Assembly (NCBI GenBank): GCA_963755915.1
Contig: CAVWLP010000002.1
Coordinates: forward strand, 3,808,001 to 3,872,000
Reading direction: 5' to 3'
Source of the DNA: an uncultured Phycisphaerales bacterium
GTDB taxonomy: Bacteria; Planctomycetota; Phycisphaerae; Tepidisphaerales; Tepidisphaeraceae
DNA: 64,000 nt
Under the pieces are notes generated by a model. That model made no database searches. It was given only the letters and a program-made list of their open reading frames with translations, and was not told the DNA's origin. Every line of letters starts with the position of its first letter. The stretch's first letter is position 1. The translations under genes and the position numbers were made by a program. Shown here in pieces: positions 1 through 64,000 of this stretch.

Positions 1-357
1 CGCATTCAGAATCTCTCCAGCCCAGGCCCCATGAAACCCCCGGTCAAATTCGCAGGTCTGAAAGAGCCCCCCGCGCCATCCATCCGACCACCGCCGCGCC
101 GCCGATACCGCGTCGAGGTGCGGAATCGTCTTTCGCACCCCCGGCGTATGCACCTTGCACTTCATCTCCGCCGCGATCGGCGCCACCGCCTGCGCCTGGT
201 CTTCCCAGCACAAAATCACGCACTCCCGCACGTTCTTCGTCCTCCCCAGCCGAAACAGTGTCCATCCCAGCGGCGCTTCCCCGCGAAACTTTCGCGTGGC
301 GCTGTCCGGCTTCCCCGCCGGCTCGTGCAGCATCGATAAAACCGCCACCAATTTCAC
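1..357 (-). CDS. 5' part of a probable nucleotidyltransferase-like (SpsF/cytidylyltransferase-like) protein, runs off the window edge
   Basis: Not in the ORF track. Manual translation from GTG 357 (GTGA overlap with the upstream stop) gives MKLVAVLSMLHEP...RKFRGEAPLGWTLFRL...RRWSDGWRGGLFQTCEFD, open to position 1. Product inferred from weak resemblance and context. Confidence 0.45.
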   Translation of the reverse strand, partial: MKLVAVLSMLHEPAGKPDSATRKFRGEAPLGWTLFRLGRTKNVRECVILCWEDQAQAVAPIAAEMKCKVHTPGVRKTIPHLDAVSAARRWSDGWRGGLFQTCEFDRGFHGAWAGEILNA

Positions 358-2292
358 GCCGCCACCCCCCGTCTTTCCGCTTCCTCGCGCAGTTGCTCGG
401 CGATATCTCTCATCGAATCCACAAACGCCTTCGCCGCCAATCCCACCGCGCGGACGTTTTCGATATCCCGCTCCACCTGGAATTCCTGCCGCTTCGTTCC
501 CTCCAGGCGGGCCGCAGCCAGCAGCCGGTCCTTCTCAAACCGTTTCATCTCCGTCTGCTGCGAATACTGCATCACCTGGTCGTACGTCCGTCCGAATCCA
601 TCCATCCGCGTCCGCAGTTCGTCCACCCGCGCAATCAAGCGGTTCACCCGCGCCTGGTCCTCCAGGTGCTCCCGAATCTCCTCCAGCAGCGGCAGCGTCT
701 GCTCGCTGATCTTCCCGATCTCCTCCGCCTCCCCCTTCCGCGCCAGCAAACACTCCCGGCAATCCTTCAAAACCTCCCATCGCGGTGCCGCCGCATCCGA
801 CTCCACTTCCGGAAGCGGATCCTTGCAGAATCCCCCAATCGCCTCCGCCAGCGTCATCACTTTCGCCCCGCGTTTCAGCGCGCCCCCCTCCGTCGCATCG
901 ATAATCCGCGATTTGCACTTCCCGAAATCCCGCTCAAACTGAAGCAGATATGTAAAGAGCCGTTCCTCCGTATACATCGGCCGGCCCTTGGTAATCTGGA
1001 ATCTTCCGCAGCAGATTCCGATCGCGCACGATCTGGTTCCACTGCATCATCTCCAGCGTGCAAAACCGCCCCAGCTCCGGCCGCCACACATCCTCGTAGC
1101 TCGTCCCCGGCGTATAGCAAAGCCCATCGCTGAATCCCAAATCCTGCCCCACGAAAATGATCGGATCGCACCCCAGAAATTCCGCCAGATAAAACGCCAG
1201 GTGCGCCACCGTTGCCCCGCCCGTCAGGCACGTCCGCCCCGGATTCATCTCCCGCAGCAATCCCTCGGCAAAGTCGTTCCCGATCAGGCTCACCGGCCCC
1301 GTCATCATCTCCAGCACTCGCGGCGTCGCCTTCGGCTCCGCGATCAGCTCCGTCCGAATCCGCGCCGGCAGCTTCTCAAAAAATCGCGTGCAGATCTCGT
1401 GATAATCCAGCGATGTCACGAAATGCGGCTCGCATCCCATCTCCAGCAGCGGCTGAAGCGTCGTCTGCACCGCGATTAACACCGCGTTCTTCTCCAGGCC
1501 TTTCAGCAAATGCTTGTTCTTCCGCAGCGACGGCCCCGCCGAAACGATCACCGCCGGCTTTCCCTTGAATCTGTCCCCCAGCCGGTTTATCCCTCCCGCC
1601 GCTGCATACCACCCGATGTTCCTCGCGATATTCCGCGCCGTCTGCTCGCTGTTCAGCAACAGCGTATTCATGTTCGTCCGGCAAAACGACGCATATTCCC
1701 CCAGCCATACCTTCACCTGATTGTGATACGCCTCATTCGCCTGCACGCTCGGCGGATGCTCGATCGTCTCCGTCCCGACCGACACCAGCGCCGTGTGCGG
1801 CGTCAACCTTCGAAAAAGCCCCGGCTTGTCCAATTCCCAGAACCACAGCAGCCGCCGGCTCGTAATCAATTTCGTAAGGTCGCGGCTCTCCAGCGCGGCG
1901 CGAATCACCCGAACGTCGGGCTCAAATATGCAGAAGATCGCCTCCTCGCTGGCGCTCTCAAACAAAACCTCGAGGTGATACCCCAGACCCAGACCCAGCA
2001 GATAAAACGCCGTCTTCTGCTCCGTCGAAATCGACTCGATCAGCCTCTGGGCCTCCGCGACCGGCTGGTAGCGGCTATGCAGATAAATATTCTTCCCCCC
2101 GGCTTCTACGCACACCGTCGCCAACCCCGACTTCGATTGCTCCACCCGGTGCCCCGTCCCCTCCAGCGCCGCCTCAATCTCCCGCGCCAGCGCCGGCTCC
2201 GTATCCCATAGCGCCGCCAGGTTCCCCACCAGCGGTGCGTCGGCGGGAATAATAAACCGCCGGGATGGTTCGGCCGCGCTCGTCATTGCCAT
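354..2292 (-). CDS. Motility-associated factor (Maf/DUF115) / MptE-like protein, frameshift near 980
   Basis: ORFs 934..2292 and 354..977. Motifs YLHSRYQP, GLGLGYH, VIVSAGPSLRKN, GGATVAH, IIFVGQDL, IIDATEGGA. Confidence 0.8.
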
Positions 2293-2413
2293 TCATTCGC
2301 TTGCGATCCATTAACTGCGCCTATAGCGTGTCCTGCCAGGTCGGTAGCCGCGGCGCAGTTGCCAATGTTTATCGGACGTTGCACACGTTATTGTTCAATG
2401 ATTCCCCGGCATT

Positions 2414-2454
2414 CCCCCCTCCCTTGGTACTCCGGGGGAGGGTTGGGGTGGGGG
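2414..2454. repeat. REP-like palindrome, family P (CCCTCCCCCGGAGTACCAGGGGAGGG plus CCCCCACCC tail), intergenic copy
   Basis: CCCTCCCTTGGTACTCCGGGGGAGGG-TTGGGGTGGGGG. Related copies at 3707, 17749, 38354 and the split copy at 49061/51060. Confidence 0.75.
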
Positions 2455-2513
2455 TCTTACAACTTTTCAAAGAGGATATCCGATCGTCCTGACCCGCTCG
2501 GTCCTTCTTCCCG

Positions 2514-3107
2514 ATGAACGACCTGCTTTTTCACACGTCCTGGTGGGTTCTGGCCTTCACGGCCCTTGGGGGAATCGCCCTGTTCCTCTTCGGCAACCGC
2601 CGCACCGACAAAGCCGTCATGCGCGTCGGCCTTGCCGTCGTCGCAATTGCCGTCCTTCTGGCCGGTCTGCGCTTTTTCTTCCCCACGCCCCGCGAACGCA
2701 TGGAAATCCGCACCAAGGCCATCGTCCGCGCCGTCGATCAGAAAGACTGGACCACCCTCAAATCTCTCCTCGACCCCAACACCATCATCTCCAACCGCGC
2801 CCGCACCCTGGTAGGGGGGGCCGATCTCATCGTCTCCACCGTCCAGTCCCAGTGCGATCGTTTCGGCGTCAAATCCGTCTCCGTCCTCGGCATCGACAGC
2901 CAGCAGATCGACACCACCGTCACCGTCGACGTCGAAGCCTACAGCACCCAGGACGCCACCCAGGACCGCCCCCAGACCAGCAGTTGGCAATTTGAATACG
3001 ACCAGGACGGCAACAACTGGATCCTCGAAAAAATCACCGTCCTCCGCATCGGCTCCCAGGACCTCACCAACTCCGACAGCCAAAACTTCAATCCAAGCGG
3101 GTATTAA
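2514..3107 (+). CDS. Hypothetical membrane protein (2 TM) with possible NTF2/SnoaL-like C-terminal domain
   Basis: 197 aa ORF with two N-terminal hydrophobic helices and host-like codon usage. Confidence 0.65.
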   Translation: MNDLLFHTSWWVLAFTALGGIALFLFGNRRTDKAVMRVGLAVVAIAVLLAGLRFFFPTPRERMEIRTKAIVRAVDQKDWTTLKSLLDPNTIISNRARTLVGGADLIVSTVQSQCDRFGVKSVSVLGIDSQQIDTTVTVDVEAYSTQDATQDRPQTSSWQFEYDQDGNNWILEKITVLRIGSQDLTNSDSQNFNPSGY

Positions 3108-3182
3108 CATCCAAAGCCCCCGGATGGCCATTTGGAGGATTTCCTCGCAACGCGCAACTTCTCCCCCTACAATTCCACCGTC

Positions 3183-3425
3183 ATGAGCGACTTCGCCCCC
3201 CTAGGTCTCTCGCGGATCAGCCTCCCCATTCGCTCCGCCGACAAAACCGAACTTCTTGTCATCCAGCGCCGCCTCGACCGCATCTTCGAGCACACCGGCT
3301 TCACTCTCGACGACGTCGTCAACAACCCCGTCGCCAGAAACGCCGTCCTCGGATACTTTAAGCTCTCCCTCATGATCGACCGCCGAAGTGAAATCGTCGA
3401 TCTCGAGCGCCAATGGAACCCGTAA
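3183..3425 (+). CDS. Small hypothetical protein
   Basis: ATG 3183 within ORF 3132..3425. Overlaps the start of the next gene. Confidence 0.55.
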   Translation: MSDFAPLGLSRISLPIRSADKTELLVIQRRLDRIFEHTGFTLDDVVNNPVARNAVLGYFKLSLMIDRRSEIVDLERQWNP

Positions 3426-4606
3426 AAAAATCCCCCGCGGCGATCACCGGCATCGGCCTGGTTACCGTCCTGGGCCAATCCGCCGACGAAACTTTCGCGG
3501 CCCTCATGGCCGGCCGCTCCATCTCCGACCACTCCAAAATCCCCGGCTTCACCGGCCCTCTCCGCATCCTCCCCATGGCCCACCGCGCCGCCGCCGAAGC
3601 CCTCTCCCACGCCCGCTGGCCCCTATCCCTCTGCGCCAGCCCCGACACCGCCCTGATCGTCGGCACCAGCAAAGGCACCATCGAATCCTGGTTTTCTCCC
3701 TCCGCCCCCTCTCCCAGTACTCTGGGAGAGGGTCGGGATGAGGGCCTGAAAAAATCTGACCAATCAAGCAAATCAAAAACCCTTAGCGACACCTTCAATT
3801 TCAACAATGCCTCCCCTCACGATTTCTCCGGCCTCTCCGAGCTCGCTCACTCCCTCGCCCAAAAATTCCATCTCGGCCTCGGCCCGCGCCTCACCATTTC
3901 CTCCGCCTGCTCCAGCGGCCTACACGCCCTCGCCCGCGCCGTCCTCGCCATCGAGTCCGGCGAAGCCCGCCGCGCTCTCGTCGTCGCCGCCGACGCCTCC
4001 GTCCATCCTCTCTTCATCTCCAGCTTCAAACGCCTCGGCATCCTCGCTCCCGAAGGTCACGGCTGCCGCCCCTTCGACCTCAACCGCGCCGGCTTCATCA
4101 TCTCCGAAGCCGCCGCCGCCCTCTGCCTCGAATCTCTCGACCACGCCACCGCACCACCTCTGGTAAAAATCGCCGCCTGGTCCCTCGCCTCGGACGCCGC
4201 CCACCTCACCGGCTGCGACCCCCACGCCCTCGCCCTCAAAAAAATGCTCCAACGCATCGCCCCCCTCGACCTCGACCTGATCCATGCCCACGCCACCGGC
4301 ACCCACCTCAACGACCCCGTCGAACTCTCCGCCCTCTCCGCCCTGCATTTCAATTCCCACCCCATCCTCTATTCCCACAAAGCCGCCCTGGGTCACTCCC
4401 TCGGCGCCGCGGGCCTCCTTTCCGCCGTCATCAACTGCCTCTGCCACGTCCACGGTAAAGTCCCCGCCAACCCGCGCACCCCAAACCCCCTCCCCACACC
4501 AACCCTCCGCTTCCCGCGCGAGCCTCTCAATTACCCCATCCGCAAAAGTCTCGCCCTCGCCGCTGGCTTCGCCGGCCCCCTCGCCGCCGTCCTGCTCGCC
4601 AGCTAA
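3413..4606 (+). CDS. Beta-ketoacyl-ACP synthase (FabF-like) family protein with in-frame repeat insertion
   Basis: ITGIGLVT, catalytic SACSSG, CRPFD..RAGF, HAHATGT, HKAALGHSLGAAG, GFAG. Confidence 0.85.
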   Translation: MEPVKKSPAAITGIGLVTVLGQSADETFAALMAGRSISDHSKIPGFTGPLRILPMAHRAAAEALSHARWPLSLCASPDTALIVGTSKGTIESWFSPSAPSPSTLGEGRDEGLKKSDQSSKSKTLSDTFNFNNASPHDFSGLSELAHSLAQKFHLGLGPRLTISSACSSGLHALARAVLAIESGEARRALVVAADASVHPLFISSFKRLGILAPEGHGCRPFDLNRAGFIISEAAAALCLESLDHATAPPLVKIAAWSLASDAAHLTGCDPHALALKKMLQRIAPLDLDLIHAHATGTHLNDPVELSALSALHFNSHPILYSHKAALGHSLGAAGLLSAVINCLCHVHGKVPANPRTPNPLPTPTLRFPREPLNYPIRKSLALAAGFAGPLAAVLLAS

Positions 4607-4612
4607 CTTTCT

Positions 4613-4668
4613 TTTCGAGTTTTGAATTTCGAATTTTGAATTTGATTCGAGTTTCGAGTTTCGAATTT
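4613..4668. repeat. Degenerate heptamer tandem repeat (TTTCGAG/TTTTGAA/TTTCGAA) between convergent genes
   Basis: tttcgag ttttgaa tttcgaa ttttgaa ... tttcgag tttcgaa. Confidence 0.7.
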
Positions 4669-4706
4669 ATCTTCGCCCGTTTTCCATTGCTGCCCCATTC
4701 CACTTC

Positions 4707-4946
4707 CTACCGTCTCGATCTTTTCGCGCGACCCGCGATCTTCCTCAAAGCTGATCCCTTGTGTATCGCAATATGATCCGTTCTGTCGCTCTTGATCAGA
4801 TACTGCGGATCATCGACCGTCGCGTGGTGAACATATCCCTTGAATGCGGTATCAGACGTCACCTTCCGAATGATCGTTCCGCTGACCCGGCCCGCTTCGG
4901 AATTCCAGGACACATGATCGCCGAGATCGAATGCCTTCATAATCAC
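4707..4946 (-). CDS. DUF2945 (HVA1-like) small protein
   Basis: GDHVSWNSEAGRVSGTI...PQYLIKSDRTDHIAIHKGSAL. Confidence 0.8.
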   Translation of the reverse strand: MIMKAFDLGDHVSWNSEAGRVSGTIIRKVTSDTAFKGYVHHATVDDPQYLIKSDRTDHIAIHKGSALRKIAGRAKRSRR

Positions 4947-5070
4947 ACGCCATGGTCAGTAGGCGCAGTATTCACCATAGCAGCGCCTCACAATCAGGTG
5001 AACAAAAAGCCAATACAATCAAAATCACCAAACGAGGTCAAAGAATGACATTTCCTCGCAAAATCGCTAT

Positions 5071-5118
5071 CCCAAACTGCCCATTATACCCAGTTTGTTG
5101 CGGAGTGTTACCTTTTGT
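5071..5118 (-). repeat. 48-bp dispersed motif Q, copy 1
   Basis: Minus strand ACAAAA-GGTA-ACACTCCGCAACAA-AC-TGGG-TATAA-TGGG-CAGTT-TGGG. Confidence 0.8.
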
Positions 5119-5143
5119 ACCGCACTGTCCAAACCAGAATTTA

Positions 5144-5755
5144 TTAATGATCAAAGCGCGGAATGAATCGCCCGGTGATTTTGCAATAGTCGACGTAGAC
5201 TGAACCGTGCACGCCCGAAAGATATTTCTCCTCGCGCCGAGCTTCCAACTGCAGCAGCACCAGGTGCGCAACCGCGACCGCAATCATCAGCGGCGAAGGC
5301 GCCGCCGCCGCCGTCGCCACCATCAGCACCGACGAAAGCGCATAAATCGGATGCCGTACATACGCAAACGGCCCAGTGACGACCAGCGGATTCTTCTCAT
5401 CCGGATCGATCCCCATCCGCCACGAAGTCCCCATCTTCTTCCAGCAGATTAACGTCAGCACAAACGCCACCACCGCCACCGCCAAAGCCGACCAAGAAAG
5501 AGCCGGTGACCCGATCAAGGGCCTCATCACCCACGGCCGACTGCAGGGCAGAGCCGTCGACAGCGGTATCGCAATCCAAAGAAACACAACCGGAAACCAG
5601 ACGAACCGGGTAATCATCCCCACTCTCCCCCGCGGCACAACGTTTGCCGGGTGCCCCGTCCGCCGCCGGATCTTGCGGGCGAGATGCACCACTCGCAGCC
5701 AGTACATGCCGACGAGAATTCCGATCAGAACCGCCGGGAGGTTTTGGAACATCAT
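5144..5755 (-). CDS. Isoprenylcysteine carboxylmethyltransferase family membrane protein
   Basis: MGTSWRMGID..LVVTGPFAYVRHPIY, EEKYL...Y..YCKITGRFIP. ATG overlaps the birA stop. Confidence 0.85.
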   Translation of the reverse strand: MMFQNLPAVLIGILVGMYWLRVVHLARKIRRRTGHPANVVPRGRVGMITRFVWFPVVFLWIAIPLSTALPCSRPWVMRPLIGSPALSWSALAVAVVAFVLTLICWKKMGTSWRMGIDPDEKNPLVVTGPFAYVRHPIYALSSVLMVATAAAAPSPLMIAVAVAHLVLLQLEARREEKYLSGVHGSVYVDYCKITGRFIPRFDH

Positions 5756-6531
5756 GCTCTGGGAAGAATAGTAACCATTCCCGCGATGATCGGCAGAACT
5801 TTCCCCCGCTGACGGATCAGCAGCCTCCCCGTGTTGTCGATCCCTTCGCATCGCCCGCTCACCACCGGCTCATGATGATTGGCGGCCACACTGACCATCT
5901 TCCCCGCCAGCGCGTCGTGGCGCGAATATTCCCGCGCGAACGCCGAAAACGGCAACTCCATCCGCCGCCGAACCGTCAAATGCAGTTGCCGCGACACCGA
6001 GATCAAAACATCCGTCATATCAAATCGTTTGCCGGCGATCTGCATGAGCGAGCTAATCCGCTCGCGAAGATTTCGCGGCGCCTCCGCCGGATCGACATTG
6101 ACATTCAGCCCAATGCCGACGAGATCGACATTGCTGACCCGCTCGCATAGCAGCCCCGCGAGTTTGCGACCATCAAGCAGCAAATCGTTCGGCCATTTAA
6201 GCTGAACGCGATCATGGCCCGTAAGCTGCACCGCCGCCTCCCGCAGTGCCAGGCCCGCGATGAGCGGAAGCTGCTGCGGAGGAAGTCGTTCGTGGATCGG
6301 CAGGGCGAAGGTAACGGTAAGAACCGCCGGATTCGACCACCATGTATTAGCGCCGCGCCCCCGGCCGGCAATTTGGCGGCCGGTGAGGACCGCGGCCGGA
6401 GCGTAGAGATCGCCCGATTTTCGCAGTCGCGCCGCATGGTCGCTGGTGCTGCGCAAGCGAGGAAAAAAGTAGAGGCGGAACGGTTTGATCGCGGGCCGAA
6501 GGCGGGGGAGGTTGAATATCGGCTCGGCCAT
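5752..6531 (-). CDS. birA: Biotin--[acetyl-CoA carboxylase] ligase
   Basis: QIAGRGRG, LKWPNDL, KLAGLL, GIGLNVN. Directly downstream of pyc. Confidence 0.9.
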   Translation of the reverse strand: MAEPIFNLPRLRPAIKPFRLYFFPRLRSTSDHAARLRKSGDLYAPAAVLTGRQIAGRGRGANTWWSNPAVLTVTFALPIHERLPPQQLPLIAGLALREAAVQLTGHDRVQLKWPNDLLLDGRKLAGLLCERVSNVDLVGIGLNVNVDPAEAPRNLRERISSLMQIAGKRFDMTDVLISVSRQLHLTVRRRMELPFSAFAREYSRHDALAGKMVSVAANHHEPVVSGRCEGIDNTGRLLIRQRGKVLPIIAGMVTILPRA

Positions 6532-6556
6532 CGCAGCGGGGGGCTACGCGAGATTC

Positions 6557-9500
6557 TCACCCTTCCAGCACAATTAGCAAATCCCCGGCGCCCACGATCG
6601 CCCCCGCCTTCACGAGCACGTCGCCCACGCTGGCGTCGCGCGGACAGTAGACGGCCGTTTCCATCTTCATCGCCTCGATGGAAAGCAGCCGCTCGCCGGA
6701 CTTCACCTGCTGCCCCTTGGCGACGGCGACATTGGAAATCTTGCCCGGCATCGGCGCCGCCACGTGATTCGGGTTGTCCGGGTCCGCCTTGGGATGGCGC
6801 GGCATCTTGGCTTCGCCGGATCGGTCGATAACGACCACTTCGCGCGGCTGGCCGTTCAATTCGAAAAAGACGGTCCGGCTCCCATCGTCGCGGACAGCAC
6901 CGCTGGTGAGATACTTGATGATCAGGGTCTTTCCCGGCTCGATTTCGACGGAAATCTCCTCGCCGCTCTGCAATCCGTAGAAAAAGGCGGACGTGGGCAG
7001 GACGGATGTATCGTCATAAGCGCGAACGTGCTTTTGGAAATCGGTGAAGACCTGCGGATAAAGCAAGTAAGAGAGGACATCCACATCCCGCACATCGCCC
7101 GCGACCTTACCTTCAAGGTCCTTGCGCGTTTTGTCGAAATCCGCCTTGGGAAGTTTGGCGCCCGGCCGGCCTTTGATGGCTTTGGCGCTGGCGCTGTCGA
7201 GGATGATCTTCTGGAGAACCTTGGGCCAGCCGCCTTCGGGAAATCCGATGGCCCCCTGCATCATTTCCACGACGCTCTTTGGGAAGTGCAGTTTTTTGGA
7301 GGGGTTCAGGACGTCCATGGCGGTGAGGCCGTTGGTGACCATGAACAGCGCCATATCGCCGACGACTTTGCTGGAGGGGGTGACTTTCACGATGTCGCCG
7401 AAGATTTCGTTGACCTGGGCGTACATGTCGGCGATTTCGTTCCAGCGGTTTTCCAGGCCCAGGCTCTTGGCCTGCTGGCGGAGATTGGTGTACTGCCCGC
7501 CGGGCATTTCATGGTGATAGACATGCGCTGACCCGGCCTTGAGGTCTTCCTCGAAGGGGTAGTACTGTTCGCGCACCGCTTCCCAGTAATCAGCCAGGCC
7601 GTTCAGCGCGTCGAGATTCAGCTCGGAATCGCGCGGTGTGTTCTGAAGCGACGCCACGAGGGAATTGAGGTTCGGCTGGCTGGTCATGCCGCTCATGCTG
7701 GCGATGGCGGCGTCGACGATATCGACGCCGGCATCGCAGGCGCGCAGGATGCTCCCCGCGTTGATGCCGCTGGTGTCGTGAGTGTGGAAGTGAATCGGGA
7801 CATCGACTTCCTCTCGCAGCGCTTTGACCAGCGCATAGGCGGCGTAGGGTTTGCACAGGCCCGCCATGTCCTTGATCGCGAGAATGTGCGTTCCCATGCG
7901 CACCAGTTCCTTGGCCATCTTCACGTAATATTTGAGACTGTATTTGCTGCGCGGGGTTGAGGATGTCGCCCGTGTAGCAGATGGCCGCTTCGCAAAGCGA
8001 CGAGGTCTTATCGCGAACCGCCTCGATCGCGACCTTCATGTTTTCGGTCCAGTTCAGCGAGTCGAAAATTCGGAAGACATCGATGCCGTGTTCGGCGGAG
8101 CGGACGACGAACTCGCGGACGACGTTGTCGGGATAGTTGGTGTATCCGACCGCGTTGCTGGCGCGCAGGAGCATCTGAAAGAGAAGATTCGGGACTTTCG
8201 CGCGCAGCTCGCCGAGGCGATCCCACGGGTCTTCCTGGAGGAAGCGCATGGCAGTGTCGAAGGTGGCGCCGCCCCACATTTCCATGCTGAAAAGCTGCGG
8301 CGCCAGATGCGCGGTCGCCGATGCGACGGCCAGAAGATCGTAGCTGCGTACCCGCGTCGCGAGCAGCGACTGGTGTGCGTCGCGGAAGGTGGTGTCCGTG
8401 AAAAAGAGGCGTTTTTGCTTGCACACCCACTGGGCGAATTTTTCCGGGCCAAGCTCGACCAGCTTTTGGCGGGTGCCGGAAGCAGGGGGCTGGCCTTTGG
8501 GATATTCGGGGACGACCGGCTCGGTAAACTCTCGCTTGGGATCGACTTTTCCTTTGACGTCAGAGCGGCCGTTGATGATCACCTCCGCGATGATAGCTGA
8601 GCAGTTTTGTCGCGCGGTCGCGCTTGGTGCGGAAGCGGAAAAGCTCCGGGGTTTCGTCGATGAACGTGGTGGTGGCGTCGCCCTTGATGAAGGTGGGGTG
8701 CTCGATGAGGTTTTCGAGGAAGGGGATGTTGGTCTTTACGCCGCGGACGCGGAATTCGCTCAGCGAGCGCGTCATGCGGTGGACGGCTTCGTCGAAGGTG
8801 AGGCCCGAGGCGATGAGCTTCACCAGCAGCGAATCGAAATACGGGGTGATGACCGCGCCGCTGAAGGCGGTGCCGCCGTCGAGGCGGATGCCGAAGCCGG
8901 CGGCGGAGCGATAGGTCGTCAGCCTGCCGTAATCGGGAATGAAATGATTCTGTGGATCTTCGGTGGTGATCCGGCACTGGATGGCGTAGCCGCGCGGCTC
9001 GATTTTGTCCTGCGCGGGGATGTTGATCGGCGGCTCGTGGAGCTGATGGCCTTGGGCGACGAGGATCTGGGTTTTGACGATATCGAATCCGGTGACGACT
9101 TCGGTGACCGTGTGCTCGACCTGGATGCGGGGGTTGACCTCAATGAAATAGAATTCGTTGCGGTCCAGATCGAGAAGGAATTCGACGGTACCGGCGTTGC
9201 GATATCCCGCCGCGGCGCACAGACGCACGGCGGACTGGCAAATGCTTTCGCGGACGCTGCGCGGAAGGTTGATGCTGGGGGCGACTTCGACGACTTTCTG
9301 GTGGCGGCGCTGGACGGAGCAGTCGCGCTCCCAGAGGTGGACGATGTTGCCGTGATGGTCGGCGAGGATCTGGACTTCGATGTGCTTGGCGCGGCGGACG
9401 TAGCGTTCGAGGAAGACGTCGGCGCGGCCGAAGGCGCCGCCGGCTTCGCGCTGGGCATTCTTCAAGCTTGGACATGAGCTCGTCGGCCTTGTTGACGACG

Positions 9501-10012
9501 CGCATGCCGCGGCCACCGCCGCCGAAGCTGGCTTTGATGATCAGGGGGAATCCGATGTCCTTGGCGGCAGCGCGGATTTCGGCGGGGTCGGTGAGGGCTT
9601 CATCCGTGCCGGGGACGGTGGGGACGTTGGTTTCGTTGGCGAGGCGCTTGGCGGCGGTTTTGTCGCCGAAGGTTTCGAGAAGTTCTGGGGTGGGGCCGAC
9701 GAAGATGATGTCGTTGTCGATGCAGGCCTGGGCGAGGTTGGCGTTTTCGGAGAGGAAACCGTAGCCGGGGTGGATGGCGTCAACGCCGCTGGCCTTGGCG
9801 ACGTCGATGAGGCCCTGGATGTTGAGGTAGCCTTTGACGGGTTCGCCGCCGTGGAGGGGGCCGATCTGGTAGGCTTCATCTGCCTTGAAGCGATGAAGCG
9901 AAAACCGGTCTTCGTAGGTGAAAACGGCAACGGTGGAGAGGCCGAGTTCGGTGGCCGCTCGAAAAACACGTATGGCGATTTCGCTCCTGTTGGCGACGAG
10001 GAGTTTTTGCAT
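6557..10012 (-). CDS. pyc: Pyruvate carboxylase, three frameshifts (~9460, ~8590, ~7945)
   Basis: Four ORF pieces: KLLVANRSEIAIR, GGGGRGMR, ERDCSVQRRHQK, TDTTFRDAHQSL, IKDMAG, HFHTHDT, biotinyl EAMKM. Confidence 0.95.
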
Positions 10013-10092
10013 TTAAATTCCCAAAAGTATGGCCGCGCTGGCGGGCGGTATTTTGGGGAAGGGCAAACGAATTGCAAGTTTGAGACTTCAAG

Positions 10093-10141
10093 ACAAAACT
10101 GGACAGTCCGCAACAAGCTGGGGGGGGATGGGGGATTTGGG
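10093..10141 (+). repeat. 48-bp dispersed motif Q, copy 2
   Basis: ACAAAA-CTGG-ACAGTCCGCAACAA-GC-TGGG-GGGGGA-TGGG-GGATT-TGGG. Confidence 0.8.
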
Positions 10142-10354
10142 GTAGCGGTTTCACGCGTTTATCGGGCTGGTTGATAGCAGTGATATCACTTCAATGGATT
10201 CGGCGTGTTGGACTCCTAAGCCGCGAGTTCTTCTCCCGCTTGCCTTGGTACCGACGTGGGGCTGCGGCGAGAAAATAAATTCGGAGCTGTTCCGATTTTT
10301 TTGGGCTCATTGAAGCGGCGGCGCACGGGCCCGGTATGTAGCCGGAAAGAATTA

Positions 10355-10421
10355 ACCGCGAAGGACGCCATGAGCGCGAAGATGGAGCCTATTTCCTTCG
10401 CGCTCTTCGGGTGCTTCGCGG
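10355..10421. repeat. Imperfect inverted-repeat doublet (REP-like)
   Basis: CCGCGAAGGACGCCATGAGCGCGAAG ... CTTCGCGCTCTTCGGGTGCTTCGCGG. Confidence 0.65.
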
Positions 10422-11316
10422 CAAAATCTCGCACGGAGAACTACGGCTTCCATTGTTCGACTCTTCGGGCGCGGTAGCTATTGACGCGCCAGTGAACCGA
10501 ACTCAACGGCGCGTTCATTCCGGGTTGTCCAACGAGGGGCAACGTTGCTACACTCGTTTTGGTGGCCAGCGGGAATTGTTGGCTTCGGTGGTTGACACCT
10601 GCGAACCAATCGCGCCGAACCGCGACAACGGCAATGCCTAAGAAGTTGAGAAGTCGGGTTCAGATTGCGCCGGGGGCGTCGTCGACAGGATTCGGGCGGC
10701 GTTTCCTGGCGATTAACAAACGCGTTTTCACATCGTGGGCTTTTTGGGCCTATCTGGGGTTGATCATCGCAACGGCGACCTGGGCGGATCTGCTGGGGAA
10801 TAAATTGCGCAAGAACAGCGCCGGCTTCGGATAAGGACGCCTATTATGTTCCGCCCGCGCCGCGGTTGCCGCTTGATCTGCCGATTTTCGCTTTACACGA
10901 TCCGGATGGCCGGCTGGTACAGAACTCGGATTTATTGGGCCACCCCTGGGTCGCGGATTTCATCTATACCGAATGCAGCGGAACGTGTTTTCAGCTCAAT
11001 AGTGAAATGTTGAACCTGCAAAACGATCCGGCAAACGCCGGCGTTCAATTTGTTTCGTTTTCCGTCGGACAGGACGACGGGCCGAACATTCTGAAACAGT
11101 ATCTGGCAAACTACTACGCCGATACGGACAAATCCCGCTGGCACGTCCTGGCTGCGGACGATTTATTTTTGCCGAGCACGGCCGTGTCGCTGGGGCTTGC
11201 CGATTCGGTACAGCAAATCCGGGACGGCTTCCTGCCCTACAGTACGGACCTGTATCTGGTCGATGGGTGGGGAAAGTTGCAGGGCATTTACGATGGCTTG
11301 TCGAGTGACGATCTGC

Positions 11317-12803
11317 TAATCCCGTTCGGCACGCAGGCTTCATCGGAGCATTCCAAAGCTGTGGAGGACGCGAAACAATTGAAGCTTAGATACTTTTACT
11401 TTCCCCTGCTGCACGCCGGCGTCCGCAAGAGCGCAGCATCAACCGCGAGGTCTCCGCGGCGACGGATTCCCCTTCAGTTTACTCCCAGTTTTTTCAAGGC
11501 CTCCGCTCTTGCCCTCAGCTTAATCCCGGTGTTATCCGGCTTGTTCAGGAATCGAAGCACGTCCTGTTCCTCGGCCAGCCCCAGCAGATACCAGCCGATC
11601 ATGTTCCGCATCGCCTTGTTCGGCTTCCTGCCGCTGATCAGCTGAATCAGCACGCAGACGATCAGCGCAGTGGATTTGGATGTCGATCCCCTCCTGGCGT
11701 TGGCTCAGCAGGTGACGCATGCCCAGCAGTTGCTTGAAGATCCGGAAGAACAACTCAACGGTGTAGCGGTACAGATAAATCAGGGCGATCAATTCCGCCG
11801 GCAGGTCCAGCAGGTTCGTGTACAGGATGATCAGGTCCGTCGGCTTGTTGCCGCTGCGCGTGCGGCGCGGATGGGGTTTCACCTGCACTTCCACCCGTCG
11901 CACCACCCTATCCGCCGCCGTCTCCAGGCCGTCGAGTTTCACCAGCGCGTCTCGCACCACGCCGCCGTCCAATGCTTCCTGTGAAAGCAATCGTTCTTCA
12001 AACAGCTCAAACACCGAGTTTTCCGCGGCCCGCATCACAAAGGAGCTTTGCGCCGCGGCGATGTCCGCAAAGAGGCTCCGGTCGGCGTAGCCGCCGTCTC
12101 CTACATAGCACCGTCCTGCTTCCAGGCTGCGCCGCAGGACGTTGTTTTCACGGTTGGCCCCCGCGTTGCGAGCGCCAGTGCGGTCGAGGCGATGGACTTT
12201 GAACGTCTCCAGATCGAATTGAACGTGCAAACGCCAGCCATAGACCGCTTTCCCGTCCCGGGAGGTGTTGTAGGCGCATCGATGCCGCAAGCGGATTTGG
12301 CCAGCCGACTCAGCGCCGTCAGCACCGTCCCGTCGACCAGCGTGATCGCCTGCCCAAAGTCCGCAAGACGCGGATCGGGCGCCTGGGGCAGTTCCCCCGC
12401 CAATTCCTCAATCAGCGGCGTCAAACGCCCCGGCTCGAACACCCGAACCGATTCAGAGAAACTGCCCACGGAAAAACGCTTAATTCCCAGCGCCTTGGCC
12501 ACCTTGGGCAGTTCAGCAACCTCCTGAAGATCCCGCAGGGATTGGATCAGCGGATTCCAGGTGTAAAGCAAAACCAGCTTGCAATAATCGTCGAAGTGAA
12601 GCTGGCGGTTCCCGGCTCGATCCCGCTCACAGCCCACATCCCGCAGCGTGGGCAGCAGCGCGAAGATGCGCCGCAGATGTCCGAGGCACAGGATCTCTTT
12701 TTCCTTCAGTCTTGCCTGCACGTCCGGCAGCATGCCATAAAAAGATCAAAGGCGCAATCTCAATATCTTGCTGCTTGCGCGAACCCCGTGCCGAACGGGA
12801 TTA
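11317..12803 (-). mobile_element. IS4-family insertion sequence, 1487 bp
   Basis: 16-bp TIR TAATCCCGTTCGGCAC / GTGCCGAACGGGATTA. 9-bp target duplication ACGATCTGC at 11308-11316 and 12804-12812. Confidence 0.93.
11474..12733 (-). CDS. IS4-family DDE transposase (frameshifted)
   Basis: LVDGT, VGDGGY, YLYRYTVELFFRIFKQ (YREK-like signature). Confidence 0.9.
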
Positions 12804-12945
12804 ACGATCTGCAACGATTGCAGGGCGATTTGAGAAAAATGGTCGGGTCGGGGGCATTAAAGGATTCTTATGCCTCCGGGTCCGCAGCCGGGCAGAGCCA
12901 GGTAACGGCGCCGGCCAAGACGACAGCACAATAAACGGGGGAATC

Positions 12946-14118
12946 ATGAGCCTCACGAAGCGGCGATTTTTGTCGGTTATCGTTGGCGTGGTAGGGGGCG
13001 CGGCGGTCGCCAGCGCGGCGCTGTGCGCACTTCATTTCTTCTCGAATGCCGAATCACTCAATGCCGGGGCTGGGGCGAATTCGGTGGCCGTCAGCTCAAC
13101 GGATTTGCCTGTGTTGTTTGACGTCCCGAAGTTTGGATATCCGGACCAGGATGGAAAACTCCTCACCGAACAGGATCTGAAAGGAACTACTTGGATCTGT
13201 GACTTTTTTTACACGCGGTGCACGACGATCTGTCCCCTCCTGACGGCCCGCCTGATGCTCCTTCAGCGGTCGATCCGAAATCCCAACGTAAAATTCGTTT
13301 CGTTTTCCGTCGATCCTTCGTATGACACGTCGGCGGTGCTGAAAGCCTATGCAGCCGAGTGGCATGGTGATGAGTCGCGCTGGCGGCTACTGGCAACGGG
13401 AACGGAGGATGCGGTACAGGCCACGGCATCGTCGATGCATCTGGCGCTGCAGCGCTTGAGCGATCCCAAAAATCCGATCCTTCACAGCGATCGTTTCCTG
13501 CTCTACGACGCTGCCGGCCAGGCGCGGGGGGCTTACGAGAGCACCGACCCGGACGCGATGGCGCAACTCGTGAAGGACGCCAATAAGCTGGCCAACGGAG
13601 GCCAGCCCGAGTTGCTGCAAACGACGGACACGACGGCGGCCGGGGATTCGCAGTCTTCCAGCGTGAGCGGGGGGCGACAGTTGTTTATGACGATGGGTTG
13701 CGTCGCGTGCCACAGCCGCCCGGCGGTTGCGCCTCCCCTGGAAGGGGTGGCCGGATCCGAGGTGACGCTCAGTGACGGGCGCACCGTGCTTGCGGACGAC
13801 GCCTATCTGCGCAAATGCATTACCGATCCCAACGCCAAAGTTTTGATGGGGTATTCCCCGGTAATGCCAAATTACCGTCCGTACCTGAGTGACGCTCAAA
13901 TTGACGGCATTGTGGCTTATATAAAAAGCCTCGCGTCAATGCGTCCGGCGGTCAATACCGGGCCGCGCGTTCTGGTCATTGATCCAGTCTGTGGTATGCA
14001 GGTGTCTGCGGGCAGCGATACCCCCAATGTTACTTACGCGGGGAAGACGTATTATTTTTGCAGCGAAACCTGCCGAGAGAAGTTCCAGGCGGATCCGGCG
14101 AGATTTGCAAGGAATTAA
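12946..14118 (+). CDS. SCO + cytochrome c + YHS domain fusion protein
   Basis: KRRFL signal, FFYTRCTTICP, HSDRFLL, CVACH heme motif with MP axial Met, DPVCGM...YYFCSETC. Confidence 0.88.
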   Translation: MSLTKRRFLSVIVGVVGGAAVASAALCALHFFSNAESLNAGAGANSVAVSSTDLPVLFDVPKFGYPDQDGKLLTEQDLKGTTWICDFFYTRCTTICPLLTARLMLLQRSIRNPNVKFVSFSVDPSYDTSAVLKAYAAEWHGDESRWRLLATGTEDAVQATASSMHLALQRLSDPKNPILHSDRFLLYDAAGQARGAYESTDPDAMAQLVKDANKLANGGQPELLQTTDTTAAGDSQSSSVSGGRQLFMTMGCVACHSRPAVAPPLEGVAGSEVTLSDGRTVLADDAYLRKCITDPNAKVLMGYSPVMPNYRPYLSDAQIDGIVAYIKSLASMRPAVNTGPRVLVIDPVCGMQVSAGSDTPNVTYAGKTYYFCSETCREKFQADPARFARN

Positions 14119-14170
14119 GATCGTTCGGGCCGGCACATCCGGCGCGGATCCTTTCGGGTAAACTGGACGG

Positions 14171-14733
14171 ATGGAGTTTGGGGACGAGCTACGCAAGAGC
14201 GTCATTGCCGCGTCGCTTGCGCGGAGGTCTGTGCGGCGGTGGGGAGGATTTATGAGGAGCTTTCAGGGGAGATCGACCAGCGGCGGCCGGTCTGCGTGAT
14301 GTCGGGGAAGTGTTGCCGGTTTGATGAGTATGGGCATCGCCTCTATGTGACGACTGCGGAGCTCGCGGCTTTCGCCGCGGGGTTGGCTGGCCAGCGGACA
14401 GCAACCCGCATTCCCGCCCCTTCCTCTGCCCCTACTGCCCTGTCTACTGTTCTACTTTCTACTGCTCCACTCTCTCGCGCAGCGCAGGGGTGTCCCTTTC
14501 AGGTGGGGCGGATGTGCGGGGTTCATGGGATTCGGCCGATGGGGTGCCGGGTGTTCTTCTGTGATCCGAGTGCGGCGGAATGGCAGAGGGGGGTGTATGA
14601 GCGGATGCATGGGAAACTGAAGCAACTGCATGAGGAGTTGTCGATACCGTATGCGTATGTGGAGTGGAGGGCGGCGTGTCAGGTTATGGGATGGAAGGGA
14701 AATGCCGATTGCCGATTGCCAAATGCCGAATGA
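14171..14733 (+). CDS. YkgJ-family cysteine-cluster protein (likely frameshift ~14220) with repeat insertion
   Basis: CVMSGKCC, CPF, CGVHGIRPMGCRVFFC. Confidence 0.8.
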
Positions 14734-14780
14734 AGACGCGGCGTTTCCAATTCGGCATTTGGCAATCGGCAATCGGCATT
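14701..14780. repeat. Perfect 31-bp inverted repeat built of heptamers
   Basis: AATGCCGATTGCCGATTGCCAAATGCCGAAT (14701-14731) / ATTCGGCATTTGGCAATCGGCAATCGGCATT (14750-14780). Confidence 0.9.
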
Positions 14781-14886
14781 AGAGTTGCCAGAGGCGAATG
14801 TTTTTGACATAACGGCAAGGCGGGGGGTACACTTATGTCCTGCCCCTTGTGGCCTTCTTTGGCGTTTTTTGCGAGGTAGGCGAGGT

Positions 14887-15102
14887 ATGAAGCTCATAGT
14901 TGCAAGTTTGTTTGTGGCGTCGATGGCGGTTCTCAGCGGTTGCACGGCGTCTACCCCGGCGTATACCCCGGCGGAACGCTTTGCCCAGATTCATCGCAAT
15001 GATGTTTACGCGGCAGAGGCGGCCAACGATGATGTCGACAACCTCCTGATGCTGCGGCCAGGCACGCAGTTGTCGATCTGGAATGTTTATCACCGGCCTT
15101 GA
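14887..15102 (+). CDS. Small lipoprotein
   Basis: GAGG RBS, MKLIVASLFVASMAVLSGC lipobox. Confidence 0.75.
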   Translation: MKLIVASLFVASMAVLSGCTASTPAYTPAERFAQIHRNDVYAAEAANDDVDNLLMLRPGTQLSIWNVYHRP

Positions 15103-15309
15103 TGGCCGGTGGTTTTTCAGCGGTTGAGCCTGCGGTTTCGTCTTCGTGGAGAGGTGAGAAATGTAGACGGCTTCGCCTGCCTTTATCGGGTTGGGCGGGG
15201 CCTTTTTGTTGGGGAGGGGGGCGGGTTTGGAGGGGCAGGCTCACGGCGAGCCGTTTGGCATCGCTCACGGCGAGCAAGCTCGCCGGCTACACAGGGGCGG
15301 TGGATTTTC

Positions 15310-15495
15310 TCAGGAGACCAGGCGGAAGCGGGGGGTTTTGCGGACCCAGGCGGCGATGCGGGTGTTGCGCTTCTTGGCGTTTTCCAGATGCTCAAGATAT
15401 TGCTGGAGGGCGGAGTCGTCGAACTGAGTTAGAAATTCGATGGAGACGGTCGTATTGTATTTGCGGATGTCGTCGATCAGTTGACGTTTGTTCAT
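15310..15495 (-). CDS. Small hypothetical protein
   Basis: MNKRQLIDDIRKYNTT...LQQYLEHL, 61 aa, protein-like composition. Confidence 0.65.
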   Translation of the reverse strand: MNKRQLIDDIRKYNTTVSIEFLTQFDDSALQQYLEHLENAKKRNTRIAAWVRKTPRFRLVS

Positions 15496-15594
15496 GGCGG
15501 GAATACTTTCAAAACAGGCCGATAAGAAGTGCCAAAACGATTGGCTCCTCTGGAGATCGGTTTTACGTCCGCATTTACTTGAAACGGCGGATGA

Positions 15595-16338
15595 ATGATG
15601 ACGCAGGAAAAAACAGAGCCCACGGTACAATCCGCTTCAGCCGAGACGGATGCGCTGGCGCATTTGCACCGGATGTCGACGACGGCGGGCCTGGGAAGCC
15701 AGGAATACGTGGCGATCAACGTCACGTCGATCATCGCGGTGCTGTTTGGGGTGGCGAGCCTGCTGGCCGTGGCGAGTCCCGTGCTGCTGGTCTTTCCGGT
15801 GGTGGGGGTGATCCTGAGCCTTGCGGCGATTCGGCAGGTCAACCACAGCAACGGCACGCAGACGGGGAAAGGGCTGGCGATCCTGGGGCTGCTGCTTTCG
15901 GGGCTGATTACTGCGGGAATTCTGTCGTACCAGGTGCTCCAGGAGGTCCGGCAGCGGGATGATCAGGAGGCGATTTCAGCGTTGTGCGTCAAATATGGGG
16001 ATCTGCTGAACGAGCATAAATATGCCGACGCGTATGATCTATTTGACGCGGCGTTTCAGGCGCGGGTGGGGAAACCGGCGTTTATCAGCCAACTGACGGC
16101 GACTCAGAATCAGACGCTGATGCCGCCGATTTCGGGAGCGTCGTGGAATGGATTGGCGACGTTTCAGGCGGAGGATGACGGGACGGTGATAGCGGAGTCC
16201 ATGATCAAGGTTCAGTTCAAGAATACGCCGGGGGATGCGCGTATGCAGGCCCGTTTTAGGAGGGGGACGGATGGGGTTTGGTTGATTGAAAATGTTCCGG
16301 ATCAGTTTCCAGAAAGGCAGCAGCCGGCGCAGAGGTGA
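15595..16338 (+). CDS. DUF4190-like membrane protein
   Basis: TM helices with AIRQV...TGKGLAILGLLLS motif. Confidence 0.7.
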   Translation: MMTQEKTEPTVQSASAETDALAHLHRMSTTAGLGSQEYVAINVTSIIAVLFGVASLLAVASPVLLVFPVVGVILSLAAIRQVNHSNGTQTGKGLAILGLLLSGLITAGILSYQVLQEVRQRDDQEAISALCVKYGDLLNEHKYADAYDLFDAAFQARVGKPAFISQLTATQNQTLMPPISGASWNGLATFQAEDDGTVIAESMIKVQFKNTPGDARMQARFRRGTDGVWLIENVPDQFPERQQPAQR

Positions 16339-16502
16339 GGGATTTAAGATTTGTGGGGGCTGGGGTTAAACAAATCTGGGTTGGGCGTCCGATAAATTGA
16401 AATGCGTGGAAGGTGTGCGCACCGGGTAGTTAGCCGCCGTGGGTTTCATGCCGATACCGCCGATGGGCGTCTATCGCGTATGGGAAGCCCGGTGAGGCAT
16501 AA

Positions 16503-17738
16503 ATGCGTGTAATGCTGCATTGGAACGTCATTCGTTGGATCCTGACAGGTGGGGCGTTTCTGTCCATTCTGAACCTGGCGGGGTGTATGTCGGGTGGTAA
16601 GCCATCGGCGGACCTTGCGCCTGCGCCACCGCCGGCGGCTGCGACGAGCGTGGCGATGTCGGCGGATCCGTCGGTTTTGTCGACGGTTTATACGTCGGAC
16701 GGGTCTACGCCGCCTTCGGTGAATGTGTATGGGGAGTTCGACGGGGTGCAACGGCCGATGGCCAAGGCGCACGGCAACGGGGGATACCAGGAACATACGT
16801 TTCTGGATGAGGGGTTTGACAGCGATGTGAGCGTGGACCCAACCGGCAAATGGATGGTCTTCACGAGCACGCGCGACAGCGATCATCCGAACATTTATCT
16901 TCAGCACGTTGACGGCCTGGCGGTGATCGAGCTGACCAACGACGAGGCGGATTACGCGTTTCCGTCCTTCAGCCCGGATGGGAAGCAGATCGCGTTCTGC
17001 TCAACGCGCGCGGGGAACTGGGATATCTACACGATGGATACGGATGGGAAAAACATCGTGCAGGTGACGAATGACCCGATGGTGCACATGCACCCGAGCT
17101 TCAGCCCGGACGGGACGAAGCTGGTCTACTGCTGCCTGGGAGGCAAGAGCGGGCAGTGGGAGCTGTGGGTGGCGGATTTGAATACCGGCGAGAAGCGGAT
17201 GGTTGGGTTTGGGCTTTTTCCGTCGTGGTCGCCGGACAAGACGGTGGACCGGATCGCGTTTCAGCGCTCGCGGCAGCGTGGGAGCCGGTGGTTCAGCCTT
17301 TGGACGATGGATCTGGTGGACGGGGAGGCGCGACGGATTACGGAAGTGACGTCGAGCTCGAACGCGGCGCTGGTTTGCCCGAGCTGGAGCCCGGATGGGA
17401 AGCAGATCGCGTTCGCGACGATCGCGGAGCCGAACAATTCTGCCGGCGGCAAGCCGCTGGGGCAGGAGGATATCTGGACGATTAACTGCGACGGGTCGAA
17501 CCGGAGCAGGGTCACGGATGGGGTGGGATTGAATTTGGCGCCGAACTGGGCGTCGGATGATCGCGTTTATTTCATCAGCGATCGTGGTGGGGCGGAATGT
17601 GTTTGGTCGGCGCGGACCGATGTCCCGGGGAGTGCGCCGTCGAAGGTTGCCAGTGAGAAGCCGGGAGATGATCAGAATCAGAATCAGAATGGGAATAAGC
17701 CTACTGCTACGGATGCGGTGGGATCGACGAGTGAATAG
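16503..17738 (+). CDS. TolB-like PD40 beta-propeller lipoprotein
   Basis: LAGC lipobox, repeated P[SF][WF]SPDGK.IAF motifs. Confidence 0.88.
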   Translation: MRVMLHWNVIRWILTGGAFLSILNLAGCMSGGKPSADLAPAPPPAAATSVAMSADPSVLSTVYTSDGSTPPSVNVYGEFDGVQRPMAKAHGNGGYQEHTFLDEGFDSDVSVDPTGKWMVFTSTRDSDHPNIYLQHVDGLAVIELTNDEADYAFPSFSPDGKQIAFCSTRAGNWDIYTMDTDGKNIVQVTNDPMVHMHPSFSPDGTKLVYCCLGGKSGQWELWVADLNTGEKRMVGFGLFPSWSPDKTVDRIAFQRSRQRGSRWFSLWTMDLVDGEARRITEVTSSSNAALVCPSWSPDGKQIAFATIAEPNNSAGGKPLGQEDIWTINCDGSNRSRVTDGVGLNLAPNWASDDRVYFISDRGGAECVWSARTDVPGSAPSKVASEKPGDDQNQNQNGNKPTATDAVGSTSE

Positions 17739-17748
17739 TTAATCGCGG

Positions 17749-17787
17749 CCCCCACCCTAACCCTCCCCCGGCGTATCAGGGGAGGGG
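17749..17787. repeat. REP-like palindrome family P, intergenic copy
   Basis: CCCCCACCCTAACCCTCCCCCGGCGTATCAGGGGAGGGG. Confidence 0.75.
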
Positions 17788-17828
17788 ATAAGAGGAATAA
17801 GGCGCTTGAGAGCTTCAAGGACGAAGCG

Positions 17829-18581
17829 ATGAAAAAGATAAGAAATTGGCTGCCGGTCGTTTGGATGTTGGTGGCGTCTGGGTGCAGCATGTTCGGACCC
17901 AAGCCGTACGGCGAGGAAGACCAGCTCTTTCTTCCCGGAACGCATCGGCAGGTTTGGGCGATTGCGCCGGCGCTGAATTTGAGCGGTGAAGATTCGGTCG
18001 ACCCGCTGCTGCAAAGCGACCTGGTTTATCGGGAATTGCAGAAGGTGCATGGGCTGACGGTTATCCCGGTGGACCGGGTGGTCGAAGTTTATGCGGCCCT
18101 GCGGATTCAGAAGGTGCATAGCGAGCGGGAGGCGCAGGACATCTGCCGGCTGCTGGGCTGCGACGGGTTGGTGGTGCCGACGATTACGGCCTACGACCCG
18201 TACGATCCGCCGAAGTTTGGCGCGTCGATCCAGCTTTTCGTGACGCCGGGGAGTTTCCAGCGTCTTCCGAAGCTGGACCCGCGGATGCTGGAGCAGAGCC
18301 CGACGGCGGTGACGCTGCCGGTGATGCCGGACGCGAGCAGCAACATGGCGCAGGTGGTGGAGATGTATGACGCATCGGACGGGACGGTGCGGGAAGAAGT
18401 GAAGGAGTATGCGAAAGGGCGGACGGATCCGAACGGGCCGCTGGGACAGGATGAGGTCATTGTGGACATGGATCGTTATTGTGCGTTTGGATATCACCAA
18501 CTGCTTGGAGAGCTGCTGGACAATTTGAACCAGGCGAATTCGGAAGCGACCGCGGGGGCCAACCCAGGATCAAACTCATGA
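17829..18581 (+). CDS. Hypothetical lipoprotein
   Basis: LVASGC lipobox, 250 aa. Confidence 0.75.
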   Translation: MKKIRNWLPVVWMLVASGCSMFGPKPYGEEDQLFLPGTHRQVWAIAPALNLSGEDSVDPLLQSDLVYRELQKVHGLTVIPVDRVVEVYAALRIQKVHSEREAQDICRLLGCDGLVVPTITAYDPYDPPKFGASIQLFVTPGSFQRLPKLDPRMLEQSPTAVTLPVMPDASSNMAQVVEMYDASDGTVREEVKEYAKGRTDPNGPLGQDEVIVDMDRYCAFGYHQLLGELLDNLNQANSEATAGANPGSNS

Positions 18582-18835
18582 GCAAAAGCACGTCCGATAC
18601 ATCACCGAAGCCGGAAGCCGGGCTGATGAAAACCCTGAGCCTGGTGAAGGGCCGGCACCAGTTTTATTTCAAATACGAGGCCGGCCAGGAGGCGGCGGTG
18701 CTGGATTCACTGGTGAAAATGGTGAATCGGCGCGACATTCCGTTCGACTGGTTCGACGCGGCCATCCTGTCACATCAGCTTGGTCAGCATTTGGCAAAAG
18801 AATTTAAGGCGTATTTGCCGAAAAAGGTAGCATGA
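18578..18835 (+). CDS. Small hypothetical protein
   Basis: ATGA-coupled start, KTLSLVKGRHQFYFKY...FDWFDAAILSHQ. Confidence 0.7.
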   Translation: MSKSTSDTSPKPEAGLMKTLSLVKGRHQFYFKYEAGQEAAVLDSLVKMVNRRDIPFDWFDAAILSHQLGQHLAKEFKAYLPKKVA

Positions 18836-19022
18836 GGATTATCGGATTGTCTTCGGTGTTTCGGCTGGAAGATACCGGACGATCCAACCGTGAGAGGGTT
18901 TAAACTCTCACAGTGAGACGGGGACCGTCTCACCAGCGGGCCACTGGGATGCGAAGGCTTCGCCTCGCTTGCGCCGGCCGGTGGCACATTTTTCGTGTCT
19001 GAGTTCTCGCCCACGCGCATAT

Positions 19023-20097
19023 ATGAACCCCACGAACGAACTCTCGGTCTCCGCTGCGCCCAGCGGCGTCGCGATGCTCGAAAAACACGTGTCCCCCCTT
19101 GTCAGGCAGTTTCTGGACTACCTGAAGCTTGAAAAGCACTTCAGCGATTACACCGTGAAGAGCTACGGAGCGGACCTCATCCAGTTCGGCCAGTTCCTTT
19201 CCGGTCAGATCGGCCAGCGGCCGGTGGCGCCGGGGCAGGACTCCGACGAGCGCCACATCAAGTGCGATACGCTCACGATCCGGGAATTCCTGAACTACCT
19301 CTACGGGCAGAACTACACCAAGAGCACGACGCGCGCAAGCTGGCGACGCTACGGAGCTTTTTCAAGTTCCTGGTTCGCCGCGGGCTGGTCAGCGCCAACC
19401 CGCTGTCGACGATCCGCACGCCCAAGCAGGAAAAGCGCCTGCCCAAGTGCCTGGACCTGGAACAGGTTCAGAAGCTGCTGGATGCCCCGGGCGATGCCGA
19501 TCTTCTCAGCGCCCGCGATAAAGCCATGCTGGAAGTGCTCTACAGCAGCGGCATTCGCGTCAGCGAGCTGGTGGAGCTGGAGATGGCGGACCTGGATTTG
19601 CAGGAGGGAGTCCTGCGCGTCCGCGGCAAGGGCCGCAAGGATCGGCTTACGCCGATCGGTAGCCAGGCGATCAAGGCGATTCAGCGGTATTTCGAGCTGC
19701 GCCGATCGATTCGCGCTGCCAGGGGCCGGATTCGCATCGGGTCTTCCTGAACAAGCACGGGGAATCGCTCTCGACGCGATCGGTACGGCGGAAGCTGGAC
19801 AAATATCTGCTGTCGGCCGGGCTGGACCCGGGGATCAGCCCGCACACTTTGCGGCACAGCTTTGCCACCCACCTGCTGAACAACGGGGCCGATCTGCGGA
19901 GCGTGCAGGAATTGCTGGGCCACCAGAGCCTCAGCACGACGCAGATTTACACGCATCTGACGACGCAGCGAATGAAGGATGTTTACGATTCGGCACATCC
20001 GCGGGCAAAGGAGGATTCGATTCCGCATCCTGCTTCGCCGGCGGCGAATGGGGAGAAAGCAGCGACGCCGTTTTATCCGGCGACGAAGGTAGGGTAA
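19023..20097 (+). CDS. xerC: Tyrosine recombinase XerC, two frameshifts (~19335, ~19705)
   Basis: [81 protein letters not shown]. Confidence 0.9.
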
Positions 20098-20135
20098 GGA
20101 TCGCACCCGAGTGCAGTGCAGTAGGTGGAAAAATG

Positions 20136-20170
20136 AAAGCCCCCACGATTAGCGTCGTGGGGCTTTTTTT
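20136..20170 (+). terminator. Intrinsic (possibly bidirectional) terminator
   Basis: AAAGCCCCCACGA-TTAGCG-TCGTGGGGC followed by a T tract, between convergent xerC and scpB. Confidence 0.75.
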
Positions 20171-20191
20171 GCGCGGTGTCTTGAGTTGAGA

Positions 20192-20872
20192 TCAGGCTTC
20201 GGGGGCTTTGAGAGGTTCTTCGGACTGGGGCAGGTCCTTGAGGGTGTTGAGGCCGAAGACTTCGAGGAATCGGCGGGTGGTCCCGTAGAGGATGGGGCGG
20301 CCGGGGACTTCGGCGCGGCCGGCGATGTTGACCAGGCGCTTTTCCATCAGGTTGCGGATGGTTTCGCCGCAGGCGACGCCGCGGATGGCTTCGATGTCGG
20401 CGCGAAGGATCGGCTGCTTGTAGGCGATGATGGCGAGGGTTTCGAGTGCCGCCTTGGTGAGCTTGGCGTCGATTTCGCGCTGATGGAGCTTGGCGAGATG
20501 CTCGCCAAACTCGGGGAGGGTGAGAAGCTGATATCCGCCGGCAACCTGCTCAATACGGAAGGAGCGGCGGGATTCTTCGTATTGGGTGTTCAGATCCTTG
20601 ATGGCCTGGCGAACCGGCTTGGTGGCGGACAGGTCCATCAGCTCAGCCAAGCGCCCGGCGGTCAGGGGGTGGTGGGTGGAGAAAAGAAGGGCCTCCAAGA
20701 CGCGAGAATCGACAGGGGCGTCCGAAGACGATCCCTCCGCGTCATCGTCTATCTCCGGGGGCAGGTTCTCATCCTCCGGCGTATCCTGGACGGGACCGTC
20801 GGCCTCGATTTCCGATTCGATTTCCATTACCGGCTCATCCCTGACTAAGCGCATTGCGCAGTTATCGGCCAA
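20192..20872 (-). CDS. scpB: SMC-Scp complex subunit ScpB (true start may be ~40 nt downstream)
   Basis: LEALLF, VAGGYQL, AALETLAIIAYKQPI.RADIEAIRGV, GRPILYGTT..FL..FGL. Confidence 0.93.
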   Translation of the reverse strand: MADNCAMRLVRDEPVMEIESEIEADGPVQDTPEDENLPPEIDDDAEGSSSDAPVDSRVLEALLFSTHHPLTAGRLAELMDLSATKPVRQAIKDLNTQYEESRRSFRIEQVAGGYQLLTLPEFGEHLAKLHQREIDAKLTKAALETLAIIAYKQPILRADIEAIRGVACGETIRNLMEKRLVNIAGRAEVPGRPILYGTTRRFLEVFGLNTLKDLPQSEEPLKAPEA

Positions 20873-20949
20873 TGTCGACCGCTGAATCCATAAAAAGAGG
20901 ATGTTACGGGGGAGTGGATTGGAATCAAGTTGGGGTATAATGACCGGCT

Positions 20950-21201
20950 ATGGCAGAAGCTCCCCTTCCTACTGGACCGGACGTGGGGCACCTCATGGTG
21001 CCGGAGGATTTGTTGCAGCAATATCATCAAGCGGTGGACCATCTCCGCGGGGCAAAGGAAGAGCTGGCCAAGGCGCAGGAATCGAGCGAGTACCAGCATC
21101 AGCAATATGTGAACGAACAAATGGAAGTGGTCCGGCGGGCCGAGAGGGAAGTGGAAGAACTTACTGCAAAAGTGAAAGAAATCCTCGAGCGCAAAGTCTA
21201 A
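20950..21201 (+). CDS. Small coiled-coil hypothetical protein
   Basis: 83 aa helical, E/K/Q-rich. Confidence 0.55.
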   Translation: MAEAPLPTGPDVGHLMVPEDLLQQYHQAVDHLRGAKEELAKAQESSEYQHQQYVNEQMEVVRRAEREVEELTAKVKEILERKV

Positions 21202-21210
21202 GAGTAGTAG

Positions 21211-21808
21211 ATGTACGGCTACGAGTACGAGCGTCGGAAGATCGCTAGGCTAAAGGGGACGGACTATCTTTGGCTGGGGATTTTTGGGCAGATCGTCGGG
21301 GGTATGGTGATTTACGGTGCCGATGATGCGGGGAGCACGATCAGCATCGTGGGGCAGGGGATTTTGATTCTTTTTACCGGCGTCCTGGTGGGGGGATGCG
21401 CGAAATTTGTGCGGTATTACGGGATGAACCGGTGGTGGGCGCTGCTGGGGATTTTTAATGTGGTCGGGGTTGGGCTGCTGATCGACCTGCCGCGGTGGGG
21501 CAGGGGAAAAAATCGGGGGCCGGGGTTTGACGTGGAATTTGCCGAGCCGTACCGGCGCGATGTCTGGAGAATGGATGTGCGGGTGAAGCTCGACGAGATT
21601 GCCGCGGCGAACGTGCGCGAGCCGATCATGCTCCAGGTTCCGCGCGGGGCGAACGTGGGCTCGGCGATGAAGGTTCTGGCGGCGGTCATCCCCGGGCTTT
21701 TCGAGGGAGAGCTGCCGGGGGCGGGGTATTGGATCAATGGGGTGAGGGCGGACCGGCGCGGAATTGAGCGACGGGGATGAGCTTATTGTTCGCATGACGG
21801 ACGGCTGA
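21211..21808 (+). CDS. Membrane protein with possible C-terminal MoaD/ThiS-like domain (frameshift ~21755)
   Basis: 3 TM segments. C-terminus YWINGVR...ELSDGDELIVR after the frameshift. Confidence 0.5.
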
Positions 21809-21945
21809 TAGTTGCCGGTTGAGTGCAACTGGGGCCTCTCCGGCGCATTCATTAACTTGACATAGATGGAGCATCAACGTACTTATCTGCCTCTTGCTGG
21901 ACCGCAGCGGTTGTGTCCGGTCGTTGAAATTCAGAGGGTTGTAGC

Positions 21946-22941
21946 GTGATAGCGGTGCGTCAGTTGACCAAGGCATACGGTCAGACCTTGGCGGTGGATC
22001 ATATCTCTTTCGAAGTGCCCAAAGGGCAGATCGTTGGATTCCTCGGACCGAACGGGGCGGGCAAATCGACTACGCTGAAAATGTTGACCTGCTATCTGCC
22101 GCCCACCAGCGGTGGGGCGACGGTGAATGGTTTCGATATTTTTCACCAGTCGGAACAGGTTCGGGAAAATCTGGGATATCTGCCGGAAAATGTGCCGTTG
22201 TATGGAGAGATGAAAGTTCGTGAATATCTGGATTACCGGGGCCGGCTTCGGAAGATGCCGCGGGTGGATCGGATGCGGCGGATGGAATATGTCCTGGAGC
22301 GCTGCTGGCTGAAGCCGGTGGAGCGGAAGACGATCAGCCATCTGTCCAAGGGGTATCGGCAGCGGGTGGGATTGGCGGATTCATTGCTGCACAACCCTGC
22401 GGTGTTGATTCTCGACGAGCCGACGGTGGGGCTGGATCCGACGCAAATTCGCGAGACACGGAAATTGATCCGTGATCTGGCGGGGCACCATACCGTAGTG
22501 CTTTCGACGCATATTTTGCCGGAGGTGGAGGCGTCGTGCGATCGGGCGATCGTGATTTCGGCGGGAAGGATCGTGGCGCAGGGCTCGCCGGATGAGCTGC
22601 GGGCCAGCCGGCGGCTGACGGCGCGGGTGCTGGTGGAATGCCGGGGGCCCAAGGCGGAAATTGAATCGACCCTCGCGCGTGTAAGCGGGGTAAGCAAGGT
22701 TGAGATTCTCAATGGAACACCATCGGACGGGCAGACAGTGGTCGCTGCGCTGCGTGCCAAGGATGGGTATGACATCCGCGAGGAGGTGGCGCGGACGGTG
22801 ATTCAGAAGGGGTGGCCGCTTCGCGAAATTCGACTCGAGCATGCGACCCTGGAAGAATTCTTCGTGCAGGTGACGGCCGAACAAGCCGCCGCCAGGGCAG
22901 CATCCGGGGCACAGGTAACTTCAGGTTTCGATCAAGTATGA
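21946..22941 (+). CDS. ABC transporter ATP-binding protein (GldA-like)
   Basis: GPNGAGKST, LSKGYRQRVGLA, ILDEPT. Confidence 0.93.
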   Translation: MIAVRQLTKAYGQTLAVDHISFEVPKGQIVGFLGPNGAGKSTTLKMLTCYLPPTSGGATVNGFDIFHQSEQVRENLGYLPENVPLYGEMKVREYLDYRGRLRKMPRVDRMRRMEYVLERCWLKPVERKTISHLSKGYRQRVGLADSLLHNPAVLILDEPTVGLDPTQIRETRKLIRDLAGHHTVVLSTHILPEVEASCDRAIVISAGRIVAQGSPDELRASRRLTARVLVECRGPKAEIESTLARVSGVSKVEILNGTPSDGQTVVAALRAKDGYDIREEVARTVIQKGWPLREIRLEHATLEEFFVQVTAEQAAARAASGAQVTSGFDQV

Positions 22942-23657
22942 GACGCGCAACAGTCATAGCCCGCCGGGAACTTCTCAGCTATTTCTTCTCGCCGATTGCG
23001 TACGTGGCGATGTTTGTTTTTCTATTGGCGTGCGCCTTTACGTTTTGGGACGATTTTCAGCCCGGCGAAATCGCGGGGATGAGGAATCTGTTTAACTGGA
23101 TGGTGTGGCTGCTGGTTTCGATTATTCCGCTCCTTTCGATGGGGCTATTGGCCCAGGAATGGTCGAGCGGGACCATTGAGACGCTGATGACCGCGCCGGT
23201 TCAGGAAGTCGAAGTGGTGCTGGGAAAATTTCTGGGTTCGTTTGCATTTTTCATCGTGATGCTCGCCCCAACGCTGCTGTATGTGGCGGTGCTGGCGATG
23301 TATGCGACGCCGCGGATTGATTTTGGGCCGATCGCCAGCGGGTATCTGGGGATTATCCTGATCGGGGGCCTGTTTATTTCGATCGGGCTTTTCTGCTCAT
23401 CGCTGACGCGGAGCCAGATCGTGGCGGCTGTCGCGACGGCCGCCGTGCTTTTTGCGATTACGATCGTGCCGTGGTGGGCGAGCGGGAAATTGCTTTCCCA
23501 GACGTGGGTGACGATTCTCAATCAATCGGTCTTTAAGCGTTACACGGATTTCAGCCGGGGGATTATTGATTCGGGGCACTTGGTTTTTTTCATTCTGACG
23601 ACAGCGGTGTTTTTGTTTTTCACGACGAAGGTCATGGAATCGCGGCGGTGGAAGTAG
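22938..23657 (+). CDS. ABC-2 permease (GldF-like)
   Basis: RELLSYFFSPIAY, EWSSGTIETLMTAPV, LGKF. Confidence 0.9.
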   Translation: MRRATVIARRELLSYFFSPIAYVAMFVFLLACAFTFWDDFQPGEIAGMRNLFNWMVWLLVSIIPLLSMGLLAQEWSSGTIETLMTAPVQEVEVVLGKFLGSFAFFIVMLAPTLLYVAVLAMYATPRIDFGPIASGYLGIILIGGLFISIGLFCSSLTRSQIVAAVATAAVLFAITIVPWWASGKLLSQTWVTILNQSVFKRYTDFSRGIIDSGHLVFFILTTAVFLFFTTKVMESRRWK

Positions 23658-23674
23658 CGATGGGGAAATAAGCG

Positions 23675-25861
23675 ATGACGGATAGCACGGATAAAAAATC
23701 GGAGATGACGCTGGCCGCGCCGGAATCGCAGCGGCAGAGGTGGATTCACTACGGCACCAACGTGGGGCTGTCGTGCCTGATTGTGATCGCGCTGGCGTTC
23801 ATGATCACCTGGATGGCCCAGTCGCGGGCGAGCCGGATTGATACCACGGTGGGGGGGTCGCAGAGCCTTCGGCCGCAGTCGGTGGATTTTATCCAGAAGC
23901 TGACGATTCCGATTCGAATTGTTGCGCTTTATCCGAAGCTGAAAGAGAATGCGCAGGAGCAGGATACCTATCAGCCGGTGGCGGATTTGCTCACCGAGTA
24001 TCAGACCAAGGGGCGGAACATCACGACGGAAGTGATTGATCCGGATACGGAGAAAGACGCCTTCAACAAGCTGGTTGCCGAGGTGACGAACAAGTTCGGC
24101 GGCGAGGTGAAGGGGTATAAGGCGATCTTGGACACGGTGCCGGACGTGAACACGGCGCTCGACAAGTTTTTGACCGACCAGGTGGAAAAGTTTAAGGCGC
24201 TGCCATACGACCAGATCACGGACCAGCAGCTCGCGCAGGATGTGAACGCGGCATATCTGACGCTCGTATTGGCACACCAGCAGCTTTCAAATTTGAAAAC
24301 GGCGATCGATTCAGACGTGAACCAGCAGGTTCCCAGCTACAAGGACGCGGTGGACGATACGCGGACGGCCTACTCGAATATGTCGCAGCTTCTTCAGCAG
24401 TTTTCGCAGGTGGTGGGGTCATTCAAAACCAATCCCACGCTGGCGAAGCTGCCGCAGTTCGTGGCATACGGGCCGGCGGCGGCAGCGGCCGCGGATGACG
24501 CGAGGAAAAAGGCGGATGGGGTCGTCGATCAGATCAACAAGCTGCCGGCGTTGACCGAGCTCGATGAATTCAAGCAGGATCTGAAGACCAAGTCGATCAT
24601 TGTGATGTCGGACAGCGGGTACAAGATTCTGCAGGCGGACCAGGTCTGGCAGAAGCTGCCGGAGTCTGCGCAGTATCAGGCGGCGGCCGCCGATGCGCAG
24701 CCGCGGCTGAGCTTTGACGGGGAGCAGCAGATAACTGCCGCGATTGTGTCGCTGACGAATCCCGGGCAGCGGATGGTGGTCTTTGTGCGGGCCGGTGGTC
24801 CGCCGCTGGCGTCGGCGCAGTCGCCCGATCAGCAGCCGCCGTTTGCGTCGATCGCCGCGCGGCTGAGGGAAGATAATTTCGACGTGGAAGAGAAGGACGC
24901 CAGCGGCCAGGCGGCGATGAACCAGGACAACCCGATGTCGGAGCCGACCGATGCCCAGATGAAGGGGGCGATCTGGGTGGTGGTGCGGTTTCAGAATGAT
25001 ACGCAGCCCGATCAGCCGTCGCCGCTGAATGCGATGCTGGAGGAGCATCTGAATTCGGGCGGATCGGCGATGGTAATGCTCTTCCCGACGGCGGATTCAA
25101 TGGAGCAAGCACTGACGCCAATGGGAATTGAAGCGAAGACCGACGAAGTGTTGGTTCACGAGGCGCTGCCCATGCCACAGCGGCAGTCGAGCGATTTTGT
25201 CGAGAACGCCGTGCAGGCGAGCCAGGCGGTTTTCAAGCTGAACATGTACGGAGATCATCCCATCACGACGCCGCTGGAGGGATTGGATTTTCTCACGGCA
25301 GCGTCGGTGCCGATCGCGATTTCAGAAACAGCGCCTGCCGGCGTTCATGCCACGCCGCTGCTGCCGCTGCCACTGGTTCCGCATTTCTGGGCGAGCGCGG
25401 ATGCGTCGTCGGTAATGAGCGCGGACCATCCCAAGGTGGTTTTCAATCCCAGGCCCGATCCGGAATCGGGGCGGATGTTTGGCGATATCGACAACACCGA
25501 AGACAATCGTTTGCACGCGGCCGCGGCTTCCGAATCTCCCAACGGGTCGCGGCTAGTGGTGGTGGGTAGCTACATTTTCGCGATCAATTACCTCGTCGAT
25601 CTTCCCGATCAGGAGATGCTTGAACACGGCCTTCCCGTGGCGCGGCTGCCGGGCAACGAGGCGTTTTTCGCCAACAGCGTTTTGTGGCTGGCGCATGAGG
25701 ATGGGATGCTGGCGATCGGTCCGCACGCCCTCCAGGTGCCGCGAATCCGCGAGATGACCACGGCGTCGCTGAATTTCTGGAGGCTGGGCGTTTTGGCGCT
25801 GGGATTGCCCGTGCTAACCGTTCTGGGCGGGATTTTCGTCTACGCCCGGCGGCACGATTGA
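23675..25861 (+). CDS. GldG-like ABC auxiliary protein
   Basis: N-terminal TM with RIDTT...SLRPQS, GEQQIT.AI, HPIT, GSRLVVVG, N..FF.NSV.WL, C-terminal TM. Confidence 0.8.
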   Translation: MTDSTDKKSEMTLAAPESQRQRWIHYGTNVGLSCLIVIALAFMITWMAQSRASRIDTTVGGSQSLRPQSVDFIQKLTIPIRIVALYPKLKENAQEQDTYQPVADLLTEYQTKGRNITTEVIDPDTEKDAFNKLVAEVTNKFGGEVKGYKAILDTVPDVNTALDKFLTDQVEKFKALPYDQITDQQLAQDVNAAYLTLVLAHQQLSNLKTAIDSDVNQQVPSYKDAVDDTRTAYSNMSQLLQQFSQVVGSFKTNPTLAKLPQFVAYGPAAAAAADDARKKADGVVDQINKLPALTELDEFKQDLKTKSIIVMSDSGYKILQADQVWQKLPESAQYQAAAADAQPRLSFDGEQQITAAIVSLTNPGQRMVVFVRAGGPPLASAQSPDQQPPFASIAARLREDNFDVEEKDASGQAAMNQDNPMSEPTDAQMKGAIWVVVRFQNDTQPDQPSPLNAMLEEHLNSGGSAMVMLFPTADSMEQALTPMGIEAKTDEVLVHEALPMPQRQSSDFVENAVQASQAVFKLNMYGDHPITTPLEGLDFLTAASVPIAISETAPAGVHATPLLPLPLVPHFWASADASSVMSADHPKVVFNPRPDPESGRMFGDIDNTEDNRLHAAAASESPNGSRLVVVGSYIFAINYLVDLPDQEMLEHGLPVARLPGNEAFFANSVLWLAHEDGMLAIGPHALQVPRIREMTTASLNFWRLGVLALGLPVLTVLGGIFVYARRHD

Positions 25862-25890
25862 ATCAGCACGCGTGAATATGGGCTTGCGAG

Positions 25891-27366
25891 ATGAATTTTA
25901 AAACAACGATTGTTTTGCTTGTAGCGCTGGTTGTCGTGGGGATCATGTTTTACTTCAACATGAATCGCCCCAGCAGCGCGGTACCGGACCAGGAGCAACC
26001 CGCCGCGGCAGGCGAGGGTCCGAAGATCATCAAGCTTGCCGGCGATGATGTGACGAGCATCACGATTACCGATGCCGCCGACAATCGCACGGCCGTACAC
26101 AAAGATGGTGCGACCTGGCAGATGACCGAGCCGGTGAGCGCCGGGGCGGTGGATTGGCAGACGACGGATTTGATTCGCACGATTTGCGAATTGCGCTCCC
26201 AGGGTCGACCGGATGCGTCGCCGAGCGACAGTGGGTTGAATACGCCGAGCTTCAAAGTCGATCTGCTGACCAGTGACGGACGCTCAACCCGGCTGGTGCT
26301 GGGGGCCAAGACCGGGATCGGGGACGACATGTATGCTCAGGTCGATGGGGGGGACGTGAATTTGGTCGATTCGAGCCTTGCCAAGAGTTTGAAGACCGCG
26401 GCGAACGATTTGCGCGACAAGCACCTGCTGCCGCAATCGACGACGGCGGATTACAAACAGATTACGATCGAAACGCCCGGGCAGACGCTGAAGGTGGTGA
26501 AGAGCGGAGACAAGTGGACGATCACGTCGCCCCTACAGATTCCCGGGGACACGGATTCGATTACGTCGCTGACCTCTGCGATTACCGGCGCGGAGGCGAC
26601 CGAGTTCGTCGATCAGAATTCGGATGAGGCGGCTTTCGAGGGATTTAATCATCCAACGATGAAGATTACCCTCAGCACGGAAGCGCCCAGCACGCAGCCG
26701 AGCACCGAGCCTTCGACGCCGCTGACGTTGACGATCGGTTCGGCCGACAGTCTTACTCGCGATCATTATTTCGTGCAGACATCAGATGGGCTGGTTGGGA
26801 AGATCGATCGCTCGACGTTGGAGAGCTTGCAGAAGACGCCGCTGGATTTGCGGGACCGGGAGGTTTTCGCGGACCCGCCGGCGGAAGTGTCGAAGATTTC
26901 CTTGGTGAAGGCGGTTTATCCGACGTCTTCATCGACGCAGCCGTCCAGTCCCGTGCAGCGGCCGACGTTTACGCAACTGACCGTGCTGGAGCGGCGGATG
27001 CCGACGGTCCAGGCGATCGGACCCAAGCCCAAGGCGACGACGGCTCCTTCGACCCAGCCGCAGTCGACCTGGCAATTTGCGATTCCAAAGGAGCCTGACC
27101 GGCAGGTGGATGATGTGAAGGTCGATGCGCTGCTTGAGAAGTTCAACCCGTTTAAAGCGGATAAATACCTGGCAACCGCGCCGACAACGGGGGTCGATCA
27201 GAGGTATGTGCTGACCCTGGAATCGCCCTCGCTGAAGCATTATCATGTTGAGATCGTTCGTCCTGCCGGCGTCGGAACGCCGTATGCTGAATATGGGGGG
27301 CTAACGTTTGAAATTCCTTCGACGATTCTCGACGCCCTGGACGTTGATTTCCACAAGACGCCCTGA
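25891..27366 (+). CDS. DUF4340 domain protein
   Basis: MNFKTTIVLL signal/TM, W.MTEPV, DLRDK/DLRDR repeats, STQP linkers. Typical fourth gene of this operon type. Confidence 0.8.
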   Translation: MNFKTTIVLLVALVVVGIMFYFNMNRPSSAVPDQEQPAAAGEGPKIIKLAGDDVTSITITDAADNRTAVHKDGATWQMTEPVSAGAVDWQTTDLIRTICELRSQGRPDASPSDSGLNTPSFKVDLLTSDGRSTRLVLGAKTGIGDDMYAQVDGGDVNLVDSSLAKSLKTAANDLRDKHLLPQSTTADYKQITIETPGQTLKVVKSGDKWTITSPLQIPGDTDSITSLTSAITGAEATEFVDQNSDEAAFEGFNHPTMKITLSTEAPSTQPSTEPSTPLTLTIGSADSLTRDHYFVQTSDGLVGKIDRSTLESLQKTPLDLRDREVFADPPAEVSKISLVKAVYPTSSSTQPSSPVQRPTFTQLTVLERRMPTVQAIGPKPKATTAPSTQPQSTWQFAIPKEPDRQVDDVKVDALLEKFNPFKADKYLATAPTTGVDQRYVLTLESPSLKHYHVEIVRPAGVGTPYAEYGGLTFEIPSTILDALDVDFHKTP

Positions 27367-27758
27367 TGCCGCGCGAGCTGGGGAAAAAATCGATTCTTAC
27401 TGAGGCGCAAATTGCCCGGCCGCGCACGATCCTTGATGTATTTCCCAATCCAAGGATGGGGCGGAATTACGAGATTCGGTTTGCATTTCCGGAATTCACC
27501 AGCGTCTGTCCGGTGACGGGGCAGCCGGATTTTGCGACGATTACGATCACATACGTTCCGCGGCGGTTCTGCGTGGAGATGAAGAGCTTGAAGCTCTATT
27601 TCTTCGCCTATCGCAACAAGGGGATTTTTTACGAGGCGGTCGTGAACACCATCCTGGACGATCTGGTTGCGGTGCTCAAGCCGCGGAAGATGACCGTGGT
27701 TGGCGATTTTGCAGTGCGCGGGGGAACTGCGGGGACAGTTACGGCCAGTTATCCCTGA
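27366..27758 (+). CDS. queF: NADPH-dependent 7-cyano-7-deazaguanine reductase (preQ1 synthase)
   Basis: PEFTSVCPVTGQPDFA, VEMKSLKLY, RGG. Confidence 0.92.
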   Translation: MPRELGKKSILTEAQIARPRTILDVFPNPRMGRNYEIRFAFPEFTSVCPVTGQPDFATITITYVPRRFCVEMKSLKLYFFAYRNKGIFYEAVVNTILDDLVAVLKPRKMTVVGDFAVRGGTAGTVTASYP

Positions 27759-28397
27759 TCAATAACGGAGGGTAATGAAGGCACCGACGCGGAGTTCCTG
27801 GCCGACGTCTCCCAATGCGCCGAACCCGCCAAAAGCGGCGATGTAGCCGACTTCACCGCCGATGGAGAAAGGTCCCTGGCTGTATCCGACTTGTACCGAA
27901 GGGTGGATGTCGAAGGCGGCGCCGGTGTGGTTGTAGGTCTGGAAATACGTAAAGCCGTTGATTTCGGGGGTTGCCGTGTCGATGGAATAGTTGTCGATCA
28001 AAAGTCCCGCGCCGATGCGCGGCCTCACGAAAACGCCCTGCAGGCCGGGGATCCGAATGCGAAGCGCCAGGCGGGGTTCTATCTCATAGTTTCCGCTGTC
28101 TGACCAGAGATTCGTCTGGTAGAGGTTTCCGAACCTGTCGATAGCGGTGTAGTTGGTGGAATCCCAATAACCCGAACCGCTGATGCCAACACCGACATAG
28201 GTGGGCAAGGCAAGCTGTGGAATTCGCCAGGCGAAATCGCCGTCGACGTACGCGCCGTCCTTGCCGAAGGAGAGCCCCCCGGTTTTGTCAGGGAAAAAAT
28301 GTGAATAGCCCCCTGAGAGCGTGGCGTCAAAAAACTGGGCCGAGGCGAAGGAACTGCACAGCAACAAACCCGTTAAAAAAGCCAGTGCTCGTTTCAT
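27759..28397 (-). CDS. Probable outer-membrane beta-barrel protein
   Basis: Signal peptide (ASA), amphipathic strands, C-terminal aromatic residue (LRY). Confidence 0.65.
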   Translation of the reverse strand: MKRALAFLTGLLLCSSFASAQFFDATLSGGYSHFFPDKTGGLSFGKDGAYVDGDFAWRIPQLALPTYVGVGISGSGYWDSTNYTAIDRFGNLYQTNLWSDSGNYEIEPRLALRIRIPGLQGVFVRPRIGAGLLIDNYSIDTATPEINGFTYFQTYNHTGAAFDIHPSVQVGYSQGPFSIGGEVGYIAAFGGFGALGDVGQELRVGAFITLRY

Positions 28398-28572
28398 GAC
28401 TGGAAATTATGCCCCACGGTCGCCAGTGGAGTCAACGCCGAATAGACGCCCCTTCAGGTTACCAGTCCGACTTACTGTCGTGGGAAAGACTTGAATACGT
28501 CAATTCTGCGTCGCCAGGAATGGGGCACGGCATTTGCCACGTGATTTACAACATTAACCAAGGAGCATTCGC

Positions 28573-28791
28573 ATGAGCCCTCCACGAATCATCGGAATTG
28601 TTCTTCTGATCGTCGGCGTGATCGTCATGATCTGGGGAATGAACGCCTCGAATTCGGTGGCCGACCAGGTCAGTAACACCTTCACCGGTCGATTCACACA
28701 GACCACAACGTGGTACATCATCGGCGGCATCGCTTCGGCGGTGCTTGGACTCGTGCTGACGGTGTTTGGAGCCAGCGGCAAGGGCGTGTGA
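28573..28791 (+). CDS. DUF3185 family small membrane protein
   Basis: RIIGIVLLIVG...SVADQVS.TFTGRFT..T.WYIIGG, AAGGAG RBS. Confidence 0.8.
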   Translation: MSPPRIIGIVLLIVGVIVMIWGMNASNSVADQVSNTFTGRFTQTTTWYIIGGIASAVLGLVLTVFGASGKGV

Positions 28792-28872
28792 AGATCCGCG
28801 CGTTGGGGGCGCTTCGGAACCAACCCGCGCCGATTCGCATCAAATTGCAATCGCGGATAATCTTTCGCCCCT

Positions 28873-29811
28873 ATGGCGGAGACCAACAGCGCTGATGCGC
28901 CGCCGCTGTTCAAACTCGACGGCGTAACCAAGACCTACGGCGCGGTCACCGCGCTCGACGGCCTTTCCATCTCCGTTCCCAGCGGAGCCGTGGGGCTTCT
29001 AGGGCCCAACGGGTCGGGCAAAACGACGATGATCCGCGTTTTGCTCGGGCTGATTGCCATCGATTCTGGTTCCGGAAACATTCTGGGGATGGATTTTCGC
29101 GATCGGCAACTCGACATCCGCCGCGAGGTGGGATTCGCGCCGGAAGATGAGTGCCTTTTCCCCCAGGTCGACGGGATCGGCTTCGTGACCTATGCGGGGG
29201 AGTTGGTCGGCATGCGCTCCAAGGACGCCATGCAGCGGGCGCATGAAGTGCTCGATTATGTGGGGCTCGGCGAGGCGCGGTATCGCAAGGTCGATTCCTA
29301 TTCCTCGGGGATGAAACAGCGCCTCAAGCTGGCCTCGGCGATCGTACACGATCCCAAGCTGCTGATTCTCGATGAACCAACCAATGGAATGGACCCGGCG
29401 GGACGCGAAGAAGTTCTCCAGCTTGCCCGAGATCTCTCTTCCAACAAGGGGATGAGCCTTTTATTTTCCAGCCATCTGCTTCCCGATGTCGAGGCGGTTT
29501 GCGATTTTATCGTGGTCCTCGGGCCCGGGAAACTGCTGACCCAGGGGCCGATCCAGAAGCTCAAGGAGATCCACGACCGCTGCTTCGAAGTGCGCCTGAA
29601 GGCAGACGAGCAAGTCTTTGCCCGGCGGCTGGCCGCGCTGGGGTGTACGGCCGAGATGCGCGATGATCTCCTCTTCGTGCAGATACCGCAGGGGCAATCT
29701 ACGCGGATGCTCTGGCAGACCGCGGCCGAGAATAATCTTCAGATCCGATATCTCCGTCCGCAGCGCAGCACGCTGGAAGAAGTCTTCCTCAAAGCAGTGG
29801 AGAAGACCTGA
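28873..29811 (+). CDS. ABC transporter ATP-binding protein
   Basis: GPNGSGKTT, YSSGMKQR, ILDEPT. Confidence 0.93.
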   Translation: MAETNSADAPPLFKLDGVTKTYGAVTALDGLSISVPSGAVGLLGPNGSGKTTMIRVLLGLIAIDSGSGNILGMDFRDRQLDIRREVGFAPEDECLFPQVDGIGFVTYAGELVGMRSKDAMQRAHEVLDYVGLGEARYRKVDSYSSGMKQRLKLASAIVHDPKLLILDEPTNGMDPAGREEVLQLARDLSSNKGMSLLFSSHLLPDVEAVCDFIVVLGPGKLLTQGPIQKLKEIHDRCFEVRLKADEQVFARRLAALGCTAEMRDDLLFVQIPQGQSTRMLWQTAAENNLQIRYLRPQRSTLEEVFLKAVEKT

Positions 29812-30950
29812 TGCCGATTTTCGATCAGGGGTATCAACACTGGTCCGGCAAGCTTTCGGGACACGGCTGGCGCTGGCTGGCCATCACCCGCCACGGCGTT
29901 CGCGTCGGGATGAAAAATCGCTTCGTGCGATATTTGCTCTACTCATCCTGGGTTCCGGCCCTGGCGCTGGTGACCATGCTGAGCCTGTGGGGATTGCTGG
30001 AGCGGCGCTCGAATCTCATCACCACCTTCGTCCAGTTCATGGAATTTCTTCAGCCGGGCATGGTCGCTGATCCGCAGCATTTCCGCATCGACGTCTGGCG
30101 GCTGTCGTATGGATATTTTCTCAAGACCGAGCTTTGGTTTTCGATGATCATGATCCTTCTGATCGGACCGAGCCTCATCAGCCAGGATTTGCGCTTCAAT
30201 GCACTGCCCCTCTATTTCTCCCGCCCGCTGCGGCGAGTGGATTATTTCGTCGGCAAACTCGGCGTGATCGTTGCCTTCGTTGGATTGGTCATGATCGTCC
30301 CCTCGGTCGTGGCCTATATCTTCGGCCTCCTTTTCAGCCTCGATATCACCATCATCCGCGACACCTTTGGAATCCTTCTCTCCAGCATTTTGTATGGCCT
30401 GATCATCACCCTCTCGGCCGGTCTGCTGATCCTCGCCCTCTCGGCCCTGTCGCGCAGCTCGCGATACGTAGCGCTCTTCTGGCTGGGGATCTGGTTTGTC
30501 AGCGGGATCACCGCGTCGATTTTGCAGGACGTCAACAGCCAGCAGCGCCGCTTCGCATATTACCGCCAGATCAGCGTCACCCGCCCATCCGATTCCGCCG
30601 CACTCTCCCGCGACGATCGCACGCGCCAGATGCGCGCCTGGCGCCAGGCGCGGCAACGCGCACAGGTCGAATATCGCATCGGAGAACTGGAATATTCGAA
30701 AACGGACTGGCGGCCGCTGGTCTCCTACACCTCCGACCTGACTCGAATCGGCCAGTGCTTCTAAGAACCAATGAAACCTGGCAAAGAATCAGCCTGCTTC
30801 AGGCCGACCCACTGGCGCGATCAACTGCTGGCGGCCTACATGGGGCCGCAGTTTCCCTGGTACTGGTCGGCGGGTGTTTTGTTCGGTTTATCACTGATTT
30901 CACTGTGGATTCTAACCCTCTCCATCAAGTCGCTGGATCGTCTGAAATGA
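29811..30950 (+). CDS. ABC transporter permease (frameshifted near 3' end)
   Basis: MPIFDQGY, DLRFNALPLYFSRPL. The final TM ends at TGA 30950, coupled to the next ATG. Confidence 0.8.
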
Positions 30951-31873
30951 AGCCCGTCGTTGCCTTCCACGAGGTTTCCAAGTGGTACGGCAACGTCATC
31001 GGCCTCAATAAGCTGACGATCCAAATTCCTCCCGGCGTCACTGGCCTTCTGGGGCCCAATGGCGCGGGGAAATCGACCCTCCTGCAACTGGCAACCGGTC
31101 AGCTTCGGCCCAGCCAGGGCACGGTCCTCGTCCTGGGCGAGCCAATCTGGAACAACCCCTCCCTCAACGCGCGCATCGGCCTGTGCCCGGAGCAGGACGC
31201 GTTTTACGAATGGATGAGCGGATGGGATTTCGTGCTGACATGCGCCCGGCTTGGCGGAATGCCGCGAAAACTCGCCCGCGACGCGACCGCTCGGATTCTG
31301 GACGCCGTCGGAATGACCCGGCACAAGGACCGCGCGATTCGTGGATATTCCAAAGGCATGCGGCAGCGAACCAAGATGGCCCAGGCCCTCGTTCATAATC
31401 CCGATGTCCTCTTTCTCGACGAGCCGATGACCGGCACCGATCCCCTCGCCCGGCGCGATCTCATGGACATCGTCCAGCGGCTCGGCGCCGAAGGGGAAAC
31501 CATCGTCGTTTCCAGCCACGTCCTGCATGAAGTGCAGTCGGTTACACCGAACATCGTGCTCCTCAATCACGGCCGCTTGCTCGCCGAGGGCCACGTGCGG
31601 CAGATTCGCGATCTCATCGACAATCATCCGCATCGGATCGTATTGATGTGCGAAAACTGCCGGAAGCTCGCTCAGCGGCTGGTGGCATGGGAGGATGTGG
31701 ATGGGATTCAGATTTTGGCCGGCCAAAAGGGCATCCTCGTGGAAACACGAATGCCCGACCAGTTTTACGCTCGCCTCCCCCAGCTTTCGCTCGAAGACGG
31801 AACCGCGATCGGCGAGGTCTATTCCGAGGACGACAACCTCGAAGCGGTCTTCAAATATCTGGTGACGAAATGA
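30947..31873 (+). CDS. ABC transporter ATP-binding protein
   Basis: GPNGAGKST, YSKGMRQR, FLDEP. Confidence 0.93.
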   Translation: MKPVVAFHEVSKWYGNVIGLNKLTIQIPPGVTGLLGPNGAGKSTLLQLATGQLRPSQGTVLVLGEPIWNNPSLNARIGLCPEQDAFYEWMSGWDFVLTCARLGGMPRKLARDATARILDAVGMTRHKDRAIRGYSKGMRQRTKMAQALVHNPDVLFLDEPMTGTDPLARRDLMDIVQRLGAEGETIVVSSHVLHEVQSVTPNIVLLNHGRLLAEGHVRQIRDLIDNHPHRIVLMCENCRKLAQRLVAWEDVDGIQILAGQKGILVETRMPDQFYARLPQLSLEDGTAIGEVYSEDDNLEAVFKYLVTK

Positions 31874-32769
31874 GCGCGGCTTCGCCCACAGCTTTGATTC
31901 CGGAGGCCCCGCCCTCAGATGGCAGGCACGGGTTCTCGCTCGGTTCTCTCTGGACCCTATACACGCTTACCCTTCGCCAGCATCGTCACGGGAAGCGATG
32001 GATTGTGATGGCGATCCTGATGCTTCTTCCGGCCGCCCTGGCGATTCTCGTTCGCGCAACCGCCCGCGACGCGCCCAGCACTGTCCTGGAATTCCTGTTT
32101 GTCTTCATGTTCATCCCCCAGGCGCTCCTGCCCTTGGCGGCGCTCATTTATGCCTCGGGGATTATTCATGATGAGCTCGAAGAGCAGACTTTCACATATC
32201 TGCTGATCCGCCCGATCCCCAAGTGGGCCATCTACCTCGTAAAACTCCTGGCGACCGCCACTGTCGCGGTAATTCTCACCGCCATTTTCACCGCGCTGGC
32301 CTACGCGGCGATTTATCTCGGGGCCGATTCAAATGATCACAACATTCTCCTGCGTTGCGTGACCGCATGCTGCATTCACTCGCTGGCGGTCATCGCCTAT
32401 TGCTGTCTTTTCGGCCTGATTAGCCTCTTTACGGCGCGCATCCTGATCGTCGGCATCATTTACATCGCGGTGGTCGAAGGGCTTTTCGCCAACCTGGATT
32501 TCGGCATCCGGCTCCTGACCGTGATTTACTACACGCGCCTCATCGCCTATCACGCCATGCCGTTCCTCGTTCCGACCCCCTATGGCACGCAGGATTTCGC
32601 CGCCGAAACCTGGCAACTCGACATCGCCAACGATCCGAAACTGCTTCTGCATCCCCAGGTCATCACCTGCCTGATCGTGCTCCTCGCGGGGAGCGCAATA
32701 TGCGCGGCGATCGCCGCTTTCCTCTGCTCGCGACGCGAATTCCACATGAAAACGCCCGAGAAGACCTGA
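31870..32769 (+). CDS. ABC transporter permease
   Basis: DELEEQTFTYLLIRPIP, six TM segments. Confidence 0.85.
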   Translation: MSAASPTALIPEAPPSDGRHGFSLGSLWTLYTLTLRQHRHGKRWIVMAILMLLPAALAILVRATARDAPSTVLEFLFVFMFIPQALLPLAALIYASGIIHDELEEQTFTYLLIRPIPKWAIYLVKLLATATVAVILTAIFTALAYAAIYLGADSNDHNILLRCVTACCIHSLAVIAYCCLFGLISLFTARILIVGIIYIAVVEGLFANLDFGIRLLTVIYYTRLIAYHAMPFLVPTPYGTQDFAAETWQLDIANDPKLLLHPQVITCLIVLLAGSAICAAIAAFLCSRREFHMKTPEKT

Positions 32770-32883
32770 GAGCGTCTGGCAAAATTGTTCGTGGCGTTCG
32801 AGGTTTTCAGCATTGCTTAAATCATGGCTTTGCGCAGAATCTGAATTCAGATGATTAATAAACCCAAAGGGAGGCCTACTGGC

Positions 32884-33654
32884 ATGAGTGCGAGAACTTT
32901 CTGCTGCGGCGTCCTGGCGCTGCTGATCGGAAGCGCCGCGGCGCTGGCCGATGCGCCCCCGGCGACTCAGCCTTCGATCGATCCGCTCGCGGATCAGATC
33001 CTTCATCAGTCGTGCGATTTCCTGGCGCAAACGCCCGCGTTTTCCGTCCACGCCGAGGTCTGGAAAGACATCGTGCTCCCCTCGGGGCACAAGATCCAGG
33101 TCACGCGGTCCATCGATCTCGACCTTCGCCGCCCCGACCGCCTTCACGTCGACGCCCGCGCCCACCGCAAGGGGCGCTCGATCTGGTATGACGGCAAAAC
33201 GCTCACCGTCCTGGATCGCGAGAAGAACCTTTATGGCACGGTCGATGCTCCTGCGACCATCGACGCCACGCTCGACTTTGCCGCGGAAAATTACGGCGTG
33301 ACCATCCCGCTCGAAGACCTGGCCGTTTCCGACCCCTATGGCAGCGCCATCAAGACCGTCACCGACGGCGGATATTTCGGCGATGAGATGGTGCTCGGCA
33401 CGCCCTGCCGCCATATCGGATTCTCCACCGACAAAATCGATTGGCAACTCTGGGTTGCCGATGGTCCCCAGCCCCTCCCGCAGAAACTGGTGATCAGTTA
33501 CAAAACCGAAGACCAGGATCCGCAGTACATCGCGATTTTTTCGAAATGGAATTTAACCGGCCGGGCTTCGGACCTGGCCTTTCAATTCATCCCGCCGCCG
33601 GGCAGCGCCTCCATTCCGCTGGCGCGGCAGGGGGAGGGAGCACAACAGCCATGA
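32884..33654 (+). CDS. DUF2092 (LolA-like) periplasmic protein
   Basis: Signal peptide, RRPDRL, YDGKTLT, DWQLWV..G..PLP.KLVI. Confidence 0.85.
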   Translation: MSARTFCCGVLALLIGSAAALADAPPATQPSIDPLADQILHQSCDFLAQTPAFSVHAEVWKDIVLPSGHKIQVTRSIDLDLRRPDRLHVDARAHRKGRSIWYDGKTLTVLDREKNLYGTVDAPATIDATLDFAAENYGVTIPLEDLAVSDPYGSAIKTVTDGGYFGDEMVLGTPCRHIGFSTDKIDWQLWVADGPQPLPQKLVISYKTEDQDPQYIAIFSKWNLTGRASDLAFQFIPPPGSASIPLARQGEGAQQP

Positions 33655-34360
33655 AATCAAAATTTGTTCACGGCCTGGCTTTTTGCGTCGCAATGAGTTT
33701 GTCATCGGTGGCGGTCAATGCAGACCGGGGCGGCGGGAGCATTCGCGCCGCCGCTCGTCCTGAGCCGCCGCCGCAGGCGCCGAAAGGCCGCCGGCGCGAG
33801 CCCCGGAACATGCTGAGGCGCCGCACCCAGCGCCGCCGGATTACCACGCCCCGCCCCCGCGTCCGGGCCCTGCGCCGCGGCCGGACTGGGACGATCGCGA
33901 TGATGACGGAGGTCACTTCGGTGGATACGGCCGCGGTGTGCCGGTCCACGTCTACCGCGGGCAGCGCTTTCCGGCGCTTCCGCCTGCCTACGTCTCCATC
34001 ACCTTCAACAGTCAGCCCTATTTTTATGGCGACGACGGCGCGTATTACCAGGCCCAGAGCGACGGACAATACCTGGTGGTTCAGCCGCCGGTAGGCGCGG
34101 TCGTTCCGTCGCAACCGCCGGGCGCGGTGGCGATCGCAGTCGGGCCGACAACTTACTATTACTTCGACGGCGTGTTTTACGTCGCGTCGGACAGTTCCTT
34201 TGCCGTGGTAAATCCACCGCCCGGAATCGTCGTTCCTGCGCTGCCGTCGGATGCGACCCAGGTGGTGATCAACGGATCGGTGGCGTTTCAGTTCAACGGC
34301 TTCAACTACACCCCGTCGATTCAGGATGGAGTGACCGTGTATACCGTGACGCCGATGTGA
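33651..34360 (+). CDS. DUF6515-like secreted protein (frameshifted)
   Basis: Signal peptide followed by repeated YY..G.YY...Y.VV.PP.G..V..LP units. Confidence 0.7.
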
Positions 34361-34398
34361 ATGGGGCGGAGCTGGACCGATAATATCAGGGCCGGGTC

Positions 34399-35313
34399 TT
34401 GCTAACCTTCGCGCAATCAGAACGCCCGCGGGTTCTGGTCGATAGCGACGGTGTGTCCGCCCTGGTGGTCATCATCGCGACATCCGGCCGACCTGATCTC
34501 CTGACGCGGACGCTCGAATCGCTGGGCAAATGCACTCTGCCGCCCGGCTTCGCCGAGACGATCGTCGTCGAAAATGGTCCGGCGTCGGGTGCGAAGCAGG
34601 TTGTGGAATCAGGCCCGCCGGTCCTTAATCTGCGCTATCTCTATTTAGCCCATGGCAACAAAAGCGCCGCCCTGAACGCGGCCTTGGAGACGCTTGGGGA
34701 TTGCCTGATTGTTTTTACCGATGACGACGTGCGGGTAAATGCCGCTGTGTTGACGGCCTATGCCGAGGCGGCGGACGTGCGCGGTCCGGGACATTTTTTC
34801 GGCGGGCCCGTCGGGGCGGATTACGATCTTCCCCCGCCGTCGTGGCTTCTAAATTATTTGCCCAAATCGGCCACGGGGTGGGAGGCCTCCCCGGAGAATT
34901 TCTCCGAAGCATCCCACGAATTTCTCGGCTTCAACTGGGCGGCGTTTTCGTGCGATGTGCGCGAGGCCGGTGGATTCAATCCCAGTCGCGGTCCGGGCGC
35001 CCCGTCGGGAAGCACCGGGCAGGAGAGCGATATGCAGCGGCGTCTCGTCAGCCGGGGCATTCGCAGCGTCTATGTGCCGGCGGCGCGCGTCTGGCATTAT
35101 GTGCCGCCTGATCGTTGCTCGCCGCAGTGGGCGATTGAGCGCGCGTATCGACATGGCGTGGAAGAAGGAACGAAGTCGGCGCATTTGAAATCGCGTTTTC
35201 CGGGGCTTTTGCCGCGGCGCGTGGTGCGGCGAAGGCTGGTGGGCGTGGCGAAATCGATTCTGTGGCTTATGTGTCCGCACGCGACGGTGAGGTTCCGGCG
35301 CGCTACCGGTTGA
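34399..35313 (+). CDS. Glycosyltransferase family 2
   Basis: VIIAT..R, IVVEN, KSAALN, FTDDD, GGF. Confidence 0.85.
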   Translation: MLTFAQSERPRVLVDSDGVSALVVIIATSGRPDLLTRTLESLGKCTLPPGFAETIVVENGPASGAKQVVESGPPVLNLRYLYLAHGNKSAALNAALETLGDCLIVFTDDDVRVNAAVLTAYAEAADVRGPGHFFGGPVGADYDLPPPSWLLNYLPKSATGWEASPENFSEASHEFLGFNWAAFSCDVREAGGFNPSRGPGAPSGSTGQESDMQRRLVSRGIRSVYVPAARVWHYVPPDRCSPQWAIERAYRHGVEEGTKSAHLKSRFPGLLPRRVVRRRLVGVAKSILWLMCPHATVRFRRATG

Positions 35314-35391
35314 GTTTTGATCGCGGACTCGTGCAAGGCTGGCGGCATCAGACCGGGGCGAAACAGGCACGACCGCTGTAAAATCAATTCG

Positions 35392-36635
35392 ATGAGCACA
35401 GATCGCCGCAATTGGGCGGGAAACTATAGTTACGGCGCCGCGTCGTTTGCCATTCCCGAAAATGTGAGGCAAGTGCGCGAGGCGGTTGGCAGTGCCACCA
35501 AGGCGCGGGCGCTGGGGACGCGGCATAGCTTCAATTCGATTGCCGACACAACCGGCGTACAAATCTCGCTGGAAAAGCTCGACAGAATCATCGGCATCGA
35601 TTCGCGCGATGACGGTGACCGCGGAGGCGGGCGCGGTATGGCCGGCTGGGGCAGTTCCTGCACGAGCGCGGGTATGCGCTGCAGAATCTCGCCTCGCTGC
35701 CGCATATTTCCATCGCCGGGGCCTGCGCGACGGGGACGCATGGGTCGGGGGATGGGAATGGAAATCTCGCGACGGCCGTCGTGGGGATGGAGATCGTAAC
35801 CGCGGACGGTAGGATCGTTTCTGTTTCGCGCCAAGATCCAGAGTTCAGCGGAATGGTTGTCCATCTCGGGGCATTGGGGATCGTCACCAAATTGACGCTG
35901 AAGATTGTGCCGACGTTTGAGATTCGGCAGATCGTTTATGAAAACCTTCCGGTGGCTGATCTGGAACGGCATTTTGAAGAGATCTTTTCCAGCGGGCACA
36001 GCGTCAGCCTCTTCACCAACTGGCAGGGGGGCGTGGTCCGGCAGGTGTGGCGGAAATGTCTTTTGGGCGGGGAGATGCCGGAGAAATTCTTTGGGGCAAT
36101 GCTGGTGCCGGTCGATCGCCATCCGATCGCCGGGTTGTCCGCGGAGAATTGCACGGTGCAGGGCGGCGCACCGGGTCCGTGGCACGAGCGGCTGCCGCAT
36201 TTTCGGATGGATTTCACGCCCAGCAGCGGGGAGGAATTGCAGAGCGAATATTTTGTGCCGCGCGAGCGGGGGGTCGAGGCGATTCGCGCCGTGGGGGAGC
36301 TGCGCGATCAGATTACGCCGCACCTGCTAGTTTCGGAGCTGCGGACGATCGCCGCCGACGAGCTTTGGATGAGCCCGTGCTTTGGGCGGGCGAGCCTGGG
36401 GATTCATTTCACCTGGAAACAGGATTGGCCGGCAGTGCGGAAGGTTTTGGCTTTGATCGAGCGGAAGCTCGAGCCGTTTGAGGCGCGGCCGCATTGGGGG
36501 AAATTATTTTTGATGGAGCGGGAGCGGATTGAAAAGCTTTATCCGAAATTCGGGGAGTTTCGGAAGCTGGTGAACAAATTTGATCGGGCGGGGAAATTCA
36601 GGAACGAGTTTTTGGATCAATTTCTGCTGGCGTGA
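35392..36635 (+). CDS. FAD-linked alditol/xylitol oxidase family protein (frameshifts ~35600-35650)
   Basis: NWAGN, LGTRHSFN.IADT, HLGALG, ELQSEYFVP, RPHWGKLF. Confidence 0.88.
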
Positions 36636-36664
36636 AATGATTTTTGGTTTCTTGCCCCTTCAAT

Positions 36665-36712
36665 ACAAAATTGGACAGTCCGCAACAAAATGGGGGGAAT
36701 GGGTAATATGGG
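36665..36712 (+). repeat. 48-bp dispersed motif Q, copy 3
   Basis: ACAAAA-TTGG-ACAGTCCGCAACAA-AA-TGGG-GGGAA-TGGG-TAATA-TGGG. Confidence 0.8.
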
Positions 36713-36775
36713 AAAGGCCAAAAGGGGGCTTTGGTCGTTTTGTGGGCACGTTCGAAGATTAATATCGTCGCGGTT

Positions 36776-39700
36776 TCACTTCGCCCGCTTTCGGTTCATG
36801 CGCAGCAGGTTGGCCAGGACCAGCCCGTCAACCCGCGCCCGCTCGCCGGCGAGAGGATGATTGTCGGCCAGTTTTTGTCCTGCCCCGGTGTCGATCCAGA
36901 CACCGGCCCAGTCCTCATTCCATTTCCCCTCGGGGTCGACGGCCGCATAGGCGGCCAGCACCGAGCGGTCGAGCGTCTCGTGGGCGAGCTTCAGCCAGGT
37001 CGGCCGCTCATTGTAGAGGTTCGTCAGCGTGCGCTTTTTCAGCCGCTCGTCTTTCGCCGCCGCGGCCATGATCGCCGATTGACGGATTAGCGGGCGGGCC
37101 TCGGATGGGACGTCGAGGAAGTTGTCGGCTTCGTCGATTCTCGCGGCAATCGGATCGATCCACTCCGGTGGATTCAGTCACCGCTCCCGCCGCTCGTTCA
37201 ATTCTTTTGCCGCTGCCGCAATACGTTTGTATGCGGGGTGCTTCACGTCTTCCTTGCCGGGGGGCCAGGGGAGGGGGAAGGTTTCAAAGCAGGTTGTGGG
37301 GGTGTAGCGGAATCCCGATTCGGCTTCGCGGAGCTGGGTTCCCGTGCGACGGGCCCACAACTCGTGAATGGATCCATCCAGCGCACCAAAAAAGTAATCA
37401 TCTTGTCGTGCGAATACGACCAATTGGTGGTCGGGCAGAACGTCGTGTTTTAGCCATACGAATAGTCGGTATTTCGTGAGAATCGGGGTTGCAAGATACC
37501 GACTTAGGGGACTCAGCGCCGAACGCATCGCCGGGCGAGGCCTCTCGTGGATCCACCATGCTTTTCTTTTATGGGCATACTGCGGTGCAATTTCCTTTTG
37601 GACGTAGGCAAAGGCGGCATCATAAGAGGCGGCCATTTCAAGATTGGTGTTAGGCGGGAAATCTATGATCCAGTTTAATTTTGACCGCTGGGTGACGTCC
37701 TGACCGTTGGCCCACGGCCTGCACACGTCACTCGTGCAGCGTCCGGAGGAGTTTGGTATTGAAAGAATATTGCGCGCCGTTTGCCAGGTGATCTCGAACG
37801 CCGCGCCTTTTTTGTCGGCCTCATGTTGGATGTCCTCCATCTCGTGAAGCTTGATCGCTTCTCCAATCGCAACTCCAGAACTAAGGTTTGCGTGTATTGT
37901 GGGGACGGATCTGCCATCCAAGACTTTGTCGGTTTGCACGCCTGAATCGAAACCCACGATCGAAACGTGTACTGCTGCACCTTCAAGGGTCCAATCATGA
38001 TCAGACCAAGCCAAAAAGATGTCGCCGATTTCTTTTATCCGTTTTAGCACTTCGCGATTCGCGCCTCCGCGAATGCCCTGAGTTGCGAGCAAGCCGACCC
38101 GAAGCGCTGGTGCGTCGGCCAATTTTCGCCGCGCAATCTCAAACCAGTAGCAGCAAAGATCGCTGAAGCGCGGTAGGTCGTGGGCGGTAAACAATGACGC
38201 CAGGTATGCGTCACCCAATTCGCGCCGGATGAAATTGCCCCCAAGAAACGGTGGATTGCCCACGATGAAATCAGCTTCGGGCCATGAGGCGGCCACGGGA
38301 AGCTTTGTTGGTGCGAGTTCTTTGATGGGCTTTTTGGGCTTCTTCGGCGTTCTCCCCCCACTCTTGCCCTCCCCCGGAGTACCAGGGGAGGGGGCGAAAT
38401 CGAGGATGGCGTCGCGGTTTTCGATGCATTGGAGTGTGTCGAGGATAGGGCGGCGGCGATCGTCGATGTTGTGCTCGTGCAGCCATTGGAGGTAGCCGAT
38501 CCAGATGACGACCTGTGCAAGTTCGGCGGCGTACGGATTGATCTCGATGCCGTGCATCTGTGTAGGGCGCACCTTCGGCACGGAGTCGATGTGGATGTCG
38601 TGGGTCGCGCAAAACCGGACGACTTCGTCTTCCAGGTCGAGAAGCCGCTGGAGTGTCACGTACAGGAAATTGCCTGAGCCGCAGGCGGGATCGAGCACGC
38701 GGATTTTGGCCAGCCGGCGGCGGAATTCCTCGATGGCGAGGATAATTGGGGCGGCCAGAATTCCGCGCTCTTTTCGTTCCGGCTCGGCATCGTGTTTCGC
38801 CAAGTCGGCGCCGATTTTCTTCTTGAGCGCGTCCCACTCGCGGAGCAGCGGCATCATGACAACGGGATCGACGACGAGCAGAATATCCTCTTTTCTGGTG
38901 TAGTGAGCGCCGATCTGGGCGCGCTTCTTGGGGTCGAGAATTCGCTCAAACAAGGTGCCGAAGATGGTGGGCTCTACACCCGCCCACGGCTTTTCGGCCA
39001 CGCGGCGCAGCGTGCGAAGTTCGGCATCGGTCAAAGCCAGTGGCGGCTTTTCATCAAAGAGACCGCCGTTGAACGCGTCGATTTTGTCGCTTCCATACCT
39101 TCCGCCCGCTTTCATCTGCTCGAAAAGCTGTGCCAGCGACGGCTGGAAGTTTTCAGGCTCAAAGAGGCAACTGTCGATCAGCTTCGTGAAGAGCTTGGGC
39201 GGAAGCAGCCCCACGTCTTCCGCAAAGAGACAAAACATGACCTTCATCAGGAAGTGCGCGACGGGATCGCCCGGCGCGGTCCAGAGCGACATGTCATCGT
39301 CGATGTGCCGCTGGATCAGCGCGTTCGCCACATCGGCAAAGACGTTGGCTATTTCCTTGGTGAGCTGCTCCCGGTTGCTCAGTGGGCGAAGGGATTCGGG
39401 ATTGCGGAATATCTGCTGAAAGAATTTGATCTTACCGGGAAACTCCTCGAGGAAGATTTCCCAAACCTGCGTCGGATACCCCGGAAAATGGGATCGGATG
39501 ACGAACTTCTCGATGTCACAGACGATCGACAGCGGCGGATTATCCAGCGCGTCGCGATATTGATAGACCTGCCGGTAGGCTTCCTCCAGATTCTGGCCCC
39601 TGCGTTTATACTCCCAGGCAAAGCACCCACGCTTCCACACATCCACATAACCACGCTCGCCCTTGGAGCCCTTGGAAGCGGGGGCGACTACTTTGACATT

Positions 39701-39853
39701 TTTCTCGTAGCAGTAGTTTTCGCCGGTAGGATCGGCGTCCGTGGGTGTCGGCTCGCCGATAACCGCACAGAGATCGTTAAAGTGATCGTGCGAGAAAGCG
39801 CGCTCGGAAAGTTCAACGCCGGACCATTTGCTTACGAATTGTTCGGCGGTCAT
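36776..39853 (-). CDS. MmeI-like (Type IIL/IIG) fused restriction endonuclease-adenine methyltransferase, frameshift ~37180
   Basis: N-terminal YVDVWKRGCFAWEYK (PD-ExK-like), FNGGLF, GAHYT, VLDPACGSGNFL, GNPPF, YTPTTCFETFP, C-terminal RTLTNLYNERPTWL..AH..LD. Confidence 0.88.
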
Positions 39854-39990
39854 CGGCGCCCGGTCTCCGCGAGGTGCATGGGCAGGAATGTTACCAACCT
39901 GAATTCAATACCGAAAATGCGTTGACGGCTTGGATCATTTATGGGAACCGGAAGAATTGGTACGATTGCCCTGCTAGCTCCATCAATGAA

Positions 39991-40380
39991 ATGAAGCACG
40001 ACGATCAAACCGAAGAGAATTTTGAGCGTCGAATGACGGAAGCGTTGGTTGCAGCCGACGTAGCCTGTGTGTTGACGTTCGCGTTCATGGACAGATTGAG
40101 CGGCCCTGGGAAAACATCGCTTTGTCTATTTTCAATTGCGATACCGATCCTGGTTTGTGCACGACTCGACAGGGCGCGGCTTATTCCCGGAGAACCATAT
40201 CTCGGGAAGGCTCGAACCGTATTGGAGCCCATTGCGTGGGGGCTATCAGGAATCGCTTTCGGCGCGTTAATTACCGGCATCCTTCTTCCAGCAGGCGCAT
40301 GCTTCGCGATCACGTTAATCGCCATAATTTGCAGCCGGTACAAATATTTCCGTATCAAGAAAAAGAAAAAGTCACACTAA
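39991..40380 (+). CDS. Small multi-TM hypothetical protein
   Basis: 3-4 hydrophobic segments, basic tail, lower GC than flanks. Confidence 0.55.
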   Translation: MKHDDQTEENFERRMTEALVAADVACVLTFAFMDRLSGPGKTSLCLFSIAIPILVCARLDRARLIPGEPYLGKARTVLEPIAWGLSGIAFGALITGILLPAGACFAITLIAIICSRYKYFRIKKKKKSH

Positions 40381-40440
40381 CGCACTACCCGCACAGGGTG
40401 AGAATCGCTGGTATGCCAGGACCTCGGTACAATCTGATTC

Positions 40441-41126
40441 ATGCGGCGTCGCGCCCAGCTTGTGAGTCAGATGCTCGAAAACATCGACCGCAAGGCTTTA
40501 GAGGAATACCAACACCTGATTAAGCGCTACGTACAGCACCGTGACGGCGTCTATGCCCTTTACCGGGGCGATAAGCTTTATTATGTCGGGCTTGCGAAAA
40601 ACCTCCGAAATCGGCTTAAAGCGCACCTGAAAAATCACCACCGGGATTCGTGGGACCGATTTTCCGTCTATTTGACGATCGGCTCCAGCTTTGTGAAGGA
40701 GATGGAGTCGCTTCTCATGCGAATCCTTCAGCCGCCGGGCAACAAGCAAAGCGGCAAATTCTCGAATTGCCAGAATCTTGAGCGCACTTTCCGACGGGAC
40801 ATAAGGACGGAACAGCGCGAAACGCTTGACGAAATCTTTGGCCGCATACGCGCAAACGGACAGCTTGAGGAAGGCGCGGGCAAACGGGGGCCGGTATTGG
40901 CTAACTTTATCGATCGAGCGCTTGTATTGGCGCCACCCATAAGGGAAAGAAGCTACAGGCGCGGGTTCGGCGAAACGGCACGATTCGCTTTAAGAAACGG
41001 GTCTTTAACTCGCCATCGCTCGCCGCGAGCACAGCCGTCGGGCATCCGATCAACGGATGGTGGTTTTGGAAATATGAGCGAGCACCAAGAGATTGGGTTC
41101 GGTTGCGTGAACTGCGGAAAAAGTAA
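40441..41126 (+). CDS. GIY-YIG nuclease with C-terminal RAMA/DUF4357-like domain (frameshift ~40930)
   Basis: GVYALY...LYYVGLAKNLRNRL..H, E...N. Shifted frame reads HKGKKLQARVRRNGTIRF...FNSPSLAA...INGWWFWKY to TAA 41126. Confidence 0.78.
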
Positions 41127-41344
41127 TCGAGGCCCGGGCTAACGGGTCATAAAGGGTCGCCTCCCGAACTGGCCACTTCCATCGCCGCTCATGGAACATG
41201 CTCTGCCGCCAGGCGCTGCGACACGGACCGGGCTTCCCTCCTCGAGCCTGACCGTCAGCGTCCCGGCGCCTCAGCGCGAAACCTCTGGTCTTCATAATTA
41301 TTCAGTTGCAGTCAATTAGGGTACAAAATCGGCAGATGCCGTAC

Positions 41345-41392
41345 CCCAGGTTACCCATCTTACCCAGCTTGTTGCGGACTGTTACCTTTTGT
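41345..41392 (-). repeat. 48-bp dispersed motif Q, copy 4
   Basis: Minus strand ACAAAA-GGTA-ACAGTCCGCAACAA-GC-TGGG-TAAGA-TGGG-TAACC-TGGG. Confidence 0.8.
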
Positions 41393-41408
41393 ACCCGATG
41401 CCCGGCGA

Positions 41409-41449
41409 CTGCGCGAGAAAGTGGAGCAGTAGAAAGTAGAGCAGTAGAC
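41409..41449 (-). repeat. Heptamer-based repeat, 39/41 identical to 14442-14482
   Basis: Reverse complement GTCTACTGCTCTACTTTCTACTGCTCCACTTTCTCGCGCAG. Confidence 0.85.
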
Positions 41450-41579
41450 CGGAAAGAAGCGCGCGGCACCGGCGGAGCGCGCGAGCTGCACGCCTCTATC
41501 GCTCGGAACAATCTCACTGCTGCGGCGCCGTCGCCGACCTGGTGTCGCCGCAGACCCTGACGAGTTATGATTCCGCCCG

Positions 41580-43024
41580 ATGCGCCCTGCGGTATCGGCT
41601 TTCGCCTGCGTTATGGCTCTCTTGCTAAGCGCTGCGCGGTGGGCCCGAATTACCAGAAGCCGAACATTGCGGTTCAGGAGGGATGGCAGGCCGCTCCGGC
41701 CAGCCAGCCGAGCGTCATAATGAACGACCCACCGCCGCTGGCGTGGTGGAGCACGATGAAGGATCCGACGCTGGATTGGCTCGTGCACGAAGCGTGGCGC
41801 GGAAACCTCGATGTGCGAATAGCCAAATCGCGGATTCGCCAGGCGCGGGCGCTGCGCTCGGTCGCGGCTTCCTCGCTGTTTCCGGATGCGAATGTGGGTT
41901 CTGCCTATGGGTTCTACCGCAGCGAAGGGCCGCTCTTTCCGCTGGAGACGGGGGACTATACATTTGAATCGGCCGGGTTTGACGCGGCTTGGGAGCTGGA
42001 TGCATTCGGCGGAATTCGCCGCGGCATCGAGGCCGCCCAGGCCGATCTCGAGGCCCAGGTCGAGGCGGCGTGCGGCGTGCTCATGACGACCGTTTCCGAG
42101 GTTGCCCGAAATTACATCGAGCTTCGAACCGCCCAGGAGCGCACGGTCATTGCGCTGCAGAACGTGCAGACGGAAAAACAGACGCTTGCACTTGCCCAGC
42201 GGCTCTACGGCGCCGGGCTGGTTTCGCAGCTCGATGTGATGCAGGCGATGGCGCAGTTGACCACCACCGAGGCGGAGTTGCCGGTGCTGAAGATCCAGGA
42301 GCAGTCCGCGATTCATCAGCTTGGGATTCTGCTGGGCGAATCGCCGACGGATTTGCTGGGAGAACTCTCGCATATGGGCCCGGTTCCTCCGCCGCCCATG
42401 CGCGTGCCGATCGGGCTTCCTTCCGACATTCTTCGCCGCCGGCCGGATGTGGTCCAGGTCGAGAGGCAGCTTGCGTCGGCGACGGCGCAGATCGGCGTCG
42501 CCGAGGCCGAACTCTTTCCGCAGTTCACGCTCACCGGCGATTTTGGCCTCGGCGTGGTTCCGCCGGGCGATTTCTTTAACTGGTCGAATCGTTATATCGG
42601 TGTTGGACCCGCGGTGCGCTGGGAAATATTTGATGGCGGGCGGATTCTGGCAAACGTGGATGCTCACAAAGCCATCCGTCAGGAATTGCTGGATCAATAT
42701 AAGCTGACGATTCTGACCGCCATCGGGGAAGTTGAGGATGCCCTTGTCGCCTTCCAGCGGCAGCAGGATCAGTACGATTTCCTGCGGCAATCAGTCGATT
42801 CAGACCAGGCCTCGCTGAGAATTTCAACGGAGCAGTATTCCGAGGGAACCGTCGGCTTTCTTTCGGTTCTGGATTCGCAGCGATCGCTGCTGGTGTCTCA
42901 GGATGCTCTGGCAGTTACGAAGGGGAATATCGACCTGAGCATGATCGCCCTCTACAAGGCCGTCGGCGGCGGGTGGGAGTCGTTCGATCAAGCCGCCAAA
43001 TCGAACGTCGTCGCGAGAAAATGA
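41580..43024 (+). CDS. Efflux outer-membrane factor lipoprotein (NodT/OprM family)
   Basis: CAVGPNY, WWSTMKDPTL, WELDAFG, PSDILRRRPDV, LYKAVGGGW. Signal peptide MRPAVSAFACVMALLLS lies in a shifted frame from ATG 41580. Confidence 0.9.
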
Positions 43025-43032
43025 ATCGTCTT

Positions 43033-43929
43033 CTATCGGGAGTCCGACGTATCCACGTAGATCGTGCAGGTCTCGCCGGCGGCCAGATGAATCTCGTCCG
43101 GCACCGTGTCGATGTGAATCCGCACCGGGATTCGCTGGGCCAGTCTCACCCACGTGAAAATCGGGCTGACCTGGGGTAGGCCCTGGTAATTGGGCGTGGC
43201 ATCGGTGTCGTTAATGCCTCGGTTCAGGCTCTCGACGTGGCCGACGACATCCGTATCGGGGTATCCCATCATCACCGCGCGTGCCTTGGCGCCGACGCGG
43301 ATGTTGCGAAGCTGGGTCTCCTCGAAATAGCCGGTGATCCAGAACGAATCGGCGTCGATGACGCTCATCTGGCGCTGTCCGGTGAGGGCGTAGTTTCCCA
43401 CCCGCACCGTCAGGTTGGTCACCCACCCATTCACGGGCGATCGCACTTCGCAACGATCCAGATCAACCTGCGCCTTGTAAAGCGCCGCGGCGGCCGACTC
43501 GACATCGGCCTGGCTCACGTTCGCATTGGTGACGTAAAGCTGTTTCTCTTCAGCCGACACATCGCCAAGCGGCAATTTCTGTCGGCGAAGGGAATTTTCC
43601 TGCTGGAGCTCAAGTTGGGCCTTTGCGCCGTCGAGCGCAGCCTGGGCGCGCTTGAGCGCGGCGACGTAATCGCGCGGGTCGATGGTGTAAAGCAGATCGC
43701 CCTTGTGGACGAACTGGTTGTCGATGACCGGCACGCTCATCACCTGCCCGCTGACCTCCGGCGCCGTATCGACAACGTAGACGCTCACGCGCCCATCCCG
43801 CGTCCAGGGAGTGTATTCATAAAACCGGTAAGCCCAGATGCCCGCCGCGACGGCCGCGATGACCACAAGCACGGTAATGAACACGCGAAATCCAGCCGCG
43901 ATTTTTTTCGTTCGAACCGGCTCGGCCAT
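43033..43929 (-). CDS. HlyD-family membrane fusion protein (AaeA-like)
   Basis: PWTRDGRV, APEVSG, GYFEETQL, FTWVRLAQRIPVRI. Confidence 0.92.
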   Translation of the reverse strand: MAEPVRTKKIAAGFRVFITVLVVIAAVAAGIWAYRFYEYTPWTRDGRVSVYVVDTAPEVSGQVMSVPVIDNQFVHKGDLLYTIDPRDYVAALKRAQAALDGAKAQLELQQENSLRRQKLPLGDVSAEEKQLYVTNANVSQADVESAAAALYKAQVDLDRCEVRSPVNGWVTNLTVRVGNYALTGQRQMSVIDADSFWITGYFEETQLRNIRVGAKARAVMMGYPDTDVVGHVESLNRGINDTDATPNYQGLPQVSPIFTWVRLAQRIPVRIHIDTVPDEIHLAAGETCTIYVDTSDSR

Positions 43930-43936
43930 GGGTGCT

Positions 43937-44152
43937 TCATCTCATGCGCATCGTCAAAATTGCCACGCAGTAAAACAGCACGAAACAGGCGACGTCGAAG
44001 AGCGGGCGGTGCCTGACGTAGCGGTTCATGTCGATCAACTGATTCAATATTCGGCGTGCGACGAAGAAGACGGCGGCACAGATGACGAGCATGACCGCCG
44101 CGGGGGCCATGAAAATCCCGAATATGTCGATTTCGCGCAAGGGGAATCCCAT
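43937..44152 (-). CDS. DUF1656 (AaeX-like) protein
   Basis: EIDIFGIF..P...RYVRHRPLFD. Confidence 0.85.
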   Translation of the reverse strand: MGFPLREIDIFGIFMAPAAVMLVICAAVFFVARRILNQLIDMNRYVRHRPLFDVACFVLFYCVAILTMRMR

Positions 44153-44206
44153 ATCAGCGGAAATCTTATACCGGCGGGGGACTGATAATGGAATGCGCGC
44201 GAAAGA

Positions 44207-46002
44207 TCACTGCTCCGCGCCGGCCATTATCTGGCGGCCGCGCATCAGCAGATCGACCCCCTTGGCGCGGATTTCCGGAGGCATCGCTTCCGCCTGGAAC
44301 CGTTGGAAGACGTCGTACATGCCCGTTTCCCATCGCAGGCGGTCGTCGCGGTTCATGGGGCGTTCCTTCAAGTGGGTCCGAATGTGTTTTCGCATCCGCT
44401 GGAGCAATTCTTCCATGCGCGCCCGGCCGGTCTTGGGGGTGCCGATAAGCATGAAAAGAGGCCGTACGAACGCGTAGCCGCAGACAACGGAGGCGGCCGT
44501 GTTCAAGGTTGAATTCAGATCGTACTGCTGGGGATTGGTGGGGTTGAGTAATGTGCTGGTGACGAACATATAGGTGATTGCGGGAACGAGAAACTTTGGC
44601 TTGGCTTGCAACCAGACGGCTGGAAACAAAAACGCATACGTCACGACCGCAAACCAGAGGGGGTGGTTGGACCAGGGCATAATCAGGTACAGCGCAATTA
44701 TTCCGGCCACGGCGCCGATGGAGGCGAAGAGAAGATTCAGGTTATTCAGCGCCAGAGGATTCTCTAGGGAAATATAAATTACCAGTGCGACGGATAGCAC
44801 GGTGAGGAAAAATGAACCCTGGGACCAGGCGGTGGCGTCCCAGATCAGAAAACCCACCAGAAGGCCGATGGCGGCACGATTGAAGTTCGTCCAGGCGCGC
44901 ATGTGCATCCCGACGAAGCGCGGCTCTGGATAGCGCTGGACTTGCACGTAACCAGGCTCCCTCTGGGTGAGAATGGCATCAATGGCTACAAGCTCGTATT
45001 GGATGGCTGAGATGATCTCGTAATAGGGCGCGTCAGCGGGGAGATCTTGCCGGAGACGGGCAAGGGCCTGGGCCTGCTGGCGGAGCTTTTCCAGGGAAAT
45101 CTCGGCGCCGGTCGCGATCAAATTGCGCCGGAGATGATGGCTTCACGGACTCGATCGAGCTGCGGATCGTCTGGCTGACCTTCGCGCCTCAACCGCACCG
45201 CGGCGATGACGTTCGACTGAAGGGAGAGCATGGCCGTGGGGGCGCCGTGGATCCATGAGCTGACCCACCGCAGCGACGGGCGCTCGGCCATGGCGTTGCG
45301 GTTTAGTTCGTCGAAACTAAGAATCAGGCTCGAATAAGGGGCGTCTTCCAAAGCGCCGGCTTCCGAAGTGGTTGGAGCGTGCGAGCCTAACTGGGCGACG
45401 GCCCAATCGAAGAGACCTACGATGATCTTCGAGGCCCGATTGACCAGATCGCCGGGCGCATCGTCGGTGCGGACCGCGGCTTCGGACATCACCAGGGCGA
45501 CGAGACAACCGATGAAGGTTGCGGAGCCGCGATCGATGGCGATGTAGAAGACGTTCTGCGGTGCATCGATCGCGCCCAGGGCGACGAGTGCCGAGGTGAA
45601 TGCGGCAAGAATTGCCGTATAGGCGACGAATCCACGGCGAAGCGTTCCCCAGTAGGCGCAAAATCCGAGCCACAGGGCGCAACTCAGAAAGAACCCGATG
45701 CGATCCTGCGGAAACAGGGCAATGAGGAGGACGCCGACAACGCAGCCGATGACGGTTCCGCCCAGGCGGGCGACGGACTTGCGGAGGGCGTTTCCGCGCA
45801 CGGGGGGGCTGACGATGAGGGTGGTGAGGATGGTCCAGCGCGGGACGTCGAGCTGGATCCACATGACAATGATCAGGCTCAATACACCGGCAAGCGTGGT
45901 GCGGATCGCGTAGCCGAGGTCGCCCGAGGTGGTGAAGAAGTACCAGGGGTTGTGAGGGTGGTAGGGCTCGTGGGCGGGGGATGTGGCGGGGATGGCGCTC
46001 AT
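44207..46002 (-). CDS. FUSC family (AaeB-like) efflux membrane protein, frameshift ~45120
   Basis: YAIRTTLA, PRWT..T..IVS, KS..RL.GT.IG, PTNPQQYD. Confidence 0.85.
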
Positions 46003-46337
46003 CGGGGCAGAAGCTTACTTTCCCGGCGGGGGATTGAAAACCTGATGACAGGGGGGCGACAGGAGGAGAAGGGGAGATTTTACAAAACTTTACGTTTTTT
46101 TACATTTTTGGCGAAATAGTTAGTGCACGATAACTTATTTTGATTTAAGTCGGTGTGACGGCCGTGGTTGCGCTGGGTTTGATGAATTTTGATTAAACGG
46201 GGGATGTAACATTGGCGGGTTGGCCGGAGATGCTGGCAATGCACAACCCGAAGCAGACAGCCGCCAGATTTCGCCCAGCAATCGCTGGCGATGGTGGAGG
46301 GGATCATCGGGGGGAAGCTCGCGCCGGGGAAATATGG

Positions 46338-47450
46338 CTACTTCAATTCGCATTTATCGAACTGGACGCCAATTCGGCTAGCACTTTTTATTTGCCCGAT
46401 TACTGTTATGTGATCTCCTGGGTGCAGAAGTTCCAGCCTGTCCTTCCACGTATCTCGATTGAAGCCCATCCCCAGCGCTATGGACATACCAAAGGGATTG
46501 CCGCCTTTGTCCATTATCGAAACGTACATCAAATCGCCGAAATCGCGGTCGGAAATATCGTAAACATCTCCGCTGATTTTCATCCATTTCCCGATGTAGG
46601 GTTCGACGAGTCGATCCGCTTCGATATCGGTGTTCTCGCTGAAAATATCGCTAAGAAATTTTGGGTCTTTGTCGATGAGAATCCTTCCATCTGGGAGCGA
46701 TGTAAAAGTTGTCGCGTCGCGAGCATCAGACTCGGATTTCTCCTCCAAGAAAAACACCAACCCAAGTGCAACGACCAGCGCCGCGTAAATTGCGAGTACC
46801 CGTTTTTTGTTAGTGAGGAATTGATAGAAGGGTGTGAGAACAGCAGCCAAAATCAGGGCGCCGGTAAGGAACCGTAGCCAATGTGCAAGAATAGGATGAG
46901 CAACGACCACATCATCGGCCATTACCCACGCAAGCAACGCAAGAGCACCCTCTCCGGAGGTTTTGAAGAGCAGCGAACGGATCGTGTTGTGTTGCGGACT
47001 GGAGATATTGCTTGGGGCGTTTTTATAGTGTTCGTTTTGGGTTGTTGCTTCGCTTTGATTCTGGTTCGGAGCCTCCAATAGTGGTGACCCTGATTCGTCC
47101 AACAGTTCGCAATGTTCCAAATTCACGCCAGACGTATCGACCTTCTCGATTTGGCCAAGGATATTTATGCGATCAGCAGCCTTTAGTATTTCGATTCGAC
47201 CCTTCCATGCGGGGTCGAAATGATAAACGGCATATGAAATCTGTCCTTCGAGATAAATCGTAATGTAGGTTTCATGGATAATTATGTCATCTACTTCTCC
47301 CGACGCCCTAATCCATTTTCCAACGTAAGGCGCGACAAGTTGTTTCGCTTGGAAATGTAAGTTTTTCTTGAAAATTTCGTGGAGGTCTTTGGGTGACACG
47401 TTCGCGATTATTCGATCAGCTTCGGGTTTGGGACCGGAATCATTGCCCAT
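46338..47450 (-). CDS. Hypothetical membrane protein with two homologous OB-fold-like domains
   Basis: Internal duplication PYVGKWIRASGEV..I...GQI...LEHCEL / PYIGKWMKISGDV..I...GQI...FDKCEL separated by TM helices. Low GC. Confidence 0.65.
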   Translation of the reverse strand: MGNDSGPKPEADRIIANVSPKDLHEIFKKNLHFQAKQLVAPYVGKWIRASGEVDDIIIHETYITIYLEGQISYAVYHFDPAWKGRIEILKAADRINILGQIEKVDTSGVNLEHCELLDESGSPLLEAPNQNQSEATTQNEHYKNAPSNISSPQHNTIRSLLFKTSGEGALALLAWVMADDVVVAHPILAHWLRFLTGALILAAVLTPFYQFLTNKKRVLAIYAALVVALGLVFFLEEKSESDARDATTFTSLPDGRILIDKDPKFLSDIFSENTDIEADRLVEPYIGKWMKISGDVYDISDRDFGDLMYVSIMDKGGNPFGMSIALGMGFNRDTWKDRLELLHPGDHITVIGQIKSASRIGVQFDKCELK

Positions 47451-47736
47451 ATGGTCTCACCCCTAGACGATTAGACCCTCGGGGGCGGATGGTGGTACAA
47501 GTGGGCGAAAAACAGACATGGTCTTTTCCTATTCTCCGGCGGCCTAAGCTTGGCGACGTGCCGCCGGAGGCTTCATTTTACCCCAACCGCGTTCAGCATG
47601 CGAAACAGGAAAGGGACGCAATGCCGCGATCATTACCGGGCCTGAAATGGAGCCTTAAATTGCGATTTCTGCTGCAAGGCTTGCTTAATTTTGGCGTTCC
47701 GTTGAGGGTATGCGATGAAAAAACCGGAGCACAACC

Positions 47737-48279
47737 ATGATGGGCGATTTCTGGGATTTCGTTCGAGAGTTTATTCGTACACTCATCTCAAAAGTCACGG
47801 GGGGCATCTTGGCGGCATTTCTAACAACGTGGGCTATTGCGGATTGGACTTTTCATTTCCGTTACGCCCCGCCCGCGGGCGTTTTATGGGCTTCGCTCGC
47901 ATGCTATTTGTTGGCGTCGGCGTTTGGGGTGTGGCAAAAGGAACGCAAAAGGGCACTGGGAGCTGAAGCAAACCTGACCGCGCTAGGCAACGCAAAGAAA
48001 CCGATTGACTCGGAACGAAATGAGCGGATCAAGTGCAAGTTTTTCAGTCTGGATAAATGGAATCAACTGCTGGTGCGAGAAATGATGGTCGTCCGCTCAA
48101 TGACCAACAACGTCGCGATAGACTTTCTAAGAAAAAGCGGACATGACCCAGGTTCGCACTCCCGACCCATTGAAGACCTTAACTCTGTCACAGACTGGTT
48201 TCCGTTCAACAATGGCCAGTACACGGTTTCGCCTGCTGTCTTCGAAGAACTTAAGGCCATCATTTCAGAAACCAAATGA
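47737..48279 (+). CDS. Hypothetical membrane protein
   Basis: GGAG RBS, two N-terminal TM helices, low GC. Confidence 0.6.
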   Translation: MMGDFWDFVREFIRTLISKVTGGILAAFLTTWAIADWTFHFRYAPPAGVLWASLACYLLASAFGVWQKERKRALGAEANLTALGNAKKPIDSERNERIKCKFFSLDKWNQLLVREMMVVRSMTNNVAIDFLRKSGHDPGSHSRPIEDLNSVTDWFPFNNGQYTVSPAVFEELKAIISETK

Positions 48280-48493
48280 ACGGGCTGGCCGGTGAGAAAT
48301 GCAGGACGAAATAAAGAGGGCGCAATTCATTTCCGCAGATCATCAAAATGAATCGCGTTCTCTTTATTTGTCCCCAGCCGCGCCGCCGGCGATGCGCCGC
48401 CTATTTCCTGATTGCCCGATTCGACAACACGCGTTCCGCGTCCGCCGACATTGGCCATGTTTCACCCCTTCTTTTTGCGCCGCTCGAATGGGT

Positions 48494-48682
48494 TCACGGT
48501 ACGCGCTGCTGTGTTTGACCGTTTGGGCGCATTGAGAGGTCCACGGTGACAATGTAGACCGCCATCGCGCCCAGCATGATCAGGACGGCCACCCAAAATT
48601 TCCAGTCGCGGTGAGCGCGCTTCCAATAGGGAATGTGGGGATGGGATTTCTGGTAATGCGTATGCGTGTGCTCTTCTTCCAT
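48494..48682 (-). CDS. Small His-rich single-TM protein
   Basis: HTHTHY...YWKRAHRDWKFWVAVLIML.AM.VY. Confidence 0.6.
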   Translation of the reverse strand: MEEEHTHTHYQKSHPHIPYWKRAHRDWKFWVAVLIMLGAMAVYIVTVDLSMRPNGQTQQRVP

Positions 48683-48824
48683 CCTTCACCCTTCGATTTC
48701 TTCGGCCGCCCGAGCTTGCGGTTGCGGACCTTGGCCAAGTCCTTCGTATAAGAACTCGAAATTAGCCGAAATGCAAAATCGCCCGGAAATCCGGGCGATT
48801 TGCGGGAAACCATGGTTTCCTGAA

Positions 48825-48897
48825 TACCCCCTAGGGGAGTCGAACCCCTGTCCTCTGGCTGAGAACCAGATATCCTGGGCCACTAGACGAAGGGGGC
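48825..48897 (-). tRNA. tRNA-Glu(CTC)
   Basis: GCCCCCTTCGTCTAGTGGCCCAGGATATCTGGTTCTCAGCCAGAGGACAGGGGTTCGACTCCCCTAGGGGGTA. Anticodon arm TCTGG-TT-CTC-AG-CCAGA. CCA not encoded. Confidence 0.95.
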
Positions 48898-49344
48898 TTC
48901 GAATGGGCTTGCCCAGCGGATGCAATCCTAATGCGGATGCGCGGAAGGTCAAGAAATCGGGTTTGGCCCCGTGGATGCGGGGCGGGGCAATCGCTTGCGC
49001 CTCGTAAAACGCAGAAGGCCGCCACCCATCGTGCCGAAACTAGCTGAAGAGGACAGGGGGCTCCCCGGGAGTACCTGACCGCCCGACACATTTTTTGAGT
49101 TCGAGGAGTAAGCGGCCGGCTCTTTTGAAGACAAATGCAAAAGCAATGCAGGGGAGGCGGGAGACAACCCATAAGGCCCCAAGGTTTTTCTCCCGCCTCC
49201 CCCGCACCCCCACTCCCTCTCCTTTTCCCCTGCTATGTTGGTTGTCAAGTGTGGGCCGCATTCGCCGCCTTTATTCTTTTGTCTTTTTAAGCTGTTGCTC
49301 GGCCTGTCAGTGTCCGCTCTGCATGGGCTGTTGCCATCATTGCG

Positions 49345-49485
49345 GCAACGCTCTTCCTGCTATCCGTACCTGGCGGTTTGCCAGTACACCATGGTCTAAT
49401 ACGTCCGTTGCAGGCGGTTCACGCTGACCCAATCTAACCGCCGAACGCTCAAGGGCGCTCATAGGGGAAAACGGGCGCGTTACAC
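49345..49485 (-). ncRNA. Predicted bridge/seekRNA of the IS1111-type element
   Basis: Two internal loops, each with a central hairpin. Guides UUUUCCCCU / GGCGGUUAG match the target, CCAU / AUAGCAG match the donor junction. Transcript ends unknown. Confidence 0.75.
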
Positions 49486-49574
49486 CGTGGCTCGTCTCTT
49501 TCACTTTTATTCCAAGCTCTTTATCCGTCGTCCATCCAGGCTCCAGAAGTTCGGGGACAACCTTGGCCGGCTTT

Positions 49575-50714
49575 TTACGCTGCCAGTTTCAAGCCCAGAT
49601 CCTGCGCTTTGACCCGGCCGGTTTTGATCCGCCACAGGTCCACCGCCAGTTGCCGCGCCAAGGCCACCGCGGCTTTCTTGCGCATGGCTCTGGCTCCGGG
49701 GTTCTCGAAGACCTGCTTCCAGCGCTTCAGACGAAAATACTCCGGCTGGAACTTGGGCAGCAGCCACGCCAGTTCCACCAGCACCGTGCGCAGTCGGCGG
49801 TTGCCATGTTTGTCGATCGACAGATTCATCCGGCTCTGGCCTGAGGAGGATTCTCCAGGGCAAAGCCCGGTGTAGCTGGCGATCTGCCGGCGGTTCTGGA
49901 AGCGATTCCAGTCGACGATCTCACGATCCAGCAGCTCATAGCTGAGGTGTCCGATTCCCTTGATCCGGGCCGATTCGCGGGACTTGGCCTCCGCGCAGAG
50001 CTGGCGGGTCAGTTCATCTCGCTTCTGGTCCATCATCTCTACCATCTCCAGGTCGCGGGCAAGCTCCTTGCGGATCGGTTCGATCAGTTCTGAGCCGTAG
50101 AGTTCTTCCAGCTTTTTCAGCAGCGGCTCACACGCCAGCGGCTCCCACCATTTTCCCGGGCGATGGATGCCGAGGCTGTGCAGCAGGCTTCGTCCACGGG
50201 CGATCCAGCGCTGCCGTTCCTTTCGGTAGGTGTTGCGCTCGCGCCCCAGGCGGCGGTGGATCTCCTGGGCCACCGTGGGGACACGCACCAGACGCAGCGC
50301 CGTCGTGTTGCCGGCGAGATGCCGGTCCAGACGCGAGAGCAGTTCGGTGGCGTCGATCTTGTCGTTGACTCTCTTGCGGCCGCGGGACAGACGTTCGGGG
50401 GCACAGACCAGGCACTCTACGCCCAGGGCGGTGGCTTCGCGGTGCAACGCGAAGCCGTAGGGACCGGCTTCGTAGACCATCACCACGCGTTTGGCCAGCG
50501 TCAGCTGCTTTTTGAGAAACTCGATGAAGACGGCCGGCGAGAGTTTTTGGGCCGGTTGAATCCCCTGATGATCGACCATCCGTGCGAAGGTATATTGCTG
50601 GCTGTGGGTATCCACGCCGAGTTTGATCACCTCGTGCGACTGATTGGGCTTCGAGACTCTCTCCCCTCGAACTTGGGAGGCCTTGCGGCTACCTTTAGAA
50701 GAATTGTGTTTCAT
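49575..50714 (-). CDS. IS110-family transposase/recombinase (379 aa, intact)
   Basis: LGVDTH, VYEAGPYG, NDKIDA (DEDD RuvC-like), IKGIG, YTGLCPGESSSG (catalytic Ser loop), KHGNRRLR, VALARQL. Confidence 0.93.
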   Translation of the reverse strand: MKHNSSKGSRKASQVRGERVSKPNQSHEVIKLGVDTHSQQYTFARMVDHQGIQPAQKLSPAVFIEFLKKQLTLAKRVVMVYEAGPYGFALHREATALGVECLVCAPERLSRGRKRVNDKIDATELLSRLDRHLAGNTTALRLVRVPTVAQEIHRRLGRERNTYRKERQRWIARGRSLLHSLGIHRPGKWWEPLACEPLLKKLEELYGSELIEPIRKELARDLEMVEMMDQKRDELTRQLCAEAKSRESARIKGIGHLSYELLDREIVDWNRFQNRRQIASYTGLCPGESSSGQSRMNLSIDKHGNRRLRTVLVELAWLLPKFQPEYFRLKRWKQVFENPGARAMRKKAAVALARQLAVDLWRIKTGRVKAQDLGLKLAA

Positions 50715-51124
50715 GGTTGTCGGGTTTAGTCGACGGTGGCTAGCCCGACAACCAACATGCCATCTAACCGTCCCCCCCAAAAGGCGAAATACGGAGGCGT
50801 TTCGCCAGTGATTCGCGCACCTCGTACACGTGGGCGTTGGAACATCCGATTGCGTGAATGCGGTCGTGCACGCATTTGATGGGGGAGCGTTGAGGGGAAA
50901 AGGAAGAGGAGTGGGGAGGGGGAAACTTTTGTCCTCGACCCTCAGCTCAGACCGGAGGGGGGCCCTATATCGGTTCCCCCTCGCCCCGCCCGCATTGCAT
51001 TTGCATTTGGAAGACTTTGCCAATTCGTCTCCCAACTCAAAAAAGTGTCGGGCGGTCAGGAGTACCAGGGGAGGGGGAAAAGGGGGACATCCGAATGCCC
51101 TGGGACGCGGATTGTTTCTAAATT

Positions 51125-51361
51125 TTAGAATCTTCCCCAAAGGAAGAAGGCCGCAATCCCGGCCAAAGTAAAATCGACCACGGCACCAAGTACGAATCTT
51201 AAATCCCCGGCATGGATTCCCGCTAAACTCAATGCGATCCCGCTGGTAACCCAGATAATCGCAACCATCCCGATTAGAAATCTGATCGCGGGTGGAAGTT
51301 GTCGCTTTCGTTTGGGCGAAGCCCCACCATAGTCGAGCTGGTGTGGCTTGGGATTATCCAT
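51125..51361 (-). CDS. Small 2-TM hypothetical protein
   Basis: MDNPKPHQLDY... followed by two hydrophobic helices. Confidence 0.5.
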   Translation of the reverse strand: MDNPKPHQLDYGGASPKRKRQLPPAIRFLIGMVAIIWVTSGIALSLAGIHAGDLRFVLGAVVDFTLAGIAAFFLWGRF

Positions 51362-51460
51362 CCCGACGATTCTATCCTCCGAGCGGGAAAAAGCCGCCTG
51401 GGACCCGCAATAGTGGTGATTCAAATTGAGACACTGCCGGATGTTGTGCTGAGACAGTTT

Positions 51461-51967
51461 TCACTTGCGGATCTGATGCACGAGATGCCGCAGTTCCGGG
51501 AGGATCAGCTTTGTCATTGCCAGCTCGACCGCCGCGGTGCTTCCGGGCATGGCGAAGAGCAGTTTTTTTCTGGCGACTCCGCCTACGGCGCGGCTGAGGA
51601 TGGCGCCGCTGCCGATCTGCTGCCAACTTAGCATCCGAAAAAGCTCGCCGAAGCCGGGGAGGGGGGTGTCGAGGATTTTTTCGACGACCGCAATCGTTTG
51701 ATCGCGATGGGTGATGCCGGTGCCGCCGGTGGTCAGTATCGCATCCACCTCGGACAGACCCAGCAGTTCTTCCAGGAGCTGCGCGAGGCGATCCGGGTCA
51801 TCGGGGATTACGTGCCGCTCGTGCACGTGGTGCTGGTCGGAGGCGAGGAGGTCGGCGATCCGCTTGCCGCTGACATCCGTTTCCGGCGTGCGCGTATCGC
51901 TGAGGGTTACGATGGCGCAGCGAACCGAAATCGATTTGGCGGCGGATTGATGCTCCTTATATGACAT
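51461..51967 (-). CDS. moaB: MogA/MoaB family molybdenum cofactor biosynthesis protein
   Basis: IVTLSDTR...DVSG, LTTGGTG...RD.T, PGFGELFR, LSRA.GG, MPGS. Confidence 0.9.
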   Translation of the reverse strand: MSYKEHQSAAKSISVRCAIVTLSDTRTPETDVSGKRIADLLASDQHHVHERHVIPDDPDRLAQLLEELLGLSEVDAILTTGGTGITHRDQTIAVVEKILDTPLPGFGELFRMLSWQQIGSGAILSRAVGGVARKKLLFAMPGSTAAVELAMTKLILPELRHLVHQIRK

Positions 51968-51990
51968 CTCACATCTTTCAAAAATGCTGG

Positions 51991-52296
51991 TTCACCGCGG
52001 AGATCGCAGAGAGCAATTTGAACCACGGATTACACGGATTTCACAGATAATAAAAAAACCTCTTATCCGTGCGCATCCGTGAAATCCGTGGTTCAATCGG
52101 TATTTTCAGGGCGCTCCTTTTTTTTGCCGCCGGTGTTCTCACTGGCGGGATCAAACTGCCATAACCGCCGGTGAGGACACCGGCGGCACCAGAGGATTTA
52201 TAACCGCCAAGACGCCCAGAGCGCCAAGAATTCAAAGCGAAAGAAATATCTTTTCCGCGTTCTCTGCGATCTCCACGGTGAAATCTCCGCGGTGAA
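51991..52296. repeat. Nested cluster of REP-like inverted repeats
   Basis: Outer TTCACCGCGGAGATCGCAGAGA / TCTCTGCGATCTCCACGGTGAA, inner AACCACGGAT... / ...ATCCGTGGTT and GCCGCCGGTGTTCTCAC / GTGAGGACACCGGCGGC pairs, plus a half-site CCGCCAAGACGCC. Confidence 0.8.
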
Positions 52297-52302
52297 ATTT
52301 TC

Positions 52303-52767
52303 TTATGGGCTCGAGCCATGCGGCACGTTGGTTATCTGGGCGTTGCGCTTCACGATATCGATATCGGTGACGCCGGGCCCCAGCGGAATATCCAGCCGGT
52401 CCGGATCGCCTGCGTGTTTGGTCAGCATGACGTCCAAATCCGTGGCGCGATAGACGCGAAGCACGGCCACGTCGTCCGATTCGATCGTTCCCTTCAAAAC
52501 AGTATGTGCCGTGTCCCCGGGTTCGACGACGACGCCGCCGATGTGCTGGGTTTGGGTTGTTCCGATTGCCGCGACTTCGGGGGGAACCCAGCCGTCTTCG
52601 TACTGGCCGTCCGTGACCGGCTTGGCCTTGGTCATCCAGACGGTGACCGGATCTGAGAGCCGGTTGGTGACCGTTACATCAAATGTTTGCTGGCTCTGGC
52701 AGCCGACGGCGGCGAGGGCGAGGATTGAAAAGAAGAGTGTGCGGAGTAGGCAGGGCGGGCCGATCAA
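52303..52767 (-). CDS. Hypothetical lipoprotein (start uncertain)
   Basis: LFFSILALAAVGC lipobox. The upstream part of ORF 52303..53178 is MITE read-through. Confidence 0.65.
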   Translation of the reverse strand: MIGPPCLLRTLFFSILALAAVGCQSQQTFDVTVTNRLSDPVTVWMTKAKPVTDGQYEDGWVPPEVAAIGTTQTQHIGGVVVEPGDTAHTVLKGTIESDDVAVLRVYRATDLDVMLTKHAGDPDRLDIPLGPGVTDIDIVKRNAQITNVPHGSSP

Positions 52768-52792
52768 TGAAGCAGCCAGCGTATCCTTTTCC

Positions 52793-53200
52793 CTGTCCGC
52801 CCGGCATTGTGTTTGTTTCGGACGCACATCGGCCGTCGCATTAAATGCAAATTCGAAATGCAATGCAGGGGAGGCGGGAGACAACCCATAAGGCCCCAAG
52901 GTTTTTCTCCCGCCTCCCCCGCACCCCCTCCACCCACTTTCCGCTTCTCCTAACCGTCCAAGGGCAAAGACCGATGGGCTCGCGCCTTTGTGCGGATCGC
53001 AAATTCTTCTGCCTCCGGATGGTTGAGGGGAAAAGGAGAGGGAGTGGGGTGGGTGCGGGAGGGGCGAGGGAGAAACTATAGAGGCGCCCTTGCGACTCAT
53101 CTCATGTGGTTCTCCCTCGCCCCTCCTGCATTGCATTTGTCTTTCGTCCTTAAGCGAGCCGCCCTGGGGCCAACGCATTTAAAAAGTGTGGGGCCGCCAG
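52793..53200. mobile_element. MITE-like palindromic element copy B (408 bp)
   Basis: Degenerate TIRs CTGTCCGCCCGGCA / TGTGGGGCCGCCAG. About 65 bp identical to copy A (GCAATGCAGGGGAGGCGGGAGACAACCCATAAGGCCCCAAGGTTTTTCTCCCGCCTCCCCCGCACCCCC). No clear duplication. Confidence 0.8.
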
Positions 53201-53257
53201 GATTTTGAAGGGAGGCAAGTAAACCAAAACTCGAAGCGGATTGATCATTGGGGCATG

Positions 53258-54091
53258 TTAACTTCCGCTCGGCCGAAGCACCACGCGGACGACAGACTCG
53301 GCCGCGGCTTTGCACGCCGCGTGGAGGGCCTGCGTGTCCCGATACGGCCCCGCCGGAACGCGCCGGGCTGCCACATCCACCTCAATCGTCGGCGAATTGA
53401 ACGGCCAGGGATAAAGCTGCATGCCTCCCTCCCCATCCGGCGAAATCCGGGCAGAGATCGCATCCAACCCCGGCCGGGGATAGACCATTTCAATCCGCCG
53501 AAAATCGGCTCGTTGAAGCAGAGGTTGAGGCTCACCTGGTCCAAAAGCTCCAGCAGGAAAAAATTGGCTCGCAGCAGGTCCTCCTCCGGCGAACGCCCCG
53601 GCTCCGCCAGCCCGCCCCGTAGCGGCTGATCCGTCCGCATCTGCAACTTGCCTCGAAGCTGCTCTTGAATCTCGATCTGCCGATGCACAAACCGCCGGAT
53701 GCGAAATGTTTTCTGCCGGCTCACTTCATCCTGATGCTCGACTTCGTGCGCTGCCGCCCGATTGGCCAGGGCCATCGTGTGCAGGCTCACCAGCATCCCG
53801 GCATAGGGGTCGCGGGCGATGACCTGATCGACGGATTGCCCCCAGGCGTCCAGGGCGGTCAGAATGTCCGCTTCGAAAACATGCTCCGGATAACCGTGAA
53901 CATTGAGCTGCGGCCTGGAATCCTCCGCCTGCCAGCCGCAATCGTGCTGGGAGATGCCGAGAATCACTGATTCGAAGGGGGACGGGGGCGAAAAGAGCGT
54001 TTCCGACGCGGCGAGCAAGCTCGCCGGCTAAACGGGCATGGTCGTCCTGCCGGATGAGTAAAAGCTGTTTTCCGTCCTGCCGCCGGATCAT
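53258..54091 (-). CDS. DUF3891 family protein (two frameshifts)
   Basis: LLLIRQDDHARLAGELA, HDCGW, DPYAGMLVSLH, DQVSL.LC, PWPF. Confidence 0.8.
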
Positions 54092-54175
54092 CTGTGTGAC
54101 AGCATAGCCTAAAGCAATTGAATCGGTGTACCTGTTCTTAGTCGGTTCCCCTGTTTTTTCGATCACCCCTGGAAT

Positions 54176-54648
54176 TTGACCAGCGCGACACTTTTCTAAT
54201 GCGTTGGGCAAAGAGGTGCTCGCTGAAAGGCGAAATTCAAATGCAATGCAGGAGGGGCGAGGGGACACCATATAAGGCCCCAAAAGATAAGGCCCCAAAA
54301 GTTTTCCCCTCGCCCCTCCCGCACCCACCCCACTCCCCTTCCTTTTCCCCTCAACGCTCCCCCAGAAATGCAATGCATCGCAACCACTGCGTAATTGTGT
54401 GGCCGAAGGACCACGTGGACGCACAGCGCCGATTCTTGCAGAAATATGTCGGCATTCCGGATTTGGGATTGGACGGTTAGGGGAAGTCGGAAAGTGGAGG
54501 AGGGGTGCGGGGAGGAGGCGAAAACCGCTTGGGGCGCCCATGCAACTCATCTCGCGGGGTGTTCGCCTCCTCCCCGCATTGAGTTCGCATTTGCCTCTAA
54601 AAAGGTTGCCGCTTTGGGGTCAAAAACAGAGAGTTTCGCGCGTCCAAG
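54176..54648. mobile_element. MITE-like palindromic element copy C (~470 bp, inverted relative to B)
   Basis: TTGACCAGCGCGACACTTTT end, AAATGCAATGCAGGAGGGGCGAGGGGA hairpin arm, CCTTTTCCCCTCAACGCTCC, GGACGGTTAGGGGAA arm. Confidence 0.75.
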
Positions 54649-54876
54649 TGCTCCCGGGGGATGGGGTGTGGGGGCCGATCCGCGAACGAACCATGTGCGC
54701 GTAATGAATTTTTCCCCTGCAAATTACTGGAAAATCTTCTTAGGGCGGGTTACATAGATATTGGATTCAGACCGGAGCGGCCAAGGATGGCGCGATTCAT
54801 TTCCACCTTTTCCGATACATCTGCCGATAAACGGGGTGGTCCGTCTAATCATATTTGGCCAATGACGAAGGGAATC

Positions 54877-55638
54877 ATGCGCACTTTTGGAATCGCCCGG
54901 CAATGCTTCTGTCTGGCACTGTTTTTGGCAATGGGGGCGGGTCTTCTCAGCGGCTGCCAGATGGAGAGTGCCGATGCTGACTTGCCGCCGGTCAATTTAA
55001 ATCCCCCCGCGGTTGCCCAGGCTGCGCCTCTGCCCCCGGTGGTGGCGATGCCGCCGCCGGTCTATTCCGCGCCCGCCCCGGCGGCGGTTCGTGAAATACC
55101 CGCGCCGGCGTACTCTTCGGCCGTCCCGGCAGGCTGGATTCCACCGGTGGCGCCGCGGCACTGGACCTGGATCATCATCCACCACAGCGACAGCGCCTAC
55201 GGCTCGGCCGCCATCATCGACCAATGGCACCGCGCCCGCGGATTTGACGAGCTTGGCTATCACTTCGTCATCGGCAACGGAACAAACAGCGGCGATGGCC
55301 AGATCGAAGTCGGCCCACGCTGGACCAAGCAAAAATGGGGCGCTCACGACAACGCCCTCGATAACCGCTACAACATTTATGGCATCGGCATCTGCCTGGT
55401 CGGCGATTTCAACAAAACCCACCCCACGCCGCGACAGATGCGGTCGCTGGTGAAGCTGGTGGCCTATCTCATGGAAACCTACAACATCCCCGCATCCCGA
55501 GTGCTGGGGCATGGGCAGACGAAGGTCACCGAATGCCCGGGGCGGAATCTGAATGTCGCATCGGTGCGCGAACAGGCCGAGCGGCTTGTCGCGGATGGGA
55601 ATATCGATTTCAATGCGAATTATGCAGACCAGCGGTGA
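54877..55638 (+). CDS. N-acetylmuramoyl-L-alanine amidase (Amidase_2/PGRP-like) lipoprotein
   Basis: LLSGC lipobox, IIIHHS, LGYHFVIGNG, GAH, GIGICLVGDF, GH...TECPG. Confidence 0.9.
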   Translation: MRTFGIARQCFCLALFLAMGAGLLSGCQMESADADLPPVNLNPPAVAQAAPLPPVVAMPPPVYSAPAPAAVREIPAPAYSSAVPAGWIPPVAPRHWTWIIIHHSDSAYGSAAIIDQWHRARGFDELGYHFVIGNGTNSGDGQIEVGPRWTKQKWGAHDNALDNRYNIYGIGICLVGDFNKTHPTPRQMRSLVKLVAYLMETYNIPASRVLGHGQTKVTECPGRNLNVASVREQAERLVADGNIDFNANYADQR

Positions 55639-55678
55639 ATCGCTTCTCCGTTGCCTCCTCAGTTGGAACTCCATAGCC

Positions 55679-55751
55679 GTATGGTGGGCGTATTCGCCCA
55701 CCGTTTGGTCTGCCGATCACCGAGAATGGTGGGCGAGTACACCCACCCTAC
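55679..55751. repeat. GTAG-type REP doublet (REPIN-like)
   Basis: GTATGGTGGGCGTATTCGCCCACC ... GGTGGGCGAGTACACCCACCCTAC. Confidence 0.75.
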
Positions 55752-55776
55752 GTACTCACTCCTTCATTAATCAGCC

Positions 55777-57162
55777 ATGATCGAAAAAATATTCAAAGCT
55801 TACGACGTTCGCGCCACCTACCCCAATCCCTTGAACGAAGAAGCCGCCTGGAAGGTTGGTAATGCGACGGCCCAGTTCCTCAAGCTCAGCCGTAAAGGAA
55901 CCACCGAACGAGTGAAATTGGAAGACACACTGGTCGTCGGCCGCGACATGCGGCCGCATTCACCCGCGCTGGCCAACGCCCTCATCGACGGCATTCGCAG
56001 CGCCGGATTGAACGTGATCGACGTGGGCATGATCGACACCTCCTTCATCTATTTCGCCATCAACCACCTCGACGCCGTCGGCGGAATCCAGACGACCGCC
56101 TCCCACAACCCCGCCCAATACAACGGCTTCAAAATCAGCGGCCCCAAGGCGCAGCCCATCGGCGCCGCCAGCGGGTTGGACGACATCAAACGCATCGCAG
56201 CGGAACTGAAATCCACCCAATCTTCCCCCACCGGCAAAGTCCAGCAGCAGGACCTCTGGCCGCAGTACCGCAAACACGTGCTGAAATTTCTCGACCTCAA
56301 GCGCCCGCTGAAAGTCGTGATTGACGCCAGCAATGGCATGGCGGGAAAAATGGTCCCGGCGATTTTCGACGGGGTGCCCAACCTCAAAATCAGCCCGCTG
56401 CTTTTTGAAATCACCGGCAGTTTCGTCCATGAGCCCAACCCGCTGGTCGATCAGAACCTGGACATGCTCAAAACTCGCATCGCCGTCGAAAAGCCCGACC
56501 TCGGCGTCTGCTTCGACGGCGACGCCGACCGCTGCATTTTCGTCGACGAAAAACAAAAGACCATCGGCTGCGATATCGTGACGGCCCTCCTCGCCCGCGA
56601 TTTTCTGCAGATGCCCGAGAATAAGGGCTCGACGATTGTGTACGATCTGCGTTCCAGCCACGTCGTTCCGGACGAAGTGAAATCCGCCGGCGGCGTTCCG
56701 CGGCGCGACCGCGTCGGCCACGCCTTCATCAAGAAAACCCTGGCCGAAACCAAGGCGGTCTTCGGCGGCGAGCTCTCCGGGCACTTCTATTTCCGCGACA
56801 ATTTCTTCGCCGACAGCGGCGCCATCGCCTTCGCGCGATTGCTTTCGGTTCTTTCGGCGCAGTCCAAACCTCTTAGCGAATTGGTTGGCCCGCTTCATCG
56901 CTACGCGCAAACCGGCGAGATCAATTTTCAGGTGGAGGACAAGGACGGGAAAATCAAGGAGCTCGCCGAGGCGTACAAGAAGGGGCAGGTGGATTATCTG
57001 GATGGCATCACTGCCGACCTGGGCGATTGGTGGTTCAATGTTCGCAAAAGCAACACTGAGCCGCTGCTCCGCCTCAATCTTGAGGCGAAAACGCCGAAGC
57101 TCATGAACGACAAATTTGCCGAATTAAAAAAGCTCCTCGGCGAGCCGATTCACGGGCACTAA
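55777..57162 (+). CDS. Phosphomannomutase/phosphoglucomutase
   Basis: IFKAYDVR, TASHNP, FDGDADR, GELSGHFYF, RKSNTEP. Confidence 0.95.
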   Translation: MIEKIFKAYDVRATYPNPLNEEAAWKVGNATAQFLKLSRKGTTERVKLEDTLVVGRDMRPHSPALANALIDGIRSAGLNVIDVGMIDTSFIYFAINHLDAVGGIQTTASHNPAQYNGFKISGPKAQPIGAASGLDDIKRIAAELKSTQSSPTGKVQQQDLWPQYRKHVLKFLDLKRPLKVVIDASNGMAGKMVPAIFDGVPNLKISPLLFEITGSFVHEPNPLVDQNLDMLKTRIAVEKPDLGVCFDGDADRCIFVDEKQKTIGCDIVTALLARDFLQMPENKGSTIVYDLRSSHVVPDEVKSAGGVPRRDRVGHAFIKKTLAETKAVFGGELSGHFYFRDNFFADSGAIAFARLLSVLSAQSKPLSELVGPLHRYAQTGEINFQVEDKDGKIKELAEAYKKGQVDYLDGITADLGDWWFNVRKSNTEPLLRLNLEAKTPKLMNDKFAELKKLLGEPIHGH

Positions 57163-57237
57163 TCGAAAACGATTTCTCACGTAGAGGCGCGGAGGCGCTG
57201 AGCTTGAGACCGGATTTCTCCGCGCCTTGCGCCTCTG

Positions 57238-59210
57238 GTGCGTCAGTGAAACCGGTTTTGTCTTGTGAACTGAAAGGAGTTCACCATGGAATGACCCGTT
57301 AGCCGTGTAGCCGCCCGGGCGTGACGACGGAGCAATCGGTCGCGCGAAGCCCCGGAAGGCGAAGGCGCGAGCCGTAGCGTTAAGCGAACCCAAACCAGCC
57401 TCGTTACGCCAATGGGAGTGGCCAACCCGTCAGAGAGGGCCAAGCCGGCGCGGACGATGAAGCAGCGGGTGCGAGCAATCGTCCGGCTCCTCGGGGTCGA
57501 TGGGGACGGCGCGTGCCGACAGACAAGATCGGGAACTGAGAGACCCCACGCATCGTTGTGCGGCTCGTTGGAAAGACATAACCAAGGGACGGGAAGCGTG
57601 GGGAGTCGGATGGGCTCATAGTAGCTGAGAAGCGGGGTAATGCCCGTGAGCGGAGGCGAAGCCTGCCGCGAGCCAAGGAGCCCTGACGGTATCGAGCGGA
57701 AGTAAGAAGAAGAGAGGCCCGCTTGCAGGGACAACCTGACAGTACGGATGATCCGACAGACTTGCCGGAGCACCTGAGGGTGAACTCCAGGGGTCTGCCG
57801 GGGAAAGTCTTTCTTCTGAGACAGAAGCTATACCTCAAAGCCAAGCGGGAACCGGGGTTTCGGTTTTACACCTTGTACGACCGGATCTGCCGGCGCGATG
57901 TTCTGGAAGCGGCGTGGGACCGGGTGTCCGCCAACGGCGGGGCGCCCGGCTTGGACGGGGTGAGCATCGAGAAGGTGCAAAACTCCGAGCACGGCGTCAG
58001 TGGATTCCTGAGCGAGATCGAAGAATCGCTCAAGACCCGCACCTACCGCCCGCAGCCGGTGAAGCGCGTGTACATTCCCAAAGCCAACGGCAAGCGGCGT
58101 CCATTGGGCATCCCCACGATCCGAGATCGCGTGGTGCAGATGGCGGTGCTGCTGCTCATCGAGCCGATCTTCGAGGCGGATTTCCTGGACTGTTCGTATG
58201 GATTCCGTCCCGGTCGCTCGGCTCACGATGCGCTGGAGGCGATCAAGCAAAACCTCCAGCAGGGCCGAAGGGAAGTGTATGACGCGGATTTGCAGTCGTA
58301 CTTCGACACGATTCCCCATGAGAAACTGATGGCGTGTGTCCAGAAGCGGATCACGGACGGAAGCGTGCTGAAGCTGATCCGGATGTGGCTGAAGGCGGTG
58401 ATCGTCGAAGAAGGCGAGAAGCCCGGCGATCCACCGAAAGTCACCCGGAGCAAACAGGGAACGCCGCAGGGCGGAGTGATCTCGCCGCTGCTGGCCAACC
58501 TATATCTGCACTGGTTTGATAAATTGTTCCACCGATCCGATGGCCCGCATCGCTGGGCGAACGCCCGGCTGATCCGGTACGCCGACGACTTTGTCATCAT
58601 GGCAAGGTATATAGGCCCTCAGATCAAGCAGTTCGTGGAACGCACGCTGCAAGGCCGGTTTGATCTGACGATCAACACCGACAAGACCCGCACGGTGAAG
58701 TTGAAAGAGCCGGGCGAAAGTCTGAACTTTCTCGGGTACAGGTTCCGGTACGACCGGAGCCTGCAAGGCGGGCCGGGGCGTTATCTGAACCTCTGTCCTT
58801 CGAGCAAGTCGATGCAGCGTGAGCGGGACAAATTGCGGGAGATGACCGGACCCGAAGCAGGCTTTGTGCCCATCCCGGCGTTGATCGTACAGATCAACGA
58901 GCACCTGAGAGGATGGGCCAACTACTTCGGCAAAGGCTATCCGCGCAAGGCGTTCCGTCAGATCAACCGATTTGTGCAGGAGCGACTGGAACGACACCTT
59001 AAACGTCGCAGCCAGCGTCCGTTCCGTGTGCGCGGAGCGAGGAGCTGGTACGAACAGTTGCAGCGTCTGGGCCTCATCAGCCTGCGACCTGTTCCGACCG
59101 TGAATGCTTGAGAAGAACAATACCGTGAGAGCCGGATGCGGGAAACCCGCTCGTCCGGTTCGAAGAGGGAGAGCTGAGCGGCAATCGGGTCGTTCAGTTC
59201 TCTACTCTAC
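57238..59210 (+). mobile_element. Group II intron (1973 nt)
   Basis: 5' GTGCG at 57238, domain V GAGCCGGATGCGGGAAACCCGCTCGTCCGGTTC (59129-59161), domain VI with bulged A (59204), 3' end AC. Flanks rejoin to restore a palindrome. Confidence 0.9.
57723..59111 (+). CDS. ltrA: Group II intron reverse transcriptase/maturase without endonuclease domain
   Basis: [56 protein letters not shown]. No HNH at the C-terminus. Confidence 0.95.
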
Positions 59211-59223
59211 CGTGAGATCCTCT

Positions 59224-60754
59224 TCATTCCGCAAAAGTGATGTCGGCAATTCGATGCTTGGCCATTCCGTAGAGATACAAATCCAGAAACGGCTTCTTCC
59301 CATCCCACGAATGCCAGATAACGATGCGCTGCCGGTCGGAGGTAACCGCGGCAATTTTATCCGCCACCGCCGCGACGATGCGCAGGCCCTGATACGGACT
59401 GGAATACTGCGTCAGCACCTCATCATCCGGCCCGACGCACAAAATTCCGCCCGTTTCCGTCGTCAGCAGAAGCCGCACATCCCCCAGCCACGGCAGCGCT
59501 GCTGCCGCCAGCACATTGCCGCTGCGCCGCTGGCTGCACGTGATTTCCCACGTTTCCACCGACCATGAGCATATCTGCCCATCCGCATGCGCCGTCAAAA
59601 TTCGCTGCTCTTGTGGGCAGATTGCTACGATCTCAGAATCGCCGCCATGCGGGATCGGCTGCAATCCACCCTCGTCGGATACCACGACCAACTGTTTCCC
59701 GCTGCTGAGAATCAATCGCTGCGAATCCAGCCGCACCAGGTTGCGCGGCGAAAATCCGGCAATATTCGAACCTGCCGGCCGAATCGCGACCTGCGGATTC
59801 TTCGGCTCATCGAGCCTCCAGCAGACCAATCCCGCCTCCCCATGCGCCGCCCATAGTTTCCCGCCCGAAACGAGCGCACTGTTAAACCCCAGTTGGCTCG
59901 TCGTCTGCGGATCGGCGAATTGCGCCGCATTTGCGACCGCCTCGTGATTCACCCGCAGAATTCCCGATCGGCATCCCAGCAGCAGATTCCGCTCTCCATC
60001 ACCACGAACACTTCGCACCGGGCCCAGGTTCGGAGGCACGTCAATCATCTCCGGCTGCGCCTCTTCCCCGTCGATGCAAATCAGATAATTCCCCGCCACC
60101 GCCCAGAGCTTTGCCTGCGATCTCTTCTGCGCCGAAGCCAGAACTACCGCCCGAAAGACATCGGCCTGATCCGCATCGCTCACCCGCCCCAGCACCTGCC
60201 CGGGCGAAAGCCGCGGGGCGGCGGAGCGAATCGATTCGAACTGCGCGAACAACTCCGCCGAGCGCTTGAGATAATCCATCTGGTCGGCCGCCCGGCGCTC
60301 GGCCGCCTGCCGCTTCATCTGCTCGATCTGCTGGCGGTTCAGCGTCGGACAATCCAGATCAACCTGCGCCGGCTGGATGACTTCAATTCCGCAGCCGAAC
60401 CCCACCCCACCCGCCGACTCCAGCACCGCATCGAGGAGCTTGCACTTCCATCCTCGGCCAGCAGCGCCCTGGCCTCCCAGCCGCCCGAGAATTTCCTCGC
60501 CGCGGCCAGAATCGCCGTGGCAAAATAGTCGATCACATCCCCCGAAGTCACCGCGGATTTCGTCCCCAGCAGCGCCTCCTCCAGCATCCGCAGCTCGTTC
60601 TCCTCAGGCAGCGCCCGCACCGTGGCCATGAAAGCGCCGCGCACGGTGTGACCATCGCTGGTCGTCAGCTCGCTCAATTCCCAGCGCAGCCGCTGCGCCC
60701 GGCGACCTGAATAACGGTTTGCGTCCGCTTGGCGAAAACATCGTCCCTGGCCAT
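59224..60754 (-). CDS. Hypothetical protein with C-terminal beta-propeller-like region (two frameshifts)
   Basis: ORFs 59224..60426 and 60339..60677 plus ATG 60754. WD-like strands (LWAAHGEAGLVCW, TAHADGQICSW). Confidence 0.55.
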
Positions 60755-60880
60755 GCCGAAATTCTAAGACAAATCGCCCGCCGATAAAAAGGTGATTGGG
60801 GCAAATAAATCGTGCGGTTTTTTATAATCTCGCGCCCTTTCTTGACGGCCCGGTGATCCGGGCATGAGAATCGCCCCACG

Positions 60881-62242
60881 ATGGCGAAATCGTCGCCTTT
60901 GCCCACCACCCCGCTGATTCTTGCGCTGCTCTGCGGCCTGGCCGCCTACTGCAACAGTTTCCACGGCCCATTCATTTTCGACGACGTCGACGCCATCGCC
61001 AATAACCTCAGCTTTCAGCCGTCGGCGACTCATTCCGGAACATCTTCCCCCACAACCCTCAGCGGGCGCCCGGTTCTCTGGCTCTCGTTTGAAATCGACA
61101 ACGCGCTGGGCGACCTGCACGTCGAAATTTACCACATTACCAATCTCCTGATTCACCTCGCCGCCGGCGCCGTCCTCTACGGAATCGTCGCTCGAACGCT
61201 TTTGCGCCTCGGCGACCAGTTCCACGATTCCGCCCATTGGCTCGCCGCTGCCGTCACCGCGATCTGGCTCGTCCATCCGCTGAACACCGAGGCCGTGACC
61301 TACACAATCCAGCGCGCCGAATCTCTCGCTGGACTGTTTTATCTCCTGGTCATCTACTGCCTGATTAGAAACTGGAGATTCGCCGCCATCGCAGCCTGCG
61401 CGCTGGGAATGGGCACAAAGGAAACCATGGTCACCGCCCCCGTCATGGCCCTCCTCTACGACCGCACGTTCCTTGCCGGCTCCTTCGCGTCCGCGTGGAA
61501 AACCCGGCGAACGATGTATATCGGCCTCGCCGCCACCTGGATCATCGTCATCATCGCCGCTGCGTCGGGATCCAGAAAAATGTCCGTCGGCAACATCAAC
61601 CCAATCGACTACGCAATGACCCAACTCGGCGTGATCTGGCACTACCTGCTCCTGACCTTCTGGCCCCACACCATAGTCCTGGATTATTACGATTGGCCAA
61701 TCACCGTCCGCGCTTCCGATATCACACCCGGCGGAATCATCGTCATTCTGCTCCTAATCCTCACCCTCCTCGCCCTTTGGCTGAAGCCGCGACTCGGTTT
61801 TCTCGGCGCCTGGTTCTTCCTGATCCTCGCCCCGACCTCCAGCGTAATCCCGATCTTCACCGAAGTTGCCGCAGAGCATCGCATGTACCTGCCCCTCATC
61901 TCGCCCATCGTCCTTGCAGTGGTAGGGGGGTGGACGATAATTTCCCGCCGTCCGGCAACCGCCTGGGCCGGTGGGGTGGGGTTCACGATCATTCTCGCCC
62001 TCCTTTCCGCCCGAACCTTCGTGCGCAACGCCCAGTACCAGGACCCGGAAATTCTCTGGCGTGATACCATCGCCGAGCGACCCTTGAATCCCCGCGCCCA
62101 TTTCAATCTCGGCTTCACCCTCATGACCGAAAACCGCCCCTCCGAAGCGGCCGTCGAATTCCAGAAGGCCCTTGCCCTCGAGCCTCATTATTACGCCGCG
62201 ATGCACTGGCTCTTTCTGATCGATTCCAGCCAGACAAAATGA
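60881..62242 (+). CDS. TMTC-like GT-C membrane glycosyltransferase with a short TPR tail
   Basis: FIFDD..AI..N, GRPV, YHITNLLIH, VHPLNTEAVTY..QRAESL, KE, AEHRMYLP, one TPR. Confidence 0.85.
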   Translation: MAKSSPLPTTPLILALLCGLAAYCNSFHGPFIFDDVDAIANNLSFQPSATHSGTSSPTTLSGRPVLWLSFEIDNALGDLHVEIYHITNLLIHLAAGAVLYGIVARTLLRLGDQFHDSAHWLAAAVTAIWLVHPLNTEAVTYTIQRAESLAGLFYLLVIYCLIRNWRFAAIAACALGMGTKETMVTAPVMALLYDRTFLAGSFASAWKTRRTMYIGLAATWIIVIIAAASGSRKMSVGNINPIDYAMTQLGVIWHYLLLTFWPHTIVLDYYDWPITVRASDITPGGIIVILLLILTLLALWLKPRLGFLGAWFFLILAPTSSVIPIFTEVAAEHRMYLPLISPIVLAVVGGWTIISRRPATAWAGGVGFTIILALLSARTFVRNAQYQDPEILWRDTIAERPLNPRAHFNLGFTLMTENRPSEAAVEFQKALALEPHYYAAMHWLFLIDSSQTK

Positions 62243-64000
62243 ATCCTCCCGCTCAAACCAATTCGCGCACCGCTGGATCGCTCCGTTGCTCGTGCTGATT
62301 CTCGGCGCCATCGCATACTGCAACAGCGAAAACGGGCCGTTTATTTTCGATGACATGGTGGCGATCGTGAAGAATCCACAGATTCGCAGCCTGAATCCTT
62401 TCCACACAAGGGCGCCCGGACCTTCGACAACGGCCGGTCGGCCGGTGCTGATCTTCTCATTCGCCGTGAATTACGCGATGGCAGAGTTGCACGTCCAAAT
62501 CTACCATCTGACCAACCTCCTCATTCACTTCCTGTGTGCACTGCTGATGTATGCAATCGTGCGGCGAACGCTGCTGCGAAAGCAAGTGTGGGGCGATCGG
62601 TTTGCCGGCGCCGAAACCTGGTTGGCCGCGGCCGCGGCGGGGCTCTGGGTGGTCCACCCCCTCAACACGCAGGCGGTCACCTACCTCGCCCAGCGGGCGG
62701 AATCCCTCGCCGGGCTGTTTGTTCTTCTCGTCCTCTATGCGGTAATTCGCGCCGCCGAGGGGTCGAAATGGTGGAGCGCCGCCGCGGTAATTTTCTGTGG
62801 ATTGGGGATGCTGACCAAAGAGACCGCCGCGGCAATGCCAATCCTGGCGCTGCTTTACGATCGCGCCTTCCTCGCCGGCTCATTCAAGGAAACCGCCAGA
62901 CTGCGCTGGAAGCTCTACGCCGGCCTCGCGGCGACCTGGCTGCTCATCCTCATTTCGCTTTCCACCGGACTTCGCGGCACGATGGTGGGATTTCATCTCG
63001 GCATTTCCGCCTCCGCCTACGCGCAAACTGAAACCAATGTCGTAGCGCATTATTTGAGACAGGCCTTTTGGCCTTCCGATTTGACGTTGGATTATTATGA
63101 CTGGCCGATCGCCTGGAATTGGCCGGACATTTCCTGGCGCGGGCGGATGGTGATGCTTGCCGTCATCGGGTGGCTTGCCGCGCTGCGATACAGACCCTGG
63201 CTTGGTTTTCTCGGCGGTTGGTTCTTTCTTATCCTCGCCCCCACGTCCAGCTTCCTGCCAATCAAAATGGAGGCGGCGGCGGAGCAGCGTATGTATCTCC
63301 CCCTGATGGCGGTTGTCTGTCTGGTCGTTGTCGGCGGATGGACGCTCGCCCGGCGCACTCGCTACCTGCGCGATCGCGGCGGGGGCGTACTTCTGTGCCG
63401 CCGCCGCGCTGATTTGGCTGACCATTCAGCGAAACGACCAGTACCAATCCGCCGTGGAAATCTGGACCGATACGGTTGCCAAGCGTCCGGCCAATCCCCG
63501 GGCGCGATTCAACCTTGGCGAATCGTACGCCCAGCAAAGCCTGGATTTTCCGCGCGGTTCTGCTGAGGAAATTGCCGCTGTCCGGGAGGCGACGGAGCAG
63601 TTCAAAATGGTCCTCGCGCTGGAGCCCCAGGATAGCGACGCGGTGTACGCGGTCGCGCAGTCCCTGGAACGGGCCGGGGATTTGGCCGGCACCGAGAAGG
63701 TTTACACCGATGCCATCGCCAGATACCCAGCAATCACTGCGAATCTGCTCGTCGAGCGGGGAAACCTGCGAGCCCGCAACCAGGATTGGCCCGGCGCCCG
63801 GCAGGATTTTCTCGATGCGACCAATGCCAGCCCGCGTGACGTGGAGCCGCATTATTTCCTGGGAGTGCTCTATCAGACCCTCGGCGAGCGAGCCGATGCG
63901 TTGAGCGAATTAAGGAAGGCCGCCGAAATCGATGCGAACTACAAAGACGTAACCGCGCGCCTTTCCGCCCTCAATTCTCCCGGCTCTCCGCCGGCGCCTG
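62239..64000 (+). CDS. Second TMTC-like protein with TPR repeats (frameshifts ~62270, ~63380; runs off window)
   Basis: Same motifs as the upstream paralog, then RNDQYQS...W.DTVAKRP.NPRARFNLG and TPR helices in a shifted frame. Confidence 0.82.

Follow-up and report, generated by a model that had tools for sequence, protein, structure and literature searches.

The window, a 64,000-nt stretch from a Tepidisphaeraceae-like soil planctomycete, contains what is very probably an autonomous member of the IS110 superfamily, an insertion sequence of IS1111 type whose insertion would be guided by an RNA of its own. The element is site-specific, is present in six identical copies, and carries an intact gene and a conserved RNA scaffold, and across its homologues the guides of the RNA covary with the flanking DNA and with the element ends. 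In the mechanism that is favoured with high confidence, a DEDD/serine recombinase would be guided by an RNA of ~145 nt encoded downstream of its gene in the long right end. In the donor loop of this RNA, CCAU would pair with ATGG, with which the left end begins; the element would be excised as a circle, an intermediate assumed by analogy, and the joined ends (..CATAGC-AG-ATGGC..) would recombine at the shared AG with GGACGGTT-AG-GGGAA in a composite host repeat. The mechanism is a known one, in print since 2024, and the element is a clean new example of it, not a new mechanism.

The element has a left end of 49 nt (50763-50715) and a right end of 343 nt (49574-49232), the latter being non-coding and lying downstream of the transposase gene (Table 1). 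AG is found at both junctions in 6/6 copies and once in empty sites, indicating a shared short core and no target duplication. The two subterminal inverted repeats are 12 bp in length and 100% complementary. The 3' arm of the left-end hairpin stops on the A of the transposase start codon, and the same layout is seen in the related loci L007 and L008; the hairpin may have a role in translation control. All strings and coordinates that the initial annotation gave for junctions, guides, and hairpins are present in the sequence, and the range that it reported, 49223-50773, corresponds to the element plus 7-8 nt of flank and AG on each side.

Table 1. Features of the insertion sequence, its predicted RNA, and its target sites, in positions of the window.
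Feature	Position	Strand	Remarks
Insertion sequence body	49232..50763	minus	1,532 bp when the shared AG is left out, 1,534 bp when it is counted once; same junctions in six 100%-identical copies, single AG in empty sites
Left target half GGACGGTT (50773-50766) and core AG (50765-50764)	50764..50773	minus	identical in 6/6 copies; left junction GGACGGTT-AG-ATGGCATGTTGG, element from 50763
Core AG (49231-49230) and right target half GGGAAAA (49229-49223)	49223..49231	minus	right junction CAACATAGC-AG-GGGAAAAGG, element to 49232, flank from 49229
Left subterminal inverted repeat ATGTTGGTTGTC	50747..50758	minus	5 nt (ATGGC) inside the element end
Right subterminal inverted repeat GACAACCAACAT	49235..49246	minus	3 nt (AGC) inside the element end
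Left-end hairpin TGGTTGTCGGG / CCCGACAACCA	50714..50754	minus	arms 11 nt, 100% complementary
Transposase/recombinase gene, 379 aa	49575..50714	minus	NF033542, PF02371, fold matches
Predicted bridge/seek RNA, ~145 nt	49343..49487	minus	consensus structure of 15 homologues
Target-binding internal loop (predicted)	49421..49480	minus	closing helix 49480-49472 / 49431-49421; inner hairpin 49461-49455 / 49448-49442
Right target guide UUUUCCCCU	49463..49471	minus	complementary to top strand AGGGGAAAA
Left target guide (G)GCGGUUAG	49434..49442	minus	sense of GACGGTTAG; would pair with the bottom strand
Donor-binding internal loop (predicted)	49343..49413	minus	closing helix 49413-49406 / 49350-49343; inner hairpin 49388-49380 / 49374-49365
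Right donor guide CCAU	49391..49394	minus	complementary to the first four left-end bases, ATGG
Left donor guide AUAGCAG	49357..49363	minus	identical to right end ATAGC plus core AG
Right part of host repeat carrying the target	49100..49229	minus	G-rich stretch and long hairpin (~49208-49145)
Unoccupied target GACGGTTAGGGGAAGT	54472..54487	plus	same window (C2 + 3862471)
Unoccupied target GACGGTTAGGAGAAGC	52943..52958	minus	one mismatch in the 14-nt site core (C2 - 1147404)

Six copies of the element, 100% identical and without a single difference over 1,549-1,551 bp, are present in the host genome. Insertion of other copies at unrelated sites, which the initial annotation had regarded as evidence against its reading, was not seen: 6/6 copies are inserted at GGACGGTT[AG]GGGAA within the composite repeat, and their wider contexts differ beyond ~200 nt and thus represent six different contexts. 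Fourteen unoccupied target copies (12 exact and two with one mismatch) all lie in the same composite repeat, of which ~20 copies carry the target site and whose right part is spanned by 23/32 BLAST matches. The string GGACGGTT[AG]GGGAA is invariant in 18/20 sites, two empty sites having one mismatch, and in the 12 exact and two one-mismatch empty sites the left half and core are contiguous with GGGGAA. On the right, GGGAA is common to 6/6 copies, and the next two bases are AA, GG, or GT. The pairing of about 16 bp initially claimed holds for sites ending in ..GGGGAAAA, which are 3/20 (the copy described here, L002, and a single empty site), and not for the remainder.

Recent activity of an intact element is suggested by these copies, and present-day activity is plausible by analogy with known elements. 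The converse, that an element of the same kind is no longer mobile and that the six copies record a past burst, the RNA or the protein now failing, is considered improbable. It would agree with the finding of neither a circle junction nor an occupied/empty polymorphism in the contigs examined, with a promoter scan in which no sigma-70-like promoter was found in the linear element, and with a sparse spread, the element being present in 4/141 genomes of the order (E≤1e-60, including G462) and in 0/12 genomes of the same genus. The distribution, however, says little because elements with several copies frequently drop out of short-read assemblies, and loss of mobility is hard to reconcile with six copies that show no difference, an open reading frame with the putative catalytic residues all kept, 14 sites that are free, and a 98.8%-identical variant in a soil metagenome from a different study, where its flank is of the same kind. 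A promoter may form where the two ends are joined (TTGACA, 17 nt, TGG-CATGTT): TTGACA at 49248-49243 overlaps the right subterminal inverted repeat, and three classes of relatives, as read by eye, share the geometry of TTGACA/TTGACC, 17 nt over the joined ends, and then CATGNT.

The 379-aa transposase matches the NCBIfam equivalog model NF033542, 'IS110 family RNA-guided transposase', with a score of 163.8 bits (cut-off 140), the match running from residue 33 to 363 and from position 3 to 337 of the 343 in the profile; ahead of profile position 3 lies a basic N-terminal extension of ~30 aa that is conserved. Pfam PF02371 is matched with E=8e-16, and the Pfam N-terminal DEDD model PF01548 gave no match to the transposase even at E≤10. 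Across 20 homologues, D35, E82, D118, D121, S291, and G292 are invariant, the first four of which would, by analogy, be the DEDD catalytic residues, while S291-G292 align with the SG of ESGSS in the IS621 chain. The motif GL-P----SG is formed by G283, L284, P286, S291, and G292, positions that are invariant, and reads YTGLCPGESSSG in this protein. The predicted model has its best fold matches in IS621 chains 8wt9/8wt6 and in ISCro4 9t56 (E=4e-8 to 2e-6), with 356-367 alignment columns against IS621 (ranks 1-9) at an identity of 17-20%; for the N-terminal part there are additional matches to RuvC, RuvX, and YqgF. At the sequence level, phmmer of the single transposase protein against PDB sequences gave no match; a profile search reached IS621, over the C-terminal domain only.

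The non-coding right end is predicted to encode an RNA with a target module (49487-49415) and a donor module (49413-49343), its transcript ends being predicted from the consensus only. By analogy with characterised family members, this RNA is probably transcribed, and bound by the recombinase. One RNA-library contig covers 49374-49597; such libraries being able to hold DNA and contigs showing neither strand nor ends, it does not demonstrate transcription, and gaps in RNA-library cover elsewhere in the element carry no meaning either. Two other runs, X19 and X20, contribute small shares that cover the gene in part. The target loop is closed by ACGCGCCCG (49480-49472) with UUGGGU..GCGU (49431-49421), a helix that the initial annotation had left unnamed, and surrounds the hairpin GAGCGC/GCGUUC (49460-49455 / 49448-49443). 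Here, GGCGGUUAG at 49442-49434 agrees with GACGGTTAG at 8/9 positions, with one G opposite T, and G49442 may close the inner hairpin instead of joining the left target guide. The donor loop contains the hairpin GUACUGGC/GCCA(G)GUAC (49387-49380 / 49374-49366) and is closed by GCAACG/CGUUGC (49411-49406 / 49350-49345). Folding, proposed initially as a check, did not yield the two-loop structure from the single sequence (MFE z-score -1.0), the consensus structure reaching -44.6 kcal/mol versus an MFE of -53.5. When 48800-51200 was scanned against Rfam at E≤1, no bridge-RNA family was detected; the only matches were a tRNA and chance microRNA-like ones, the long hairpin of the host repeat giving rise to spurious matches of the latter kind.

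The guide matches differ in how readily they arise by chance in dinucleotide shuffles of the non-coding region (n=5,000). The 9-nt right-target match was reached in 1/5,000 shuffles, the 7-nt exact left-target match in 500/5,000, and the 7-nt donor match in 328/5,000, and no shuffle (0/5,000) reached both target matches jointly. The longest exact match of the non-coding region to the left end plus core is 5 nt, which 4,190/5,000 shuffles reach, and a match of this length is so common that the 4-nt CCAU alone is not significant. Based on these counts, the right target guide alone stands out within the single sequence; the case for the other guides comes from their position and from strong covariation in homologues.

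The scaffold was assessed in an alignment of 15 homologous RNAs with transposase identities of 63-73%, in which 96.4% of 555 cells are paired and 10 pairs are changed on both sides. This number of changed pairs, the paired share, and the covariation score were each reached in 0/500 shuffles, the count of further pair types in 87/500, and slid controls had 24-41% of cells paired. Target-loop helices 2 and 3 are paired in 100% and 97.1% of cells, with two compensatory pairs each; helix 5, in the donor module, is 100% paired with four compensatory pairs, and helix 4, which closes the donor loop, is 87.5% paired with two compensatory pairs, one pair being broken in 11/15. For the donor module, a different pairing of CCUGC (49414-49410) with GCAGG (49360-49356), which would mask part of the left donor guide in an otherwise real RNA, is possible but rather unlikely. 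It was chosen by RNAalifold, with 100% of cells paired in 15 sequences, yet all five of its pairs are invariant or changed on one side only and so give no covariation support, and its GCAGG side is fixed anyway by the match to the element end, whereas the closure GCAACG/CGUUGC has two compensatory pairs. Moreover, no CUCCU-type partner for AGGAG was seen by eye in the distant relatives inspected; in these, on informal inspection, the donor module is enclosed instead by a long-range pairing of UUCCUCUUCC with GGAAGAGGAA. The alternative pairing may represent how the loop is really closed, or else a conformer in competition, which could be regulatory.

Both target guides follow their own flanks, as anticipated when covariation between guide and flank was first proposed as a check, with 0/20,000 permutations for each, counts that overstate the significance because homologues sharing a target are not independent. 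The longest common string between the reverse complement of the 5' guide and the right flanks has a mean of 8.8 nt for own flanks and 4.6 nt for others (n=10), and the 3' guide agrees with left flanks at 6.1/9 positions for own and 4.2/9 for other elements (n=13), the match of the left target guide being loose (4-6 of 9) in several homologues. For the right target guide, agreement with the right flank extends over 10 elements that between them have six or more different targets, namely GGGGAAAA, GGGGTCGG, GGGACGC, GGGTGTG, GGGGACATCA, and GGTGACATC. Among distant relatives (41-47% identity), 13/13 correctly parsed loci have a guide base opposite GGTTAG[A/G] that fits the flank, the 5' guide having been parsed in 17 loci, of which L048, L058, L086, and L089 (wrong place) were dropped. 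Loci L019 and L027, without a non-coding region at a contig end, and L016 and L026, without both element ends, were used only partly, while L096 (51% identity, no recognisable left end, right flank one G off the guide) was left out of the counts, as was L097 (genome G462). The right donor guide, which is just 4 nt long and without a core complement, has a conserved position in 15 homologues and differs from class to class in keeping with the left end (ATGG/CCAU, ATGC/GCAU, ATGA/UCAW), with L015 and L089 as exceptions. The left donor guide AUAGCAG is invariant in the close group and reads AUAGGAG in relatives with the right end CATAGG.

These results bear on whether the target could be selected by the protein, or through DNA-DNA contacts that the inverted repeats make, with the matches in the RNA arising by chance or as relics of targets. 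Such a reading would accommodate the three of four guide matches that are not rare alone and the unremarkable thermodynamic fold; it is nevertheless most unlikely, given that in 15 homologues the matches keep their places in the scaffold and track the flanks of the element that carries them, that the scaffold helices carry compensatory changes, and that the protein belongs to the IS110/IS1111 family, in which RNA guidance has been shown experimentally (PMC11187229, PMC11208160).

A separate observation concerns the distant relatives, in which the donor core AG differs regularly from the target core GG. Of the distant loci with both junctions visible, 27/35 have retained AG at the left one and GG at the right one, and empty sites of these relatives have GG in 17/20 and AG in 0. 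In their target loop, the left guide contains the donor-type AG and the right guide the complement of GG. If the mismatch reflects mechanism, and not shared descent or repair bias, it would point to an inherited crossover 5' of the core; identity of donor and target core would then not be required in this branch, and it would become directly testable where, and in what order, IS1111-type elements exchange strands. It is tentatively suggested, with considerable doubt, that the element and its metagenomic relatives constitute a distinct soil-centred IS1111-type branch with its own scaffold and basic N-terminal tail, in which donor and target cores differ. The element itself leaves the known mechanism unchanged, the core mismatch in distant relatives being the one point that could change it. 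Its value lies in a single genome that displays the element, the RNA, six insertions, and fourteen free targets, and in a graded series of relatives, with six or more different targets among them, that shows which RNA positions are programmable; it is also a ready candidate orthologue for bridge/seekRNA engineering, with an AG core and ~15-16 bp of target pairing.

The initial statement that the element is from a poorly sampled lineage stands for named and plasmid-borne relatives, whose identity is ≤37% (26-32% for ISRel9, ISSso6, ISEc45, IS5708, and ISShdy1), and fails for soil metagenomes, in which transposase relatives at 60-98% identity are plentiful. A scan of a genome collection with the single protein gave two loci only, 401 sampled Planctomycetota genomes gave two weak matches (36-37% identity), and no characterised member from Planctomycetota was found.

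Assignment to the IS1111 type, already made in the initial annotation, agrees with the subterminal repeats, the unequal ends (left short, right long), the placement of the RNA downstream of the gene, and the guide order. IS1111 elements have been described as having subterminal inverted repeats of 7-17 bp with a short left and a long right end (PMC11208160), and an RNA downstream of a transposase of 330-350 aa with a GL-P----S(t)G motif and a seekRNA guide order in which the match to the top strand stands 5' of that to the bottom strand (PMC11187229). The present element has repeats within this range, the motif, and UUUUCCCCU 5' of GCGGUUAG; its 379 aa lie outside the reported length owing to the N-terminal extension, the length being a range and not a definition. 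It also has the features of the IS110 family, namely a full-length NF033542 match, a DEDD N-terminus, a Ser-Gly C-terminus, a shared core, and a predicted two-loop RNA. The predicted 145-nt and 73-nt modules are close to the seekRNA bands given in PMC13604230, which are 148-172 nt (long) and 82-96 nt (short).

Among characterised systems, ISEc11, ISPa11, ISKpn4, and ISPst6 (Siddiquee et al. 2024, PMC11187229) have subterminal repeats, a long downstream non-coding region, and the GL-P----SG motif in common with the present element. The present transposase differs from theirs in having 379 aa with a basic N-terminal extension instead of 330-350 aa, and the target differs in being a composite G-rich planctomycete repeat, known here from sequence alone. 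Repeated genomic sequences are known insertion sites in the family, REP elements being named in PMC11208160. In Pseudomonas putida, the IS110-family elements ISPpu9 and ISPpu10 are likewise multi-copy and repeat-targeting (REP), with a small RNA gene downstream of the transposase (PMC12288879), and differ in host phylum, target, and RNA sequence; ISPpu10 is among the bridge-RNA examples named in PMC11208160. IS621 (Durrant et al. 2024, PMC11208160; 8wt6-8wt9) is alike in its two internal loops, in left and right guides directed to the bottom and top strand, in a core of 2 nt common to donor and target, and in a two-domain recombinase fold with a serine motif. In contrast to the present element, IS621 carries its RNA in the left end and not in the right, with the guide order reversed, and has repeats of 2-3 bp instead of 12 bp and the core CT instead of AG, while the right donor guide of the present element, unlike that of IS621, leaves the core uncovered.

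Read on the minus strand, the insertion sequence is bounded by the left junction ..GGACGGTT-AG|ATGGCATGTTGGTTGTC.. and the right junction ..GACAACCAACATAGC-AG|GGGAAAAGG.., and all strings and coordinates of the initial annotation were confirmed against the sequence. Its transposase matched the NCBIfam model NF033542 'IS110 family RNA-guided transposase' over the full length (163.8 bits, cut-off 140) as well as Pfam PF02371; the Pfam N-terminal model PF01548 gave no match, even at E<=10. In A1, an alignment of this transposase with 19 homologues, D35, E82, D118, D121 and S291-G292 are invariant, and the sequence GLCPGESSSG conforms to the pattern GL-P----S(t)G described for IS1111 transposases (PMC11187229). 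Searched against the PDB, the A1 profile retrieved an IS621 chain at E=2e-4 with the SG aligned, and the IS621 and ISCro4 recombinases were the top fold matches (E=4e-8 to 2e-6) of an AlphaFold model (mean pLDDT 79.6), with TM-scores that are low (0.24-0.31) because domain placement differs. The N-terminal part of the model was matched by RuvC-type folds. Model confidence is low over the first 24 residues (pLDDT <50 for the N-terminal extension), yet these are conserved, K11, A12, R16 and S21 being invariant in 20 homologues.

Features of the insertion sequence, its predicted RNA scaffold and its target repeat
Feature	Position	Strand	Details
Insertion sequence body	49232-50763	-	1,532 bp without the shared AG
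Inverted repeats			12 bp, perfect, subterminal: 5 nt and 3 nt from the ends
Left end			49 nt; contains an 11-bp hairpin, 3' arm terminating on the start codon
Transposase open frame	50714-49575	-	379 aa
Basic N-terminal extension	50630-50714	-	MKHNSSKGSRKASQVRGERVSK..; residues 1-28, ahead of the family-profile match
Right end			343 nt, non-coding
Repeat around the element	49100-49229 and 50766-50900		
Empty target site	54472-54487	+	
Empty target site	52943-52958	-	
Helix P0			Outer helix
Helix P1			Closes target loop; ACGCGCCCG with UUGGGU..GCGU; 100% paired, 2 compensatory pairs
Helix P2			Inner hairpin of target loop; 97% paired, 2 compensatory pairs
Helix P3			Closes donor loop; 87.5% paired, 2 compensatory pairs; one pair broken in 11 of 15
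Helix P4			Inner hairpin of donor loop, conserved bulge; 100% paired, 4 compensatory pairs

The host genome (3 contigs, 6.6 Mb) carries six copies of the element at 100% identity, and these lie in six separate places, since their contexts are unrelated beyond about 200 nt. All six occupy the same site, preceded by GGACGGTT-AG and followed by AG-GGGAA, and not the unrelated sites that the initial annotation named as speaking against it. Two copies on host contig C2, L002 (C2:1386078) and L004 (C2:1812307), are in opposite orientation and have left flanks that are identical or nearly so over about 200 nt, their right flanks being unrelated beyond the repeat; the common left flank may reflect a repeat variant or a past rearrangement. 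In uninterrupted form, the 14-mer GACGGTTAGGGGAA is present at 12 exact sites of the host genome and at two more that have one mismatch each; all 14 of these empty target sites, two of which lie in the window, belong to one repeat family. The target-bearing repeat measures at least 250 nt and is a composite: besides the target it comprises an upstream module, a G-rich segment and a long hairpin. Of 32 BLAST matches in the genome, 23 cover the G-rich segment with the hairpin, and 12 cover the target. The upstream module starts with a sequence (TTCCCCTCAACG) that is nearly the target's inverse, and some repeat copies are arranged head to head. The bases following AGGGGAA differ among sites (AA, GG, GT, GC, CG), so that the right target guide, the RNA strand matching the right insertion-site flank, has perfect partners for its last two U at just 3 of 20 sites; at most others, U-G would be the sole pairing possible.

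Within the element's sequence alone, the right target guide is the one that stands out. In 5,000 shuffles of the non-coding region, the 9-nt right-target match was reached once, the 7-nt left-target match 500 times, the 7-nt donor match 328 times, and the left and right target matches jointly in none. Against the left end plus core, exact matches extend to no more than 5 nt, a length reached in 4,190 of the 5,000 shuffles, and the 4-nt CCAU alone is thus without weight. The two loops read by the initial annotation were not seen in the minimum-free-energy fold of the element's non-coding RNA region, the comparative structure being 9 kcal/mol costlier, and no Rfam family matched the predicted RNA. 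The case therefore rests on the comparison of homologues, in which the guides were found to covary with the flanks, as the initial annotation's proposal requires. The left-target-guide region at 49436-49454 is 79% complementary over 19 nt to 49784-49802 inside the transposase gene, probably by chance.

Homologues were drawn from several sources. A scan of species-representative genomes turned up two (64-65% identical), from Tepidisphaeraceae and Phycisphaeraceae MAGs, and at least 2,355 proteins among 8,000 scored database candidates matched at E<=1e-20, the best 120 of them being 59-100% identical and nearly all metagenomic. A metagenome scan with A1 yielded 578 confirmed loci, of which 80 were kept: fourteen (L015-L028) at 63-73% identity and the others at 40-47%. 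Fifteen non-coding regions were aligned (the element, L007, L008, L015-L018, L020-L026 and L028), L019 and L027 being left aside where their sequence stops before this region. RNAalifold and pair counts gave a scaffold of five helices, P0-P4, with pairing in 96.4% of 555 cells and changes on both sides in 10 pairs. Its number of compensatory pairs, paired share and covariation score were each reached in none of 500 shuffles and its count of further pair types in 87 of 500, and sliding the partner by 1-3 columns lowered pairing to 24-41%. The donor-loop closure GCAACG/CGUUGC of the initial annotation corresponds to P3, which extends further outward in the comparative structure. The donor loop could instead be closed by CCUGC/GCAGG, a helix that is fully paired throughout the alignment but invariant; closure by P3 includes compensatory pairs.

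Within this scaffold, the strand directly 3' of the 5' arm of P1 is the reverse complement of each element's own core plus right flank. The matching strings are AGGGGAAAA for this element, GGGGTCGG(G) for L007, L008 and L022, AGGGACGC for L018, AGGGTGTG for L023, GGGGACATCA for L024 and L028, and AGGTGACATC for L025; in L020 only AGGGG (5 nt) is contiguous, with 8/10 in an ungapped manual count, and the right flank of L024 has one G beyond the guide's expectation. The left flank is repeated by a strand ending in AG directly ahead of AUUGGG (for example GTGAAAAG in L025, CCCGAAG in L021 and CGGTTAG in this element), with weak matches of 4-5 of 9 in L015, L023, L007, L008 and L022. The right guide has a mean longest common string of 8.8 nt with its own flank versus 4.6 nt with others' flanks (n=10), and the left guide scores 6.1/9 versus 4.2/9 (n=13), each agreement being reached in 0 of 20,000 permutations, counts that overstate independence because several elements have targets in common; at least six different targets are represented. 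In the distant group (among the metagenome relatives at 40-47% identity), all 13 correctly parsed loci, including the near-duplicates L080 and L082, have opposite GGTTAG[A/G] a guide base that agrees with the flank. The initial finding is real, and its interpretation is right.

For the donor guides, which match the element's own ends, the close group (about 63-73% identity) is no test by itself, as its ends and guides are invariant: left end ATGG with right donor guide CCAU, and right end ATAGC with left donor guide AUAGCAG. The exception is L015, with left end ATCG, yet an unchanged CCAU. Across classes, ends and guides vary in step. In L029, ATGC accompanies GCAU; in the distant group and in L043, L061 and L066, ATGA accompanies UCAA, UCAU or UCAUCU. 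In the main distant group, right end CATAGG is paired off with AUAGGAG, and L043, L061 and L066 have AUAGCAG, the right end of L061 being CCATAGC. L089 combines ATGG with UCAA, either a mismatch or a U-G pair.

The distant relatives L030-L094 show AG at the left junction in 48 of 52 loci, GG at the right junction in 35 of 43, and the pair (AG, GG) in 27 of the 35 with both junctions visible. Among 20 unoccupied look-alike sites on the same contigs, 17 read ..T-GG-TTAG.. and none has AG. Thus, the first base distinguishes the donor (AG) from the target (GG) core in these relatives, and each junction keeps one of the two cores, AG on the left and GG on the right. Of the two guides in their target loop, the left carries AG and the right the complement of GG. 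For IS621, a CT core highly conserved in both donor and target is described (PMC11208160). The element in the window is unaffected by such a mismatch, donor and target cores both being AG.

A promoter scan found no sigma-70-like promoter in the linear element. When the ends are joined, TTGACA (49248-49243) lies 17 nt ahead of CATGTT, which is immediately preceded by TGG; read by eye, the spacing is equal in the distant group (TTGACA..CATGTA) and in L029 (TTGACC..CATGGT). By analogy with the junction promoters described for this transposon family (PMC13604230, PMC11208160), the pair may act as a promoter across the joined ends. A metatranscriptome library yielded a contig that spans 49374-49597 and has 2 differences, although such cover does not equal transcription. 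A DNA contig from a different study holds a 98.8% variant, with 18 differences and a single gap across 49225-50773, and the loose ends run on into the target-bearing repeat on both sides.

The genes neighbouring the element are ordinary chromosomal genes. A tRNA-Glu gene (anticodon CUC; 48825-48897, minus strand) lies about 330 nt past the right end, just beyond the repeat, and a second mobile element is represented by a 462-aa group II intron reverse transcriptase/maturase frame (57723-59111, plus strand; TIGR04416, 389.9 bits, cut-off 300). The host genome was apparently assembled from soil; a phosphomannomutase encoded in the window is 81-82% identical to Tepidisphaeraceae MAG proteins and 78% to that of Fontivita pretiosa, which makes the host a Tepidisphaeraceae-like planctomycete. 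The transposase was found at E<=1e-60 in 4 of 141 genomes of the order (the host itself and the unpublished G462 included) and in none of 12 genomes of the host's genus, and at E<=1e-30 in 3 of 401 sampled genomes of the phylum, counts that are lower bounds because repeats are often lost from short-read assemblies.

The element itself is uncharacterised, and its kind, the RNA-guided IS110/IS1111 elements, is already known. Its transposase is at most 37% identical to plasmid-collection relatives and 26-32% identical to those of ISRel9, ISSso6, ISEc45, IS5708 and ISShdy1. According to PMC11208160, a bridge RNA is predicted for 93% of ISfinder IS1111 elements, and the architecture described there, in which left guides pair with the bottom strand and right guides with the top strand, core included, is the same here. 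The features given in that account as distinguishing IS1111 from IS110, namely subterminal repeats of 7-17 bp, a short left end and a long right end holding the RNA, are all present, as is the IS1111 trait of a top-strand match 5' of the bottom-strand match (PMC11187229). At 73 nt and 145 nt, the predicted target module and the whole RNA come near the lengths of the two seekRNA species, short (82-96 nt) and long (148-172 nt), that PMC13604230 tabulates. The element differs from described IS1111 elements in its AG core and its longer protein, the IS1111 transposases presented in PMC11187229 being shorter than these 379 aa with their N-terminal tail.
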